From: Candidatus Magasanikbacteria bacterium CG11_big_fil_rev_8_21_14_0_20_39_34
Lineage (GTDB): Bacteria > Patescibacteriota > Patescibacteriia > Magasanikbacterales > UBA922
Length of the DNA: 64,000 bases
Reading direction: 5' to 3'
Assembly: GCA_002787355.1 (NCBI GenBank)
Contig: PCWN01000007.1
Coordinates: 315,552-379,551 of the forward strand
Shown here piece after piece: positions 1 through 64,000 of this stretch. The notes beneath the pieces were generated by a model that ran no database searches, was not told where the DNA came from, and was given only the letters and a program-made list of their open reading frames with translations. The position numbers and the translations under genes are program-made. Positions within the stretch are counted from its first letter, which is position 1, and each line of letters begins with the position of its first letter.

Positions 1-24
1 TTTCGCACTTTCTTCCCTCTTTTC

Positions 25-936
25 ATGTTTCCAAAGCAGCCGCAAAATACCACAAAAACGCCCTTTTGTCAAGATGTGTACCTAATAAAAAATATGCAAA
101 ATGAAAATAATGTAAAGAAGTCAGAACACCCTTCCCTTTTGGCAAAAGAAATCATTCCTATTGCACAACAAGCGGGAGAAATTTTGAGACACTTTTTTAA
201 AAAAGATTTTTCTTTAGAATTAAAAAACAATGATACTTTTGATCCAGTTACTTCTGCAGACAAGCAATCCGACGCCTTGATGAGAAAGTTACTTCATGAA
301 AAATTTCCTGATGATCTGATTCTGTCTGAAGAAAATGAAAATATTCCCACAGACTACACCAAACGAATCTGGATGGTAGATCCCCTGGACGGCACAAAGG
401 ATTTTATAAAAGGAAAAGATGGATTTGCCATCCATATTGGTCTTTTTTCCAATAATGAAATTCTTTTTGGGCTTGTCTATGCACCAATACAAAATAAGCT
501 TTTTTGGGCAGAAAAAGGAAAAGGCGCTTATATGCAACAAGAAGATGACTTCCAAAAAATACAGGTAAGTCCTATAACTTCCCTCTTGGAATCAAGAGTA
601 ATTACCAGAAGTCCGGGATCAGATGCAAGAGCGCTTGACGAAGTGGTTTTACAACTTAAATGTCGTGAGTATATTCATGATAGTGCTCTCAAAGTACCTA
701 AAATTGCCTGTGGTCAAGCAGAAGCACACATCAACACAAACTTTCGTGCAAGCAAGTGGGACACTTTGGCACCACAAATTATTCTTGAAGAGGCAGGAGG
801 AATAATGACCGACCTCGATGGCAATCTACTTGACTATACTCAAAAGGAACTTCGCTGGGAACGTTCCTATATTGCTACAAGCAATAAAGAAATACATAAT
901 GAAGTTTTACAAGCAATAAAAAAACACCTTCCTTAG
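25..936 (+). CDS. Inositol monophosphatase / 3'(2'),5'-bisphosphate nucleotidase family (CysQ/SuhB-like)
   Basis: IMPase signature WMVDPLDGTKDF and the C-terminal WDTLAPQIILEEAGG motif. An alternative in-frame start lies at 94 (MQNENN). Confidence 0.75.
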   Translation: MFPKQPQNTTKTPFCQDVYLIKNMQNENNVKKSEHPSLLAKEIIPIAQQAGEILRHFFKKDFSLELKNNDTFDPVTSADKQSDALMRKLLHEKFPDDLILSEENENIPTDYTKRIWMVDPLDGTKDFIKGKDGFAIHIGLFSNNEILFGLVYAPIQNKLFWAEKGKGAYMQQEDDFQKIQVSPITSLLESRVITRSPGSDARALDEVVLQLKCREYIHDSALKVPKIACGQAEAHINTNFRASKWDTLAPQIILEEAGGIMTDLDGNLLDYTQKELRWERSYIATSNKEIHNEVLQAIKKHLP

Positions 937-1478
937 GTGTGTTGTTTGGTCGCCCATGTTTGGTGGGTATACAATGGGAAAAGCACAGGCGACGCCTGGG
1001 TAATAGAGGTGAGTTAGACCAACAGAGCCCAGTCTACTACTGCAAAGAGCTGCCTTGGGTCAGAGCGATCCCCACACAAGGCAGAAAAGACTGGGAAGAG
1101 ATGTAGGAGGATACCTGGCCGATTGCGCAGGGCACCTTGGAAAAGTTGCTCCACGAGTGCAACCCGCAAGGCGGCGGCAGACCCTTCAGTGTCCAGCTCA
1201 CTCCCCAATGCGGCCCTTTGCAGCTCAACTTGAATTTGTGCGCGCCTTTGGGCGGTACACTCCAAGTCCCTTGCCTCTTGAAGGAGTCCCCAAATAGTCC
1301 GTTGCTGCACAACCACTCCTTACCGGAAGTCCAGATCTCACTGGTTCTATATTCTACACGAAAGCCCCTCTATTGAAAAGCCCCCTTGTTTACAAAGTTT
1401 TTATTAAAAACTATAATGAAATAATAACAATTTTTTTACGCATAAAATAACTTCATAATTTAACTACTCCAAAATATC

Positions 1479-2270
1479 ATGTCAGAACAGCCTTTCTTTC
1501 AAGGAGAACAGCTTCTACAGGAAATGAATAAAACCCCCGGTGAGTGGAAGGTTTTTCTTAACCCCATTGCAGACGGACAAGAAACAAAAACAAGAGTTTA
1601 TATTACACACAAAACCCCAATTGCAGGAGGTGAGAATGAAAGTCGTGGAGCGTATGGCATTGTCTATTCAGTTGATGTTCAACTCGAAGGAAGTGAAAAA
1701 ACGTATCCTTTTGCACTTAAAGAATTTCATGATTACAAAAAAGATGAAACAAAAAATGCACTTGAAAACCATAGACGTGCTAAACATGCTGGTCTAAAAG
1801 TTTGGAATACCTATAGAATAAGTGAGGATGGAAGCAGCATACTCATGTCTACCGGAGATGTAAAAGGTTGGGAAATATTAGGTCAAAAAACAATACTTTC
1901 CAAAGAAAAACGTGAAACAACTCTCCCATTTGAAAATTTTCAAAACTTTCTTTCTGAATACTACTCCCAGGCGCAAAAAGCTGCAGAACATAATATTGCA
2001 ATTGCAGGTGACGTCCCTTTTTTAAAAATACGAGAACATGAACTGGACTTTGTATTAGGAGATATGGATTTACTGGAACCATCTTCACAGACAAACCAAC
2101 TTACAATCCAAAGACAGAATGTTCAGAACCTGCACTCAACACTGGTATATTTTCTTGAAAAGAATTTTGGAGAACAAGCCCAAATATATATTGACCAGTC
2201 CGAACAATATATCTCTCAAACTTTTTCTGGCCAAACCGTAAAAAAATATGGGGGCGAAGTTGAAAAATAA
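1479..2270 (+). CDS. Hypothetical protein, possibly an atypical kinase-like fold
   Basis: 263-aa ORF with AT-rich codon usage like its neighbours. It has a weak glycine-loop-like GAYGIVYSV followed by FALKEF (VAIK-like). There is no strong family signature. Confidence 0.35.
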   Translation: MSEQPFFQGEQLLQEMNKTPGEWKVFLNPIADGQETKTRVYITHKTPIAGGENESRGAYGIVYSVDVQLEGSEKTYPFALKEFHDYKKDETKNALENHRRAKHAGLKVWNTYRISEDGSSILMSTGDVKGWEILGQKTILSKEKRETTLPFENFQNFLSEYYSQAQKAAEHNIAIAGDVPFLKIREHELDFVLGDMDLLEPSSQTNQLTIQRQNVQNLHSTLVYFLEKNFGEQAQIYIDQSEQYISQTFSGQTVKKYGGEVEK

Positions 2271-2289
2271 TGTATAACATCACATCCTT

Positions 2290-2706
2290 ATGAACATGCA
2301 GGTCTCCCCTATTACGCAAGAAGACAAAAATTTTATTGAAGTTGGAATGGAAATGGCAAATGAGATTGTATATCATTACATACCAAGTTGGAGCGGCGGT
2401 GAAATAACGCACTTGCTTCTCGATCAGGTTTTTGCAGCATGGCTCAAAGAACAGACAGCCTATGAACCAAATATGATTGTCAATTCTCTGGGCATAGCAC
2501 TTGGTGAATACATGGTTGCTCAGCTTGGTATGAACTGGGTCATCGTGAACGACCAGTATGGCACTGCTATGGCTGTACGACATGAAAATCCTGAATGGAC
2601 AACTTTTCCTTTTGATGCTATACAAAAACGTATACAATCAAAGGAAGTTCCTTTTTTTGCTTTCCTTTTTGGGGATGCAGAAAAATGTATTCACAATAAT
2701 AACTAA
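2290..2706 (+). CDS. Hypothetical protein
   Basis: 138-aa ORF packed tightly against the next gene. No recognisable motif. Confidence 0.4.
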   Translation: MNMQVSPITQEDKNFIEVGMEMANEIVYHYIPSWSGGEITHLLLDQVFAAWLKEQTAYEPNMIVNSLGIALGEYMVAQLGMNWVIVNDQYGTAMAVRHENPEWTTFPFDAIQKRIQSKEVPFFAFLFGDAEKCIHNNN

Positions 2707-2710
2707 CCTT

Positions 2711-3166
2711 ATGAATGATCTCTTCGTTTTTTTAGAATCACAAAAACTGATCACACTCTCACCAAAAAGTAGTGAACCTTGGATTGCAAACGCATTTTAT
2801 GGAGTTACTCCGGATTGTACATTCTATTTTGTCTCCAGTACAGAAACAAAACACAGCCAACAAATCCTTCAAGATGGTACTGTTGCATTTAACATAGCCT
2901 GGTATAATCCAAACAACCATACCGACCGAAAAGCAGTACAAGGTGTTGGAACCTGTATGATAGCAAGCACACAAGAAGAAATTGAACTTGGGGTATCACT
3001 CCATAACTCACGTTTTCCAGAATTTGCAAAACGCATTACAAAGGAATGGATAGAAGATGACGCAAATTCCGGAAAAATATGGATTCTTAAACCAAGTTTC
3101 ATAAAATTTTGGAATGACGAGTTGTACAAGGATGATGAAAGTAAAGAATTTACCTTTGAAAAATAA
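2711..3166 (+). CDS. Pyridoxamine 5'-phosphate oxidase-like (FMN-binding split-barrel) protein
   Basis: About 150 aa of general PNPOx-like character. The start at 2711 was chosen because it abuts the upstream stop; the ORF track extends it to 2558. A terminator follows. Confidence 0.4.
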   Translation: MNDLFVFLESQKLITLSPKSSEPWIANAFYGVTPDCTFYFVSSTETKHSQQILQDGTVAFNIAWYNPNNHTDRKAVQGVGTCMIASTQEEIELGVSLHNSRFPEFAKRITKEWIEDDANSGKIWILKPSFIKFWNDELYKDDESKEFTFEK

Positions 3167-3192
3167 AATGCCTTTCTCAGGCATTTTTTATT
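3166..3192 (+). terminator. Rho-independent terminator (atgcc-N8-ggcat + T6)
   Basis: A GC stem with a TTTTTT run lies directly after the stop at 3166. It forms the left edge of the GC-rich islet. Confidence 0.6.
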
Positions 3193-3257
3193 GATGTGAT
3201 TTTCCCTCCGTGAACGCGGTCGGGTAGACATGCACGGAGGATGGGGGGGTGAGTGGT

Positions 3258-3503
3258 TTACACGGTGGTGCGAGTGCGTACTTCCTCGCGGATGCGGATC
3301 ACCTCCGTGATGAACGCATCCACCTGCGCCGGCGTCATCTCATGAAGGGTTTCCCAGAAGCGTACGATCACACCAATCTGGTTGTCGGTCCAGTTGGTGT
3401 TCATCTCGCAGGTTTTGAGGACCACACCATCCGGACCAATCAGCCGCACCTGGAATGCGACCGGTTGGTGGATGAAGTAGGTTACCCCCAGCTTCTCATC
3501 CAT
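3258..3503 (-). CDS. Hypothetical 81-aa protein encoded inside a GC-rich islet
   Basis: It is the only clean ORF in the roughly 62% GC segment 3190-3565. Its codon usage differs from the host's. No family was recognised. Confidence 0.3.
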   Translation of the reverse strand: MDEKLGVTYFIHQPVAFQVRLIGPDGVVLKTCEMNTNWTDNQIGVIVRFWETLHEMTPAQVDAFITEVIRIREEVRTRTTV

Positions 3504-3570
3504 TATCGTTCTCCCGAGGCTAGACTTTCACTAGCCTATCACGCGGTATTTTATATTGTCAAATAAAAAA

Positions 3571-3598
3571 GGTGCTTATAAGTTTACTTATAAGCACC
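3571..3598. terminator. Perfect 13-bp palindromic hairpin flanked by A and T tracts (bidirectional terminator-like)
   Basis: ggtgcttataagt-tt-acttataagcacc, preceded by aaataaaaaa and followed by ttt. It forms the right edge of the GC-rich islet. Confidence 0.55.
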
Positions 3599-3709
3599 TT
3601 TCAAAAATTTTATTTTTTGTCAATCTTTCTTTCCTCTTCCCTTGAGTATATAGAGATAGGGTGTTACAATACAGATAGGTCCTGGTACCCTTTCTTTTGT
3701 GTGAGCATT

Positions 3710-4669
3710 ATGAACAAAATTGTAGAATCCTGCTCCTATGTAGCAGAACACTCTTCCTTTATACAGATAGACTTACAAAAAATTGATGCGTTTTGTGATT
3801 CCTTTGCCCAAATACCGGCAAAACACTGGATTGATGCATCACCTATTGATCTAAAAGCCCTTTCCCCAAGGAACTGTGTTCATTTCCTTTTGGTTTTTAA
3901 CTCCATAAGTTTTTCCTACTGGGGTAATCCAAAATGGAAAATTGATTATCAAGGAAATGAGGTAGATGGTGCCTTTGGGATGCTTTCTGCTCTCAAAAAA
4001 GCCCATGAGAATGGGTTCCCTATTTTGGATCCTCATTATCTTGCTCAAATCTCAGAAAAAGACTTTGAAAAAATTTTGGAAGGAAATGTAGATATCCCCC
4101 TCTTTGAAGAAAGAAGACAAATCCTTCATGAAATTGGAAAAACATTAATTGAAAAATTTGATGGGAACTTTTTCAATGTACTTTCACAGGCAAATCAGAA
4201 TGCCCTTGAACTTCTTGATCTTATTGTAAAGAATTTTCCATCTTTTCATGACTCTTCAGAATACAAAGGAAAAACCATTTATTTTTATAAAAGAGCACAA
4301 CTTCTCGTGGCAGACATTTTTCAAGCCCTCCAAAATGAAGAACCTGGTAAACTTAAAAATATTTCTGAACTTACCGCCTGTGCAGATTATAAACTTCCCA
4401 TGGTATTACGAAGACTTGGTATCTTTTCCTACGAAAAAACACTTGCAGAAAAAATTGATAAAAAAATTGAGCTACAAAAAGATAGTGAAGAAGAAGTAGA
4501 AATTCGTGCCAATACTATATATGCAGTTGAAAAGATAAAAGAAAAGCTTCAAGAAAAAATACCTGGAAAATATTTATCTCTTCTTATCAATGATCATCTC
4601 TGGCTTTTGGGTCAAGAAAAGCACAAAGATGATAAACCCTATCATCTCACCCGGACAACTGCGTACTAA
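3710..4669 (+). CDS. Queuosine salvage family protein (DUF2419 / Qng1-like)
   Basis: Family-typical segments FYKRAQLLVADIF and HENGFPILDPHYLAQISEKDFEKIL. The start is moved to the ATG at 3710 because the region upstream of it is the hairpin/islet. Confidence 0.55.
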   Translation: MNKIVESCSYVAEHSSFIQIDLQKIDAFCDSFAQIPAKHWIDASPIDLKALSPRNCVHFLLVFNSISFSYWGNPKWKIDYQGNEVDGAFGMLSALKKAHENGFPILDPHYLAQISEKDFEKILEGNVDIPLFEERRQILHEIGKTLIEKFDGNFFNVLSQANQNALELLDLIVKNFPSFHDSSEYKGKTIYFYKRAQLLVADIFQALQNEEPGKLKNISELTACADYKLPMVLRRLGIFSYEKTLAEKIDKKIELQKDSEEEVEIRANTIYAVEKIKEKLQEKIPGKYLSLLINDHLWLLGQEKHKDDKPYHLTRTTAY

Positions 4670-4680
4670 AGGTCTCCTTT

Positions 4681-6066
4681 ATGAATCACGGAAAATCCAT
4701 ACAATTAAAACGAAATTCCAAAAAATTATTTTTCCTGATTCATGGATACACCGGAAGTCCAACAGATTTCAATGAACTTCCTGATTACCTCTCCACACAC
4801 CATGATGCAGATATTGAAATTATGCTTTTGCACGGTCATGGGACTAGGATTGAAGACCTAGATGCTTTACGGTTTCAAAACTTTTTGGATCAGGTAGAAG
4901 GAGGGCTACAAAAAAAACTGCAAGAATACGATCAAATTATCCTTGGGGGTGTTTCTTTTGGAGCGCAACTCGCCCTTATACTTGCATCTCGATACCCAGT
5001 ACAAGGTGTGTTTCATGTCTGTATTCCCTATCAACTTCGGTTCCCCTTTAACCTTTCCTTGCTGAGTTTAGTTGGATATTTTAAAAAATATTGGCCAAAA
5101 TCTATACCAAAAGATGAGAAAAAGCTTCGAGAAAAGGCATTTCACTACAAAGCAATGCATATCAATGGACTCCGTATTGTTCATGAGGCAAACCAAGAAA
5201 TAGAAAAATCTCTTGAAAATATCCGTTGCCCCGTTATTACGGTCCACTCCAGTAATGATCCCCTAAGCGACTATAAGGCTATTCACTCTCTTGAAGATCG
5301 CCTTCGTGTTCCCTATCAAAAAGAAATTCTTCACGACAAAAACCATAATATCTTTTTCTCGGAAAGCCGTTTTGAAGTCTATAAAATTATTCTCAATTTT
5401 TTTCAAAAAAACATTCAGACAAGAGAAAAAGATACTGTAGCCGCGATTGTCCCCGCCTACAACGAAGCCAAGCGTATTTCTTCTGTACTTACGGCACTTT
5501 CACAAACAAAAATTCTTGATGAAATCATTGTGGTAGACGATGGATCACATGACAATACTGAAGAAGTAGTATCCCATTTTCCATCCGTAAAATTTTTGAA
5601 AAATCAAAAGAACATAGGAAAAGCAGAATCTCTTCAGAGAGGCGTCGACTCCACTCAAGCGAATGTTCTCTTTTTTTGTGATGCCGACCTTCAAAACATT
5701 ACTCCGGAAATTATTACAGAGATTATCTCTCCCGTTCTGACACATGCATATGATATGTTTATAGGAATCCGAGACAATATTATGCAAAAAAGTGTTCCTC
5801 TTTTTGCAATAAATTCTGGCGAACGAGCACTTAGGCGTGAACTTTGGGAAAAACTTCCAAAATCTTTCAAACACCGGTACCGCATAGAAGCCGGCCTTAA
5901 CTTCATAGCAAAACATAAGGGAAAGGGATTTGGATATAAAAAATTTCCCTACTACCAAACGCTCAAAGAAAAAAAATATGGCTTTTTTAAGGGAACTATG
6001 TTACGATGGTGGATGAATTTTGACGTTGCTACTGCATATTTTTTGGCCCTACTTTTTAAAAAATAG
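4681..6066 (+). CDS. Fusion protein: N-terminal alpha/beta-hydrolase (esterase, GxSxG) + C-terminal family-2 glycosyltransferase (DPM/DPG-synthase-like)
   Basis: N-terminal HGYTGSP and GGVSFGAQLAL (a GxSxG nucleophile elbow). From about aa 250 the GT2 signatures IVPAYNEAKRI and VVDDGSHDNTEEV appear. It is a single uninterrupted 461-aa frame. Confidence 0.65.
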   Translation: MNHGKSIQLKRNSKKLFFLIHGYTGSPTDFNELPDYLSTHHDADIEIMLLHGHGTRIEDLDALRFQNFLDQVEGGLQKKLQEYDQIILGGVSFGAQLALILASRYPVQGVFHVCIPYQLRFPFNLSLLSLVGYFKKYWPKSIPKDEKKLREKAFHYKAMHINGLRIVHEANQEIEKSLENIRCPVITVHSSNDPLSDYKAIHSLEDRLRVPYQKEILHDKNHNIFFSESRFEVYKIILNFFQKNIQTREKDTVAAIVPAYNEAKRISSVLTALSQTKILDEIIVVDDGSHDNTEEVVSHFPSVKFLKNQKNIGKAESLQRGVDSTQANVLFFCDADLQNITPEIITEIISPVLTHAYDMFIGIRDNIMQKSVPLFAINSGERALRRELWEKLPKSFKHRYRIEAGLNFIAKHKGKGFGYKKFPYYQTLKEKKYGFFKGTMLRWWMNFDVATAYFLALLFKK

Positions 6067-6084
6067 TAGCAAGTCTTTTTTATT

Positions 6085-6702
6085 ATGAATTACTTTAACC
6101 ATATTTTGGCTCTTATCCAAAGTTTTTCAATTTTTGGGTATCTTATCATTTTTTTTCTTGCCTTCTTTGAATCATTTGCTTTCATAGGACTCATCATCCC
6201 CGGAAGTGTTGCGGTGATTGTAGGAGGTTTTTTGGTTGCTCAAGGAACACTTGACATTGGAGACCTTTTTTTCTTTGCCACTGCTGGAGCCATTTTGGGC
6301 GATAGTTTTAGTTTTTATATGGGAAAAAAGGGGCTTATTACTTTCAAGGAAGAAAATAAAATATTCAAACCAAGCCTCCTATATAAAGGAGAATTTTTTT
6401 TTAAGAAATATGGTGATAAAAGTGTCTTCATTGGTCGGTTTATTGGTTGGGTCCGCCCCATAGTTCCCTTTATTGCTGGTGTTTTTAATTTGGATAGAAA
6501 AACTTTCCTCCTATGGAATATTTTAAGTGGAATTTTTTGGTCTGCATCTCATATTGCCCTTGGATATTTCTTTGGTCAAGCGTTTCAAACACTTTTCAAG
6601 TGGTCATCACGAATTGGCATCTATACAGGAATTATTGTCGTTGTTTTTTTTCTTCTGTATCTTTTTAAGCTTTTTGTTGTAAAAAAAAGAAAACTTATCT
6701 AA
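6085..6702 (+). CDS. DedA/SNARE-associated family membrane protein
   Basis: Multi-TM protein with DedA-like segments IIPGSVAVIVGGFLVAQG and GRFIGWVRPIVPFIAGV. Confidence 0.65.
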   Translation: MNYFNHILALIQSFSIFGYLIIFFLAFFESFAFIGLIIPGSVAVIVGGFLVAQGTLDIGDLFFFATAGAILGDSFSFYMGKKGLITFKEENKIFKPSLLYKGEFFFKKYGDKSVFIGRFIGWVRPIVPFIAGVFNLDRKTFLLWNILSGIFWSASHIALGYFFGQAFQTLFKWSSRIGIYTGIIVVVFFLLYLFKLFVVKKRKLI

Positions 6703-6971
6703 CAAAATATGAAAAAAACTTGGTTTGAAAAAAGTGGCTGGATATACCCTCCTATATCTTTTGAAGGTACGCTCATGTTTTCTCTCTGTATTCTTTTTTG
6801 CTTTCATATCTTTTTCTTTTTTGACCAAAAGTCTCAGTCTATTTCAGATACACTTTATGCAGTGTTCCCCTACGTTCCCTCAATATTTCTTTTCTATACA
6901 TGGATAACATCAGAAAAAGAAAAAAAATAACCTTACTTATTTATTCATTTTTATTTATTTAAAAATATAAT

Positions 6972-7334
6972 ATGGAACTATATTTGCAACCATTTAAAAA
7001 ATATGCCGTTTTTGAAGGACGTGCCAGTCGAGCCGAATACTGGGGCTTTATATTGATAATTTTTATTCTTGCCATAATTATTTTACTGCCAATTTCCCTT
7101 ATGACCGGGGCAGCATATGAAACGGTTGTGAATATCTTTGCAGTATTTCTTTTTCTTCCTTCTCTTGCAGTAACCGTACGAAGACTTCACGATATCAACA
7201 AGAGTGGCTGGTATGTTCTTTTAAACCTTATCCCTTTTATTGGAGGTCTTATTTTGTTTATCTTTGCAGTAAAATCTGGGGATCAAGGTGATAATAAGTA
7301 TGGCCCCTCACCAAAACAAATGACATCAACCTAA
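6972..7334 (+). CDS. DUF805 (YhaH-like) inner-membrane protein
   Basis: A GRASRAEYWGF opening and the RRLHDINKSGW motif are characteristic of DUF805. It has three TM segments. Confidence 0.7.
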   Translation: MELYLQPFKKYAVFEGRASRAEYWGFILIIFILAIIILLPISLMTGAAYETVVNIFAVFLFLPSLAVTVRRLHDINKSGWYVLLNLIPFIGGLILFIFAVKSGDQGDNKYGPSPKQMTST

Positions 7335-7349
7335 AAAACACAACCTTAA

Positions 7350-7371
7350 CCGCCCTAACGGGCGGTTTTTT
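7350..7371 (+). terminator. Rho-independent terminator (ccgccc-taac-gggcgg + T6)
   Basis: A GC hairpin plus a T-run lies immediately after the DUF805 stop. Confidence 0.7.
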
Positions 7372-7594
7372 ATTTGCAAGAAAATCCTTTATGGAATTCA
7401 AAGCAAAAATATGTTACGATAGACAAAAATGTATTTTTTATACGCATATTTTATATTGCAACAGAAACATGAAAAATACTCTTTTTATTGAAAAACTCAA
7501 ATGTAAAGACATCATTTTTTTATTTGGTATTAGTTTTCTTTTTTACGATTTTCTTCTCAAAGGCTTAGGAGTTGCAATCCCCGTATAAAAATAT

Positions 7595-8515
7595 ATGAAA
7601 TCAAAAAATATCATTGAAATTACGGATTTCACACAAAAGGAGCTCTCTCATCTTCTCCAACGTACTCTCTATTTTAAGAAACACGAGAAAAAAATATTTT
7701 CCTTTCTCAAGAATAAACGCGTAGGTTTGCTCTTTGACTCTGCTTCTCTGAGAACAAAGCTTACTTTTGAAATTGCTACTCACAAACTTGGTGGGTTCCC
7801 CTACTTTGTCGATATAAATGCCATTACCCATGAAGACGGTATAGCCCGAGAAAGTTATGAAGATATTGTAGATACATTAGATAAATTTGTAGATGTATAT
7901 GTTGTACGAGACTATTCCCAAAATATTCTTAATGTTCTCAAAAGAAAAACCTCCCCACCAATAATAAATGGCTTTTCGATCACCGGGCATCCCAGTCAAG
8001 CTCTTGCAGACCTATCAACTATACTCTACAAGAAAAAGACGCTTGAAACACTTCAAATATGTACTGTATGCCCTTCCAATGGAAGTGGTGTGATGGAATC
8101 TTTCATTTATGGAGTATTAATGCTTGGTGGAAATATTACCATGATAACTCCAACCGGAAAATTTTTGGGAAAAAATAAAAATTTTTTTGATGTCATTAAA
8201 AACCTTTCCGGACAATTGCACATAACAAATAAAGTTGACCCTACCATTTCCACTATGGATGTTCTCTATGTAGATGAATGGTGGTTTCATAGTCCAAAGT
8301 TCCTTCAAAAGAAACCACCCCAAAAATATAGAGTTGATTCAACGTTTTTAAAGAATGCAAAAGAAGACATTATGATCCTTCACTGCCTCCCCGCACATCA
8401 TGATCGTGAAATAAGTCATGAGGTTTTCAATTCTCCCAATTCCGCTGTTTTTGAAGAAGCGGAATTTCGGGTCTACTCCGCCATGGCACTCCTTGAATAC
8501 CTTTCTAAAGGATAA
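7595..8515 (+). CDS. Aspartate/ornithine carbamoyltransferase family protein (OTCase-like)
   Basis: A carbamoyl-phosphate-binding S-x-R-T motif (SASLRTKLTFE), the HPSQALADL (HPxQ) motif, and HCLPAHHDRE (HCLP). Confidence 0.75.
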   Translation: MKSKNIIEITDFTQKELSHLLQRTLYFKKHEKKIFSFLKNKRVGLLFDSASLRTKLTFEIATHKLGGFPYFVDINAITHEDGIARESYEDIVDTLDKFVDVYVVRDYSQNILNVLKRKTSPPIINGFSITGHPSQALADLSTILYKKKTLETLQICTVCPSNGSGVMESFIYGVLMLGGNITMITPTGKFLGKNKNFFDVIKNLSGQLHITNKVDPTISTMDVLYVDEWWFHSPKFLQKKPPQKYRVDSTFLKNAKEDIMILHCLPAHHDREISHEVFNSPNSAVFEEAEFRVYSAMALLEYLSKG

Positions 8516-8596
8516 ATTGGCAGTATTCCTCTTTTCTGGTATCATAAAAATACCTCTAGCATTAAAGGTACCTTATTCACTTCTTGATATTCCCAT

Positions 8597-9286
8597 ATGA
8601 AAAACATGATCCTTGTCGTGGTACTCATAATACTTGCCATAATTGCTGTGGCCATGGTCCTGCCCCGACAGAAGCAAAAAAAAAATAATCCCCCTTCTCA
8701 ACCTCATTCAAATGAAGAAACTCTTATGCTCGAACCTGTTCCCTCAACAACCCTCAAAGCGACCTTCTCTGGTGGCTGCTTCTGGTGCATGGAACCTGCC
8801 TTTGAAAAAATTGATGGTACGTATAATGTGTTATCTGGATATACTGGAGATAGTAAAGAAACAGCAGAATATTACAAAGTGGGAAGCGGAAAGACACAAC
8901 ATCGTGAATCTATAGAAATGGATTATGATCCTGCCAAAGTTACCTATGACCATCTGGTTGAAGTTTATTTTTGGCAAATTGATCCAACCGATGGCGATGG
9001 ACAGTTTGCAGACCGCGGATATCAGTATTCTCCTGCAATATACTATCATACTGAAGAACAAAGAAAGATTGCGGAAGACTATATTAGAATGCTTGAAGAT
9101 TCTCACAAATTTGATAAACCCATAGCCGTTGAAGTACTTCCAGCGATGCCATTTTACTCTGCAGAAATTTACCATCAGGATTTTTACAAAAAAAATCCAA
9201 CAGAATACAACCGATATAAGAAAGGTTCTGGAAGAGTTGACTATATTGAAAAAACTTGGCCAGAAGGACATCCAGACGGCATGTAA
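8597..9286 (+). CDS. msrA: Peptide methionine sulfoxide reductase MsrA, membrane-anchored
   Basis: An N-terminal TM helix followed by the MsrA active-site motif GGCFWCME and conserved YHQDFY. Confidence 0.85.
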   Translation: MKNMILVVVLIILAIIAVAMVLPRQKQKKNNPPSQPHSNEETLMLEPVPSTTLKATFSGGCFWCMEPAFEKIDGTYNVLSGYTGDSKETAEYYKVGSGKTQHRESIEMDYDPAKVTYDHLVEVYFWQIDPTDGDGQFADRGYQYSPAIYYHTEEQRKIAEDYIRMLEDSHKFDKPIAVEVLPAMPFYSAEIYHQDFYKKNPTEYNRYKKGSGRVDYIEKTWPEGHPDGM

Positions 9287-9319
9287 TTTCTCTTACTCCA
9301 TGCGTTTATCCACCAACAT

Positions 9320-9904
9320 ATGAAAAGATGTAGCTGGGTGTCTTTGGATCCACTCTATATTCAATATCACGATAAAGAATGGGGCGTTCCCATTTTTCAG
9401 GACAGAAAACTCTTTGAACTTCTTATCCTAGAAGGAGCTCAAGCAGGTCTCTCTTGGTTTACCGTACTCAAAAAGAGAAAAAATTATCAAAAAGCCTTTG
9501 ATAATTTTAACTACAAAAAAATAGCCCTCTACTCTAAAAAACAGGAGCAAGCACTCCTAAAAAATGAAGGGATAATCCGTAACAAGTTAAAGATTTCATC
9601 CACCATTAAAAATGCTCAAGTTTTTCTGGATATTCAGAAGGAATTTGGAAGTTTTCATAATTATCTTTGGGGTTATGTCCAGGGGAAACCTCTTCAAAAC
9701 AAAAGAAAAAGTACACGTGAAATTCCAGCATCCACTCCTCTTTCCGATACCATATCACGTGATCTCAAAAAGAGAGGTATGAACTTTGTGGGATCTACCA
9801 TCATCTATGCTTATCTACAAGCAATAGGTATTGTGAATGACCACGAAGTAAGCTGCTTTCGATATAAACAATTAAAAAATAGCAAAACAGAAATTATTAG
9901 ATAA
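9320..9904 (+). CDS. tag: DNA-3-methyladenine glycosylase I
   Basis: Tag family hallmarks: CSWVSLDPLYIQYHDKEWGVP, EGAQAGLSW, and CFRY near the C-terminus. Confidence 0.8.
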   Translation: MKRCSWVSLDPLYIQYHDKEWGVPIFQDRKLFELLILEGAQAGLSWFTVLKKRKNYQKAFDNFNYKKIALYSKKQEQALLKNEGIIRNKLKISSTIKNAQVFLDIQKEFGSFHNYLWGYVQGKPLQNKRKSTREIPASTPLSDTISRDLKKRGMNFVGSTIIYAYLQAIGIVNDHEVSCFRYKQLKNSKTEIIR

Positions 9905-9966
9905 TTTTTTCTTTTTCTGCTATAATATACCCATAAATTAGACCTTACTGAACTTTTGCATTCTTT

Positions 9967-10518
9967 ATGCAATATAAAGACAACGATCCAAATCCTCAAA
10001 AGGCATACCCATCTGCTGAAACACAACCATCCGCACCAGAACGGCAGGAATTTACAGAAAAAGCTCCTAACACAGCAAAACAAGAATTTGCTGATTTTGC
10101 TGTAGAACAAAAAGAATCCAAAGAAAACTCAGAAAAAGAAAACAATTTTTTAGGTGATGCACTTCGAGAAATCCGAAATAAACTTTCCAGAAACCAAAAG
10201 AAAAAAACTGTTGTTTTTCCAAAACATAAAGACCAACTTACTGAAGAAATAGAAAAAATTATGTCAGAAGGCCTTGGTGATACCTTCAAACAACTGGATC
10301 GTGTACAACAGATGGAATTTAAACTTAAGGGTGAAGAAACTGCCTATAAAATCCGTCAAATTCTTCAATCTTCCCATGTCCGAATGAAAAACATTTTTCG
10401 ACTTCTCCTCGAATGGCTCAAAATGCTTCCTGGAATAAACCGTTTTTTCCTGGAACAAGAAGCAAAAATTAAAGCAGAACACCTCCTTCATTTGCGCGAA
10501 AAGCATAAAAAGCACTGA
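9967..10518 (+). CDS. Hypothetical charged/coiled protein, first gene of the ATPase operon
   Basis: 183 aa, rich in K/E. Its stop lies 3 nt before the next start. Confidence 0.4.
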   Translation: MQYKDNDPNPQKAYPSAETQPSAPERQEFTEKAPNTAKQEFADFAVEQKESKENSEKENNFLGDALREIRNKLSRNQKKKTVVFPKHKDQLTEEIEKIMSEGLGDTFKQLDRVQQMEFKLKGEETAYKIRQILQSSHVRMKNIFRLLLEWLKMLPGINRFFLEQEAKIKAEHLLHLREKHKKH

Positions 10519-10520
10519 GT

Positions 10521-13106
10521 ATGTCCTTTTTTCTTGTTAATTTCACCCTTTCTTCATCTAACCTTGCAAACGCGCAAACAGTTCTTCGTGATCCACTCAC
10601 TTTGAACCTCATTATCTTAGCAGGAATAGTTATTCTCTTTTTGACTCTTCTCTTTTTGCTTAGATCAATCCTCCATGCTTCAGCACGACAAAAAAGAATT
10701 TTTGATCGTGTTATACTGCAGGTTTTAGTACCAAAGGAAAGAAAATCTGAAGGACAAGGTGGTCAAGTTGGTCAAGAAGACCGGCTTGAGCATATCAAAG
10801 AAGAAGTTGGAATTACTGAAACCTTTCTTTCTACCATTGCAGGAATTAAATCCCAACGAGGCTTTATCCGTTGGCTTACCGGATCCAATGATTACTTTTC
10901 TTTTGAGATTGTAGCTAAAAATGGTCTTATCTATTTTTATATTGATACACCAAAAAAGAAAAAGAATCTCATTGAACAACAAGTACATGCCCAATTCCCC
11001 TATGCGCAAATTGATCAAATGATAGACTATAACCTTTTTGAAAAAGACAGTACCGTGGTAGGAGGATATCTCACCACAACAAACAAAGAATTTCTTCCTA
11101 TAAAAACCTACAAGGATCTTGATTCTGATCCCATGGCATCCATCCTGAACTCTCTTGCAAAAATTACTGGGAATGCACAAGGTTCTGCCGCGGTTCAATA
11201 CGTCGTGCGAAGTGCGTCAAAGAGTTGGAGAAGAAAAGGAGCATCAGTAGTTCGTGAAGTAAAAAAAGGAGAAAAATTTGAAAATGTCCTAAACGCATCT
11301 TCTTTTGGAAAAATTTTTAGTACTCTTTTTAAAGAACTCGGAGAATTGGCAAGCCCCAAAAAGAATGACCCAACGGATAAAGAAGAAAAATATCAGCTTT
11401 CTTCCATGGAAGAAGAAATGCTCAAAAAGATTGAAGAAAAACTTACCAAAGGTGGATTAAGCATCACCGTTCGCATCCTCAGTGTATCCAATAATACAGA
11501 AACTGCACAGATCAACCTCGATAACCTTATTAACTCTTTTTCGCAGCTTAATCTATACCGGTTTGGAAATAGTTTTCAAGCCGTTATCCCACGAAACCAA
11601 ACAAAACTCATTCGTGATTTTATTTACAGAACTTTTGACGAAAAACGAAAAATTCTCCTCAATACTGAAGAGTTTTCTTCTATATGGCATCTTCCACTCC
11701 ACTCTACCGAAACACCAAATATCAAATGGCTTGGTGGTCGCAAATCCCCTCCTCCCCCAAACCTTCCCAAAGAAGGCCTCCTTATGGGTCATATTCCATA
11801 CCGTAGTACCGATACCCAAGTGTTCATGAAAGAGGCAGATAGAAGACGCCATCTCTATATCATTGGAAAGTCTGGTTCCGGAAAATCCGTCCTGATTTCA
11901 AACCTTGCTATACAAGACATTCAAAATAATAAGGGTGTCTGTGTTGTAGACCCTCATGGAGATCTGGTAGAAGATATCCTTGGACATATTCCCAAACACA
12001 GAGTTGATGATGTTATCGTATTTAACCCTTCTGATCTTGAACGACCTATTGGGCTCAATATGCTTGAAGCAAGGAGTGATGACCAAAAAGACTTTGCTGT
12101 TCAAGAAATGATTGGAATTTTTTATAAGCTCTTTCCACCAGAAATGATTGGTCCAATGTTTGAGCACCAAATGAGAAATGTGATGCTTACCCTTATGGCA
12201 GATTTGGAGAATCCTGGAACAGTTATTGATATTCCCCGTATGTTTACCGATGACTCGTATGTAAAACAATATCTCGTAAAATTAAAAGATCCGGTGGTCC
12301 GTGCCTTCTGGGAAAAAGAAATGGCCAAAACCAGTGATTTTCATAAATCAGAAATGCTTGGATATCTGGTTTCAAAAGTAGGACGTTTTGTTGGAAATGA
12401 AATGATGAGAAACATCATGGGACAACAAAGATCCGGATTTAGTTTCCGGGATGCTATGGACCAACAAAAGATTCTTCTGGTAAATTTGGCAAAAGGGACA
12501 ACCGGAGAAGTAAATTCCAAGCTTATTGGTCTTATTGTAGTGGCAAAATTACAAATGGCAGCTATGGGTCGTGCAGACATGGATGAAAGTATGCGTAAAG
12601 ATTTTTATCTCTATATAGATGAGTTCCAAAACTTTACCACCGACTCTATTTCCACTATTCTTTCTGAGGCTCGTAAATATCGCCTTGATCTTATTATTGC
12701 CCATCAATATATGGGCCAGCTTATAGATGACAAAGGAAAATCAGATATCAAAGATGCCGTTCTTGGAAACGTTGGTACCATGTGTGTAGGACGTATTGGT
12801 CCAGAAGATGCAGATATTCTTGCAAAGGAGTTTGCTCCCACTTTTGGTGCCTATGACCTCCTCAATCCACCGCAGTACTCCTACTATGCAAAAGTACTCA
12901 TAGATAATGAAACGACCCGTCCTTTTAATATGCTCGCCTATCCGCCCAAGGAAGGAAACCGAGAACTCGCCAAGGCTATAAAAGAGCTCTCACGCTTGAA
13001 ATATGGGCGTGATAGACGTATAGTAGAGGCAGAGATACTTGAACGAACAAAATTGGGACAATCTGAAGGCGCCGCAAAGACAGATATGATAGAAGCTTCA
13101 CTCTAA
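10521..13106 (+). CDS. Membrane-anchored FtsK/HerA/TrwB-superfamily P-loop ATPase (type IV coupling protein VirD4/TraD/TraG-like)
   Basis: N-terminal TM helix. Walker A IIGKSGSGKS is followed by VVDPHGD. Walker B is LYIDEFQNF. SEARKYRLDLIIAHQYMGQL resembles the TrwB/TraD EARKFG...QS..QL motif. Confidence 0.6.
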   Translation: MSFFLVNFTLSSSNLANAQTVLRDPLTLNLIILAGIVILFLTLLFLLRSILHASARQKRIFDRVILQVLVPKERKSEGQGGQVGQEDRLEHIKEEVGITETFLSTIAGIKSQRGFIRWLTGSNDYFSFEIVAKNGLIYFYIDTPKKKKNLIEQQVHAQFPYAQIDQMIDYNLFEKDSTVVGGYLTTTNKEFLPIKTYKDLDSDPMASILNSLAKITGNAQGSAAVQYVVRSASKSWRRKGASVVREVKKGEKFENVLNASSFGKIFSTLFKELGELASPKKNDPTDKEEKYQLSSMEEEMLKKIEEKLTKGGLSITVRILSVSNNTETAQINLDNLINSFSQLNLYRFGNSFQAVIPRNQTKLIRDFIYRTFDEKRKILLNTEEFSSIWHLPLHSTETPNIKWLGGRKSPPPPNLPKEGLLMGHIPYRSTDTQVFMKEADRRRHLYIIGKSGSGKSVLISNLAIQDIQNNKGVCVVDPHGDLVEDILGHIPKHRVDDVIVFNPSDLERPIGLNMLEARSDDQKDFAVQEMIGIFYKLFPPEMIGPMFEHQMRNVMLTLMADLENPGTVIDIPRMFTDDSYVKQYLVKLKDPVVRAFWEKEMAKTSDFHKSEMLGYLVSKVGRFVGNEMMRNIMGQQRSGFSFRDAMDQQKILLVNLAKGTTGEVNSKLIGLIVVAKLQMAAMGRADMDESMRKDFYLYIDEFQNFTTDSISTILSEARKYRLDLIIAHQYMGQLIDDKGKSDIKDAVLGNVGTMCVGRIGPEDADILAKEFAPTFGAYDLLNPPQYSYYAKVLIDNETTRPFNMLAYPPKEGNRELAKAIKELSRLKYGRDRRIVEAEILERTKLGQSEGAAKTDMIEASL

Positions 13107-13136
13107 TATTAAAAATGTTTTAAAATAAAAACAAAT

Positions 13137-13844
13137 ATGCAAAACACAAACCCAAATAACGATTTTTTTTCTGACGACTCATCCTCTTTTCTCTCAACTC
13201 CTCCACAGACACTTCCCCCAGATGACCAAATAATGGAATCATCTTCAATGCCGGTAATGCAAAATTTTATATCCCCCGAACCTGCCTCTGTTATTTCGGC
13301 AGAACCTTCAGAAAATAATCAGAACGAAGTGGTGGACACCCATGAGTTTGTCTCCATGATTCACGGAATGCAGGATCAACTTGATGCCATGTTGAAGATG
13401 ATTTCCGGTCGCTCCATTCCACGAATAAAGAATTCCAAACAAAAAATACACGCTGAAGACTTTTCATCCAACGAACGCATAGTAGAAGGAGTATTTAATG
13501 GTGAAAAGATGGTTGGTCCAGATGGAGAAGAATTTTCTATTCCACCAAACTACGCCAGTAAATCAAAACTGGTTGAAGGGGATCTCATGAAACTTACCAT
13601 TTCTCAAAATGGAAGCTTTATTTATAAACAAACCAGTCCTGTTCCACGAAAAAGATTAGTTGGAGAACTGGTATCCAATAGCGATAACGGTCACTGGAAT
13701 GCTATCGCCTCCGGACGAACGTATCAACTCCTTACCGCATCCGTGACTTTCTTCAAAGGCAAGCCCGGAGATGAAGTTATCCTTTTGGTGCCAGAAGATG
13801 GTCAAAGTTCCTGGGCGGCAGTAGAAAATATAATCAATAAGTAG
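13137..13844 (+). CDS. Hypothetical protein (low-complexity N-terminus, beta-rich C-terminal domain)
   Basis: 235 aa, co-directional and tightly linked to the ATPase. No family recognised. Confidence 0.4.
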   Translation: MQNTNPNNDFFSDDSSSFLSTPPQTLPPDDQIMESSSMPVMQNFISPEPASVISAEPSENNQNEVVDTHEFVSMIHGMQDQLDAMLKMISGRSIPRIKNSKQKIHAEDFSSNERIVEGVFNGEKMVGPDGEEFSIPPNYASKSKLVEGDLMKLTISQNGSFIYKQTSPVPRKRLVGELVSNSDNGHWNAIASGRTYQLLTASVTFFKGKPGDEVILLVPEDGQSSWAAVENIINK

Positions 13845-13847
13845 TCC

Positions 13848-14672
13848 ATGAAAGAATCAAGAGAGATTCAAAAAAAACTCCAAACATTGCTTACCCCACA
13901 CAATGTCCTCCTCGGAGGAAGTCTGATACGCGGGGAATCAACACCCCACTCGGATGTTGATTTTTTTGTCGTGCCCAAAAATCTTTGGTCACTTTTTTTT
14001 ATTATCAGAAAAAAGCAAAGCATTCAAAAGCTTGCAGAACTTCATGTATGCTTTCCCAAATGGATTCAAAAGCACTTTTACTATGTGTATGGAAAGAATG
14101 TAGATGGCATGCTCACAAAGATTACTCCCCTGCCCCATGTTGCAGCATATAACTGTGCCATGATGTGCACTATTTTGCTCATGGAAGCCTCTATTGCCCT
14201 TGTGGATAACCACCTTACTGAAGCCAATCATATTTCTCAAAAACTCAAAAAAAATGTTCTGCTCTTAAAATATTTTCTTCAGATGAAAGAAGACAAAAAA
14301 TTGGAAAAAGGAGGACCTCTTTTTAACTTTGAACAAGATGATATTTTTTCTTTGTCTACACTCTCAAATCTCACGACAAAAGAAATTGATGTACTATTTT
14401 CTGAAATAAACTCAAAAAAAATAAAGGAAGTTTCTACCTATGTAACTCGTATTTTAGAGACTTATTTTTTGCACAAAAAGTCTCCTCTTCTTTTGGAATC
14501 ATTTTCAACTTTGGACCTCCTCCGCAAAGGAGACTTTCACACTCCCAAACGCTACTTTAATAAAAAGTGGGTTGAAAAAATAAATACAGCAATACAAAAT
14601 GAACAACACAATGAAATAAAAACATACCTAAGCCTAGCACAAAAAAAGCTCATCCACTGGATTACAATATAA
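13848..14672 (+). CDS. Pol-beta-superfamily nucleotidyltransferase domain protein
   Basis: GGSLIRGESTPHSDVDFFVV is a GS...DxD minimal nucleotidyltransferase motif. The C-terminus is helical. It starts 4 nt after the previous stop. Confidence 0.55.
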   Translation: MKESREIQKKLQTLLTPHNVLLGGSLIRGESTPHSDVDFFVVPKNLWSLFFIIRKKQSIQKLAELHVCFPKWIQKHFYYVYGKNVDGMLTKITPLPHVAAYNCAMMCTILLMEASIALVDNHLTEANHISQKLKKNVLLLKYFLQMKEDKKLEKGGPLFNFEQDDIFSLSTLSNLTTKEIDVLFSEINSKKIKEVSTYVTRILETYFLHKKSPLLLESFSTLDLLRKGDFHTPKRYFNKKWVEKINTAIQNEQHNEIKTYLSLAQKKLIHWITI

Positions 14673-14698
14673 AAAAGCCCCAAATGGGGCTTTTTCTA
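14673..14698. terminator. Bidirectional terminator hairpin (aagcccc-aaat-ggggctt, A/T flanks)
   Basis: It lies between the convergent NTase (+) and SWIB (-) genes. Confidence 0.6.
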
Positions 14699-14709
14699 TG
14701 GATTCAATC

Positions 14710-14979
14710 TTATTTTTTGTCTGGATCAGTAATGTGTGGAGTAACCAGTTTGGTCATTTCAAACATGGTAACTTCTTTCTTTCCAAAAAGAGGCATCAAA
14801 AGATCATCTGCAAAAATGTTTCTTTTGTTCTTTGGGTTCTGAAGATCATGCTTCTTAATGTATTCCCAAAGTTTCTTTACAACTTGAGAACGTGGCATTG
14901 GACCTTTTCCAACAACTGCCTCAAGCTCTGGTGATAGATTAAGTGGCTTGAGCAAAGCAGGGTTTGCTTTTCTTGGCAT
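14710..14979 (-). CDS. SWIB/MDM2 domain protein
   Basis: 89 aa with PSPELEAVVG...RSQVVKKLWEYIKKHDLQNP...IFADDLLMPLFGK, a typical SWIB domain. Confidence 0.75.
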   Translation of the reverse strand: MPRKANPALLKPLNLSPELEAVVGKGPMPRSQVVKKLWEYIKKHDLQNPKNKRNIFADDLLMPLFGKKEVTMFEMTKLVTPHITDPDKK

Positions 14980-15152
14980 AAAAAAGACATTAAAAATGAA
15001 TTACACTATTTCGCATAGAGTATAGCATGGGAAAGAAATCCTGACAAGTGACCCTGTATATTCCCCTGCTTTACGAACCATTTCTTTTCCTATATACTTT
15101 GAAGAGTAACAACCAAAAATGAAGGAGACTCAAGCCTGATTTTTACCTGATT

Positions 15153-16730
15153 TTGAACCCTATGGCCCTCTACCACAAGCACAGACCACAATCTTTTCAT
15201 GATATTGCAGGACAACTTCACATTGTTCAGACCATTACAAACCAAATCAAATCAAATAAGATTTCCCATGCCTATCTTTTTTCAGGTCCTCGTGGAGTTG
15301 GAAAAACAACACTGGCACGTGTATTTGCAAAATCCATCAACTGCAAAAAAATGGATGGCTCAGAATTTGAACCGGATAATACCACCCAAGATGCCATAGA
15401 AATTACCTCAGGCAGATCCATTGATGTGATTGAGATAGATGCTGCCAGTAACACGGGTGTAGATAATGTCCGTGAGAATATCATTGAGAATGTTCAATTT
15501 CGCCCTACAAAGCTTCCCTACAAGGTTTTCATCATAGATGAGGTCCACATGCTCTCAACTAGTGCATTTAATGCCCTTCTCAAAACATTGGAGGAACCCC
15601 CCAAGCATGCCATATTTATTTTGGCGACGACAGAAATTCATAAACTTCCCAAAACGATTGTTTCTCGTTGTCAGGTCTTTCAATTTGAAAAACTCTCTTT
15701 CCCGGTCCTCAAAGAGTATCTTCTCAAAATTGCAAAGGAAGAAGATATCACCCTTGAGGATGCACTCCTGGACGCTATTATTTACAAAAGTGATGGATGT
15801 GCAAGAGACGCCATAAATCTATTGGATCAAATGATGTCTACTGGTGAAAAAAATATCACTTTTGATATTGCTTCCGCACTTTTGCCAAGTGCATCTAAAA
15901 ACGATATTCTAAAACTTCTTTTTTCACTTTCTCAAAAAGATCTTCGTGAATCCGTTGAAGCCATACACGCGCTCCAAGCACAAAATATTCATGTAAATTT
16001 TGCTTTTGAAGAATCCATCACCATTTTGCGACATGCACTCTTACTCAGTATTAATCAAAATGATTCAGAATACATAAAACTTGAGTACGAACAAACCGCT
16101 CTTTCTCTTCTCACACAGATTGTAGATCATCTTTCCCGTCAAGATATGATTTGCCTTCTTGATCTTCTCCTCAAACGAAAAACAGAAACCAAAACGGCAC
16201 CTATCCCCTATCTCCCGCTGGAAATTCTTGCCGTGGAATGGTGTGAACCCGTAACCACGAAGACCAAACCTCCCGAAATACAAACTCCTGTACCCAAGAA
16301 AACGGAATCCAAAATAGAAAAGCTGGTCCACAAGGTAGAAGAAAAAGTGGAAGAAATAGTTGCTTCACCTCCCCCCGACAAAATAGAACCACTTTCTTCT
16401 CAACCTTCCTCTGTCTTACTTTCTGATGTTCAAAAAAAATGGCCTGAGTTTTTGAAACTGGTAGAAAAAGAAGCACCCTCACTGTGTTTTATCCTCCAAA
16501 ATTCAGAGATTCTCTCTCTTGAAAATAATACCATACAGGTTTCTGTAGAATATGCTTTTCACAGAGACAAGATAGAACAGGTTCAAACCAAACAAAAACT
16601 TGAAAAGGCGCTTGCGGAGGCCATAGGAGCTACATTGTATATTGAGCCACAAGTTCTTATGAAAGATGCAGAAAAACAAAAAAAAGAACTTGATGGACTT
16701 GCCAACCTTATTGGTGGTGAAGTCCTTTAG
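15153..16730 (+). CDS. dnaX: DNA polymerase III subunit gamma/tau
   Basis: YHKHRPQSFHDIAGQ, Walker A GPRGVGKTT, the SRC motif (TIVSRCQVFQF) and a Zn-module CxxC region. Confidence 0.9.
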   Translation: MNPMALYHKHRPQSFHDIAGQLHIVQTITNQIKSNKISHAYLFSGPRGVGKTTLARVFAKSINCKKMDGSEFEPDNTTQDAIEITSGRSIDVIEIDAASNTGVDNVRENIIENVQFRPTKLPYKVFIIDEVHMLSTSAFNALLKTLEEPPKHAIFILATTEIHKLPKTIVSRCQVFQFEKLSFPVLKEYLLKIAKEEDITLEDALLDAIIYKSDGCARDAINLLDQMMSTGEKNITFDIASALLPSASKNDILKLLFSLSQKDLRESVEAIHALQAQNIHVNFAFEESITILRHALLLSINQNDSEYIKLEYEQTALSLLTQIVDHLSRQDMICLLDLLLKRKTETKTAPIPYLPLEILAVEWCEPVTTKTKPPEIQTPVPKKTESKIEKLVHKVEEKVEEIVASPPPDKIEPLSSQPSSVLLSDVQKKWPEFLKLVEKEAPSLCFILQNSEILSLENNTIQVSVEYAFHRDKIEQVQTKQKLEKALAEAIGATLYIEPQVLMKDAEKQKKELDGLANLIGGEVL

Positions 16731-16738
16731 AGAAAAAC

Positions 16739-17725
16739 ATGAAATCCTCCATTCTTACTTTATGTATAATTTTCTGTGCCCTCTTTGGAGGTATTTCTTT
16801 TGTGTCTGCAACAAATTTACCCGTACCCTTTACCATACAAGCCCCCGATGAACACTGGAGAGAGCCTTGGGAAAATGCCTGTGAAGAAGCCACACTCACG
16901 ATGGTAAACCTCTATTACCAAATGGCAATACCACAAAGAACTATACCTGTAGATCAGGCCATTGCAGAGATTCTTCGTGTTTTTCGTATAAAAAATGCTA
17001 CTCTTGGCACCAGTTTTGATGAGAATGCAGAAAAAATAACTTTTCTTATAAATAACTATTTCCCTTTTGAAGCCTACACGGTAGAAAACCCAACCCTGGA
17101 ACAGATAAAGGCAGAAATAGATGCTCAAAGACCGGTTATAGGACTCTTCTATGGACGAGATCTTCACAACCAATATTTTCGTGATGGTGGACCTGCGTAC
17201 CATACCTTCCCCATAAGTGGTTATGATGATGAAAAACAGGAGTTTATTGTTCAAGAGACGGGTACACGCCATGGTCTTGACTTTCGCTATTCTTATGCTA
17301 CAATAATGCGTGCTATCCACGATTTTGTGCCCCACAATGTACAAAATAGTCCCAAAAGGATCATCTTTACCCGCACCATGACCGCGGAAACTCGTAATCT
17401 GGATGCAGATAAAGATGGACTTTCAAAAAGTGAAGAAATACTGTCAGGAACGGATATGTTTCTTCCCGATACGGACTTTGACGGATTTTCGGATGGTATT
17501 GAGGTAAAATATGACTACTCTCCAAAAATTGCAGAGTTGAAACTTCCCACAGGAACCCTCATAAAAAGCAAACATGCTCCAAGTGTGTATCTCCTTGACG
17601 GAAGGAGCAAAAGATTGATTCTCTCTGAAAAAGCTTTTTTAGAGAGAGGATATAAATGGGAAAATATTTTAGATGTCAGTGATGGATTTTTGCGTAGGCT
17701 CAGTGATGGAGCCAATATAGAATAA
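16739..17725 (+). CDS. Secreted papain-like cysteine peptidase (Peptidase_C39-like) with C-terminal extension
   Basis: Signal peptide. A catalytic Cys context NACEEATLTMVNLYY and a downstream GGPAYHTFPISGYDD (His). The C-terminus is D-rich. Confidence 0.55.
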   Translation: MKSSILTLCIIFCALFGGISFVSATNLPVPFTIQAPDEHWREPWENACEEATLTMVNLYYQMAIPQRTIPVDQAIAEILRVFRIKNATLGTSFDENAEKITFLINNYFPFEAYTVENPTLEQIKAEIDAQRPVIGLFYGRDLHNQYFRDGGPAYHTFPISGYDDEKQEFIVQETGTRHGLDFRYSYATIMRAIHDFVPHNVQNSPKRIIFTRTMTAETRNLDADKDGLSKSEEILSGTDMFLPDTDFDGFSDGIEVKYDYSPKIAELKLPTGTLIKSKHAPSVYLLDGRSKRLILSEKAFLERGYKWENILDVSDGFLRRLSDGANIE

Positions 17726-17734
17726 CAACATTAT

Positions 17735-17805
17735 TCGGGGATCGTCTAATGGTAGGACTCCAGGTTCTGGTCCTGGCTATCGGGGTTCGAGTCCCTGTCC
17801 CCGAG
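17735..17805 (+). tRNA. tRNA-Gln (anticodon CTG)
   Basis: Hand-folded cloverleaf. Acceptor stem TCGGGGA/TCCCCGA with U1:A72 and G73. 4-bp D-stem with a GG loop. Anticodon stem CCAGG/CCTGG with loop TTCTGGT. T-arm CGGGG-TTCGAGT-CCCTG. Confidence 0.85.
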
Positions 17806-17820
17806 CAAGCAAGGGTGAGC

Positions 17821-17845
17821 AGGCACGAGAGTGCCTGTTTTCTTG
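17821..17845 (+). terminator. Hairpin + T-run after the tRNA
   Basis: aggcac-gaga-gtgcct followed by gttttcttg. Confidence 0.5.
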
Positions 17846-17863
17846 TATTCTGAGCCATTTTTT

Positions 17864-17879
17864 AGAAGTTCGGAAGTTG
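17864..17879. repeat. Direct repeat copy 1 (AGAAGTTCGGAAGTTG), candidate att-like island boundary
   Basis: It matches 24918-24933 at 15 of 16 positions, with 13 of 13 in the core. It sits about 60 nt past the tRNA-Gln 3' end. Confidence 0.4.
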
Positions 17880-17930
17880 CGTTTAGCTTGGGCATCCATT
17901 CAGCCAAAAACTGATATGCTGGTGTCGCTG

Positions 17931-18254
17931 TTACGTGTACTTCGCGTTCAAGCGTGAGTTCCATATGAGAGAAAAAACGGGACAATAAGAGACGTTTTTC
18001 TTCGGGTGAGGTTTGTCTTCTCGTGCGTTAAATGCGAGCCTGTGAATCTCTAGCCCTACTTCGTAGTAGTTATCGACCCGATCTTCGAGATTTTCAAGCT
18101 GTTTCAAAATAGAGCGTTTCTCACGTTTGTAATCATCCGCTTTTCTCTTGTAATACTCGTCGGTTATCACGCCGTCCAGCCTGTCCTCGTACATTTTGTC
18201 GAGACGACCCTCGAGCCTCTCTATAGCCTCGTTGAGCTGTTTGCGTGATGTCAT
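17931..18254 (-). pseudogene. Recombinase-like remnant (coiled-coil segment resembling the C-terminal region of large serine recombinases); likely a decayed integrase
   Basis: 107 aa with LEGRLDKMYEDRLDGVITDEYYKRKADDYKREKRSILKQLENLE. It has no catalytic domain. The surrounding roughly 900 bp has about 50% GC and only fragmentary ORFs. Confidence 0.3.
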
Positions 18255-18343
18255 GGAATAATCCGTCTTGTCTTGGTTCTTTTCCTTGAGAGCCTCGTTA
18301 TGTGATTGTTTATACAGACACCAGCGAGAAGAGAGGTCAAGCG

Positions 18344-18517
18344 TTATCGTTTATGCTTGGTCTTGTCGACCAATGTAAACTTCTTCGCTTCACCTGCATA
18401 CGGCGGAGCTGTTTCACCTTTGGTCAACGTGATTTCACGTCTAGTTCCTGACGGTCGATATTGACCCGAAACAGGTGCTTTGTGCCCCGTCGATGTTGTT
18501 ACCTTTTTGTTAGGCAT
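18344..18517 (-). CDS. Small basic hypothetical ORF (57 aa) in the island's decayed region
   Basis: Hand-translated MPNKKVTTSTGHKAPVSGQYRPSGTRREITLTKGETAPPYAGEAKKFTLVDKTKHKR. It falls below the ORF-track length cutoff. Confidence 0.2.
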   Translation of the reverse strand: MPNKKVTTSTGHKAPVSGQYRPSGTRREITLTKGETAPPYAGEAKKFTLVDKTKHKR

Positions 18518-18697
18518 ACATTTTCGGTTAGCCGATGAATAAAACGGGTAGCGTCCGACTTTTACTCCGCCCCGCGGAGTAAAAACCTCAATAGATTTGC
18601 ACTCCGGAGGGGGTAAAGTGAGCTGATCCGAGAGTATTCAAAGGGGGCTGAAATTATCTCGCTGGCATCTATATAAACAACTGATTGGAATGAACGC

Positions 18698-19297
18698 TTA
18701 CAAATTTCTGATGACCTTTACGACCACACCCTGCACGTCTACCTGTCTATGATACGTTGGCTCGTATTTCCCATTGGCCGGCTGTAGCCGTATCCTGTTC
18801 TGCTCTTGGTATATCCGCTTTAATGTCGCCTCGCTGTCTTCGAGAAGTGCAACGACCGTATCGCCATTGTCCGCACTCTTTTGCTGTTTTGCGATGATAA
18901 TATCTCCGTCGAGGATACCGTCTTCAATCATGGAATCGCCTTTGGCTCTTAGAGCGAATAGCCTACCTCGCAGAGCGTACTCCCTGGCGACTTTGACTGT
19001 TGTATCGTCGTATTCCTCAAGAGCTTCAATGGGTGAACCGCATGAAATAGTCCCTTTTATGGGAACCTCGATATAATCCGTGCGTTTTTTGGGCAGTGAG
19101 AGGCCTCTTTCTCGACGGTCGTACCGTTTGAGGAAGCCTTTATCCACCAAAGCCGAAACACGGTCGTGTACGGTTGATATGGCGGATAATTCAAAATGAT
19201 CTCGGATGTCATCGAAAGAGGGGGCGTACCCGTTCTGGTCGATGTACGAGGTGATGTAGTCGAGCGTTTCTCGTTGTCTTTTCGTCAGCGTGTTCAT
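18698..19297 (-). CDS. lexA: LexA-family transcriptional repressor (wHTH + S24 autopeptidase)
   Basis: N-terminal LexA DNA-binding domain (LTKRQRETLDYITSYIDQNGYAPSFDDI). Catalytic Ser in AKGDSMIEDGI and Lys in ATLKRIY. An Ala-Gly cleavage-site-like RAKG is present. The start is taken at MNTL. Confidence 0.8.
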   Translation of the reverse strand: MNTLTKRQRETLDYITSYIDQNGYAPSFDDIRDHFELSAISTVHDRVSALVDKGFLKRYDRRERGLSLPKKRTDYIEVPIKGTISCGSPIEALEEYDDTTVKVAREYALRGRLFALRAKGDSMIEDGILDGDIIIAKQQKSADNGDTVVALLEDSEATLKRIYQEQNRIRLQPANGKYEPTYHRQVDVQGVVVKVIRNL

Positions 19298-19346
19298 GTG
19301 GTATATTATAACCGAAGAAAATCCGAATAGCAAATCCGAAAAAGTG

Positions 19347-19375
19347 TGGACAAGTGCTCAAAAAAGGAGTATCAT
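19347..19375 (+). promoter_or_regulatory. Putative sigma70-type promoter for the mod operon (TGGACA-N17-TATCAT), inside the divergent lexA-mod intergenic region
   Basis: Hexamers read directly from the sequence. The adjacent direct repeat AAATCCGAA x2 at about 19321-19346 is a possible operator. Confidence 0.3.
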
Positions 19376-19405
19376 ATAAATCGTTAGACAAAACCCGTAC
19401 TAATT

Positions 19406-20953
19406 ATGCCTACACTCAACTGGATCGGTAAAGAGGCAGTAGTCAATCATGACAAAGAAGTCCCTTTCAAGCTCCTCAAAAAAGTAAAATCTCAATCAGT
19501 AGGTGAAAATTCACACAATCTGATTATCCATGGCGATAACCTAGAGGCATTAAAAGCATTAATGCCTTATTATGTTGGAAAAATAAAATGTATCTACATT
19601 GATCCCCCTTACAACACTGGAAACGAGGGGTGGGTTTATAACGATAAGGTTAATTCGCCAAAAATAAAAAAGTGGCTTGGAAAGGTTGTAGGTAATGAAC
19701 CTACAGACCTCTGTAGACATGATAAGTGGTTGTGCATGATGTATCCACGCTTAAAACTTTTGCGTGATCTTTTGCGTGATGATGGTGCTATTTTTATATC
19801 TATTGATGACAACGAACATTGTCATTTGAAAATGATTTTAGATGAAATGTTTGGCATTGAAAATTTTGTTACAAACATCATTTGGCAAAAAAAATATACA
19901 CAAAGTAATGATGCAAAATATTTTTCATCTACGCATGATTTTATAGTGTGCTATGCAAAAAATATTAAGAATGCGGATTTCAAAATAAATCTTTTAGAAA
20001 GAACGGAGAAACAGAACGCACGTTACAAAAATTTGGATAATGACCCACGGGGGCCATGGATGACACAGCCCCTACATGCAAAAAGTGGAAATGACAAAAC
20101 CTATACGTTTACATTTCAAAATGGTGTTAAATGGAAGCCCCCAGCAGGTACTTTTCCGAGATATAGTTTAGACACTTTGCGGAAGGCTGAGATGAACGGT
20201 GAAATATGGTTTGGAGCAAAAGGGACTGCCGTGCCACGTCTTAAAAAATACTTGAATGAAATGAAAGACGGCGTTATACCTAAAACAATTTGGCTTTATG
20301 ATGAGGTTGGTAGTAATGACGATGCAAAAAAAGAATTAAAGAATGTTTTTGACGACAATCCCTTTGCGACACCAAAGCCAACAAAACTATTGAAAACAAT
20401 TTTTAAAATTTCATCAGGGAAAGACGATATTGTATTAGATTCATTTGCTGGATCAGGCACTGCTGGACATTCAATTTTGGATCTCAATAAAGAAGACGGC
20501 GGAAAAAGAAAATTTATTCTTGTAGAAATGGAAGATGATATTGCTAAAAATATCACCGCCGAAAGAATAAGACGAGTGTGCAAAACAAATGAATATTCAG
20601 ATGGTTTTGAATATTGTGAGCTTACAAAACCACTTTTTGATGAAAATGGTCAAATAGAGAAAGAGTGTGACTTCAATCAGTTTGCCACATATATCTATTT
20701 TACCGAAACGCAGACAAACATCGACAAGGCAAAAATCAATAAGAATTTTATCGGTGAATACAGCGACACACATTTTTATCTTATCTACAAAGAGAAAGGC
20801 AAAAATGTTCTTACCAAAACTTTTTTACGACAGCTCAAAAAAGACGGTGCGAGAAAAATCGTTTATGCTGATCGCTGTATGGTTGACGATGATATTCTTG
20901 AAGAATACAACATTGTATTTAAGCAAATCCCTTACGAGGTAAAAGTTTACTAA
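19406..20953 (+). CDS. mod: Type III restriction-modification system methyltransferase (Mod), N6-adenine beta-class
   Basis: Motif IV DPPY (CIYIDPPYNTG) precedes motif I FAGSGTAGHS. The N-terminus is Mod-like (IIHGDNLEALKAL). Confidence 0.8.
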   Translation: MPTLNWIGKEAVVNHDKEVPFKLLKKVKSQSVGENSHNLIIHGDNLEALKALMPYYVGKIKCIYIDPPYNTGNEGWVYNDKVNSPKIKKWLGKVVGNEPTDLCRHDKWLCMMYPRLKLLRDLLRDDGAIFISIDDNEHCHLKMILDEMFGIENFVTNIIWQKKYTQSNDAKYFSSTHDFIVCYAKNIKNADFKINLLERTEKQNARYKNLDNDPRGPWMTQPLHAKSGNDKTYTFTFQNGVKWKPPAGTFPRYSLDTLRKAEMNGEIWFGAKGTAVPRLKKYLNEMKDGVIPKTIWLYDEVGSNDDAKKELKNVFDDNPFATPKPTKLLKTIFKISSGKDDIVLDSFAGSGTAGHSILDLNKEDGGKRKFILVEMEDDIAKNITAERIRRVCKTNEYSDGFEYCELTKPLFDENGQIEKECDFNQFATYIYFTETQTNIDKAKINKNFIGEYSDTHFYLIYKEKGKNVLTKTFLRQLKKDGARKIVYADRCMVDDDILEEYNIVFKQIPYEVKVY

Positions 20954-20957
20954 TCCT

Positions 20958-23222
20958 ATGCAACTAAAAACCTATCAGCAACAAGCCCTTGAGACGTTGC
21001 AAAACTACCTCGAGGAAATGAAGAAAGTCGGCTCAAAATATGCGTTCATGGGCACGACTGATACGCCGTACAATAGTGAGTATTTTGGTGAAACACCTTT
21101 TGTCTGTATCAAGATTCCGACCGGTGGTGGAAAGACAATGGTCGGTTGTCATGCAACGGTTGAAATCATGCGTAAAGCCCTTGCTTATAAAATGGAGCGC
21201 GGTATTGTAATGTGGTTTGTACCGTCAGAAGCAATCAAGACACAGACATTGCGTAAATTCAAAGACCGAAATGACTGGCACAGACGTATCCTTGATGAGA
21301 GTTTTGAAAATGGCGTGCGTATTTTTTCAAATGAAGAAGCACTCCGTATTCGCAAAGAAGATGTTGACGACAACCTCTGTATTATCATTTCAAGCCTTGA
21401 GGCGTTCCGAAAAGAAAAGAAGCTCCAAAACAAATACAAGGTTTATCAGGAGAACGGTGCACTTCTTAGCTTTTTTGAACATATCAAGAGTGAAGACGGG
21501 TTAGAAAAAGATGAAGAAGGAACGGTTATCAATTCACTTGCAAACGTCATCCGCATGGATAATCCACTTATCGTTATTGATGAGGGGCATAAAACACAAA
21601 CAAAACTCTCTATCGACTTTTTGAGCGACCTCAATCCGTCCTTTATTGTGGAATATACCGCTACTCCTCGCAAGGGTAGTAATATACTCGTGGATATTTC
21701 TGCGTCTGCTCTCAAGGAAGAAAACATGGTGAAAATCCCTATTGTCCTTGAAAGTAGTAACCAATGGGGCAATGCCATTGTACGAGGTATGGAGCAGCGG
21801 GATGAGCTGGAAAAAGAGGCAAAGAAATTAAAATCCGAGTATATTCGACCGATTGCTCTTATTCAAGCACAGCCACATAGCAAGACACAAAAGAACGTTA
21901 CGGTAGAAGAAGTCAAAGACTTTCTTCTCAGGGCGAAAATCCCCGAGGATCAAATCGCAACTAAAACATCCAATACAAATGAACTCGAGGGCGTAGACTT
22001 GTTTAGTAAAAAGTGTAAAATTCGTTATATCATCACCGTAAGCGCGCTTGCTGAGGGTTGGGATTGTTCCTTTGCGTATGCGCTTATCTCTGTTGCGAAC
22101 GTGGGATCAAAAATTGCTGTTGAGCAGATTATCGGACGTATCTTACGTATGCCATACGCCGAGAAAAAAACTATCGAAAGCCTCAATCGTTCATATATTT
22201 TTGCGTCGGCAAAAAACTTTAACGAGGCGGCAACTCAGATTATCTCCGGCTTAGAAGCTAACGGATACAGTAAACACGACTTGGTAAGTAGATCAAATAA
22301 AGACGAGAAATACGAACTTGAAGTAGAGCGAACAGTAGACGAAGACTTTGCTATACCAATGATGAGCCTAGACGGTGACAAACTCTCGTTTGAAGATCTT
22401 GTAGGAGAAAAATTTGAACTTGCAAAACAAAACCCTGACTTTGACTTTGATATTCACTGGGATAGCGACGGTCGCGCGATTATTGATATTGAAGGTGACA
22501 AATGGACGAAAGGACGACAACTAATGCTACACCTCACATACAGGGATAAAAACTTCTCTCGAGAAGAATTGACCCAATGGCTCGACAAAAAGCTCCGTTT
22601 TACACTCCTTGATAAGCAGGACAAAGTGGCATTTATTAAAAAAGTTATTGACGGACAGCTCAAGCAGAAATCTCTTGCCGACTTATCAGTCAATCGTTAT
22701 CTATTCCGTGATCGTCTTGATAAAGCAATCAACGATATTTTAGAGGAATACGCAAAGAAACAATTTGACGCACAAATGAAAAAAGGAGAGGTGAAACTTA
22801 AGAAGTTTGAAGCGTTCCCTGCCTCTATCATACTCGGGCAAGAAATACCGCAGTCGTTCAACAAAAGCTACTACGAAAAAGTAGACAAACTCAATAAAGA
22901 AGAATTGAACTTTATCGAACGCCTTGACCTAGATACGTTGCCAAACATAGAATTTTGGATTAGAAACCGAGAAAAAAGAGATCCATTCTATATTCAAGGC
23001 TGGCGTAAAGGAAAATTCTATCCCGACTTTATCGTAAAAACAAAAAAAGGAAATATTGTTGCGCTTGAATGGAAAGGTGAAGACCGTATATCAAATGACG
23101 ATACAGAATACAAAGTTGCTATTGGTGAAACGTGGCAGGATTTGAGCAAGGGTAAATTACACTTCTTTCTTGTTCATAATGGGAATGTGGAGGAGGTTTT
23201 GAATGAACTAAAACAAAAATAA
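20958..23222 (+). CDS. res: Type III restriction enzyme Res subunit (SF2 helicase + PD-(D/E)xK nuclease)
   Basis: Walker A PTGGGKT, DEAH-like VIDEGHK, and a C-terminal PDF...EWKGE nuclease-like motif. It starts 4 nt after mod. Confidence 0.8.
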   Translation: MQLKTYQQQALETLQNYLEEMKKVGSKYAFMGTTDTPYNSEYFGETPFVCIKIPTGGGKTMVGCHATVEIMRKALAYKMERGIVMWFVPSEAIKTQTLRKFKDRNDWHRRILDESFENGVRIFSNEEALRIRKEDVDDNLCIIISSLEAFRKEKKLQNKYKVYQENGALLSFFEHIKSEDGLEKDEEGTVINSLANVIRMDNPLIVIDEGHKTQTKLSIDFLSDLNPSFIVEYTATPRKGSNILVDISASALKEENMVKIPIVLESSNQWGNAIVRGMEQRDELEKEAKKLKSEYIRPIALIQAQPHSKTQKNVTVEEVKDFLLRAKIPEDQIATKTSNTNELEGVDLFSKKCKIRYIITVSALAEGWDCSFAYALISVANVGSKIAVEQIIGRILRMPYAEKKTIESLNRSYIFASAKNFNEAATQIISGLEANGYSKHDLVSRSNKDEKYELEVERTVDEDFAIPMMSLDGDKLSFEDLVGEKFELAKQNPDFDFDIHWDSDGRAIIDIEGDKWTKGRQLMLHLTYRDKNFSREELTQWLDKKLRFTLLDKQDKVAFIKKVIDGQLKQKSLADLSVNRYLFRDRLDKAINDILEEYAKKQFDAQMKKGEVKLKKFEAFPASIILGQEIPQSFNKSYYEKVDKLNKEELNFIERLDLDTLPNIEFWIRNREKRDPFYIQGWRKGKFYPDFIVKTKKGNIVALEWKGEDRISNDDTEYKVAIGETWQDLSKGKLHFFLVHNGNVEEVLNELKQK

Positions 23223-23235
23223 CAGACAAAATTGT

Positions 23236-24132
23236 ATGTCATGGGAAGATACATTTAAATCGTGGGGGGCTGCCCCAGGTACAACAGAACAGCAAAAAAT
23301 GGAAAATGCTGAGAATGCTGTTCGTAAGGCAATTAACGCTGAAACTGTGCTTAAAAACATGGATATTTCGATTATCCCGCAGGGCTCATACAAGTCTCGA
23401 ACGAATGTAAGGCAAGATAGTGATGTGGATATTTGTATTTGTCTGAACTCTACTTTTTTTCCAAGATATCCGATTGGTAAGACAAAAGAAGATTATGGCA
23501 ATATCGATGGCAGTATAAACTTTGATGAGTATAGAAATCTGGTGCAAAGAGCCTTGCAGAATTATTTTGGAACAGAATATGTTACACCTGGCAATAAAGC
23601 ATTTGATATACACTCAAATACATCTAGAGTTGATGCTGATGTTGTACCTGCATTTGCCTACCGGTATTATCATGGAGAGGGTGAAAACGATTATCAACAA
23701 CCACTCGGCATCGCTTTTCTGACAAATAACGAGAAAAAAAAGATAATAAATTGGCCTCATCATACTTATGATAACGGCAAAGAAAAACAGCAACGTACAG
23801 GACAACGCTATAAAAAAGTGGTTAGAATCATCAAAAAATTGAGAAATAAAATGCAAGAAGAAAGTATTTCAGAATCACAGGATATAGCATCTTTTTTGAT
23901 AGAAAGTATGGTTTGGAATGCACCAGATAGTCATTTCAATCGTGATACTTATACTGCAGACGTGCGTGCTGTTCTGGCATATTGTTTTAATGAAACTTTA
24001 CCCAATGGGAGTCATGGAAAGCTTGGGGAGGTAAATGATTTTAAGTATTTATTTGGGGATCACCAGCCATGGTCAAGAGAACGAGCTCATAAATTTTTTT
24101 CTTCAGCCTGGGATTATTTAGGATTTGAATAA
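23236..24132 (+). CDS. cGAS/DncV-like nucleotidyltransferase (CD-NTase / SMODS-type)
   Basis: GS-x11-DVD motif (QGSYKSRTNVRQDSDVDICI) plus a third acidic residue in DADVVPAF. Its size is about 300 aa. It starts 13 nt after res. Confidence 0.65.
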   Translation: MSWEDTFKSWGAAPGTTEQQKMENAENAVRKAINAETVLKNMDISIIPQGSYKSRTNVRQDSDVDICICLNSTFFPRYPIGKTKEDYGNIDGSINFDEYRNLVQRALQNYFGTEYVTPGNKAFDIHSNTSRVDADVVPAFAYRYYHGEGENDYQQPLGIAFLTNNEKKKIINWPHHTYDNGKEKQQRTGQRYKKVVRIIKKLRNKMQEESISESQDIASFLIESMVWNAPDSHFNRDTYTADVRAVLAYCFNETLPNGSHGKLGEVNDFKYLFGDHQPWSRERAHKFFSSAWDYLGFE

Positions 24133-24134
24133 AT

Positions 24135-24752
24135 ATGGAAAAAGTTGATAGGAAAATAAGAGCATATTCTCAGGTGATTACTTTTTTAGTAGTATGGTTT
24201 GTTGTTGTTATTCTGACTAACTCATACTCTACGACTGACTTGCTCCCCGCCATTAAAAGAATCCCTTTAGCTATATCAATTTATGTAATTCTTGCAAGTA
24301 TTTTTGTAAAGTGGATATGGCGTTGGAAAATTTTTCAAGGTTGGTTAATAAAAGTGCCTGATCTACAAGGCACATGGGAAGGTGAATTAAAAAGTGATTG
24401 GATAAATCCCGAAACAGGAAAAGGTATTGATCCAATTCCTATGCTATTAGTGATAAAACAAACCTTTACTTCCATAAATTGTACATTGATGACAAAAGAA
24501 TCTACCAGCTATAGTACGACTGCGGACTTTGAATATGTTCATGGAGGTGACGCTGTTTATCTAACATATAATTATACAAACCGGCCTAAAGCAACTATAA
24601 GAGATAGAAGTGCTATACACGACGGTGCTGCAATTTTGAAAGTAATTAAGGATCCTGAACGCAGACTTGAGGGTGAATATTGGACAAGTAGAAAAACACG
24701 GGGCGATATTAGTATACATTTTGGTTCAAAGGATTTGGCTGAAAGATTTTAA
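24135..24752 (+). CDS. 2TM membrane effector (Cap15-like / SLATT-like) partnered with the CD-NTase
   Basis: Two N-terminal TM helices and an approximately 130-aa soluble beta-rich C-terminal domain. It starts 2 nt after the NTase stop. Confidence 0.55.
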   Translation: MEKVDRKIRAYSQVITFLVVWFVVVILTNSYSTTDLLPAIKRIPLAISIYVILASIFVKWIWRWKIFQGWLIKVPDLQGTWEGELKSDWINPETGKGIDPIPMLLVIKQTFTSINCTLMTKESTSYSTTADFEYVHGGDAVYLTYNYTNRPKATIRDRSAIHDGAAILKVIKDPERRLEGEYWTSRKTRGDISIHFGSKDLAERF

Positions 24753-24917
24753 GAGTTATGTACGATAAAATTTGGTATTTTTACCCCCTCAAATTCTCAA
24801 AAAAAATATATAGTAGCGAGAGTAAAATTCTTTGCTAATACGCAAACACCTGAATATGCCGTTGTGCTCGGCTCTTTAGATGAAAGACTCACCCCATTTC
24901 AATCGACTCTCTAAAAG

Positions 24918-24933
24918 AAAAGTTCGGAAGTTG
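24918..24933. repeat. Direct repeat copy 2 (AAAAGTTCGGAAGTTG)
   Basis: Partner of 17864-17879. It lies just before a bidirectional terminator. Confidence 0.4.
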
Positions 24934-24952
24934 TCCAAGTAGCAGAGCAAAA

Positions 24953-24984
24953 AAACTCAAACTCGTAATGGTTTGAGTTTTTTG
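24953..24984. terminator. Bidirectional terminator hairpin (aaactcaaac-N8-gtttgagttt + T-run)
   Basis: Read directly from the sequence. It closes the island on the right. Confidence 0.55.
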
Positions 24985-25022
24985 ATATAATAAATGCATT
25001 ATTATTATTCTAAATAGAATAT

Positions 25023-25640
25023 ATGAAAAAGTATTTCTTTATTATGGCATTTGCACTTATTGGATTTGCCTATGCAGGAACTGCTTCTGCACAAATGGGT
25101 ATGATGAATACCAATGGCTCTGTGCATAATGAAGCCATAGACGCAATGATTTTACAAATAACAGAAAGCCAAAATATTACTGATCCAACACAGATAGACT
25201 GTAGTAAAGTTTCCAATGAACAATTTGAAAGTCTGGGAGATGCGTTCATGCAAACCATGGCAAGCAATGACAAGCAACATGAAGCAATGGACTCAATGAT
25301 GGGTGGGGAAGGTTCTGAAAGCCTCACACAAGCACACAGAAATATGGGGCAATCCTACCTTGGCTGTAGCACAGGACGAACTGCAGTAGCCATGCCTATG
25401 ATGGCAAATAATGGAATGATGCAAGGTATGCAATTCCAAGGAATTGAACAACGATTCCCACATCAAAATACAAATATGAACTGGGACAATATGAACCGGG
25501 GAAATATGAAATGGCATGGACAGGGAACATACGCTTTTTCAGCCTTACATATTATTTGTGCAGTGATTACCACGCTTCTTGTCTGGACACTCCTTGTAGT
25601 ATGGATTCTTACTCTTCTTAAGGGACTCAGGAAAAAATAG
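25023..25640 (+). CDS. Secreted, C-terminally membrane-anchored Met-rich protein (possible Cu/metal-binding)
   Basis: Signal peptide. Many Met clusters (MGMMNTNG, MDSMMGG, MPMMANNGMMQGMQFQG). A C-terminal TM helix. Confidence 0.5.
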   Translation: MKKYFFIMAFALIGFAYAGTASAQMGMMNTNGSVHNEAIDAMILQITESQNITDPTQIDCSKVSNEQFESLGDAFMQTMASNDKQHEAMDSMMGGEGSESLTQAHRNMGQSYLGCSTGRTAVAMPMMANNGMMQGMQFQGIEQRFPHQNTNMNWDNMNRGNMKWHGQGTYAFSALHIICAVITTLLVWTLLVVWILTLLKGLRKK

Positions 25641-25744
25641 GGAAATATATTCTACAAAAAAATAGCGCCTTTGTGGCGCTATTTTAGCTTTACATGTACC
25701 GTTTGAAAATGATAAAATATTTGCGTTATTCATCATATTTTTTT

Positions 25745-26116
25745 ATGAAAAAAACAAAAATTCTTTTTTGGGTCACTACCACCATTATCTTTCTTTTTGA
25801 AGGAGTACTTACCGCATTTACCTCTCAAAGTGATATGGCAAGAGAAAGCATACAACACCTTGGATACCCGATCTACTTTGGTACCATGCTTGCCGTGTTT
25901 AAAGTTTTGGGTGCATTGGTTCTTATCATTCCAGCCATTCCAAAACGTTTCAAAGAGTGGGCCTATGTAGGTTTTGGAATTGATTTTATTGCTGCACTCG
26001 TTAGTCTTTGGGCGGTAGATGGTTTCAACGCATCCCTTGTACTCCCCGTAGTCTTCATGGCACTCCTTGCCATTTCCTACACCTCTTATCATAAGATGAT
26101 GCCAGAAAAAGCATAA
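25745..26116 (+). CDS. DoxX-family membrane protein
   Basis: About 125 aa with 4 TM. The start could instead be 25694. A terminator follows. Confidence 0.5.
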   Translation: MKKTKILFWVTTTIIFLFEGVLTAFTSQSDMARESIQHLGYPIYFGTMLAVFKVLGALVLIIPAIPKRFKEWAYVGFGIDFIAALVSLWAVDGFNASLVLPVVFMALLAISYTSYHKMMPEKA

Positions 26117-26132
26117 AATCTTTTTCCCAAAA

Positions 26133-26165
26133 ACCATCCGCTCAGAAACGGGTGGTTTTTTATTT
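26133..26165 (+). terminator. Rho-independent terminator
   Basis: ccatccgc-tcagaaa-cgggtgg followed by tttttt. Confidence 0.65.
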
Positions 26166-26216
26166 CTTTCAAAGTTGGAAAAAAATTGTTATACTATATC
26201 CATTCACATAAAAAAT

Positions 26217-26702
26217 ATGAAAAGATTAAAACACCCACTCAAACTTATCCTTTTTATTATCCTTTGTCACCTTGCAGGAATTTTTGGATCTATCTTTACC
26301 GCCATGAATGTTCAGACCTGGTATACAGAGTTGTATAAACCATGGTTTACACCTCCTGCGTGGGTTTTTGCACCCGTTTGGTTTATTCTCTATACCCTCA
26401 TGGGAATAGCTATTTTCCTCATTTATGAAAAGCGCGTTCTTCTCAAAAGAAAATATAAACACCTTGCTATAGCTTTTTTTTGGGCACAGCTTTTACTCAA
26501 TACTATTTGGTCCCCTATTTTCTTTGGTCTTCAGGACCCAATGCTTGCTTTTTTTGAAATTATACTCCTCCTCATTGTGCTTATAATTACCATCTTCTTC
26601 TTTACCAAAGTAGAGAGAAAAGCTGCATTTTTGCTCTTCCCCTACCTTATCTGGGCATGTTTTGCTGCCGCACTCAATGCAGGAATTTGGCTTCTCAACT
26701 AA
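26217..26702 (+). CDS. tspO: TspO/MBR tryptophan-rich sensory protein
   Basis: WYTELYKPWFTPPAWVFAPVWFILYTLMGIA matches the TspO N-terminal consensus. It has 5 TM. Confidence 0.8.
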   Translation: MKRLKHPLKLILFIILCHLAGIFGSIFTAMNVQTWYTELYKPWFTPPAWVFAPVWFILYTLMGIAIFLIYEKRVLLKRKYKHLAIAFFWAQLLLNTIWSPIFFGLQDPMLAFFEIILLLIVLIITIFFFTKVERKAAFLLFPYLIWACFAAALNAGIWLLN

Positions 26703-26759
26703 AAGGATTGATTTTTTTCCTTTTTTGCTCTATACTAAGGGTGTTTTTAAGTTTTTTCC

Positions 26760-27620
26760 ATGGCAAAAATAATAGATGGGAAGGCAATTGCAGCGCAAAT
26801 ACACTCCCAATCTCAAAAACGTATTGCAAAAATGAAAAGCAGCCCCAAACTTGCGGTTGTTTTGGTAGGCAACAATAAAGCATCAGAGCGGTATGTAAAA
26901 CATAAGGAAATTGCAGCAAAAGAAATTGGAATGGAATCTACTGTTTTTCCCTTTAAAAGCACTATTACCGCAAAAGAACTTCGAGTTGAAATAGAAAAAA
27001 TTCAAAAAAAATATAAACCCAGTGGAATTATTGTACAGCTCCCTCTTCCACAGAAACTCCGTTCAAAAACTCAAGAAATACTCAATGCCGTGAATCCTGT
27101 TTCAGATGTGGACTGTTTGACGCAAAACAATATTGGAAGACTTGTTACCAATGACTCCCCTTTTGTTCCACCAACTGTTGCAGCTATCATGCATATTTTG
27201 GAAAAAGAGGAAAAGGTTGATCTTAAAGAAAAATATGTAGTCATTGTAGGAGCTGGGATATTGGTAGGAAAACCACTTACTATGCTCATGCTTCACCATG
27301 AAGCAACCGTAACCGTTTGCAATAAATATACAAAAAATCTCAAAAAATTAACGAAGCATGCAGATATTTTAATTACCGCTGTTGGACAAAAACATATTAT
27401 CCGTGCAAACATGATAAAAAAAGGTGCTATTGTTATTGATGTTGGAGTCAGCATAGAAGGGACAAAAATTTATGGGGATGCAAAGTTTGAAGATGTCAAA
27501 AAAAGAGCAAAATCCATTACACCTACTCCTGGAGGTATTGGACCTATCACGGTTGCATACCTTCTCTCCAATACCATAGATGCACAAGAAAATAGGCTCT
27601 CTCAAAAGAGGAAAAAATAA
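26760..27620 (+). CDS. folD: Bifunctional methylenetetrahydrofolate dehydrogenase/cyclohydrolase
   Basis: MAKIIDGKAIAAQI, PKLAVVLVGNN, IVQLPLP, VIVGAGILVGKPL and TPTPGGIGPITVA. Confidence 0.9.
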   Translation: MAKIIDGKAIAAQIHSQSQKRIAKMKSSPKLAVVLVGNNKASERYVKHKEIAAKEIGMESTVFPFKSTITAKELRVEIEKIQKKYKPSGIIVQLPLPQKLRSKTQEILNAVNPVSDVDCLTQNNIGRLVTNDSPFVPPTVAAIMHILEKEEKVDLKEKYVVIVGAGILVGKPLTMLMLHHEATVTVCNKYTKNLKKLTKHADILITAVGQKHIIRANMIKKGAIVIDVGVSIEGTKIYGDAKFEDVKKRAKSITPTPGGIGPITVAYLLSNTIDAQENRLSQKRKK

Positions 27621-27641
27621 CTTGGCACCAAAAATTGTTCC

Positions 27642-28358
27642 ATGAAAACCGTTATAGTAATTCCCACATACAATGAAGCAAAGAATATCGGTCCACTTCT
27701 TGAGGCAATTTTTCACTTCAATAAAGAAAATCTTTCCGTCCTGGTGGTAGATGATAACTCTCCTGATGGGACGGCAAAAAAAGTGGAAGCACTTCAGGAT
27801 ACCTATCCTGTTACTCTTATCAAAAGAGAAGGAAAATTTGGCCTTGGTTCTGCCTATAGAAAAGGCTTTGAGGAAGCTCTCAAAATGAATGCAGAACTTA
27901 TTTTTGAAATGGATGCTGATTTTTCTCATGCACCGGAAGATATTCCAAAAATGATACTGGCGGCCCAAAATGGAGCTGATCTTGTTGTTGGTTCTCGAAA
28001 AGTTGAGGGAGGAAAAATTCTTGGTTGGGGACCACTTCGTCTTCTTATGAGCAACGGTGCCATGCATTTTTCTCGTATTATCTTAGACCTCAAAACAAAA
28101 GATGTTACAGCAGGATTCCGCTGCTTCAAGGCAAATACACTCCAAAGTATTCCATTGCAAAAAATAAAAAGTAATGGATATGCTTTTCAAGAAGAAATAC
28201 TTTTTTTAGTAGAAAAGAAAAATTTTCAAGTTACTGAGGTCCCCGTTACCTTCAATGATAGAACGCAAGGAAAATCAAAACTCTCCAAAAAAGATATTGT
28301 TGAATTTTTTCTTGTAATGTTTAAACTCAAATTTACAAAAAGAAAAGATTTACTTTAA
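27642..28358 (+). CDS. Polyprenol/dolichol-phosphate sugar synthase-like GT2 (DPM1-like)
   Basis: VIPTYNEAKNI, VVDDNSPDGT and EMDADFSH (a DAD motif). Confidence 0.75.
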   Translation: MKTVIVIPTYNEAKNIGPLLEAIFHFNKENLSVLVVDDNSPDGTAKKVEALQDTYPVTLIKREGKFGLGSAYRKGFEEALKMNAELIFEMDADFSHAPEDIPKMILAAQNGADLVVGSRKVEGGKILGWGPLRLLMSNGAMHFSRIILDLKTKDVTAGFRCFKANTLQSIPLQKIKSNGYAFQEEILFLVEKKNFQVTEVPVTFNDRTQGKSKLSKKDIVEFFLVMFKLKFTKRKDLL

Positions 28359-28362
28359 TCTA

Positions 28363-28758
28363 CTACTCTACATCAAAGGGAAAAACATCATCTGCGCTTC
28401 TTAGGGGGTGATTGCTCAAAAAAACAATTACCGCTTCTTCTTCACCAACATTTTTGGTGGAAAATGCCACATATTCTGGAACATGTACTGCCTTCTTTCC
28501 AGGTTGAAAAAGAATCTGTTTCCGTTCACCTGTGTTTACCTGAACAAAAGTGGCTAAAACTGGATTATTTCCTACATAAAACATTATTCGTGTTTTTTTG
28601 TGATAATAATTTCCGCTTGTAACTCCTGGATCCAAAACAAGTCGAGACATATACGTGTCCCCTATTCTTGCAGTAGAAAGAACTCTTCCTTCTTTACTAG
28701 TATCTTGTTGAAAATGAAAGATCTTTATAAAATCTTCTCCCCCTCCGGAATTTCCCAT
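28363..28758 (-). CDS. Small cupin-fold protein (sugar epimerase/isomerase-like, WxcM-like)
   Basis: 131-aa beta-rich ORF sitting among sugar-metabolism genes. The family assignment is tentative. Confidence 0.35.
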   Translation of the reverse strand: MGNSGGGEDFIKIFHFQQDTSKEGRVLSTARIGDTYMSRLVLDPGVTSGNYYHKKTRIMFYVGNNPVLATFVQVNTGERKQILFQPGKKAVHVPEYVAFSTKNVGEEEAVIVFLSNHPLRSADDVFPFDVE

Positions 28759-28774
28759 ATATTTTCTTTAAAAA

Positions 28775-29311
28775 TTAATCTTTCGTTTTTTGACTATAGA
28801 TTACCCATGCCGCAAGTGCAAAACCATCAAGGAGCTCACCATTTTTTATACTTTCCTCAACTTTTTGTTTGCTCATTTTTACGGTAGTGAGTTTTTCTGT
28901 TTCGTCAAAATGCACTGCCCCCTCATGGAGACCGTGAGCAAGGAAGAGAAAACATTTTTCACGTATAATACCATTATTTGGTTCAAAACTTCCAAGTGGT
29001 GTTAAATTATCACAAGTCATTCCAGTTTCTTCTTGTAATTCTCGTGCCGCAGCATCAAGGGGTTCTTCTCCCAACTTCATTCCACCAACAGGAAAAGTCA
29101 ATCTTTCACCGTTTACAAGATATTTATATTCATTTACCAAAACATACTCTCCAGAATCCATTCGTGGAATTATCATGACAGAACCAGGTGTATCTCCATA
29201 GTAATAGTTCCCTATTCCAATACCATCCGGAAGCACATAGGTATCATGTTTATATGTCCACCATGGATTCTCATGAATTGTTTCTTCCGAAAGTTTTTCA
29301 AATGGATTCAT
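28775..29311 (-). CDS. NUDIX hydrolase (ADP-ribose pyrophosphatase-like)
   Basis: Nudix box GGMKLGEEPLDAAARELQEETG. Confidence 0.8.
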   Translation of the reverse strand: MNPFEKLSEETIHENPWWTYKHDTYVLPDGIGIGNYYYGDTPGSVMIIPRMDSGEYVLVNEYKYLVNGERLTFPVGGMKLGEEPLDAAARELQEETGMTCDNLTPLGSFEPNNGIIREKCFLFLAHGLHEGAVHFDETEKLTTVKMSKQKVEESIKNGELLDGFALAAWVIYSQKTKD

Positions 29312-29317
29312 AGGTAA

Positions 29318-29722
29318 TCATTTAAAAAGTAGTGCTAAATCCTCCAATGGAACATCTGACGGGTTCTTGACAATGGAATGAAGACTCCCCCCTCCATCAT
29401 TTTCCCAACGTGGAATAATATGAACATGTAAATACGGTACGCTTTGACCTGCAACGGGACCATCATTAATTCCAATATTGAATCCATCCGGTTGAAGAAC
29501 TGCTTTTATTTTTGCCATAGCCTGTTTTACGCCAGGAAGAAGCCCCATCAAATCTTCATCAGAATAATCTAAAAGTGAAGTTGATCCTTTTTTGGGAATC
29601 ACCACAGTGTGCCCCTTTGAAAGAGGAAATATGTCCAAAAATGCTAAAACATTTTCATCCTCGTAAACAGTATAGTTTGGAATTTCTCCAGAAAGAATTT
29701 TGTCAAAAATAGTATCTGTCAT
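29318..29722 (-). CDS. HIT-family (histidine triad) protein
   Basis: Histidine triad HLHVHIIPR. Confidence 0.85.
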   Translation of the reverse strand: MTDTIFDKILSGEIPNYTVYEDENVLAFLDIFPLSKGHTVVIPKKGSTSLLDYSDEDLMGLLPGVKQAMAKIKAVLQPDGFNIGINDGPVAGQSVPYLHVHIIPRWENDGGGSLHSIVKNPSDVPLEDLALLFK

Positions 29723-29792
29723 AAAAAAAGTTTAAACTCACTATTTACTATACAAGAGAGAAAAAATACGTCAAGCGTGTATATAACTCCTT

Positions 29793-31412
29793 TTATATTT
29801 TTTCAACCTTATACAAAATATGAGGAGGATTTTTGTATGTTTCTATGAGTTGTAAGCCATAATTTTTAAATCTCTCTTCCAACTCAGCTTGATCATTTTC
29901 AGCTAACTCAATGGTAAAATAATATATCGGAAAATTATTTTCTGTAAGGTATGCAAGCGAGTTCATGATATCTGGATCGGAAACATTCTTCATCACTTGA
30001 AACTGGGGCCAAAAAAATTTGTCCTCGTGTTCACTGGCTATAATGGAAAGTTTAGGGATTTTTTTCATTACCTCATTGTGTACCGTTTGAACATGAAACA
30101 AATTATCTCTTGTTTGCAGGAAACCATCCGGATTGAACCATACCGCCTCAAAAGAAAATATGACAAACAAGAATATACAAGAAGCAGAAAACCAATAAGA
30201 AAATATTTTTCCATCAAATCGTTCTACCATTTTTGTATAGACATATGCTGCATAAATACTAAAAAAAAGGAAAATAGGAAGAAAATATCTATGATAGGAA
30301 ATACCAATGGTATGAAGTTGTCGTGAAACATCATCAAAGCTTCCATAAAAAAGGAGTATATACAGAGAGATCACTAAAGATACTGAAAAGAAACAGATTA
30401 ACCTTTTTGAAAGAGTTTTTTTCGCGATTTGATAGATAAACGCTATTCCTCCAATAAACGCAGGAAAGGCAATCCACCAATATGACGTTATAATATAATC
30501 CCAAAAAATACTTATTATGAGCCGTGGATGAACTCCAAATGGAAAGAACAGTTGATACCATTTTCCGGCGGTATGAGAAGTAGATTGAATATAGGCTACA
30601 GAGGCACCTCCGTACAAAGAAGTATTAATCGTGTAGTAAAGGAAGCCAACAAAAATCCCAGGAATCAACCAAACCAAAATTTTATACCAGTCAAAAACCT
30701 TTCGATAAAAAAGAATGACAACCAAAAACCCAACCGCAATCCACCAAAACTCACTCGGACGGATGAGTAATGCCAATCCAATACAAAAACTTCCTAAAAA
30801 GTCATCCACATAGCGAGTAACACGACCACTTATTTTTGATGCTGATAAAAGCCATTTTGATACAGGCTGTGTCAAAATGAACATGAATCCTAAAATGAGA
30901 AAACTTAAAAAGGGAACATTTGGAAAAAGCCCTCTTGCACTATAGTACCACCAAGCAGGATGAAGTGAAAAAAGAAGAGCAGAAACAAGTGCTATTCTTC
31001 TTGAAAATATATCATTTTTTTCATCCTTTTCTAAAAAAATAAACTTTACCAGCCTATAAAAAGCAAATACAGCAAAAACTGCCAAAAGAGGTGTAAAAAA
31101 TTTTACCAAACTCTCCCCTAACAATTTCGTCACACCTCCATACATCCATGAAAGCCCCCAAAAACCGACAGGAAGAATAACTTCTCCATCACTGTAGGTA
31201 CTTCGAGGAAATACAAATTTTTGAACCAATCCATAGTTATAATCATATTCATACCAAAGTCTGCTTTGGTGTGAATATTCTTGAAGAAAAACAAAATTGG
31301 CCGTTTCATCCGGAGAATTAAAAACTTGTACAGGAACAAAAGCAAAAAAAGAATACAAAACAATAAGCGTTGCAAAAAGGAAAAGTTGTATACATTTTTT
31401 CTGTATATTCAT
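29793..31412 (-). CDS. GT-C fold membrane glycosyltransferase (PMT/ArnT-like, family 39/83-like)
   Basis: More than 10 TM segments. An N-terminal first-loop DE motif (NSPDETANF). Confidence 0.55.
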   Translation of the reverse strand: MNIQKKCIQLFLFATLIVLYSFFAFVPVQVFNSPDETANFVFLQEYSHQSRLWYEYDYNYGLVQKFVFPRSTYSDGEVILPVGFWGLSWMYGGVTKLLGESLVKFFTPLLAVFAVFAFYRLVKFIFLEKDEKNDIFSRRIALVSALLFSLHPAWWYYSARGLFPNVPFLSFLILGFMFILTQPVSKWLLSASKISGRVTRYVDDFLGSFCIGLALLIRPSEFWWIAVGFLVVILFYRKVFDWYKILVWLIPGIFVGFLYYTINTSLYGGASVAYIQSTSHTAGKWYQLFFPFGVHPRLIISIFWDYIITSYWWIAFPAFIGGIAFIYQIAKKTLSKRLICFFSVSLVISLYILLFYGSFDDVSRQLHTIGISYHRYFLPIFLFFSIYAAYVYTKMVERFDGKIFSYWFSASCIFLFVIFSFEAVWFNPDGFLQTRDNLFHVQTVHNEVMKKIPKLSIIASEHEDKFFWPQFQVMKNVSDPDIMNSLAYLTENNFPIYYFTIELAENDQAELEERFKNYGLQLIETYKNPPHILYKVEKI

Positions 31413-31435
31413 ACTTTATCTTTATCTAAAAAATT

Positions 31436-32062
31436 CTATACTCCCTGAGCAAACAAACTGAGTATAGCAAACCCAATGGCAAAACCAAATATCCATCCGG
31501 CAATATGAAGTAAAAGAGGAAAATCCAATAAAAGTGCCATAAGTGTGAGAAAAACAGCTAAAACCTGGAGAATCATCTTGAGCTTCCCCCACAAATTGGC
31601 CATTCTCACTGTTCTAAACTTTGCTTTTGCAACAAGCGCGCTCAAAATAAAAGCTATCTCCAAAAAAAGAATGGAAAATCCAATCCAGAAATCAAAGTAC
31701 CGAAATACCAAGAGTAAAACCATAGATCCTATAAGAAGTTTATCTGCCAAAGGGTCAAAAAGCATCCCAAATTTGGTTACCTGATTTCTTGTTCTTGCCA
31801 TAGCACCATCTATGGCATCCGTAAAGGCCACTCCCAAAAAAATCAAAACCCCCATTTTATAATGGGCAAACCCAACCAAAAGTAAGATAACCGGTGTCAT
31901 AAGGATCCGAAACATGGTGACACGATTGGGAGTTACCGGATATGGCAGGAACCACAAAAAGAGCTTCTCTATGAAACGGTCATGCAAATGAATATGTTCT
32001 GCTTTTTGGTAGTAAAAAAGCTCTGGATCCTTTTTTTTAAGGATATTGATTATTTTCTCCAT
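31436..32062 (-). CDS. CDP-alcohol phosphatidyltransferase family protein
   Basis: D-x2-DG-x2-AR...G-x3-D-x3-D motif: DAIDGAMARTRNQVTKFGMLFDPLADK. Confidence 0.8.
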   Translation of the reverse strand: MEKIINILKKKDPELFYYQKAEHIHLHDRFIEKLFLWFLPYPVTPNRVTMFRILMTPVILLLVGFAHYKMGVLIFLGVAFTDAIDGAMARTRNQVTKFGMLFDPLADKLLIGSMVLLLVFRYFDFWIGFSILFLEIAFILSALVAKAKFRTVRMANLWGKLKMILQVLAVFLTLMALLLDFPLLLHIAGWIFGFAIGFAILSLFAQGV

Positions 32063-32113
32063 TTTCTATATTATAACACTATAATTGTACCTAATTTTTG
32101 CCTAAATTTCAAT

Positions 32114-34243
32114 ATGAAAGGAATGCCACGGTATATCCAAATTTCTTTTGCCAGTGTCCTGCTTTTGGTGGTCAATTTTTTTGTTTTTCAAAATTCATTT
32201 TTTGGAGGTGTTGTTTTCTTCCTCTCTATTTTTGGGCTCATTATACATCTTGCAAAACTTTTTTATCCCAATAAAACTTCTGGAGAAAGATACCTCTTTT
32301 CTGCCCTCTTTCTTTTTTCAATGCTTACCATTGTAAACTCTGTTCTCTACTATCTTTATAAAATTACTCCTACCACTTCCCTTTTGGTATTTATAAGTTT
32401 TTCCCTACTCTTTTTTATTCCTCTCAAAAAAACAGAACTGGTTATTTCTCGAGTCATGAGAAGATTTCACCGCCTGAGTAAATATGTAAAGCCATTTCAA
32501 AAAAAGTACTTTGACTACCAAGTATTTACTTTTCTTGCTTTGGAAATTTTTCTCTTTTTTCTTGTATTTCACTATTCTACTACAGAAATTCTTGTTTCTC
32601 CTTGGAATAAAACAACCCCCCTCTTCTTTATTCTCTACGCTTTGACCACTTTTTTTCTGTTTTCTCTTATTCTTTTTTCCAAAATAGAACTGAAAACAAA
32701 ACTCGTCTGTACAATATCTCATCTCTTTTTTACTTTTTCCATTGCCGCTATCATGTACAAACTGGGCTACGGATATGATGGTTTTATTCATAGAGCCACA
32801 GAAGAATGGATCCAACAGAATGGCTTTATTACCCCAAAAAATCCATACTACATCGGGCAGTACAGTATGATTGTTTGGATTTCCAATCTCTCATTTATTC
32901 CTATTTTTTTTATTGATGTATACTTTGTACCCTTTCTTGCGGCCCTTTCGTTGCCCTTTGCCACCATGTATGCCCTCAAAAATATCTGGGATATACCCAA
33001 AAACATTGCACTTGCTCTAACCTTTGTATTTCCTTTTCTTTTTTTCCTTTCACTTCAACTCACCACCCCGCATAACCTTCTTATCCTTCTTTTCCTGATC
33101 ACTATTCTCCTGAGCCTTTTTGCCACAAAAGAAAAAAAAGGAATTGTTCTCCTCTTTCTCCTCTGCGTTACAGGTATGTTTACCCATCCTCTTTTGGGAG
33201 CCCCTCTCCTTATCTTCATTTTTACCAAACTACTCTTAAAAAAGATTCCTTCCATCAAACTTCAAATTTCCGTTATTATCCTCTTTTTTCTTGTGATTAC
33301 CTTTCTTTTCACTTTTTTGTTTGCACTCAATAATTACCTTGGAGGCTATGGGCTCCCACACATTGGCAACCCCATCACAAATTTTCCACTTTTTCTCAAA
33401 TTATTCCAGAGACCCTTCTGGTATATAAAAAACGTTTCATTTATTTTTGATACTCTTTATTTTTTTCAAGCACTTATCGCCCCACTCGTCTTTCTTCTGG
33501 CAATATATGGCCTCATCAAAACAAAAAAATTTCTACAACACCATTTACTCTACCTTATAGGTTTTGTTGCATTCTTGTGTGCAGCTTGGTTTCTTCATAG
33601 TTCTATTCACTTTGAGGGTCTTGGCGCTTTTGAGCAGGGAGAATATCCTATGCGACTTGTAAAATCCAGTATACTCTTTCTCCTTCCCTTTTCTATGTTT
33701 GGAGTATATCAACTTGGAATGTATTTAAAAAAATGGAAAAAAGCATCTCCAATTTTTCTTCTCTTTGCCTCTTTTCTTGTAATGCTTGCTCTGTACTTTG
33801 CCTACCCCCAAAATAATCCAAAAGTGCGCTTTCCAGGCTTCAATGTCACGGCACATGATTTTCATGCGGTAGAAATGATCCAAAAACAGGCTCACGGCGT
33901 TCCCTATATTACCCTCTCCAATTCTCTTGTTTGTGCCGCAACACTTACAAAGTATGGCTTTATCCATTACTATGATGTAGATGGCTTTTCACAATTTTAT
34001 TGTTCCATGCCATCCGGAAGTCCTTTATACATCCTGTACCAAAAAATGGTCTATGAGGGCACCAAGCGTGAGTATATGGAAAAAGCCATGCAGGATACAG
34101 GAGTTGACAAAGCATTTTTTGTTATAAATAAATACTGGTCCAACTTCCCAAAAATCGTAGAAAATGCTAAAATGAACAGTGATGCATGGTTCTCAGTAGA
34201 TAATGAAGAACTTTTCGTTTTTGAATATGATAGAAGAAAATAA
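32114..34243 (+). CDS. Large polytopic membrane protein (probable GT-C type glycosyltransferase/YfhO-like)
   Basis: About 710 aa with more than 12 TM segments. The start is moved to the MKGMPRY ATG at 32114 because the ORF-track start overlaps the upstream gene. Confidence 0.4.
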   Translation: MKGMPRYIQISFASVLLLVVNFFVFQNSFFGGVVFFLSIFGLIIHLAKLFYPNKTSGERYLFSALFLFSMLTIVNSVLYYLYKITPTTSLLVFISFSLLFFIPLKKTELVISRVMRRFHRLSKYVKPFQKKYFDYQVFTFLALEIFLFFLVFHYSTTEILVSPWNKTTPLFFILYALTTFFLFSLILFSKIELKTKLVCTISHLFFTFSIAAIMYKLGYGYDGFIHRATEEWIQQNGFITPKNPYYIGQYSMIVWISNLSFIPIFFIDVYFVPFLAALSLPFATMYALKNIWDIPKNIALALTFVFPFLFFLSLQLTTPHNLLILLFLITILLSLFATKEKKGIVLLFLLCVTGMFTHPLLGAPLLIFIFTKLLLKKIPSIKLQISVIILFFLVITFLFTFLFALNNYLGGYGLPHIGNPITNFPLFLKLFQRPFWYIKNVSFIFDTLYFFQALIAPLVFLLAIYGLIKTKKFLQHHLLYLIGFVAFLCAAWFLHSSIHFEGLGAFEQGEYPMRLVKSSILFLLPFSMFGVYQLGMYLKKWKKASPIFLLFASFLVMLALYFAYPQNNPKVRFPGFNVTAHDFHAVEMIQKQAHGVPYITLSNSLVCAATLTKYGFIHYYDVDGFSQFYCSMPSGSPLYILYQKMVYEGTKREYMEKAMQDTGVDKAFFVINKYWSNFPKIVENAKMNSDAWFSVDNEELFVFEYDRRK

Positions 34244-35432
34244 TAAAAGTACAAAAATTTTTATATTTGTCTACCTCTTTTTATCCATCCTCGCCGCGAT
34301 CCTTGCTTTCTCACTGGTTTTTTTTCATACAGGCAATAATAAAAATGCCCAAGCCAAACAACCTACATTAATTGTCGAAAAAGAAATCCAAATTGGAGTT
34401 ATCCTGCCTATGTCTGGATCTCTCTCAAACTGGGGAAGAACCATAAAAGACGGCATTGACCTTGCACTTGAGAAGACACAAAAACCTTTTAAAATTCATC
34501 TCCAAGACAGTGGTTGTGATCCTCAAAAAGCCAAACTTGCCGCAAAGCAACTCCTTGAACAGGAACACGTAAAAATTATTATTGGCCCTGCCTGTGTTAC
34601 GGAAGTTGCAGCAATAGCAGACATAGTAAATCAGCAACATGCCATAATGTTTTCTACCGGGCTGTTGGACAACTCAGTATTTGGGCTTACTTCCAATATC
34701 ATTAATCTTTCTACAGAAATATCAACAGAAGTGGATTTCATACTCAAGCACCTGACTCTCAATGAAAAGTCACACATTGCTGTGGTGTCTTCTGCAAACT
34801 ATTTTGGAAAAGAATATACGAGAAGTATAAAGGAACTTGCACCAAAGTATGGCATAGATGTTGTGCTCGTAGATGAAACTCCCATTGATGCGATTGATTT
34901 TTCTTCTGAAATAAAAGACATCCGAGGAAAAAAAATTGATGCACTTTTCATTCAGCAATCAGAAGTTGGCACCATCGAGTTTCTAAAACAGTTGAAAAAG
35001 AGTCCTTATCACTTTGATATCTATACCAGCTCGGGAATAGAAAATCAGTCTATGTTGGAGGGATACCAAGATTTGTTGGAAGGTGTCCTCTTTACTGCCC
35101 CATATAATGTGAATGAAGGAAGCGAAGAAAAGATTGCACTCGAGAAAAGTTACAACCGTCTTACTGATGCAAAACGTGTCCCATCGGCGACAACTTTTGC
35201 AGTCTATGATGGCATCCTTCTTCTGGATAGTGCTTTAAAAAAATGTTCTGAAATGGATGTCCCATGTATTAAACAGGAATTTGTAAACCTTGGAAAACAT
35301 GCTGGAATGTCTGGCGAAATGCTCTTTCACCCAGATGGAAGCAATACTCGTCCGTTTGGAATAAAGCAAATACACAACGGCTTTTTTGAATGGAAGGTTC
35401 AAGATATTACAAACCAAAATATAACGCCGTAA
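34203..35432 (+). CDS. Type I periplasmic binding protein (Leu/Ile/Val-binding LivJ-like ABC substrate-binding protein)
   Basis: N-terminal anchor. IQIGVILPMSGSLSNWGRTIKDGIDLA is typical of the PBP1 branched-chain amino acid family. The start may instead be 34227. Confidence 0.6.
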   Translation: MKNFSFLNMIEENNKSTKIFIFVYLFLSILAAILAFSLVFFHTGNNKNAQAKQPTLIVEKEIQIGVILPMSGSLSNWGRTIKDGIDLALEKTQKPFKIHLQDSGCDPQKAKLAAKQLLEQEHVKIIIGPACVTEVAAIADIVNQQHAIMFSTGLLDNSVFGLTSNIINLSTEISTEVDFILKHLTLNEKSHIAVVSSANYFGKEYTRSIKELAPKYGIDVVLVDETPIDAIDFSSEIKDIRGKKIDALFIQQSEVGTIEFLKQLKKSPYHFDIYTSSGIENQSMLEGYQDLLEGVLFTAPYNVNEGSEEKIALEKSYNRLTDAKRVPSATTFAVYDGILLLDSALKKCSEMDVPCIKQEFVNLGKHAGMSGEMLFHPDGSNTRPFGIKQIHNGFFEWKVQDITNQNITP

Positions 35433-36591
35433 TCCGCTGTATATAATCTTCCTTTATAAGGTCTTTCAAGACCTTTTTTGTTTTTTCTTGCATGGCCTCA
35501 ATGGAGTGAAAATGCTCTACGCACCACAGTAACTTTTCAGATAGAGATTCAACATCTCCCGCACAAAAAGTAAAACCATTTTCATTGGAACGGATAAGCT
35601 CTGCAATCCCCTCAATATCACTTGCCAAGACAGGTACTCCAAAAGAAAGACTTTCAAAGATTACCGTCGGTGAATTTTCGTAACAGAGTGATGGTACCAC
35701 GGTAAGATGAACTCCAGAAATAAGCTCTGGTAATTTTTCACGTGTCATATAACCATGAACCAAAATTCTTGGATCATTCTGAGACATCTCCTGTACCCTC
35801 TCCAGTAAAGACCCCGTACCTACAATATGCAACTCAACCGGAATAAAAAAAGTAAGTTTTATAAATGCATCCAAAAGCAAAAGAATCCCCTTATGATTTT
35901 CAATTTGTCCAAGGTAAAGAATTCTACACACATGATCACTTCTCTCTTTTCTTTCCTGTGTGAAAAAAGTCATAGGGTTTCTCACAACTTCCATTTGTGA
36001 GTGAGGAAAAAATCCTCGTGAAGTATAAAAATCCAAAAGAAATTGTGATGGAGAAATAATCACATCAGGAGATCCCATAAGACGTTTCATAAGTGCTGTG
36101 TACATCCTTGTAGGAAGGCCATTATAACGCCAAGAATGCTCTTTCTGCTTGAGTATAAGTCCACTTGGCTCTACCAGTTGAACATCATGTACGGTGTGAA
36201 TATGCCGCAGTGAAAGCTTCTGAATCACTCTTGGAATAAGAAAACTCAATCCCATAAGATTATGGGTATGCACAACCTGTGGTTTTTCTTGTTCCAAAAT
36301 ATTTTTTACCCACGATGCCACACCAAAATTAAAAGTATCCAAAATATGCCATAAGAGTCGAGAAAGAAAGAAATGTTTGTGTGCCTGCGTATAAAAAAAG
36401 AGATTGAAGGGCTTTTTTCTATAAATGGTCAAATTTTTCATAGATTCCTTTTCATCCCCTTTTGGGCTACTGGTTAACAAAACCACCTCATGCCCTGCTT
36501 TAATAAGGCCTTCCACAGTTTTGCGAACCACTTGCTCGGCACCTCCCCTTTCGTAGGGAGGGTAGATATTGTTGATAATACAGATCTTCAT
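35407..36591 (-). CDS. Glycosyltransferase family 4
   Basis: GT4 N-terminal MKICIINNIYPPYERGGAEQ. The C-terminal E-x7-E region contains GVPVLASDIEGIAELI. Confidence 0.75.
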   Translation of the reverse strand: MKICIINNIYPPYERGGAEQVVRKTVEGLIKAGHEVVLLTSSPKGDEKESMKNLTIYRKKPFNLFFYTQAHKHFFLSRLLWHILDTFNFGVASWVKNILEQEKPQVVHTHNLMGLSFLIPRVIQKLSLRHIHTVHDVQLVEPSGLILKQKEHSWRYNGLPTRMYTALMKRLMGSPDVIISPSQFLLDFYTSRGFFPHSQMEVVRNPMTFFTQERKERSDHVCRILYLGQIENHKGILLLLDAFIKLTFFIPVELHIVGTGSLLERVQEMSQNDPRILVHGYMTREKLPELISGVHLTVVPSLCYENSPTVIFESLSFGVPVLASDIEGIAELIRSNENGFTFCAGDVESLSEKLLWCVEHFHSIEAMQEKTKKVLKDLIKEDYIQRITALYFGL

Positions 36592-36750
36592 AGGATCAAA
36601 AAGCTCATTTCTTTTCAGTTCACATATTATACTAAAATAAGCGAAAAATCAAATCCACAGGACATTCACAGCTTATACAGATATCATTTGATGTATATGG
36701 TAATTTAAGGTAATATAGGAATACCCTCTTTTTAGGGCAAAAAACCTCAT

Positions 36751-38166
36751 TTGGAAAGATATATGGAAAGACTGCCTCCACAAAGCGTAGATGCAGAAAT
36801 GTCCCTTCTTGGGTCAATTCTTATTGATAAGGAAGCAATGCTGAAAATTGCGGATTCTATTGACCCAACGGACTTCTACAAGCCTTCACACAAAATGATC
36901 TATGAGTCTATGCTTGAGCTTGCTCAAAAAAGCGAGCCTATAGACGTTCTCACTCTGAGCAATCGCTTGGAGGAAAAGGATACCTTGGAAAAGATTGGTG
37001 GACGAACGTATCTTGCCAAACTTTCCAATGCCGTCCCGACTTCTACCAATATAGAACACTATGCCAATATTGTACGAAAAAAGGCTATTTTACGAAAACT
37101 TATTGTTGCTGCAGGGAGCATTGACCAGTTGGGATATTCCGAAGAAGAAGATGTAGATCAAATACTCGATGAAGCACAACAAATGATGTATCAGGTTACC
37201 CAAAAACACCTCAAACAAAGCTTTACGTCCATTCGCCATGTACTTTCCGATGCATTTGAACGTATAGATACGCTTCACAAAGATAAAGGCAAGCTCCGTG
37301 GAGTTCCTACCGGATTTAAAGAACTTGATAATTTGCTTGCAGGATTCCAAAAATCTGACCTTATTATCCTTGCAGCACGACCCTCTGTAGGAAAAACTTC
37401 ACTTGCACTGGATTTTGCCAGACATGCCGCAGTAAATGCAAATGTTCCAGTTGGAGTCTTTTCTCTTGAAATGAGTAAAGAGCAGCTCGTGGATCGTCTT
37501 TTGTGTGCTCAAGCGGGAGTAAACCTCTGGAAGATGCGTACCGGAAACCTTTCTGACTCTCCCAATAGCCAGGATTTTCCTCGCATTGGTCAGGCAATGG
37601 GTATTCTCTCTGAAGCACCCATATACATAGATGATACTGCTTCAAGCAATGTAATGCAGATAAAAACCAAAGCACGCCGACTCCAAATAGAATATGGTCT
37701 TGGTCTTATTATTGTAGACTATCTTCAGCTCATGGATCCACCTGGAAAACGCAATGATAACCGTGTTCAGGAGGTTTCTGAAATGAGTCGTCAACTGAAA
37801 CTTATTGCAAAAGAGCTAAACATACCAATTATTTGTCTTTCTCAGCTTTCCCGTGCCGTTGAACAAACCAAACCGGCCATTCCAAAGTTGTCACATTTGC
37901 GTGAATCTGGTAGTATCGAGCAAGATGCGGACGTGGTAATGTTTATCTATAGAAAAGCAGCCGATAGAAATTACCGTCTGGAAGACATTCCTCCAGATGA
38001 ACGCAATATGGGAGAAATTCATATCGCCAAACACAGAAATGGGCCAACGGGAACTGTAAAAATCTTTTTTGATGCAGATACGGCAAGTTATAAGGATATT
38101 GATCTCAGACATGCAGGGACAACTCCCCCACCGTTACAAGGATCTGAGGCAATACCACAAATGTAA
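36751..38166 (+). CDS. dnaB: Replicative DNA helicase
   Basis: DnaB N-terminal PPQSVDAEMSLLGSIL. Walker A AARPSVGKTSLAL. RecA-like H3/H4 motifs. Confidence 0.9.
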   Translation: MERYMERLPPQSVDAEMSLLGSILIDKEAMLKIADSIDPTDFYKPSHKMIYESMLELAQKSEPIDVLTLSNRLEEKDTLEKIGGRTYLAKLSNAVPTSTNIEHYANIVRKKAILRKLIVAAGSIDQLGYSEEEDVDQILDEAQQMMYQVTQKHLKQSFTSIRHVLSDAFERIDTLHKDKGKLRGVPTGFKELDNLLAGFQKSDLIILAARPSVGKTSLALDFARHAAVNANVPVGVFSLEMSKEQLVDRLLCAQAGVNLWKMRTGNLSDSPNSQDFPRIGQAMGILSEAPIYIDDTASSNVMQIKTKARRLQIEYGLGLIIVDYLQLMDPPGKRNDNRVQEVSEMSRQLKLIAKELNIPIICLSQLSRAVEQTKPAIPKLSHLRESGSIEQDADVVMFIYRKAADRNYRLEDIPPDERNMGEIHIAKHRNGPTGTVKIFFDADTASYKDIDLRHAGTTPPPLQGSEAIPQM

Positions 38167-38201
38167 TAGGTTTACTACTTTTATTCTTAATAGACACATA
38201 T

Positions 38202-38504
38202 ATGTTGAATAAACTCAAACAGTTTAAAGACTTAAGACAACAGGCCAAACAACTTCAAGATGCTCTTGGAGAGGAAAGTGTAACCGTAACCGCAGCGGGA
38301 AATAATGTTACTATGACCATGAACGGGAATCTTCAGCTTACTGGACTTTCCATTGATGAGTCTCTCCTCAGTCCTTCTCAGAAAGATAAACTTCAAGAAG
38401 CCATAAAAGATGCTCATAAAGAAGCCCTCAAAAAAATGCAAAGAACTATGGCCATGAAAATGAAAGAAATGGGTGGTATGCCAAATATTCCAGGGCTCTC
38501 ATAA
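38202..38504 (+). CDS. ybaB: Nucleoid-associated protein YbaB/EbfC
   Basis: 100 aa with an MLNKLKQFKDLRQQAKQLQ opening and a mid-region tetrad typical of YbaB. Confidence 0.8.
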   Translation: MLNKLKQFKDLRQQAKQLQDALGEESVTVTAAGNNVTMTMNGNLQLTGLSIDESLLSPSQKDKLQEAIKDAHKEALKKMQRTMAMKMKEMGGMPNIPGLS

Positions 38505-38508
38505 TCTC

Positions 38509-39102
38509 ATGTACTCCCCATCGATTGAAAACTTGATTAAGGCTTTTTCTAAGCTTCCCACAGTAGGAAAAAGAACCGCGGAAAGATTTGTGTTCTATCT
38601 TTTGCAGTCCGGAAAAAAAGATGTTGCAGAACTCACCATAGCTCTCAAACAACTTATCGAAAATGTAAAAAGTTGTGAGATGTGTTGGAACTTTACCGAG
38701 ACTTCTCCCTGCAAAATTTGCTCCGACCAAAAAAGAAATCCTTCACTTTTATGTGTGACCACAACTCCACAGGATCTTGAAGTATTGGAATCTACCCGTC
38801 AATTCAATGGACGGTATCATCTTCTGCGTGGAGTGGTGAAATCAGAGTCACAAGAAAGCTTAGAAAGAACAAAGATCCCTCAACTTCTTGCTCGTATACA
38901 AAAAGAACCTATCACCGAAATACTCTTGGCTCTCAACCATAATCTTGATGGAGAAATCACCATGATGTATTTGGAAAAGAAGATTCAATCTATAAACAGT
39001 GAAATAAAAATTACCCGTTTAGCACGAGGACTCCCCATGGGTTCAGACCTCCAGTATGCAGATGAGATAACGCTCAAAAGTGCTATAGAAAATAGAAGGT
39101 AA
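38509..39102 (+). CDS. recR: Recombination protein RecR
   Basis: IENLIKAFSKLPTVGKRTAERF, a C4 zinc finger (CEMC...CKIC), and a Toprim region. Confidence 0.85.
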   Translation: MYSPSIENLIKAFSKLPTVGKRTAERFVFYLLQSGKKDVAELTIALKQLIENVKSCEMCWNFTETSPCKICSDQKRNPSLLCVTTTPQDLEVLESTRQFNGRYHLLRGVVKSESQESLERTKIPQLLARIQKEPITEILLALNHNLDGEITMMYLEKKIQSINSEIKITRLARGLPMGSDLQYADEITLKSAIENRR

Positions 39103-39107
39103 AAAAA

Positions 39108-39134
39108 ATCGACCGTATCGGTCGATTTTTTTTA
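39108..39134. terminator. Bidirectional terminator (atcgaccg-tat-cggtcgat with A8/T9 flanks)
   Basis: It lies between convergent recR and rplU. Confidence 0.7.
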
Positions 39135-39446
39135 TTTTACTTCTGAAATTTTTACTTTACTGAAGTGTTGTCTGTGTCCGTTTGCTCGTTTGTAACGAAC
39201 CTTTCTCTTATACTTTACAACGCGAACTTTTCTTGATCTTCCTTGTTGTTCAAGAAGTGCTTCTACGGTAACACCTTCCAAGTATGGTGTACCAATCTTT
39301 ACTTCTTTTCCTTCGGAATCTGCAAGAAGAAGAACTTTATCGAAGGTAACTTTGTCACCCTCTACTCCTTCAAGTTTTTCAACTTTCAGTGAGGATCCAT
39401 CAGTAACAATGTACTGCTTTCCTCCTGTTTCAATAACTGCTAACAT
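39132..39446 (-). CDS. rplU: 50S ribosomal protein L21
   Basis: MLAVIETGGKQY...RKVRVVKYKRKVRYKRANGHRQHFSKVKI. Confidence 0.9.
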   Translation of the reverse strand: MLAVIETGGKQYIVTDGSSLKVEKLEGVEGDKVTFDKVLLLADSEGKEVKIGTPYLEGVTVEALLEQQGRSRKVRVVKYKRKVRYKRANGHRQHFSKVKISEVK

Positions 39447-39569
39447 AGAGTTGTTTGGTTTAGGAAAATATATACGGTAGTGACCACATATCACTTTGAA
39501 ACCCTATATACTACCTCTCCCAAAGGGAGATAATATGTGGCATGATTATAGTCGTTTTTGCAAAAAAAG

Positions 39570-40652
39570 TCAAGTACCCCCCTGGATATCATTTTTTTGC
39601 CTTTCTTTAGCGGAAAACCATACCCCTACCAAAAGCATGAGGATAAAGAGAAGGATTAAGGCAACCAACTTTTGATGTGACTGTAAAAACAAGGCACTCA
39701 TCCCAAAAAGGAGTGATATTCCATATAAAAGATATACCGTCTGCCTGTGTCCCAACCCCATATCAACCAACAGAAAATGGAGGTGTTCCCTGTCTCCGAC
39801 AAAAATAGATTTCCTTTTTTGCATTCTTCGAATGATAACACGAAAAACATCCAATGCAGGAATCCCCATTACCAGAAGCGTAGTCGCAATTTTTCCCCCT
39901 GAAATAATAGCCATGCATCCCAAAAGGAATCCCAAAAAAAGACTTCCACCTTCTCCCAAAAATATTTTTGCCGGGTGAAAATTCCAAAAAAGGAACCCCA
40001 AAATAGCCCCCACAAAAATAATAGAAATCATAGACATCTCCGGCTGAAACCAGGCAGCCTGCCTACTTAAAAAGAAAAGGACAAGTGCGCCAATACAAAC
40101 CATTCCTGCGGCCAACCCATCCAAGCCATCCAAAAATTTTGTGGTAAACATCATTCCCATGAGCCAAAAGAATACTAAAAAATCTGCAAAAAGCACGAGA
40201 TTGCCAATATTTCCCACAGATATTTCTACTGCTGAGAGATCTATCATTCCACCAAATGGATTGGTCACCCTATGCGGTCCAATACCAAAAGCAAGAATGG
40301 TAATGGCAGCAAGAACTGGGAAAATAAACTGATACTGAGGTGATAGACTATATTTGTCGTCTATAACACCACCCAACATCAAAAATGCCCCTCCCAATCC
40401 CATGCCAATCAAACTTCTTCCAGATATAAGCGCTCCAACTTCACCATCATAATAGGTAAGCAGGAGAACCAAAAAAAATGACAAAAAAATTGCCATTCCC
40501 CCTCCAAGCGGTATAACTTTTTTATGCTTTTTTCTTTGCTCAGTTCGAGGCCTATCTACAATATCCAAACGTCTCATCAAAAGCATGAGAAGAAAGGTAA
40601 TGATAAAACTCAGAACAAAGCTTAGAATGAAAAAACCAATATATGTGCTCAT
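39570..40652 (-). CDS. MraY/WecA-family polyprenyl-phosphate N-acetylhexosamine-1-phosphate transferase
   Basis: 10 TM segments. LDGLDGLAAG and a Mg-binding D-rich region. MraY cannot be distinguished from WecA by eye. Confidence 0.65.
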   Translation of the reverse strand: MSTYIGFFILSFVLSFIITFLLMLLMRRLDIVDRPRTEQRKKHKKVIPLGGGMAIFLSFFLVLLLTYYDGEVGALISGRSLIGMGLGGAFLMLGGVIDDKYSLSPQYQFIFPVLAAITILAFGIGPHRVTNPFGGMIDLSAVEISVGNIGNLVLFADFLVFFWLMGMMFTTKFLDGLDGLAAGMVCIGALVLFFLSRQAAWFQPEMSMISIIFVGAILGFLFWNFHPAKIFLGEGGSLFLGFLLGCMAIISGGKIATTLLVMGIPALDVFRVIIRRMQKRKSIFVGDREHLHFLLVDMGLGHRQTVYLLYGISLLFGMSALFLQSHQKLVALILLFILMLLVGVWFSAKERQKNDIQGGT

Positions 40653-40715
40653 AAAAAGTCTTCCTTTATACAGGAAGACTAACAAATTTGAGAGAAAATA
40701 TCAACCAAGTAAAAA

Positions 40716-43475
40716 TTAAGAACTTTTTACAAAGATTTTGTCTTTTCCTTCAAAAACAATCGTATCTCTCCTTTGAAGTTTCCCGGAAAGAAGAAGCTCG
40801 GCAAGTTTGTTTTCTACCAGATCTTGAACCGCACGTCGCATGGGTCTTGCACCAAATTCCGGATTGTATCCTATCTCTAAAAGATCCTCAATCGCCTGAT
40901 CTGTAACCTCAAAAGTCATCCCCTTATTCTCAAGGTCTTTTTCAACTCGTTTCAACATAAGTCGTGCAATCTTTGCTACATCTTCCCGAGCAAGGGGTTT
41001 AAAAAGAACAATTCCATCAAAACGATTTAAAAATTCAGGACGGTAAAATTTTTGAAGCTCACCATGAATAATGTCCTGACGAATATTTTCCAAAGACTCC
41101 CCTTTTCCAATCTCTGCCTGCACATAGGAAGTTCCAGCATTTGATGTGGCAATTATAATACTATTGGTAAAATCAATTTTTCTTCCAACGCTATCTGTCA
41201 GATGTCCTTCATCAAATACTTGCAAAAAGAGATTCAGAATATCCGGATCGGCCTTTTCTAGCTCATCTAAAAGGATAAGAGAAAATGGCTGCTGACGTAC
41301 AGCCTCTGTAAGAATTCCAGTCCCTTGATTGCCTGGGGTCCCAATAAGCCTATACAGTGATGACTTATCCTGATATTCACTCATGTCAATTCGTATCATA
41401 CGATCTTCTGCCCCAAAATAAACATCTGCAATGGTTTTGGCCAACTCGGTTTTTCCTACTCCCGTAGGGCCCAAAAAGAGAAAGTTCGCAATTGGTTTCT
41501 TCGTAGAACGAATTTCTGCCCGTGCCCTCCGAAGCGCATTGGCAACCAACACTACCGCTTCATCTTGACCTATCACTCGTTTATGAAGTTCTTGTTCAAG
41601 TTGAAGAAGTTTTTCTGATTCCTTCTGAGTTATACTGGTTACCGGAATTCCCGTTTTTTGACTGACTACTGAGCCCACATCTTCTGGCAGTACCAAAGAT
41701 TCAACTCCTCTTTTGGTACGAGCAAAACTCCCAGACTCTGTTAAAAGTTCAACGGCACTTTCTGGAAGATTTTTGTCATGAAAAAACCTTTTTGCAAACT
41801 TCACAGCAGACTCAAGTGAAGTGTATGAAAAGAAAACCTTTAATTTGTATTCCATGTACGGAACTTTTGATTCAAGTACTTGTATTGCCTGATTTACATC
41901 CACTTCTTCTATATCTATTCGTGTAAATACTGAACCCACTTCTGAATTGATAATATGCTTATTGTATCCTTGGGTGGTTGTCGTCGCAAAAACCAAGAAG
42001 TTTCCTCCTTGAAGATATTCTGCCAAGGTTCCCGACACATCCAAGCCCTCCTGCCCTCCTGAAGCGCCAATAAGGTCCTGAAGGTTATTAATAAACAAAA
42101 TAATGTTCTTTGCTCGAGATACTTCATGCATGATACGGATAAGACGTTCCTGAGCTCCTGAAATAGTTGTACCTGCCAAAAGCGCAGAAATAGATAGCTG
42201 TACAAATCTTTTATCTGCCAAACGACTTGGGACATGTTCCTGAACCATTTTCTGTGCTACTCCCTCGATTATACTCATTTTTCCAACACCTGGTTCTCCC
42301 ACAAGGAGGATATTGCTAGACCCTGCCTCCACAACGCGAAAAATTTCCTCTAATTCTTTCTCACGTGCTACACATGGGCTCAAATTCCCATACTGTGCCG
42401 CCAGCGTTAGGTCCTGGCTAAAGTTATTTAAGTAGGGAGTTGCAATTGCGGTCATTGCCCTATCCAAACCATATTTGTTCCGCGTCTGAGCCATATGACG
42501 AAGTCGTTTTTGTTCATTACGAATATACTCTTGAATACGCAACCATTCCACAACATTGTAGAGCTTTGCTTGATCAATCCCTAAGTCATACAAAAACTCT
42601 TGTATTTGAGGAGAACGCCCCACAGTCGCCACCAAGAGTTCCGTAACATGAATATAGGTTTGCTGCGCCTTATATGCCAAAATGTATGAATGAATAAGGA
42701 TTTGCGCAGCATCATCCCCAATCCCCGGAGCACATTCTCTATCTCCCGGGGTTAATCCATCCGATATAACTTTTTTTATATCTTCAATTGGAAACCCAAG
42801 CCGAACAAAGATAGTTCGAATCTTTTGTGAGTCCAAAAGTGCATAAAAAAAGTGTAAAGGAGTAATCGTGGTATGATTTTTTTGATCCGCAAAAAAGTAT
42901 GCTTCTTCTATAACCTTTTTTACATCATCCGTAAACGCCTCTGAAAAATCGAATAGCTTTTTCTTACTCATACTCAATACCTCAGACCAGTCTGCCTGTA
43001 GCGGAGCCCCAGCAAGCTGTTCAAGAGAAATTTCCTCTTGTGCATAATCTTTAGGAAACTCTATACCTTTAAACTCCCTATGATCAAGGATAACCCTATA
43101 AATTAAGTAAGACCAAAAAAAGATCCCCAAAACAAAGGATAGTTTTGAAATAAATGGCATGGAAAGCCACGTTGTACTGGAAAAAAGAAGTGACAATGAA
43201 TGTGTTAGAAAAAGTTCCCAAACAAAAATTCCTAAAAAGATACATCCAAACAAAAGTGAAAAAAGAATTCGAATATGATTAAGCCGTCTACGTGCACGTT
43301 TGAGATTAATCTGAAAACGAGTAAGTGGCTGACCAAAATATACAAACTTACCATTAAAGACAATCCCCATACTTTTTGTATGACAAGTAGGACATGGCCT
43401 TCGATGCATGTAACCCGTACCATGACATGTCTGACAAAAGAGTATATTGAGTGATGGACTGGAATCAAACATCAT
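40716..43475 (-). CDS. ClpA/B/C-family AAA+ chaperone with N-terminal zinc-ribbon and two TM helices
   Basis: N-terminal CxxC...CxxC followed by two hydrophobic helices, then a Clp_N-like domain. Two AAA modules (GEPGVGKM and GPTGVGKT). Confidence 0.75.
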   Translation of the reverse strand: MMFDSSPSLNILFCQTCHGTGYMHRRPCPTCHTKSMGIVFNGKFVYFGQPLTRFQINLKRARRRLNHIRILFSLLFGCIFLGIFVWELFLTHSLSLLFSSTTWLSMPFISKLSFVLGIFFWSYLIYRVILDHREFKGIEFPKDYAQEEISLEQLAGAPLQADWSEVLSMSKKKLFDFSEAFTDDVKKVIEEAYFFADQKNHTTITPLHFFYALLDSQKIRTIFVRLGFPIEDIKKVISDGLTPGDRECAPGIGDDAAQILIHSYILAYKAQQTYIHVTELLVATVGRSPQIQEFLYDLGIDQAKLYNVVEWLRIQEYIRNEQKRLRHMAQTRNKYGLDRAMTAIATPYLNNFSQDLTLAAQYGNLSPCVAREKELEEIFRVVEAGSSNILLVGEPGVGKMSIIEGVAQKMVQEHVPSRLADKRFVQLSISALLAGTTISGAQERLIRIMHEVSRAKNIILFINNLQDLIGASGGQEGLDVSGTLAEYLQGGNFLVFATTTTQGYNKHIINSEVGSVFTRIDIEEVDVNQAIQVLESKVPYMEYKLKVFFSYTSLESAVKFAKRFFHDKNLPESAVELLTESGSFARTKRGVESLVLPEDVGSVVSQKTGIPVTSITQKESEKLLQLEQELHKRVIGQDEAVVLVANALRRARAEIRSTKKPIANFLFLGPTGVGKTELAKTIADVYFGAEDRMIRIDMSEYQDKSSLYRLIGTPGNQGTGILTEAVRQQPFSLILLDELEKADPDILNLFLQVFDEGHLTDSVGRKIDFTNSIIIATSNAGTSYVQAEIGKGESLENIRQDIIHGELQKFYRPEFLNRFDGIVLFKPLAREDVAKIARLMLKRVEKDLENKGMTFEVTDQAIEDLLEIGYNPEFGARPMRRAVQDLVENKLAELLLSGKLQRRDTIVFEGKDKIFVKSS

Positions 43476-43484
43476 AATAACTCA

Positions 43485-43832
43485 TTAGGAGAGGAAAAGA
43501 AATAAAATCAGAAGAATTGGTAATAAAAACCAAAAAATAACTACCATGGCAAGAAACAGAACCGCAAATACCAGAGCAAAAAAACGTCCAAATACATTTA
43601 TCATGCGAATAAAAATACTTACCAATCTCCCCTGCAAATCAGTCTGACCATACATGGGTACAAATATATTTTTCAGCCACAAAAAAGGAGCAAACCGATA
43701 ATTTGCCTCCGAAACACTATGAAGAAACCATCTTCCAACAAACAAAATTCCGCCTGTATACCACCAAAGAGGAAAATACAAAAAATCAAGGAGAAACTCC
43801 CAAGCCATTCTTTGAAATATAAGCATCCACAT
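43485..43832 (-). CDS. Hypothetical small membrane protein
   Basis: 115 aa with 3 TM. Confidence 0.4.
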   Translation of the reverse strand: MWMLIFQRMAWEFLLDFLYFPLWWYTGGILFVGRWFLHSVSEANYRFAPFLWLKNIFVPMYGQTDLQGRLVSIFIRMINVFGRFFALVFAVLFLAMVVIFWFLLPILLILFLFLS

Positions 43833-43921
43833 AATTGAGCATTAAAAAAACAATCACTCCTCTCTCATTTTACCATAAAACAAAAAAACCCCAAAGGGGA
43901 ATTTTTTTATTGAATGATTTT

Positions 43922-44266
43922 TTAATTGCGAACAGCGACGCTTCCACCTGCAAATGGTAAATATTCTGGGGAGTCCATACTGACAAAATTCATACCAATT
44001 AATCTCTCTTGAACATTTGAAAGCGAACGATATTCGGCAACTTCTGACTGAAGCCGTTCATAATCGTTCTCAAGCCCAGAGAGCTCTTTTTGAAGATCTG
44101 ACATCTTGTAACCCTGTGTTGAAGAGGCACTCATCTGCATGGTGTATAAAAGGCCAAAAACACCTATACAAGCCAAAAGCCCTACTCGGAAACTACAACT
44201 AAAAATAAACTCCTTTGCACGCAGTTTCTTTTCTCTCATGGTTTTTTTTGTTCCAAAATTTTTCAT
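43922..44266 (-). CDS. ftsL: Cell division protein FtsL-like (single TM + coiled coil)
   Basis: Single TM and a coiled coil. It lies immediately downstream of rsmH, and its start overlaps the rsmH stop. Confidence 0.6.
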   Translation of the reverse strand: MKNFGTKKTMREKKLRAKEFIFSCSFRVGLLACIGVFGLLYTMQMSASSTQGYKMSDLQKELSGLENDYERLQSEVAEYRSLSNVQERLIGMNFVSMDSPEYLPFAGGSVAVRN

Positions 44267-45177
44267 AACTTCTTTGCAACACGTAATTTTGCACTGCGAG
44301 AACGAGGGTTTTCTTCCTGTTCTTTGGTATTTGGGATAATAGGCTTCTTCGTTAGAATTTCTATTTGTTTTTTGCTTTCTGATTTGAAGAAGTGTTTGAC
44401 AATTCTATCTTCCAGTGAATGAAAGCTGATAATTGCTATAATTCCTCCTGGATCCAATATATCCACGGCAGTTTTTAAAAAAGATTCTAACCTATGAAGT
44501 TCATCGTTCACAGCTATCCGCAATGCTTGAAAAACCTTTGTTGCTGGATGCAGTCCCCCAATCCAAGGAACTTCTTTATCTGTTTTGAGTTTCTTTCGAT
44601 AAACCGTAAGGACCACTTCTACAAGATCCTGAACTTTTTCAAAGGACTTTTCTTTCCTCTGCATTACAACCGCCTCTGCAATTTCTTTACTCAATTTTTC
44701 CTCTCCATAAACATGAAATATTCGTGCAAGTTCTATTTCTTCCATTTCGTTCAATATTTCTGATGCAGAATGTTGTCCTTGTGAGGATGAACCAGAAAAT
44801 CTCATATCCAAACGCTCATCCATCTTTTGAAAACTAAATCCTCTTCCTCTTTGCTCAAACTGTGGGCTTGACCATCCTAAGTCTGCAAGTATTCCTCCAA
44901 CATTCTGAAAATGTGTACTTTCAACAATTTCCTTTAATTCATCAAAATACCCACGAAAAAATACACAACGCTTTTCATCCTTTTGTAAATAATGTTTTGC
45001 ACGCAAGATTGCCTCTGGATCGGCATCAATCCCCAACAATTTTCCCTGTGGAGCAATCTTTTCCAGTATTCTTTCTGAATGACCACCATCACCAAGTGTG
45101 GCATCAATTATGTTTTTATTGGGTGATAACTCAAGTGATTGAACCACTTCTTCCAAAAGTACCGGAACATGACGCAT
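44263..45177 (-). CDS. rsmH: 16S rRNA (cytosine1402-N4)-methyltransferase
   Basis: HVPVLLEEV, DATLGDGGHS and ISFHSLEDRIVK. Confidence 0.9.
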   Translation of the reverse strand: MRHVPVLLEEVVQSLELSPNKNIIDATLGDGGHSERILEKIAPQGKLLGIDADPEAILRAKHYLQKDEKRCVFFRGYFDELKEIVESTHFQNVGGILADLGWSSPQFEQRGRGFSFQKMDERLDMRFSGSSSQGQHSASEILNEMEEIELARIFHVYGEEKLSKEIAEAVVMQRKEKSFEKVQDLVEVVLTVYRKKLKTDKEVPWIGGLHPATKVFQALRIAVNDELHRLESFLKTAVDILDPGGIIAIISFHSLEDRIVKHFFKSESKKQIEILTKKPIIPNTKEQEENPRSRSAKLRVAKKL

Positions 45178-45231
45178 ATCGTAGATATCCTAAATCATAA
45201 ATCTTAAACGCTAATCTTTAGCATGTAAGAT

Positions 45232-45672
45232 TTATATTCCAAGATCTGCCATCTGTTCTGCAATATCATTACTCTTTGACTCGGTACGTTTCTTGTATAC
45301 TTCCCAAGAAGCGCTGTCCCAAAGTTCGAGGCGGTTGTAAAGACCAGCCACGACCACAGCTTTCCCAAGGGACGCAAATTTTCTCAAATATTCAGGTAAA
45401 ATGATTCTTCCTTGTTTATCTAATTTCACATCCATTGCACCCGCAAGCATGAGACGAGCAAATGCTCGGGTATTCGCTTGTGAAAAAGGTAAGCTTGAAA
45501 GTTTTTCTGCCAGCTTCTCCCATTCTTTTTTTGTGTAAAAGAACAAACAATTATCCAGGCCTCGAGTGACTACTCCTCCAACCTTAAATGAGGCATGAAA
45601 TTTCTTGGGAATTGCCAAACGTCCTTTATCATCAAGATTGTGGAAATATTCCCCTATGAACATAGGATTCAA
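45232..45672 (-). CDS. mraZ: Transcriptional regulator MraZ
   Basis: Duplicated DxxxR motifs: DDKGRLAIPKKF and DKQGRIILPEYL. Confidence 0.9.
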   Translation of the reverse strand: MNPMFIGEYFHNLDDKGRLAIPKKFHASFKVGGVVTRGLDNCLFFYTKKEWEKLAEKLSSLPFSQANTRAFARLMLAGAMDVKLDKQGRIILPEYLRKFASLGKAVVVAGLYNRLELWDSASWEVYKKRTESKSNDIAEQMADLGI

Positions 45673-45938
45673 GAGTAAAGCCTGTTTTATAATGCAAAGT
45701 GACTGGGATATAAAACAAGCTTTTCATTAATAGATAGACAAGCATTGTAACTATTAATGTCCTCCCAGTTGAAGAAAAATTCCCCACTTTTCCCCACTTG
45801 CTTCCATTATATACCACTTGTAGACACGAATCAACCATAATTATCCACAAGGGAAGCTTTTCACCCTGAAAGAGCAATACCACGGAAAAACAAAAAAGAA
45901 GCCTTCCTTGGCTTCTTTTTTCCTTCTCTTTGTTTATC

Positions 45939-47234
45939 TTATGTTTCAAGCCACTTTTGTCCCTGACGAACCAAAAGAGTCTTAGCAGCAAGTGGTTCTG
46001 CCATAATTTCTTTCACAATGCGCTCCATCCGAACACCTTGAGAACCTTTTATCAAAATGGTGTCACCAGATTTTATAAAGTCTTGCAAAAAACGGCCAGC
46101 ATCTAGTGAATTTGCAAAACTTACTACGGACTCATCTTTCATTCCACCTTTTTTTGCAGCAAGAGCAGCTGCTTTCATAGCCTCTCCAACAGTAATAAAG
46201 TAGTCAACTCTTTTTTCTGCTACACACAACCCAATTTGACGATGTTCTCTTTGTGTTTGTGCACCCAACTCAAGCATATCACCCAATACAGCAATACGTC
46301 TTCCCTTATGTTTTTGGTTACAACATAATACCAGTGCATCCAACGCCTTGAGTGTTGCCTTTGGAGATGCATTATACGTATCATCAATAATCATAGTCTC
46401 CTTTACTCCGGGTAGGATACGCATTCTTCCCGGCATCATCTCAACCGTTTGTAGAGCTTGACTGATTTCAACCAAATGCATCCCCAACATGAGTCCGATG
46501 CTCGTTCCTACTAGAACGGAATAGACAAAATGATCACCAATAACTCCTTTGAGAAAAATAGGAACGACACTTCCTTTGTAATCCACTTTAAAAATTAATC
46601 CTTCTGGCCAACCGGTTTGTGAAGAAAATCGTACTTGCACGTCTGTTGCTCGTACATGTGCTTGTTCATGAAATCCGTACGTAATAACTTCCGCATCAGT
46701 TTTTGTACGCATGCCATACACATTTTCATCATCACGATTAAGCACCGCTACTCCACTTTTATCCAAACAACCAACAACTTTTTGTTTTTCACGAATAAGT
46801 TTTTTTATAGTTTTAAAAAATTCCATGTGTGCTGGGGCAATCGCGGTAACCACTCCCACAGATGGTGGTGCTATCCCCGTAAGATAACTGATATCTCCCG
46901 GATGATCGGCTCCCATTTCCAATACAAGAATTTCTGGATAATTTGGGTCTTTTCGCAAAAGGAGGGCCGTGGCATGTAAAAAAACAGAACACCAACCCAA
47001 AAGAGATTTCCCTGGATTCTCTTTCCCAATAATGGTAAGAGGGAGTCCGATTTCATTATTGTAGTTCCCAACGCTACCACGCACGACAAACTTGGAAGCC
47101 AAAATCCGAGTCGTCATTTCCTTGGCACTCGTTTTCCCAACCGATCCGGTAATACCTACCACTTCAGGTTGATATTTTTTGATTATTCTCTTAGAGAAAA
47201 AGCGTAATTTTTTTTCAAGTATTATTTTAATCAT
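45939..47234 (-). CDS. murF: UDP-N-acetylmuramoyl-tripeptide--D-alanyl-D-alanine ligase
   Basis: Mur ligase P-loop ITGSVGKTS and a C-terminal domain. Confidence 0.8.
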   Translation of the reverse strand: MIKIILEKKLRFFSKRIIKKYQPEVVGITGSVGKTSAKEMTTRILASKFVVRGSVGNYNNEIGLPLTIIGKENPGKSLLGWCSVFLHATALLLRKDPNYPEILVLEMGADHPGDISYLTGIAPPSVGVVTAIAPAHMEFFKTIKKLIREKQKVVGCLDKSGVAVLNRDDENVYGMRTKTDAEVITYGFHEQAHVRATDVQVRFSSQTGWPEGLIFKVDYKGSVVPIFLKGVIGDHFVYSVLVGTSIGLMLGMHLVEISQALQTVEMMPGRMRILPGVKETMIIDDTYNASPKATLKALDALVLCCNQKHKGRRIAVLGDMLELGAQTQREHRQIGLCVAEKRVDYFITVGEAMKAAALAAKKGGMKDESVVSFANSLDAGRFLQDFIKSGDTILIKGSQGVRMERIVKEIMAEPLAAKTLLVRQGQKWLET

Positions 47235-47240
47235 AGAATT

Positions 47241-49025
47241 TTATTCTCGTGTAGGAGGAATCCTATAGTATTTAAGCATAAAATCGGCTAATTTGCTAAA
47301 AACCGGTGCAGAGGTATTGGAGGAGTACGCTCTTTCCGGTTTTTCAAATTTTACTAAAATCACAAACTTTGGATTATCAACCGGACCAAATCCTAAAAAG
47401 GTGTGGTTCGTCTCATCCGTATATCCACCGGGACCAGCAATCTGTGCCGTACCGGTTTTACCAGCAACATAATATCCATGCACTTGTGCTGCTGTCGCAT
47501 GTCCTTTGTCTACCACACTCACCAACATTCCACTTATAAGAGAAGCCGTTCTTCTATCTAATATTCTTTCTATAACTTCACGTTTGGTTTTTTCTCGTTT
47601 TCCATTTGGGTAGCGAACCTCCTGTACAATATATGGTCGTAATAACTCTCCACCATTTGCCAAGACGGAAAAAGCAGATACCATCTGTAATGGAGTGACC
47701 GTTATACCCTGTCCAAAAGATGCCGTTGCCGTATAACAATCAATTTTGTCACCGGAATTTTTATATAGGGAATCAATAGTACCGGCGCTTTCCGTATCGA
47801 GACGAATTCCTGTTTTTAAACCGAAACCATATTTTTCAACATATTGAGTAAATTTCATCTTTCCCAACTTTGTTGCCACATACACCATACCGGTATTGAT
47901 AGAATTATCTAAAATACCCGTCATGTCAGTATCCTCGTATTTTTTTCCGTCTGCATTTTGAATTTTTTTCTGACAACTTGCATCTACACTCCCACTATCA
48001 AAAAAATAAGAATTTGGTTCAACCAAACCTTCATTTATGGCTGCTGCCATAATAAGCGGCTTAAATACCGAACCCGGTTCATAGGGAGTAAATATCGCAG
48101 AGTTATTAAAAACTGAAGAGTCTTCAACACGGTTATATTCATTGGGATCAAACTCTGGAAGCGAGCACATACTCAAAATTGCTCCAGTACCTGGATCCAT
48201 AGCAATGAGAGTAGCACTTTTGGCATTATATTCCTTCATCGCATCCGTAAGTCTACTGCATAAGCCATATTGGAGCGCTCTATCAATGGTCAGTAAAAGA
48301 TCCGCACCATCTTCTGCAGGTTGCAATGAAAGATGTGCAAAAGCAATTAAACCTCCAGAACCACTTCGTGTTCCTTCCAAAAATCCACCGGAACCAGCTA
48401 ATATCTTTTGCCAATATCCCTCCAAACCATAACGCCCAACATCTAAACCTTCACTATTTTTTCCAAGAAATCCTACAACTGAAGATGCGAGTTGCTTTTC
48501 GGGGTAATACCTATAGGGAAGACGTGTATAATATATCCCTTCTAAATTTTCTGCCTTTATCAAATCTATCAAAGATTCATCTACTTTTGATTCTATGGGT
48601 TCATAGGGATCATTTCTTTTATTGAGTTTTAAAAAAAGCGCTAATTTTTTTTCATCATCATAATGCAGTATTTCAGAAAGTTTTTCTGCATCTGTATTTG
48701 CCTGATCATCAGTCAAAATTTCCCTTGTATTTGCGTACAACGTAAAATAATTCTTATTCATGGCCAAAGGAAATTCCTCACCAGTACGCGTATCCTGTAT
48801 AAATATATTTCCTCTTTTAGGAAAAAGTTGAGAATATATTTCATGGGAACCAATGGCTAACTGATTATAAAAATCATGCTCCAAAATCATAAGCACAAAC
48901 AGACGCACACAGACCACAAAAAAAGCACCCGCAACAGCAATCGCAACAACACGAAGACGAAGGTCGTTGCGACGACCTTCGTTGAGTTTCATTTTTTCCT
49001 TCCGTATTGTCTGTGTAAGGAGCAT
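47241..49025 (-). CDS. ftsI: Penicillin-binding protein (class B transpeptidase, FtsI/PBP2-like)
   Basis: N-terminal TM. SxxK (SVFK), SxN (SIN) and KTG(T) (KTGTAQ) motifs. Confidence 0.85.
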   Translation of the reverse strand: MLLTQTIRKEKMKLNEGRRNDLRLRVVAIAVAGAFFVVCVRLFVLMILEHDFYNQLAIGSHEIYSQLFPKRGNIFIQDTRTGEEFPLAMNKNYFTLYANTREILTDDQANTDAEKLSEILHYDDEKKLALFLKLNKRNDPYEPIESKVDESLIDLIKAENLEGIYYTRLPYRYYPEKQLASSVVGFLGKNSEGLDVGRYGLEGYWQKILAGSGGFLEGTRSGSGGLIAFAHLSLQPAEDGADLLLTIDRALQYGLCSRLTDAMKEYNAKSATLIAMDPGTGAILSMCSLPEFDPNEYNRVEDSSVFNNSAIFTPYEPGSVFKPLIMAAAINEGLVEPNSYFFDSGSVDASCQKKIQNADGKKYEDTDMTGILDNSINTGMVYVATKLGKMKFTQYVEKYGFGLKTGIRLDTESAGTIDSLYKNSGDKIDCYTATASFGQGITVTPLQMVSAFSVLANGGELLRPYIVQEVRYPNGKREKTKREVIERILDRRTASLISGMLVSVVDKGHATAAQVHGYYVAGKTGTAQIAGPGGYTDETNHTFLGFGPVDNPKFVILVKFEKPERAYSSNTSAPVFSKLADFMLKYYRIPPTRE

Positions 49026-49048
49026 AAAAAAACTTGAAAATGATGCTT

Positions 49049-50083
49049 CTATATTTTTCGTTGTCTTCCCACACGCTTCTCTGCTACATCTTCTTCTATC
49101 AAATCACTCTTTAATAAAGCTTTAACCGCATTTTCCATGGTGACCATTCCCTCTTTCATACCAGTCTGCATGGCACTTTCAATTTGTGCAATATTATTTT
49201 CACGAATAAGATTAGAAACTGCAGGAGTATTTACTAAAATTTCTCGAGCTGCCACACGTTTTCCATCTTTTCCTGGTAAAAGTTGTTGCGCAATTACTCC
49301 TCGCAATACTGCACCCAACTGAATAAGCACCTGCTTTTGTTTGGCACCATCAAAGACATCTACAATACGCTCAACCGCCTCAGCTGCAGATGATGTATGC
49401 AAAGTTGAAAATACAAGGTGTCCGGTTTCCGCTGCAGTGAGTACAGTTGCAATGGTCTCTGGATCTCGCATTTCTCCAACCAAAATAACATTGGGATCCT
49501 GACGTAAAACATGCTTAAGTGCGGCAGAAAAAGATTTGGTGTCCTCACCAATTTCTCTTTGTTCAATAAGTGACTCTTTATTTTCAAAGACAAACTCAAT
49601 TGGATCTTCTACCGTAATAATATGCGCCTTTCTTTTTTGATTAATTTGCTCAATCATACATGCCAATGTCGTTGATTTTCCATTTCCCGTTGGACCAACG
49701 ACAAGTACTAAGCCATCTAAAAGTTCTGTAAAATGATAAAGTGGTTCCTCAAAACCCAATTCCTCTGGAGTGGGAATATTCTCAGGAATAAGACGCGCTG
49801 CCATACCCAACACCCCTTTTTGTTTATGCAAGTTTACACGAAAACGAACATTTTCTTGTTCATAGGAAAAATCTAATTCAAAGCTTTCCTGAAAACGTTT
49901 TTTTTGATCAGCATTCAGAAGAGACATAATAGCAACCTCTAAATCCTTCGCTGAGAGAGCACCACCTTCTAACTCTACCAGATTTCCATCAATTCGGAGC
50001 ATGGGAACTTCTTCGGCAACAAGATGCAAATCAGATGCACCATTTTCAATTGCAGACTTAAAATATGCTTTTATTTGTTTCAT
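49049..50083 (-). CDS. pilT: Type IV pilus retraction ATPase PilT
   Basis: SDLHLVAEEVPMLRIDG, Walker A GPTGNGKSTT and the Asp box ITVEDPIEF. Its size is 344 aa. Confidence 0.85.
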   Translation of the reverse strand: MKQIKAYFKSAIENGASDLHLVAEEVPMLRIDGNLVELEGGALSAKDLEVAIMSLLNADQKKRFQESFELDFSYEQENVRFRVNLHKQKGVLGMAARLIPENIPTPEELGFEEPLYHFTELLDGLVLVVGPTGNGKSTTLACMIEQINQKRKAHIITVEDPIEFVFENKESLIEQREIGEDTKSFSAALKHVLRQDPNVILVGEMRDPETIATVLTAAETGHLVFSTLHTSSAAEAVERIVDVFDGAKQKQVLIQLGAVLRGVIAQQLLPGKDGKRVAAREILVNTPAVSNLIRENNIAQIESAMQTGMKEGMVTMENAVKALLKSDLIEEDVAEKRVGRQRKI

Positions 50084-50095
50084 AAAATTTTTTTC

Positions 50096-50425
50096 CTATT
50101 GCTTTTTTAACTTTTGAATTTCCTTTTGGAATGTTCCCCATTGTGAACTGACTAACTTCACAATCATGTTTTTTACCGAAACAGCCCACTTGTGTTCTTT
50201 CGCAAATTTTTCTACTACCTCACGAACTTCACATACAAATTCTTGTTTACCCATTTTTTTCCATGCATCGGATTTCAAAATTTTTGATTGCACCTCTTCA
50301 TAAATGTCACTTGAAAAATCAAGCATTTGATCTCTTGTCTCACGTCCCTTTTTGGTGGTACTCATCCAAGTCATGGACGCACCCAAAAGAGCTCCTAAAA
50401 ACAGTCCTTTTTTAAATTTTCCCAT
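50096..50425 (-). CDS. YtxH-like small protein
   Basis: N-terminal glycine-zipper hydrophobic segment (GLFLGALLGASM) followed by an amphipathic helix. Confidence 0.4.
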   Translation of the reverse strand: MGKFKKGLFLGALLGASMTWMSTTKKGRETRDQMLDFSSDIYEEVQSKILKSDAWKKMGKQEFVCEVREVVEKFAKEHKWAVSVKNMIVKLVSSQWGTFQKEIQKLKKQ

Positions 50426-50487
50426 ATTTTTTTGGCTAATGATAAATGTTTTTTTATTTTTTCTACTTCTCTCTAGTATAACAAAAT

Positions 50488-51639
50488 TTATACCTTCCTC
50501 ACAAGTTTTTCATACTCTTGCTGAAACCTGCCGGCTATATGCTCCCAACTAAACTTGTCCTCTGCAAGTTCCCGTACACGTCTTGCCCACAAGCCTTTTG
50601 TGGTAATATTTTCCTGGAAGTAATCCGCTATTGCACTTGCCAACTCCAGCTCATGAGCAGCAGGAACAACCACTCCCCCCTGATTGGCAATACTCCGTAC
50701 TCCCGGGAGGTCACTGGCTACAACAGGAACTCCTGATGCAAAACTCTCCAAAAGAACCATTCCAAAAGCCTCTGAGATGTCAATTGATGGGAGAACAAAG
50801 AGGTCTGCCAGCCTATAATAGGATGGAAGCTGCTCTGCAGAAACTTTTCCCACAAAACGCACCCATGTTTTTAAAAACAATGCACCACACACCCTTTCAT
50901 ACTCACCCTTCATATCTCCATCTCCCACAAATATGGCTTGAAAAGGAACTCTTTTTTTTTTCAAAAGAGACAATGCCCGTAAAAGGACTGGTATTCCCTT
51001 GAAATAATGTGCCCTATCCATTCCCCCAACAAAAAGAACCGTTGGGATATCTCTTTGAAGCCCAAGTTCATCCAATAAAGCACTTTCTTTTTCTCCTGGA
51101 AAAAATCTGTGTATATCCACACCAAAGGGAATTTCAATCCATTTTTCCTTATTTTCTTTATAAATTTTTTCTGCACCACTTTGGAGAAGGTAGTCAAATG
51201 AAGCAGATACTAAAAGATCCGCACTTCTGAGAACCCGCGGCATGTAATACTTTGCATACATCTGAAAAAGAAGCCCCTTCCAACCCGAACCACGTGGATC
51301 CATGTGATAGGTAATCACCAAAGGAATCTTTGGGTTGTCTTTCTTGAAACGATAAACCATGCCTGCAGTACCAAAAAAAGGATAGTGCAAGTGCACCAAA
51401 TCATACCCGGAGAGGATACTTTTCACCTGAGGCAAAACAGCTGCATTTCCATAGGAAAATCGAGGATCAAGACGCCTCACATATTCCATTTTCTCTGAAT
51501 CGGTATCTTTTTGATACTGTGGGGTAATCACTTCTACATCATGTCCCAAATCAATCAATCCTTTTGAAAGTTCATAGACAGAATTCCCCATGCCTCCATA
51601 ATAGGGTGGAAAAGTACAAACAATCTGTGCTATCTTCAT
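50488..51639 (-). CDS. Glycosyltransferase family 4
   Basis: MKIAQIVCTFPPYYGGMGN. A C-terminal FVLPSIDISEAFGMVLLESFASGVPVVASD motif. Confidence 0.75.
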   Translation of the reverse strand: MKIAQIVCTFPPYYGGMGNSVYELSKGLIDLGHDVEVITPQYQKDTDSEKMEYVRRLDPRFSYGNAAVLPQVKSILSGYDLVHLHYPFFGTAGMVYRFKKDNPKIPLVITYHMDPRGSGWKGLLFQMYAKYYMPRVLRSADLLVSASFDYLLQSGAEKIYKENKEKWIEIPFGVDIHRFFPGEKESALLDELGLQRDIPTVLFVGGMDRAHYFKGIPVLLRALSLLKKKRVPFQAIFVGDGDMKGEYERVCGALFLKTWVRFVGKVSAEQLPSYYRLADLFVLPSIDISEAFGMVLLESFASGVPVVASDLPGVRSIANQGGVVVPAAHELELASAIADYFQENITTKGLWARRVRELAEDKFSWEHIAGRFQQEYEKLVRKV

Positions 51640-51652
51640 AATTTTTTGTTTT

Positions 51653-51982
51653 TCAGGATTTTTCTTGCAGGGAGTCGCGTCGAACAATCTTTGTAATATT
51701 TTTATTCATGTTTTCAATTTTTATATGCAAACGAAAAAGGAGAAAAAATAAAAGCGCAACAGAAATATACAATACAAAATCACTTCCACGACCAATCCCA
51801 AAAGTATCTGCCAACATCTGTACCGTCGTAGGCCATAATACTACCACAATAACGGCGCACCAAAAAAAGGACCAAAACAAAGCTCCGAGAAGACCCAAGC
51901 TTCCCCCCTTTTTTCTTTGAAAGATCCCAAAGATGTTATAAAGGGAAAAAACGATAAAAAGCAATTTAAAGACGATAAGCAT
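51653..51982 (-). CDS. DUF2304-like small membrane protein (GT2 partner)
   Basis: 109 aa with 3 TM, translationally coupled to the upstream GT2. Confidence 0.45.
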   Translation of the reverse strand: MLIVFKLLFIVFSLYNIFGIFQRKKGGSLGLLGALFWSFFWCAVIVVVLWPTTVQMLADTFGIGRGSDFVLYISVALLFFLLFRLHIKIENMNKNITKIVRRDSLQEKS

Positions 51983-51997
51983 AAAGAGATATTAGAA

Positions 51998-52660
51998 CTA
52001 TTTATGAAGAAAGAAGCCTAAAATAAGGTCTTTTACCACATTTATCCCCCCAAAAAGATTTTGTCCATATTCATGATACGTCACTTTTACCGGAAATTCA
52101 ATGTATGTCAACTTATTTTTCTTCACTAATCGGGGAATCTCCGTAGCATGTGCCATTCCCTCATGTGTGATGACAATTGAACGAAGAGCTCGCTTGGAAA
52201 GAATACGAAACCCATTATGTGCGTCCGTGAGCTTTAACCCACCAAATAAAAAATCCACCACTCGAGATATGGGGGATAATATATATCTTTTCGTAAACGG
52301 AATATTAGAACGATTGTCTAGATAACGTGAACCCACCAAAATATCTGCCTTTGATTCTTGAAGTGCGTGAAAGGCAGGAACAATATCTTGAATATCAAAC
52401 TGAAGATCTGCATCAAAATGCAATACATAGTCTGCACCTATTTTTCTGGCATATTCGTGACCGGTTTCTAGCGCCGCTCCCTGTCCCCTATTAATTTTGT
52501 GGGATAAAACCACAGCTCCTGCCTGTTTTGCTTTTTGTGCCGTAGCATCAGTTGATCCATCATCTACCACAATCACTGAATCAACGCATGATAAAAGTTC
52601 TTTTACAACACGCTCTATGGTACGCCCTTCATTGTATGCCGGCACAATAGCTACAAACAT
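51998..52660 (-). CDS. Family-2 glycosyltransferase (polyprenol-phosphate sugar synthase-like)
   Basis: IVPAYNEGRTI, VVDDGSTDAT and a DAD motif (HFDADLQFD). Confidence 0.75.
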   Translation of the reverse strand: MFVAIVPAYNEGRTIERVVKELLSCVDSVIVVDDGSTDATAQKAKQAGAVVLSHKINRGQGAALETGHEYARKIGADYVLHFDADLQFDIQDIVPAFHALQESKADILVGSRYLDNRSNIPFTKRYILSPISRVVDFLFGGLKLTDAHNGFRILSKRALRSIVITHEGMAHATEIPRLVKKNKLTYIEFPVKVTYHEYGQNLFGGINVVKDLILGFFLHK

Positions 52661-52680
52661 ATCTCCCTTTTTTATTTTCT

Positions 52681-53712
52681 TCAGGAATAATTTCCACCAA
52701 ATCGTAACATTTCTTTACTCGCGATAGTGTAATCAATGGTCTGTTGCAAACCATCTGAAAGTCGTATGAGTGGAAGCCAACCCAATATTTCCTTTGCTCT
52801 TTGCAAATCAGGCATACCTTTCTTTGTAAGGAAGGCAAGTGGTTGTTCAAAACGGACCTGAGATAGAGAACCTGTCATTTCAATAATTTTATGGGCAACA
52901 TCCACCATTTTTACTTTTTCATCTGATCCTATATTTACCAATGATACATTTGGACCACTACGCATAAGCCGAATAAGTCCATCAATCATATCACTTACAT
53001 AACACAAGGATTGTTCCAAGTCCTCATCTCCATATATCACAACATCCTTCCCATCTATGGCACTGATGATAAAATCAGGAATAAGAAGTCCATCATCCAG
53101 TCTCATACGCGGCCCATAGGTAGAAAAAATTCGCGCAATCTTTGCGTCTACATTATATACTTGCCTATAGGTATCTACACACGTTTCAGCAAAACGTTTC
53201 CCTTCATCATAACAAGATCGTGGGGCAAGATGATTTACTTTTCCTTCATCATCTTCTTTAAAGAAAACATGATCCTCAGATACAGACCCATATACAACAG
53301 AACTGGAAGCAAAGACATATTTTGCACGATATTTTACCGAAAGATCCAAAGTATTCAACATTGCTTTTGAATTGGCCCACAAAGAATGAATTTTGAGATG
53401 CTCAAAATTTTTCGGACTCGTAGGACAGGCAAGATGATAAATTTCTTGCACCCCCTGGAACTGTACTTTAAACTTATCCAGCTCCTCAAAAGAAGAAAGA
53501 TCTATAGGACTGGTGACATCATAACGAATAAACTCAAAATTTGGGTACTGCAAAAGATGATCAATATTTTGTATGCTTGAATTGGAAAAATCATCCATAC
53601 AAATAACGTTGGCATCAGCAAGAAGCTTCTCACACAGATGCGAGCCTAAAAACCCCGCTCCTCCGGTTACCAACACGTTCTTTTTTTCAAAAATGGGTGT
53701 TTCGTACATCAT
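52681..53712 (-). CDS. UDP-glucuronate decarboxylase (UXS/ArnA-type extended SDR)
   Basis: VTGGAGFLGSHL and the signature SCYDEGKRFAE. Confidence 0.7.
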   Translation of the reverse strand: MMYETPIFEKKNVLVTGGAGFLGSHLCEKLLADANVICMDDFSNSSIQNIDHLLQYPNFEFIRYDVTSPIDLSSFEELDKFKVQFQGVQEIYHLACPTSPKNFEHLKIHSLWANSKAMLNTLDLSVKYRAKYVFASSSVVYGSVSEDHVFFKEDDEGKVNHLAPRSCYDEGKRFAETCVDTYRQVYNVDAKIARIFSTYGPRMRLDDGLLIPDFIISAIDGKDVVIYGDEDLEQSLCYVSDMIDGLIRLMRSGPNVSLVNIGSDEKVKMVDVAHKIIEMTGSLSQVRFEQPLAFLTKKGMPDLQRAKEILGWLPLIRLSDGLQQTIDYTIASKEMLRFGGNYS

Positions 53713-53776
53713 ATGTATTCAAAATCTTTCTAAAAAGGGATCCCCCTTCATAAATAATAGCAAAAAAATGCTTTTT

Positions 53777-55783
53777 TTACAACGCGTAAATTCGGATGAA
53801 ATGATCTTGATTATCAAAGAAAGAAAATTCATCGGTCTTTTTTCCATCAAGTGTATATACTCTTCCGGGAAATTGTGCCGAATCAAAATAGGTAAGAAGC
53901 TTTATATCATTTCCTGATTGGGATAAATCTATTTCCAACCTTAATTCCCCTTCTCCAAGATGTGAAAAAGGGAAAAATCCACCACTTTTATTTCCAGTGG
54001 CATCATAACTGGCAATATAGGGAAGATTTCCAATTGTGCCCGAGACAAAAAACTTTTTCTGAAAATCATCAGTGACTACAAAATCTGAAACGGAAGAAAG
54101 TGAAGAAAGCAAGATTGTATTCTTTAACGTAAATTCATCTGAAAAAGTTTGGATGGAAAAGTCTCCATTTTTTTTCTCTTCCAGAATAGCGATTAAACCT
54201 TTTTGTTCATATAACGAGATGCCCTTGACCTGTGAATTAAGTGTGAAAGATCCTTCTAAAATGCCGTTAAGCTTGTACTTTCTCACTTCAAAACTTCCAT
54301 CTTCTAACTCTACCAAAAGAATGAGGTCTTGTGGATCAGAAATCACCAGTGTATCGACTACTCGACGTGCACGTACAGAAAATCTACGTATTCTTTCTCC
54401 TTTTTGATTATATTCAAAAATTCTATGGTAACCATCTGTTCCCTCAGATGTCCCAATAAAATTCACTCCATCCAAAGTCTTATATGGGAGAACATTACTC
54501 ATTCCCTTCCAAAAAGATTGAAGTTCGGAAAAACTATCCTTTTGAACCGGATTTTTGTAGCGAGCGGTAAAAAGTCCTCCCTCAAGTCCAAAGGCAACAT
54601 AACCAAGATCTTGTTCATATAAATGAGCTGATGCCTTTAATGCATAGTTCACCGCAGCACGCACTTGTAATAACCCAGCACCATAGAGCTGTCTATAGGC
54701 ATCTTCATCTTTGGGAGGAGTCTTGGAAACCGATTCAAGTAAAGCTCTATTAATCTCACGAGCACCCCAAGAAGGTTGGATAGATTTTATAAGCGCTGCT
54801 GCCCCGCTTACATGTGGAGCAGCAAAAGAAGTCCCTGAAAAAGATCCGCCATAATGTTTTTCGAGTTGTAGCTCTGGAGCATAAAAAAGAAGACCATTAA
54901 TATCTACTCCAGGCGCTGCAATATCTATACAATCATCTCCAGCATTAGAAAAACTTGCAAAATATCGTGAGGGTTCAATAGCACTTACTCCAATTACCTT
55001 TACTTCAGATTCTCCTTCATCACTACACACAGGATACCTCGGTGATTCATTCAGATTCACACGATCATTTCCAGCAGCCGCTACAATAACGACCCCACGG
55101 GAATATGCATAGTCTATAGCTACTTTCAGTTCAGGGATAGATTCAAAACCTACCAAGGAAATGTTAATAACATCAGCACCATTGTCTGTCGCATAATAAA
55201 TAGCACGCACAAGTGGCTCCATTTCCCCTTCTCCATGAGAGTCAACTGCACGTATATTCATAAGGCGTACCTTCCAGTTCATTCCTGCCATATCCAGTCC
55301 ATTGTTCCCTACCGCTCCAATGATACTCGCGACAACGGTAGCATGATGAACCGTTCCTTGTTCTCTTTCTAAATCCGTAATATTGGAAGGGTCCGGTCGA
55401 GGGTTGTTATTTCCAAAATTTTCCTGTTCATCAACAGTACCATCATCATTAAAATCCGTTGGAACAAAATTCCACCCCCATACGTCATCTATATAGCCAT
55501 TGTGGTCATCATCTATTCCATTATCCGGGATTTCCCCTTCATTTTTCCAAACATTATCACGAAGATCCCGATGAAGCATGTCAAAACCATTATCAATTAT
55601 GGCAACCACCACGTCACGAGATCCAGTTGCCTCATCCCAAGCATCGTAAACGTGAACCATATTATAGTTCCATTGTCTTGCATAGGAATCATTGCTTGAT
55701 GCAGCCAAAATAGGTTGAGCGCATGAAATACCCAAAATCACAAGGGAATAAAATAATTTTTGAAATAATGATTTTTTTCGCAT
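53777..55783 (-). CDS. Secreted subtilisin-like serine peptidase (S8) with long C-terminal beta-rich extension
   Basis: Signal peptide. Asp in AIIDNGFD, His in VHHATVVASIIGA, Ser in GTSFAAPHVSGAAALI. Confidence 0.8.
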   Translation of the reverse strand: MRKKSLFQKLFYSLVILGISCAQPILAASSNDSYARQWNYNMVHVYDAWDEATGSRDVVVAIIDNGFDMLHRDLRDNVWKNEGEIPDNGIDDDHNGYIDDVWGWNFVPTDFNDDGTVDEQENFGNNNPRPDPSNITDLEREQGTVHHATVVASIIGAVGNNGLDMAGMNWKVRLMNIRAVDSHGEGEMEPLVRAIYYATDNGADVINISLVGFESIPELKVAIDYAYSRGVVIVAAAGNDRVNLNESPRYPVCSDEGESEVKVIGVSAIEPSRYFASFSNAGDDCIDIAAPGVDINGLLFYAPELQLEKHYGGSFSGTSFAAPHVSGAAALIKSIQPSWGAREINRALLESVSKTPPKDEDAYRQLYGAGLLQVRAAVNYALKASAHLYEQDLGYVAFGLEGGLFTARYKNPVQKDSFSELQSFWKGMSNVLPYKTLDGVNFIGTSEGTDGYHRIFEYNQKGERIRRFSVRARRVVDTLVISDPQDLILLVELEDGSFEVRKYKLNGILEGSFTLNSQVKGISLYEQKGLIAILEEKKNGDFSIQTFSDEFTLKNTILLSSLSSVSDFVVTDDFQKKFFVSGTIGNLPYIASYDATGNKSGGFFPFSHLGEGELRLEIDLSQSGNDIKLLTYFDSAQFPGRVYTLDGKKTDEFSFFDNQDHFIRIYAL

Positions 55784-55786
55784 ATA

Positions 55787-57571
55787 TCAAAGTGGGATGA
55801 TAGTGCCACCAACACGCCTTGTTGGAAAGCTACTATCTTTGGATGATGCCGTCTTCTTAACACTTTGTGGAAGGGTATATGCAGGGTGAATGATAAAATA
55901 TTTTTGAGCCCCCTTTGCCACTGATGAATTTACCTTGTCCACCAAAGCACCCTTAGGAAATTCAAACGCTTCATCTGGAAGAGTTGTAATGCTTTGAGAG
56001 CCCACGGGTGAACGTCCTTGAAGAATTTCCTTGGCGTCATCAACACCATCAAAGTCTGTGTCTTTTGAAATTGGATTACTCAGCCAAACAAAAATTTCCT
56101 CGTAGTCACTGAGGGTGTCCCCGTCTGAATCAGCATTACTATCCAGTGATCCATACTCTTGCTCTACTGATAATTCCACTCCATCGTGATCTCGATCCAC
56201 AATATTTTCATCATTGTTTTGAATGCTTTGGCTTTCCATAACATAAAATGCTTTCAATTCATTGGGCAAACGAAGAATCCGCTCATTCCAGAGATCCCCA
56301 TATACAAGACGCGCTTCAACGGCAGAGCGGATTTGACGTAGGACACATCCAGGCTCTACAGCATACACGTTTGTATCCCCTGAAAATTGAATCAGAAATG
56401 TTCCCGGACGAACACAGACGGGATCACCAACCGGATACTGAGACAGTTTTATATCACTCACAAAGTTTACACTAGAAAAATCTGCATACCAAGAATGATA
56501 AATTGACATTTGTGAAAATGGATGAATTTTATCATCAAAACCCAAATAGTAAATTCCAGAACCAGGACTCTTTAGGAGTGTTCCCCCCTTAAGACCTCCT
56601 TCCTTTGGTATATAATTGATAGTATCCACAACATTACCTTCTCTCCCCTGTGAATCAAGATAGTAAACATAAACTGTCTTTCTTCCCTTCCCATCTGAAA
56701 GAATCCACGGAATTTCCTTTTGGACTGGGACAAAATCAATAGCATCAAGCACACTCTTTGAATTACTGTTGCTTACTTTTATTCCTTCTACTCCGTCTGT
56801 ATTACTCAATTGGAGTAATACAGACCGACTGGAAGTATCACCCGTTCCAGAATTAATATTCATTTTCATATCTACCAATGAAACCGGTTCAAATTTTATG
56901 ATATCACTATACACTTTTCCTTCTTGCAAAAGCTCATCACGAAACTGGACATACACGGTTTTCTCAATACCTTCATCAAAACCAAGATTCCATTTCAAAC
57001 TGGATTTATATGGACGCCACCCAACTCTTTCTAAACCATTCAAAGAATTTGCAATACGCATATCCTTCATCCCCTTTGGCTTGGTAATGTAGAGGGTTAC
57101 TTGGCGGTATTTTGTACTCGCTTGTGAGCCATTAATACGAATATAGGTTTTATTTTTTTCTGCTTCGGTCTCTTCCCGTAAAATAATGCTATCACTATAA
57201 ATAAGACTATTTACATTTTCCTTATCGCGAAACTGAACATAAACGGTTTTTTCTTCATAACTAAATGGGAGTGTCCAATTTACACGAGAAGTATAACTTC
57301 TCCATGTGGCATGCAAGAGATCATCCAAGTCATTTCCAATACGCATTTGTACCGCTCCGGTAGGTCTACTTATACTCAAAACTACATGTTTACTCGTGGT
57401 GTATGTAGCACCTCCATCAATAGAGAGGTATTTACTTCGCAGATATTCTGAAAAAGCCTTTCCCGGAGAAAGAATCAGCAAAAGAAACAAAATGGTAGTG
57501 CTCCAAAGAAAAGCACGCCGTGAAACTTGAAATTTGGCCATAATTATGATTAAATAAAGCAAGAATTTCAT
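55787..57571 (-). CDS. Secreted repeat protein with C-terminal thrombospondin-type-3-like Ca-binding Asp-rich repeats
   Basis: An N-terminal hydrophobic anchor. About four tandem ~100-aa domains (a recurring TVYVQFRD motif). C-terminal DxDxDG-type repeats. Confidence 0.5.
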   Translation of the reverse strand: MKFLLYLIIIMAKFQVSRRAFLWSTTILFLLLILSPGKAFSEYLRSKYLSIDGGATYTTSKHVVLSISRPTGAVQMRIGNDLDDLLHATWRSYTSRVNWTLPFSYEEKTVYVQFRDKENVNSLIYSDSIILREETEAEKNKTYIRINGSQASTKYRQVTLYITKPKGMKDMRIANSLNGLERVGWRPYKSSLKWNLGFDEGIEKTVYVQFRDELLQEGKVYSDIIKFEPVSLVDMKMNINSGTGDTSSRSVLLQLSNTDGVEGIKVSNSNSKSVLDAIDFVPVQKEIPWILSDGKGRKTVYVYYLDSQGREGNVVDTINYIPKEGGLKGGTLLKSPGSGIYYLGFDDKIHPFSQMSIYHSWYADFSSVNFVSDIKLSQYPVGDPVCVRPGTFLIQFSGDTNVYAVEPGCVLRQIRSAVEARLVYGDLWNERILRLPNELKAFYVMESQSIQNNDENIVDRDHDGVELSVEQEYGSLDSNADSDGDTLSDYEEIFVWLSNPISKDTDFDGVDDAKEILQGRSPVGSQSITTLPDEAFEFPKGALVDKVNSSVAKGAQKYFIIHPAYTLPQSVKKTASSKDSSFPTRRVGGTIIPL

Positions 57572-57616
57572 CTCTAGTATACCACACACTGCTAAAGAAC
57601 AAAATGGACCTTTTTT

Positions 57617-59002
57617 ATGAACCTCATGTATCGTAGTAAACAGATTCTTTTAATATTGGGAGACCTTCTTATTTTTGTGTTTTCTCTCTGGTTGAGTATT
57701 TCCGTACGACATTTTTCCGTACCCAGTTCTGATACATTTTTTCTCCATTTGCATTACTTTTTTTTCATTCTTTTGACAAGTGTTGTCATCAACTACATAA
57801 ATGGACTCTATGACTTAGATGATGACCTCCGTGGAAAACGACTCTTACGCAGAATATTGGAGACATCCAGTGTATCCCTGGTTGCAACCATTGCATACTT
57901 CTATGTAATAGATACTTCAGAGATTACCCCAAAGACGCTTCTCCTCCTCAATATTTTCTTTGCATACTCTCTCATCTTTTTTTGGAGAAATTTATTCCGA
58001 CATATTGCTCGCTTTGAAAGGCTTACCAATAATATTGTTTTTGTAGGTCTTCCCAAAGAAACAGAAGAATTGATACAACATATTGAAACAAAAGAAGGAA
58101 AAGGATACAAAGTTGTTGCTATCATCAACGAAATAAAAGAAAAAGATAAGTCATATCCTTGTGAAGTATACACAGATATTACAAAAATTCGCGCTATCAT
58201 CACTACAAAAAAAGCACATACTATTGTAGTGGCACCGCATCTCAAAAATACTCTTGATATCAATCGAGAGCTCTATGAACTTCTGTTTTGGGATGTTCGA
58301 GTAGTAGACCTTTCTTCATTTTATGAAAATATGATGGGGCGCGTTCCACCATTTACCTTTTCTGAAAGTTGGTTTTTGCAAAATTTGGGACACAAGGATA
58401 ATCCTATTTATTTGCGTATTCGTAAGGCATTGGATTATATTACCGGTATTCTTCTTTTTGGTATATTTCTCTTATTGCTTCCTGTTGTTGCTGTTCTCAT
58501 CAAGCTTGACTCAAAGGGGCCGGTTTTCTTTTCACAAAACCGAATAGGAAAATTTGGAAATACCTTTAGAATTTTCAAGTTTCGATCCATGTTTGCACTT
58601 TCCGAAGATGGAAGTGCAGAAGTTGATGGAGCACAATTTGCCATAAAAAATGACAAACGGGTGACCCGCATTGGGAGATTCCTCAGAAAAACACGCATAG
58701 ATGAACTTCCTCAATGTATTAATATTCTCAAAGGTGAACTCACACTTGTAGGTCCTCGTCCGGAACGTCCCCAAATTGTAGAAAAGTTGGAACTCCAAAT
58801 GCCATACTATTCCCTGCGTCACATAGTGAAACCTGGAATCACCGGTTGGGCCGTTATTCATCAAAATTATACGGATAATTTGGAAACATCCTTACAGAAA
58901 CTTCAATATGATCTCTATTACATAAAAAACAGATCCATTCTTTTGGACCTGTCTATTCTTCTACGGACGGTAAATGTTATCATGCGCTTTCGGGGGCAAT
59001 AA
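57617..59002 (+). CDS. Polyprenyl glycosylphosphotransferase (WbaP/WcaJ 'bacterial sugar transferase' family)
   Basis: N-terminal TMs. The C-terminal domain contains PVFFSQNRIGKFG...FKFRSM and DELPQCINILKGELTLVGPRPERP. Confidence 0.85.
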   Translation: MNLMYRSKQILLILGDLLIFVFSLWLSISVRHFSVPSSDTFFLHLHYFFFILLTSVVINYINGLYDLDDDLRGKRLLRRILETSSVSLVATIAYFYVIDTSEITPKTLLLLNIFFAYSLIFFWRNLFRHIARFERLTNNIVFVGLPKETEELIQHIETKEGKGYKVVAIINEIKEKDKSYPCEVYTDITKIRAIITTKKAHTIVVAPHLKNTLDINRELYELLFWDVRVVDLSSFYENMMGRVPPFTFSESWFLQNLGHKDNPIYLRIRKALDYITGILLFGIFLLLLPVVAVLIKLDSKGPVFFSQNRIGKFGNTFRIFKFRSMFALSEDGSAEVDGAQFAIKNDKRVTRIGRFLRKTRIDELPQCINILKGELTLVGPRPERPQIVEKLELQMPYYSLRHIVKPGITGWAVIHQNYTDNLETSLQKLQYDLYYIKNRSILLDLSILLRTVNVIMRFRGQ

Positions 59003-59009
59003 AACTATT

Positions 59010-59924
59010 TTACGCAATCCCCCATTCTTCTTTTAACTTTGCAATACCCTCCTCGAGCGCTATGGTAGGCTCCCAACCAAGCAATTCTTTTGCTTTTGTA
59101 ATGTCTGCTTCCATAAAACGAACATCTCCCGGGCGTGGATCAATGTTTACCGATTCTCCACCAATAAGTTTTACAATGTCATTTACGGAATGTGGATTAT
59201 GATTTCCAATATTTATGATTTCACCATTTCCAACATTTTCTTTTGTCATAGCAAGAATATTGGCACGGACCACGTCATTTACATGAGTGTAGTCTCGATA
59301 GTACTCTCCATCTCCACAAACGGTCATTGGTTCTGCATCTTTTACTTGTTTCAAAAATTTTCCAATAACCAATGCATACGCACCATTTGGATCACAATAT
59401 GGTCCATAAATATTAAAGTAAACAAGGCTTACGGTTTGGAGTCCATAGAGCCCTGCAAAAAGTCTACAATAATGTTCACCAATAAATTTGTGCAATGCAT
59501 ATGGGGCAATAGGAAGTTTTTCTAAGCCATCCTCTTTTACCGGGTAAACTTCTTGGTTTCCATAAGAAGAAGATGAGGAAGAAAATACCACACGTTTGAC
59601 TCCGTTGTCTCGAGCTGCCAAGAGAACTTGAAGCGTTCCATTTACATTGACATCATGAGTTTCTTCAGGATTTTCCACCGAAAAAGTCACACGAGGAAGC
59701 GCCGCCATATGAAAAACTCCGTCCACCCCTTGCATAGCCTTATCCAGATCTTCACGTTTACGAATATCCCCATCTATATAGGTAATATTTTCTTGGATAC
59801 GACTCTCCATCTTTCCACCCGCATAGTTATCCAATACAACCACTTCATGGCCTTGTTTTTTAAGTTCAATTGCAAGATTTGTTCCTATAAAACCAGCACC
59901 ACCGGTAATAAGATATTTTGACAT
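59010..59924 (-). CDS. NAD-dependent epimerase/dehydratase (GalE-like UDP-sugar 4-epimerase)
   Basis: ITGGAGFIGTNL and the YxxxK motif (YALHK). Confidence 0.7.
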   Translation of the reverse strand: MSKYLITGGAGFIGTNLAIELKKQGHEVVVLDNYAGGKMESRIQENITYIDGDIRKREDLDKAMQGVDGVFHMAALPRVTFSVENPEETHDVNVNGTLQVLLAARDNGVKRVVFSSSSSSYGNQEVYPVKEDGLEKLPIAPYALHKFIGEHYCRLFAGLYGLQTVSLVYFNIYGPYCDPNGAYALVIGKFLKQVKDAEPMTVCGDGEYYRDYTHVNDVVRANILAMTKENVGNGEIINIGNHNPHSVNDIVKLIGGESVNIDPRPGDVRFMEADITKAKELLGWEPTIALEEGIAKLKEEWGIA

Positions 59925-59967
59925 ACATTCTTAAATTAAAGCTAAGTCGTATAAATGTAAGAGTTGA

Positions 59968-61272
59968 CTACATGGACCAATACCGCATGCCCTCATCTTC
60001 AATGTCCTGCTTTGAATACAGTCTTTTGATATCTACCAAAAGAAGATTTTCATGATTCATAAGAGCACGCAGATCCTTTGGGGTCATGTCTTTATATTCA
60101 TCATGTGCCACGGCTACAATGAGAGTATCTGCATTCACAAGATCTTCTTTTTTGGCAAGATGAATTCCATATTCGTGAAAAACCTCTTGCTCATCTGCAA
60201 TAGGATCATAAACAATAGGTTCAACACCAAAATCTTTGAGTTCCAAAATAAGTTCCGCAACCTTAGAGTTTCGAATATCTTTTACATTTTCTTTGAAGGT
60301 AATTCCCAGCACAGCAAATTTGGATTTACTGACATCTTTGCCCACTCGTACCATTTCTTTGATAATAGACTGTGCTATAAACTTATGCATGGAATCATTA
60401 ATTCCACGACCAGCTAAAATCATCTCCGGACGATGTCCAACTTCTTGTGCCTTAAAAGTAAGATAATACGGATCCACACCAATACAATGTCCTCCTACAA
60501 GACCTGGCAAAAATTTTAAAAAGTTCCATTTGGTTCCTGCTGCATCAAGCACATCATAAACAGAAATATCCATCTTAGAAAAGAGCATAGCAAGCTCATT
60601 CATGAGTGCAATGTTGATGTCACGCTGAGTGTTTTCAATTACCTTTGCGGCTTCTGCTACCCGAATGGATGCTGCTAAAAAGGTATTGGTAATGGCACCA
60701 TATACCTGTGCAATGACGTGTGAACTTTCTGCATCGGAGCCTGAAACCACTTTGGTAATTTTATCAATGGTATGTTCTTTGTCACCTGGATTTACACGCT
60801 CAGGTGAATATCCTACCCAAAAATTTTTCTTATGTGTTAAACCAGAAGTCTTCTCAAGAAGTGGTACACAAATATCTTCCGTAACACCCGGATACACCGT
60901 TGACTCAAACACAACAATGCTCCCCGCAGCCATGTTTGCTCCCACCATTTCACTGGCTCTTTTTACAATACCAAGGTCTGGAATATTATTTTTGTCTACC
61001 GGGGTTGGAACCGCCACAATAATGTAGCGCGCCTCTGAGATTCTCTTTTGATCACAGGTATAGTCCAACTGTACGGCTTTCAACTCATCTGAGGTAAGTT
61101 CATTCATCCTATCATACCCGGTTTTGAGTTGTTCTATCTTTTCTTGATCAATATCAAAACCTATCACATCAAAATGTTTTGCCAAAAGAACCGCCAGAGG
61201 AAGCCCAACATACCCAAGGCCTACCACACAAAGTTTCTCTTGTTTTGATTGTAATTGTTCAAAAGTTACCAT
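59968..61272 (-). CDS. Nucleotide-sugar dehydrogenase (UDP-GlcNAc/ManNAc/Glc 6-dehydrogenase family)
   Basis: N-terminal Rossmann motif VVGLGYVGLPLAV, a catalytic Cys region and a C-terminal UDPG_MGDP_dh domain. Confidence 0.8.
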   Translation of the reverse strand: MVTFEQLQSKQEKLCVVGLGYVGLPLAVLLAKHFDVIGFDIDQEKIEQLKTGYDRMNELTSDELKAVQLDYTCDQKRISEARYIIVAVPTPVDKNNIPDLGIVKRASEMVGANMAAGSIVVFESTVYPGVTEDICVPLLEKTSGLTHKKNFWVGYSPERVNPGDKEHTIDKITKVVSGSDAESSHVIAQVYGAITNTFLAASIRVAEAAKVIENTQRDINIALMNELAMLFSKMDISVYDVLDAAGTKWNFLKFLPGLVGGHCIGVDPYYLTFKAQEVGHRPEMILAGRGINDSMHKFIAQSIIKEMVRVGKDVSKSKFAVLGITFKENVKDIRNSKVAELILELKDFGVEPIVYDPIADEQEVFHEYGIHLAKKEDLVNADTLIVAVAHDEYKDMTPKDLRALMNHENLLLVDIKRLYSKQDIEDEGMRYWSM

Positions 61273-61406
61273 AATTTTTTTCTAATATGGAGATATTATA
61301 CATAGAATGATAAACCATTTCAAGCCCCCTCCATCAAATAGAGCTTTCCCAGACAAAGTACGATCCCTCTTCACAAAAGTGCCTAAATTGAGTACCATAG
61401 GGACAT

Positions 61407-62540
61407 ATGAAAATACTTTTTCTCATTACCAAAGCAGAAGTGGGGGGTGCACAAAAAATGACCCTCACCCTCTCCAAAGAGCTCAAACGTCGTGGCCATG
61501 AGGTCATGCTTGGTTTGGGAAAAAATACCGGAACTTTTTTGATTGATGAGCTTCAAAAAGAAGATATTCCCTTTCATACCTTTTCATACCTCTCAAGAAG
61601 CCTGAATCCCCTTTTGATTTTTCAATTTAAAAAAGAATTTTCTCAGTTTCTCAGTAAGAATTCTTTTGATGTTATTCATCTCAATAGCTCCAATACACTT
61701 CCCGCTGCAGAAGTTACGAAGAAAAAAAGTCCCAAAACAAAAACGGTGTTCACCTTTCGAGGGCTTTCCTATCTTGACCCGGGTTCAAAAAAATATCTTC
61801 TCAAATTCTTTTTTCAAAAATTTTATCTTCACTACCTCCCATTTATTGACCATCCCGTTTTCGTAAGTCAGACCAATCGTGAATATGCAAACAAAATTAA
61901 CCTCTGCAAAAGCCAAGAGGTTGTTTACAATGCTCCCGAAGTAGAATATCTCTCAAAACAGGAATCCGAGGAAGAACTTGAACGGCTTATCCATAAAGAA
62001 AAAGGATTTCTCAGAGAAAAACAAATTTTGGGATCCATAGGAAGGCTAGCATACCCAAAAAACTATGAACTTATATTCAAAGCCCTTCCAAAGCTTTTAC
62101 AGACAAATCCAAATATTCTGTTTTTTCTTTTTGGAAGTGGACCGGAATTTCAAAATTATCAGTCCATCATTCAAAAAGAAAATCTTTCTGAAAACGTTTT
62201 TATCCTCCAGGCGGAAAACGCTGCACAATACCTCAAGGGATTTCATATTTTTGTCCTCCCATCCCTCTATGAAGGGCTCTCGATTACACTCATTGAAGCG
62301 CTCCAAGCGCATATTCCCATAGTTGCCTCAGACGTAGGAGGAAGCCATGAAGTTCTCCATGATGATACAAATCAGCTCTTTGAAAGTGGTCATGAGACTG
62401 CTTTGTGTGAAAAAATAAAAGCATTTTTGGATAATAGAATGCTTTTTGAAGAAACTATAGAAAAAAACAAGGTTTTTTCAAAAGATTTTGGTGTCAAAAC
62501 CATGGTTGAGGATTATCTGAAAATATACACAAAAAAATAG
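61407..62540 (+). CDS. Glycosyltransferase family 4
   Basis: MKILFLITKAEVGGAQK and a C-terminal FVLPSLYEGLSITLIEALQAHIPIVASDVGGSHEV. Confidence 0.75.
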   Translation: MKILFLITKAEVGGAQKMTLTLSKELKRRGHEVMLGLGKNTGTFLIDELQKEDIPFHTFSYLSRSLNPLLIFQFKKEFSQFLSKNSFDVIHLNSSNTLPAAEVTKKKSPKTKTVFTFRGLSYLDPGSKKYLLKFFFQKFYLHYLPFIDHPVFVSQTNREYANKINLCKSQEVVYNAPEVEYLSKQESEEELERLIHKEKGFLREKQILGSIGRLAYPKNYELIFKALPKLLQTNPNILFFLFGSGPEFQNYQSIIQKENLSENVFILQAENAAQYLKGFHIFVLPSLYEGLSITLIEALQAHIPIVASDVGGSHEVLHDDTNQLFESGHETALCEKIKAFLDNRMLFEETIEKNKVFSKDFGVKTMVEDYLKIYTKK

Positions 62541-62572
62541 CTAAAATAAGATAAAAAATAAATTACATCGCA

Positions 62573-62596
62573 AGGCCTTGAAAAAGGCCTTTTTTA
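62573..62596 (+). terminator. Rho-independent terminator (aggcctt-gaaa-aaggcct + T6)
   Basis: Read directly from the sequence; it follows the GT4 gene. Confidence 0.65.
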
Positions 62597-62598
62597 TA

Positions 62599-62627
62599 TT
62601 GACAAAAGGGTCTTTTTTTGCTACAAT
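62599..62627 (+). promoter_or_regulatory. Near-consensus sigma70 promoter TTGACA-N17-TACAAT
   Basis: Both hexamers are perfect or near-perfect with 17-nt spacing. It sits about 290 nt upstream of the GC-rich lipoprotein ORF. Confidence 0.5.
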
Positions 62628-62685
62628 AGCCAGTTATTGTATATAGTGTACAATAGAGTGTTCTTTACAAAATCTCAGGCTCTAC

Positions 62686-62726
62686 AGGTAGGAAAAAATT
62701 GATATGCTGTCAATTTTTTCCTGCCT
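62686..62726 (+). other. 18-19 bp perfect RNA hairpin (with G-U pairs) in the 5' leader
   Basis: aggtaggaaaaaattgata / tgtcaattttttcctgcct, read from the sequence. It sits at the AT-rich/GC-rich junction. Confidence 0.5.
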
Positions 62727-62913
62727 AGCTCTCTCCGCTGTTGCGCGAAGGGCGGAAGTAGGGCTTGGGTCCCACAGCATGGGTCCTTCTCCGGTAATTT
62801 CTCCGGAGTGACGTTACCTTCCATGCACGGTAGTAATACTGGTGGGAAAAAGATGCAATGTGCGCTCTATCGGGAAAGGTGCCCGAGAAAGCGTAGGATA
62901 CAGGAGTCTTGTC

Positions 62914-64000
62914 ATGAACCGGTTTTTCACCCTGGTGGCGGCCTGCCTTTTTTCGTTCCTCCTGGGCGGCTGCTTGCCGTCCTTGGAGGACGAGTGCAAC
63001 TCGGACCGGGACTGCCCCCGGTTCGCCGAGGGGGCGACCTGCCGAGTGGGCATCTGCCTGCTCGGCACGGACGCCGCCCCGACCGACGCGGCGATGAATG
63101 ATGATGGTGCGGACGGGACGAACGTCCCGACCGACGCCGCCACCGACGCCGCCACCGACGCCACCCCCGACGCGGCGATGCCCGATGCCGAGGTGCCCGA
63201 TGCCGAGGTGCCCGATGCCGAGGTGCCCGATGCCGAGGTGCCCGACGCCACCCCCGACGCGGCGATGCCCGACGCCGCACTGACCGATGCCGACATTCCC
63301 GATTCCTCGCCACCGTGCGAGGACAGTCCGTCCTTCGGGGCGGACTGTGAGACGGGGATGCCCGGCGCCTGCGCCATCGGCACCATGGAGTGTGAGCTCG
63401 GTGAGCTGGCCTGCGTGCCCGCCACCGAGCCCACCGACGAGGTGTGCGACGGCCTGGACAACGACTGCGACGAGCAGATCGACGAGGGCTTCGACCTGCA
63501 GGCCGACCCCAGCCACTGCGGCGCCTGTGGCCGCACCTGCTCCTTCGAGCACGCCACCCCGGCCTGCGTGGCCGGGGTGTGTCAGATCGAGCAGTGTGAC
63601 CAGGGGCAAGTCGATCTCGACGAGCGGCCCGACAACGGCTGCGAGTACCACTGCACGCCCACCCAGGAGGGTGAGGCGTGCGGCGATGAGATCGACAACG
63701 ACTGCGATGGCTCGGTCGACGAGGAGTGCGCCTGCGATCCTCACACCTTCCAGCCGGCCCCCTGCAACGCGCAGGGTGAGGTCGGCGCCTGCCGCAACGG
63801 CACCTCACGGTGCCAGAACGGCAACGGCTCGCGTGTCGTCTGCGAGCCGTCGCAGCCCCAAGACGAGGCCTGCGACGGTATCGACAACGACTGCGATGGA
63901 AGCATCGACGAGGGCCTGCGCAACGCCTGCGGTGAGTGTGGCGAGGTGCCCGCGGAGACCTGCAACGGTCGCGATGACAACTGCGACGGGCAGATCGACG
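62914..64000 (+). CDS. Lipoprotein (partial, runs off the window) with tandem PDAEV repeats and MopE/myxobacterial-type Cys-rich CxxGxDNDCDGxxDE repeats
   Basis: Hand-translated. It has a signal peptide with a lipobox LLGGC, four exact PDAEV repeats, and at least four C-x2-G-x-DNDCD-x3-DE modules. GC content is about 68% with extreme GC3. The ORF track missed it because it has no stop inside the window. Confidence 0.7.
   Translation, partial: MNRFFTLVAACLFSFLLGGCLPSLEDECNSDRDCPRFAEGATCRVGICLLGTDAAPTDAAMNDDGADGTNVPTDAATDAATDATPDAAMPDAEVPDAEVPDAEVPDAEVPDATPDAAMPDAALTDADIPDSSPPCEDSPSFGADCETGMPGACAIGTMECELGELACVPATEPTDEVCDGLDNDCDEQIDEGFDLQADPSHCGACGRTCSFEHATPACVAGVCQIEQCDQGQVDLDERPDNGCEYHCTPTQEGEACGDEIDNDCDGSVDEECACDPHTFQPAPCNAQGEVGACRNGTSRCQNGNGSRVVCEPSQPQDEACDGIDNDCDGSIDEGLRNACGECGEVPAETCNGRDDNCDGQID
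63181..63240 (+). repeat. 4 x 15-bp perfect tandem repeat (cccgatgccgaggtg), coding for PDAEV
   Basis: Read directly from the sequence. It lies inside the lipoprotein ORF. Confidence 0.9.

Follow-up and report, generated by a model that had tools for sequence, protein, structure and literature searches.

A high-GC lipoprotein gene that is probably a long-standing resident of a low-GC Magasanikbacteria surface-polysaccharide locus

Large cysteine-rich extracellular proteins with weak similarity to the Cys-rich repeat proteins of Myxococcus have been described in the Peregrinibacteria of the CPR, where they vary between strains and where a role in attachment has been put forward for them (Anantharaman et al. 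2016, PMC4736985). The protein analysed here resembles them in being a predicted CPR surface protein with a weak likeness to Myxococcus Cys-rich proteins, but no conserved leader or locus was described for the Peregrinibacteria proteins, and since those genomes have a GC content of 58.5% that case lacks a compositional contrast (PMC4736985).

The MopE-related lipoproteins of Myxococcota and Bradymonadia named 'SUMF1/EgtB/PvdO family' (for example P0036, P0065, P0071, P0077, P0092 and P0106) are built along the same lines as our protein: a signal or lipobox at the N-terminus is followed by numerous PF11617 modules, with PF03781 at the C-terminal end. They align to it over 80-86% of the length with 30-35% identity, and they too have a high GC3 (0.8-0.95). 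Unlike them, our gene lies in the 38% GC genome of a CPR bacterium, in a polysaccharide locus and behind an AT-rich promoter and a structured leader, and its product has fewer modules (nine), contains an acidic linker of tandem repeats and, in this lineage, ends in a truncated C-terminal domain. The copper-binding surface protein from which the Pfam name was taken, MopE of Methylococcus capsulatus, shares only the short PF11617 motif; its copper site consists of His and kynurenine (structure 2VOV), and nothing seen here points to such a site in our protein. The C-terminal domain is common to the FGE family (PF03781), including the non-catalytic PorK/GldK, GldJ and TvpA. Like GldK, GldJ and PorK our protein is a lipoprotein; unlike in FGE there is no Cys after RGGS, and neither a T9SS nor a DGR context is found here.

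Classical horizontally acquired genomic islands and the amelioration model of Lawrence and Ochman offer a further comparison. As in such islands, atypical composition and codon usage are here confined to a discrete segment with homologs in a distant phylum. In contrast to such islands, the segment is a single gene without mobility machinery that is common to long-diverged lineages and, against the expectation of the model, shows no amelioration in three of them despite saturated synonymous sites.

We analysed a 64,000-nt stretch of a Candidatus Magasanikbacteria genome (the window), close to the end of which the composition changes. Every 2-kb block up to position 62000 has a GC content of 0.33-0.43, and 300-nt segments average 0.382 (sd 0.039, the window background). 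From 62950 to the window end the average is 0.708, which is 8.4 sd above that mean, so the abrupt jump of about 30 GC points noted in a preliminary description of this DNA is well founded; between 62.7 and 62.9 kb, GC climbs from about 0.38 to roughly 0.70. The rise has two steps, to 0.44-0.55 in the leader (62600-62900) and then to 0.67-0.76 from about 62900 to 64000; it begins about 100 nt 3' of the promoter listed in Table 1 and reaches its plateau about 290 nt 3' of it. The reading frame starting at the ATG at 62914, whose first residues are MNRFFTLVAACLFSFLLGGC with the lipobox included, stays open through to the window end. The complete gene is present in contig L001 (11508-14135, 875 codons in that contig), and an NCBI protein, P0001, is 99% identical and carries the name Candidatus Magasanikbacteria bacterium CG11_big_fil_rev. 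The minus strand of the high-GC part contains long Arg-, Gly- and Ser-rich ORFs, which are the usual by-product of 70% GC, as had been supposed, and which gene callers do annotate on short contigs. The high-GC stretch is the 5' 40% of a single real gene in the roughly 38% GC genome of a member of the Magasanikbacteria (CPR/Patescibacteria).

Table 1. Features of the intergenic region and of the part of the gene lying in the window (positions in the window)
Feature	Position	Strand	Basis and remarks
Intrinsic terminator of the upstream GT4 gene (61407-62540)	62572-62591	+	Terminator scan: 8-bp stem, then T-run
Sigma-70-type promoter, extended -10 (TTGACA, 17 nt, TGcTACAAT)	62599-62627	+	11/12 positions, upstream TG
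Palindrome at predicted transcription start, TTATTGTA-N7-TACAATA	62634-62656	+	Conserved
Structured 5' leader, about 280 nt, GC about 0.5	62634-62913	+	Folding z-scores, three-lineage consensus
Single-stranded leader motif TTCTTTACA	62661-62669	+	Conserved in all four lineages
Leader core: 17-bp hairpin (62687-62725) and CCGC/GCGG hairpin inside an outer stem	62672-62772	+	Covariance model R1
Ribosome-binding site AGGAG	62902-62906	+	7 nt 5' of ATG, read from sequence
Lipoprotein CDS, cut by window end	62914-64000	+	362 of 885 codons (four-repeat allele); GC 0.70, GC3 0.88
Signal peptide, lipobox L-G-G-C (Cys20)	62914-62973	+	Read from sequence
Four-Cys motif C-x5-C-x8-C-x4-C after the lipid anchor	62995-63057	+	Conserved in all four CPR lineages
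Acidic Asp/Ala/Pro-rich low-complexity linker	63061-63315	+	Contains the 12-bp and 15-bp arrays
12-bp tandem array	63130-63173	+	Tandem Repeats Finder
15-bp PDAEV array	63179-63249	+	Tandem Repeats Finder: period 15, 4.7 copies, 98% matches
Cys-rich module array, start	63316-64000	+	PF11617 and motif cores
C-x-G-x-D-N-D-C-D-G-x-x-D-E cores	63445-63486, 63679-63723, 63871-63912, 63961-64000	+	Motif

A change of composition right at the window end could come from an assembly chimera or a contaminant, in which a low-GC CPR contig is fused to an unrelated high-GC fragment, and the preliminary description had offered this as one of two alternatives. Many short contigs do break within the tandem repeats, and another contig (L049) looks chimeric, with an AT-rich phage-like piece joined mid-ORF to 70% GC DNA. 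However, when 62500-63100 was compared with 10 independent assemblies from ENA, JGI and Logan, which derive from different samples and assemblers and include contigs of 180 kb, 47 kb and 385 kb, the identity was 99.75-100% and the junction identical. Moreover the contigs L001 and L002 return to a GC of 0.27-0.40 directly after the stop codon and terminator of the high-GC gene, which is about 2.8 kb long. The genes beyond it are of low GC and encode a flippase, an MBOAT protein, a GT2, a methyltransferase and a GT1; a continuation of the contig with further high-GC genes, which had been named as a point to check, was not found. The transition itself falls in an orderly intergenic region comprising a terminator, a promoter, the leader and a ribosome-binding site, and the same architecture occurs in other species. 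Given the identical junction in 10 assemblies and the return to low-GC host genes downstream, we attach practically no weight to a chimera. The gene occupies a slot in a surface-polysaccharide locus, between a GT4 glycosyltransferase and a Wzx-type flippase gene, and the best relatives of the UDP-GlcNAc dehydrogenase are also named Candidatus Magasanikbacteria.

Three further CPR lineages, referred to here by their contigs, carry an ortholog. In L011, the MAG HK-STAS-PATE-1, the order of genes is the same (S8 peptidase, unknown, Bac_transf, epimerase, dehydrogenase, GT4, this gene, flippase) and the ortholog is collinear, 51% identical over the full-length pair and 0.65-0.72 in GC within flanks of 0.35-0.47. 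Sulfotransferases and PAPS synthesis are also encoded in the L011 locus. The third lineage, L074, has the gene in the same slot with a GC3 of 0.91. Taken together, the L011 and L074 orthologs, one of them assembled for its first 160 residues only, have a GC3 of 0.91-0.92 compared with 0.34-0.44 for their hosts, and values of 0.85 and 0.92 were obtained for the gene against 0.25-0.44 for its flanks. An AT-rich ortholog at this position, which the preliminary description had listed as contrary evidence, is approached by the fourth lineage, L076, where a shortened ortholog that has lost the repeat array has a GC of 0.51 and a GC3 of 0.47 in a host with a GC3 of about 0.2. The gene is absent from the more distant relatives L081 and L082, used as outgroups.

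The flanking genes are only 33-82% identical between the carrier lineages, and their pS of 0.70-0.80 indicates saturation. Where the residue is identical, the codons also agree in 67.2% of cases for this gene, compared with 58.8% expected from codon usage alone, and in 50.9% for GT4, compared with 40.2% expected, so both genes are about 80% randomised at synonymous sites. Divergence is star-like (40-45% for the N-terminal region, 55-59% for GT4) and the gene tracks its flanks, a statement about age that covers three or four lineages, with host phylogeny approximated by the identity of one enzyme. In both the N- and the C-terminal regions each of the four CPR proteins has its best match among the other three. 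The closest non-CPR homologs among 5.8 billion proteins are 30-40% identical, none being nearer than the CPR orthologs, and those with the same architecture are named as Myxococcota, Myxococcales or Bradymonadia MAGs, which agrees with the earlier remark that the module type is typical of Myxococcota. Scanning genome contigs with the GT4 alignment returned L012 (the same record as L011) as the only syntenic locus, other GT4 relatives (about 40% identity) having neither island nor synteny, and scanning metagenome contigs with the ortholog alignment returned 45 loci but no new CPR orthologs; these loci encode distant MopE proteins, 30-53% identical in their best segments and mostly on contigs of 60-73% GC.

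These results bear on the second alternative offered at the outset, namely that a Myxococcota-type gene has only just landed behind a native promoter and has had no time to drift. Such a recent import would fit the composition: GC3 is 0.85-0.92, codon choice is inverted relative to the flanks in every amino-acid family, the base frequencies at third positions (G 0.28-0.34, C 0.57-0.58) cannot be told from those of homologs on contigs of 65-73% GC, and the window-lineage protein contains no lysine at all. However, the same slot, promoter and leader are found in lineages whose flanks are saturated, synonymous sites have been largely randomised between them, and no donor-like protein of more than 40% identity exists among the 5.8 billion sequences. 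Mobility genes near the gene are likewise absent from the gene lists, the only tRNA is 45 kb distant, no direct repeats were found flanking the gene, and the phage and plasmid collections searched gave no match. Because the orthologs share slot and promoter, and because divergence at their synonymous sites has gone as far as in the adjacent GT4 gene, the gene is not recent, and we consider a fresh arrival very improbable. A foreign high-GC origin remains the most sensible part of that proposal while its recency has to be given up, three further lineages carrying a syntenic ortholog; the initial interpretation is therefore partly supported, neither of its two alternatives holding as offered.

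A single old capture from a high-GC Myxococcota-like source is the most likely origin. The gene would have been captured once, long ago, with the surface-polysaccharide locus between the GT4 and Wzx-type flippase genes as its point of entry, and would have been inherited with its flanks ever since, which makes it an old resident gene and no fresh island. Taken as a whole, we think it likely that this is a real resident surface-protein gene, acquired in one old capture, in which GC has been kept high.

The upstream region is conserved together with the gene. The terminator at 62572-62591 is the end of the preceding host transcription unit, and an equivalent hairpin occupies the matching place in L011 and L074. 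The promoter, which had been recognised initially as AT-rich and of host type and is upheld as TTGACA-17-TACAAT with an upstream TG, is near-identical in L011 (cTTGACAaaagcgtcattttttgcTATAAT), L074 and L076. The palindrome that follows forms the first helix of the leader consensus, with eight pairs that are all paired in the three sequences (3/3) and that show one-sided changes only; it is either the first leader hairpin or a putative operator-like site. Compared with shuffled sequences, the leader folds with z-scores of -7.0 (window) and -4.7 (L011). The consensus of three lineages comprises 75 pairs with 94% of cells paired, and contains 19 compensatory pairs, compared with 7.0 +/- 2.1 in shuffles (0/500 reaching 19) and 2-5 in slid controls. 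Ahead of their ATG, L011 and L074 have GGAGGAAAC.

Covariance model R1, built on the leader core, found matches (98-106 bits) solely 5' of this gene, in the window, L001, L011 and L074; across 301 kb of related loci it gave no further copies, the shorter L076 leader going undetected. A search of Rfam 15 with the leader and island at E<=1 returned only chance sub-threshold rows (SdsR_RyeB and RT-4, E 0.4-0.9), and with the whole window nothing reached the gathering score. Among the chance sub-threshold matches was one of the plastid psbA 3'UTR model to an AT-rich perfect hairpin 3' of the gene. The possession of its own conserved strong promoter and of a conserved structured leader of 280 nt points to post-transcriptional control of the gene, a function suggested by the computed conservation and structure, and we regard the leader as a candidate new cis-regulatory RNA.

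Several explanations of the composition were weighed. One would be that the high GC is a by-product of a Gly/Asp/Cys/Ala/Pro-rich protein, involving neither a foreign origin nor a special force. GC1+2, at about 0.55-0.60, is indeed above that of host genes, but the third positions and the inverted codon choice within amino-acid families argue against this, as does a MopE-repeat lipoprotein from a 28% GC genome (L039), which has a GC1 of 0.53, a GC2 of 0.40 and a GC3 of only 0.12; the by-product explanation has next to no chance of being correct.

Recurrent re-import is another possibility, whereby the gene would be old in these CPR lineages but its coding body would be replaced periodically by homologous recombination from an unsampled high-GC reservoir, such as the hosts on which these DNA-scavenging episymbionts live. 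Donor-like composition and third-position spectrum in three lineages would be expected under such replacement, GC is lower in the 5' leader (0.47-0.51) than in the coding body, and the 3' UTR has a GC of 0.49 in L001, but 0.65 in L011. In a related genome, L079, the adjacent slot is taken by another high-GC gene (7396-8415), suggesting that the locus accepts foreign high-GC DNA; a further candidate for a single-gene high-GC islet lies at 3258-3503 of the window. Nevertheless, neither the 5.8 billion proteins nor the scan of metagenome contigs yielded a high-GC ortholog nearer than 40%, the divergence of the gene follows that of its flanks, and the order of modules is strictly collinear. We therefore regard repeated replacement as unlikely.

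Since GC3 has stayed donor-like at about 0.9 although synonymous sites have turned over, a gene-specific force appears to favour G and C. Two kinds of force are candidates. Either G/C-ending codons or a GC-rich mRNA would be selected in a heavily disulfide-bonded secreted protein, or the gene would lie at a recombination hotspot and undergo GC-biased conversion. An Akashi-type comparison of GC3 at conserved and variable residues gave an odds ratio of 1.7 in both lineages (p 0.03 and 0.06), a result that is suggestive only. Intragenic concerted evolution of the modules was considered as a driver of conversion and rejected: for five of the nine modules the best DNA match is still the positional ortholog, and we thus see no sign of homogenisation. 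One pair, strict cores 1 and 5, is 86% identical over 114 nt (91% over a 79-nt core). Literature searches on GC content and horizontal transfer in Magasanikbacteria, and on non-ameliorated transfers, found nothing directly relevant. We tentatively put forward, as a reading somewhat less likely than not, that a GC3 of about 0.9, some 50 points above the genome, is maintained by a gene-specific force across the divergence of several CPR lineages, and that the gene is controlled by a previously undescribed structured leader RNA.

The architecture of the protein largely bears out what had been read from the ORF initially, namely the lipobox, the 15-bp PDAEV repeat in four perfect copies and motifs of the MopE type, the last two being recovered by Tandem Repeats Finder and PF11617. 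The N-terminus has the features of a lipoprotein (SPII) signal, with a positively charged start, a hydrophobic stretch and MNRFFTLVAACLFSFLLGG directly before the Cys, the lipobox [LVI][ASTVIG][GAS]C having been assessed by eye. A lipid-anchor Cys after a hydrophobic stretch is kept in L011 (LLGAC), L074 (MVGC) and L076 (LSGC), and Lgt has been reported in another CPR group (PMC4736985). In the linker the number of PDAEV units varies among otherwise identical assemblies, with four in the window and L002, three in L003 and two in L001, and several short contigs terminate within this array; the length of the spacer would vary through slippage of the 15-bp units.

In the window part of the protein PF11617 (Cu-binding_MopE) matches in four stretches (E 8.4e-17, 61.6 bits against a cut-off of 27), and in the full protein in nine (153.6 bits, above the gathering score). 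A separate motif search yielded nine strict cores, placed collinearly in L001 and L011; in this regular-expression numbering (1-9) the cores starting at 63445, 63871 and 63961 are cores 1, 2 and 3, while the one at 63679 lies outside the strict expression and counts among the four Pfam stretches. Metal binding is suggested by the Pfam name alone. The Cys-rich region had no detectable sequence match when compared with PDB chains, MopE included. Its acidic C-D-G-x-D-N-D-C-D-G-x-x-D-E cores may be closer to the Ca2+-binding DxDxDG loops of thrombospondin type 3 repeats. An AlphaFold2 model of P0001 from a 24-sequence alignment was poor (mean pLDDT 53.6, pTM 0.24), and Foldseek of this model against the PDB returned nothing at E<=0.001.

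The C-terminal domain is recognised by PF03781 in all complete orthologs, with 125 bits in L011 (profile positions 3-255), 169.9 bits in L076 and 36.8 bits in the window lineage, where the match spans positions 87-193 of 255 and the domain is truncated. Matches in NCBIfam and the PDB are to FGE, PvdO, PorK/GldK and TvpA, those in NCBIfam scoring far under the family cut-offs. We take the catalytic Cys pair of FGE (C336/C341 in the human enzyme) to sit after RGGS, and the segment that follows RGGS here has no Cys, as seen in RGGSAADFGRNPANGVLNYRFARR (P0008), AGGSFANAIEHFQPGVM (P0001) and RGGGFPTSTTNLRATRR (L076). To judge from these sequences, the domain is a predicted non-catalytic FGE-sulfatase fold (C-type-lectin-like) without the catalytic cysteine pair. 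In the window lineage the head domain is modelled with a pLDDT of 25-55; it is truncated and looks degenerate, and a binding role there is doubtful.

Domains of the FGE-sulfatase or C-type-lectin kind are the usual targets of diversity-generating retroelements (DGRs; PMC5758913, PMC11661182), and the best PDB match of the complete L011 domain is 2y3c, the DGR variable protein TvpA of T. denticola (E 9.4e-16). The gene could on these grounds encode a hypervariable receptor-binding protein whose C-terminal domain is diversified by a retroelement. However, no reverse transcriptase was called within 10 kb in L001, L002 or L011, searches of the window, L001 and L011 revealed no template-repeat copy of the 3' end, variants in the population differ nowhere but in the PDAEV array, and the domain is truncated in the window's own lineage, all of which makes a DGR target highly unlikely.

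In order, then, the protein consists of an SPII signal with its anchor Cys, the four-Cys motif, the acidic spacer, nine disulfide-rich MopE-type modules and the FGE-sulfatase-fold domain. Such a lipid-anchored stalk would carry a ligand-binding head past the cell wall and polysaccharide layer, and the head would bind a glycan or the surface of a partner cell, which suggests an adhesin or a glycan-organising protein of an episymbiont. Judged by its domains and its genomic neighbours, the product is probably a regulated surface adhesin or glycan-binding protein.

A high-GC, foreign-looking codon usage kept across at least three long-diverged lineages is not predicted by standard models of gene transfer. 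Compositional methods would flag the gene as a recent transfer or as contamination, binning and decontamination pipelines may cut contigs at it, and it seeds protein databases with spurious antisense ORFs; it thus offers a clean counter-example, a real and old resident gene of foreign composition. With three lineages at a GC3 of about 0.9 and saturated synonymous sites, and a fourth at 0.47 after loss of the repeat array, it is also a natural experiment through which amelioration, selection on codons and GC-biased conversion can be studied in bacteria whose genomes are tiny. If GC is indeed maintained, compositional foreignness can persist as a maintained trait and would not merely serve as a clock of recent transfer. 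For the organisms themselves, a Myxococcota-like origin could hint at past ecological contact, and a regulated, lipid-anchored, Cys-rich protein with a lectin-like head, encoded in a surface-glycan locus, would be a candidate for attachment to hosts or particles in Magasanikbacteria.

The GC content of the window remains at 0.33-0.43 in every 2-kb block up to position 62000, with a mean of 0.382 (sd 0.039) in 300-nt windows, and then rises in two steps, to 0.44-0.55 over 62600-62900 and finally to 0.67-0.76, so that 62950-64000 averages 0.708, or 8.4 sd higher. The gene that begins here encodes a product whose N-terminus, MNRFFTLVAACLFSFLLGGC, is a signal peptide with a lipobox, and the part within the window matches Pfam PF11617 (Cu-binding_MopE) in four stretches (61.6 bits; cut-off 27). 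The long minus-strand ORFs opposite the gene are rich in Arg, Gly and Ser, which is what coding DNA of 70% GC would give when read in antisense. The GC profile, Tandem Repeats Finder and Pfam thus bear out the preliminary description, which had reported a GC switch, a lipoprotein ORF with a lipobox, PDAEV and MopE-type repeats, and antisense artefacts on the minus strand.

Features of the high-GC gene, its locus and the related contigs
Feature	Sequence	Position	Strand	Details
Promoter, TTGACA-17-TACAAT	window	62599-62627		TG upstream of -10 hexamer; directly after GT4 gene terminator
CDS start, ATG	window	62914	+	AGGAG at 62902-62906 precedes; open to window end, 362 codons
12-bp tandem array	window	63130-63173		Tandem Repeats Finder
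15-bp tandem array (PDAEV)	window	63179-63249		4.7 copies, 98% matches, Tandem Repeats Finder
Complete lipoprotein, N to C	L001	11508-14135		lipobox Cys20; four-Cys motif; acidic Asp/Ala/Pro-rich linker with variable tandem repeats; nine PF11617 stretches; C-terminal PF03781 (FGE-sulfatase) domain
Intragenic repeat, 114 nt	L001	11994-12107, 12852-12965		86% identical (91% over 79-nt core)
Perfect 23-bp AT-rich inverted repeat	L001	14243-14293		between lipoprotein and flippase genes
Gene of ~580-aa protein	L001; window	4381-6135; 55787-57589		adjoins S8 peptidase gene
Homolog of ~580-aa protein	L075	4437-6128
GC-rich intergenic patch, ~430 nt	window	937-1370		GC 0.52-0.56 in 0.38 genome
81-aa ORF (MDEKLGVTYFIHQPV...)	window	3258-3503	-	in GC-rich patch (300-nt windows to 0.54-0.58)
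Antisense ORF	L003	11319-12323	-	Arg-rich
Sulfation genes	L011	14573-19588
MopE-repeat lipoprotein	L039 (Ga0256842_1000518)	5221-9471		1416 aa
AT-rich phage-like kilobase	L049 (PVBE012134217.1)	1-1100		36-39% GC
339-aa gene	L079 (ERR7570000)	7396-8415	-	GC 0.62-0.72

The same description had left open a chimeric join or a contaminant contig end. An exact look-up of the protein encoded directly upstream, the glycosyltransferase GT4, returned 16 contigs, and the ten listed, obtained from ENA, JGI and Logan and built with different assemblers, were all 99.75-100% identical to the window across the junction. Their sole differences lie in the PDAEV array, which has four units in the window and contig L002, three in L003 and two in L001. 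The gene is complete in L001 (180 kb) and L002 (47 kb), with 875 or 885 codons from the same ATG, and immediately past its terminator GC is down to 0.27-0.40 again. Next comes, in both contigs, a Polysacc_synt flippase gene; the longer reach of L001 also takes in MBOAT, GT2, methyltransferase and GT1 genes. What has high GC is therefore a 2.8-kb single-gene segment within a surface-polysaccharide locus, and the ten concordant assemblies together with the host-like, low-GC genes beyond it rule out an assembly chimera. Several short contigs end in the PDAEV array, which accounts for the breaking of assemblies at this point. In short contigs ending inside the gene (L003, and also L004, L005, L009, L010 and L074) Arg-rich antisense ORFs had been called instead of the real frame, so public collections contain spurious proteins from this gene while partial orthologs are missed. 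In contrast to the window, the distant MopE-protein locus L049 looks like a true chimeric contig: its phage-like kilobase is joined mid-ORF, without intergenic signals, to 6 kb of 70-77% GC DNA encoding MopE and FGE-sulfatase proteins.

The gene resides in a CPR bacterium. The database protein P0001, 99% identical to the gene product and encoded on a 385-kb contig, is named 'Candidatus Magasanikbacteria bacterium CG11_big_fil_rev...', a name falling in the Patescibacteria group (NCBI taxonomy), and the nearest relatives of the UDP-GlcNAc dehydrogenase of the locus are likewise named Magasanikbacteria.

Among 5.8 billion proteins there was one other close sequence, P0008 (51% identity, 991 aa); all remaining matches, at 40% identity or less, came from Myxococcota, Planctomycetota and similar MAGs. 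These non-CPR homologs support the earlier proposal of an ultimately foreign, high-GC, Myxococcota-like origin. P0008 is encoded in the MAG HK-STAS-PATE-1 (GCA_020632445.1; locus L011) in exactly the same slot, the order being S8 peptidase, unknown, Bac_transf, epimerase, dehydrogenase, GT4, gene and flippase, and its gene has a GC of 0.65-0.72 against 0.35-0.47 in the flanks. The modules of the two proteins align one to one, with nine collinear strict motif cores. Flanking proteins of the two lineages are 33-82% identical, with saturated pS (0.70-0.80), and GC3 is 0.85 and 0.92 in the two orthologs versus 0.25-0.44 in the flanks. At residues shared by both orthologs the same codon was used at 67.2% of positions in the gene versus the 58.8% that the codon usage of each gene would predict, and at 50.9% versus 40.2% in the adjacent GT4, meaning that both genes are about 80% randomised. 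The high-GC gene matches the split of its flanks in age, and the very recent acquisition that had been proposed is ruled out by same-slot orthologs in lineages whose flanks are synonymously saturated.

In a third lineage, L074 (Logan SRR29965070), GT4 is 55% identical, terminator, promoter and leader are arranged in the same way, and the gene is present as its first 160 codons, with a GC3 of 0.91; the three lineages are approximately equidistant (GT4 55-59%, N-terminal region of the gene product 40-45%). In a fourth (L076 and L077), whose dehydrogenase is 73% identical to that of the window, a 625-aa lipoprotein is encoded directly upstream of the flippase, comprising the N-terminal four-Cys motif, an Asp-rich linker, a single MopE-like module, an EGF-like one and a complete FGE-sulfatase domain; its gene has a GC of 0.51 and a GC3 of 0.47 (host GC3 0.19-0.25). 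In a comparison with the 120 best homologs, the four CPR proteins formed one group, their N- and C-terminal regions being mutual best matches. The outgroups L081 and L082 (dehydrogenase identity 66-67%) contain the right-hand part of the locus, with no such gene and no high-GC patch. The simplest history would be one capture in the ancestor of the four lineages, followed by vertical descent. In the related Magasanikbacteria-like contig L079, an unrelated high-GC gene lies upstream of UDP-sugar dehydrogenase genes, in the slot matching that of the lipoprotein in L076; its only family match is a weak one to TPR_MalT, and the gene caller had chosen its antisense strand. High-GC genes seem to enter this slot repeatedly.

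On the standard model of amelioration (Lawrence and Ochman), GC3 should be near host values once synonymous sites are saturated. Amino-acid composition does not account for the retained GC, since the lipoprotein of the distant locus L039, with many MopE modules and, by eye, an RCC1-like C-terminus, has a GC3 of 0.12 in a 28% GC genome, showing that the family can be encoded at very low GC. For each amino acid the codon preference of the gene is the reverse of that in the flanks (GAG 0.89 vs 0.24, AAC 0.96 vs 0.19, for example), its third-position spectrum in the CPR genes (G 0.28-0.34, C 0.57-0.58) is that of homologs in contigs of 65-73% GC, and non-coding GC is also raised, both in the 3' UTR (0.49 and 0.65, versus 0.20-0.27 past the terminator) and in the leader (0.47-0.51). 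The GC3 retained, set against the expectation of the model, implies that either fixation is biased toward G/C or the gene has been re-imported repeatedly from an unseen donor. GC3 is slightly higher at conserved than at variable residues (Mantel-Haenszel odds ratio 1.7; p 0.03 and 0.06), a weak hint of codon-level selection; it is 72-80% in the last 250 codons of L001, which include the degenerate C-terminal domain, versus 84-96% upstream, and is down to 0.47 in L076, the lineage that has lost its repeat array. Homogenisation of the modules by intragenic conversion was not evident. The 114-nt repeat of L001 joins strict motif cores 1 and 5, and the corresponding L011 modules are also alike, which suggests either a duplication long ago or conversion from time to time.

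Two other GC-rich patches were seen in the window. The intergenic one, with no convincing ORF, no Rfam match at E<=0.1 and no sign of folding in either orientation (z +0.3, +0.5), may be what is left of another high-GC insertion in decay. The 81-aa ORF has no Pfam match; it is preceded by an AT-rich region containing TTGACA (by eye, minus strand), is followed by a hairpin, and gives this genome a second GC-rich gene, a small one.

Expression from a host-type, AT-rich promoter, as first described, is supported by the near-consensus promoter, kept in all four lineages. The ~280-nt leader that follows is about 70% conserved between lineages with saturated synonymous sites and folds far better than shuffled sequences (z -7.0 and -4.7). 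The consensus structure of three lineages comprises 75 pairs, and 94% of its cells are paired; 19 pairs carry compensatory changes, versus 7.0 +/- 2.1 in shuffles (0 of 500 reach this value) and 2-5 in slid controls, a count made on three sequences only, the same ones from which the structure was derived. No Rfam family matches the leader, and in 301 kb of related loci a covariance model of its core domain picked up no further copy. In L076 a shorter leader retains the TTCTTTACA motif and a CCGC/GCGG hairpin. We regard the structured leader of this gene as a candidate new cis-regulatory leader. Beyond the gene, the inverted repeat of L001 looks like a bidirectional terminator; sub-threshold matches to the plastid psbA 3'UTR Rfam model on both its strands were taken as chance.

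In the protein, the C-D-G-x-D-N-D-C-D-G-x-x-D-E cores of the PF11617 stretches are interleaved with Cys-rich beta-hairpin segments. In the window's lineage it is very acidic (Asp 11.5%, Glu 7.3%, Cys 9.6%) and its 875 residues include not one lysine; seven are present in the L076 ortholog. 'Copper-binding' is the Pfam name only, with nothing further in its support. The PF03781 domain is complete in L011 and L076 and covers profile positions 87-193 of 255 in the window's lineage. A formylglycine-generating enzyme was rejected, as no ortholog has cysteines at the positions of the FGE catalytic pair. The nearest solved structures by sequence were the DGR variable protein TvpA (E 9e-16), CotH, PvdO, FGE and PorK/GldK, and neither a reverse transcriptase nor a template repeat was found nearby; no PDB chain matched the Cys-rich part, and the AlphaFold model was too poor to use. 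The sulfation genes of L011 (sulfotransferases, a CysNC-like APS kinase-GTPase fusion, a CysD-like PAPS_reduct-family protein and a CysQ-like inositol-phosphatase-family protein) imply a sulfated surface polysaccharide beside the FGE-fold lipoprotein; in their place the window's lineage has MBOAT and methyltransferase genes. The conserved ~580-aa protein has no Pfam match in the window's lineage and a faint TSP3_bac (bacterial thrombospondin type 3 repeat) match in its L075 homolog; with it the locus may encode a further Ca-binding surface protein. From the sequence of the lipoprotein we infer a lipid-anchored, disulfide-stiffened stalk that would present a lectin-like head at the cell surface, which fits both its constant place in a glycan locus and what has been proposed for Cys-rich surface proteins of CPR bacteria (PMC4736985). 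The protein is a new member of an already known kind, and what is unusual is the persistence of a donor-like composition across old lineages, together with a conserved structured leader.
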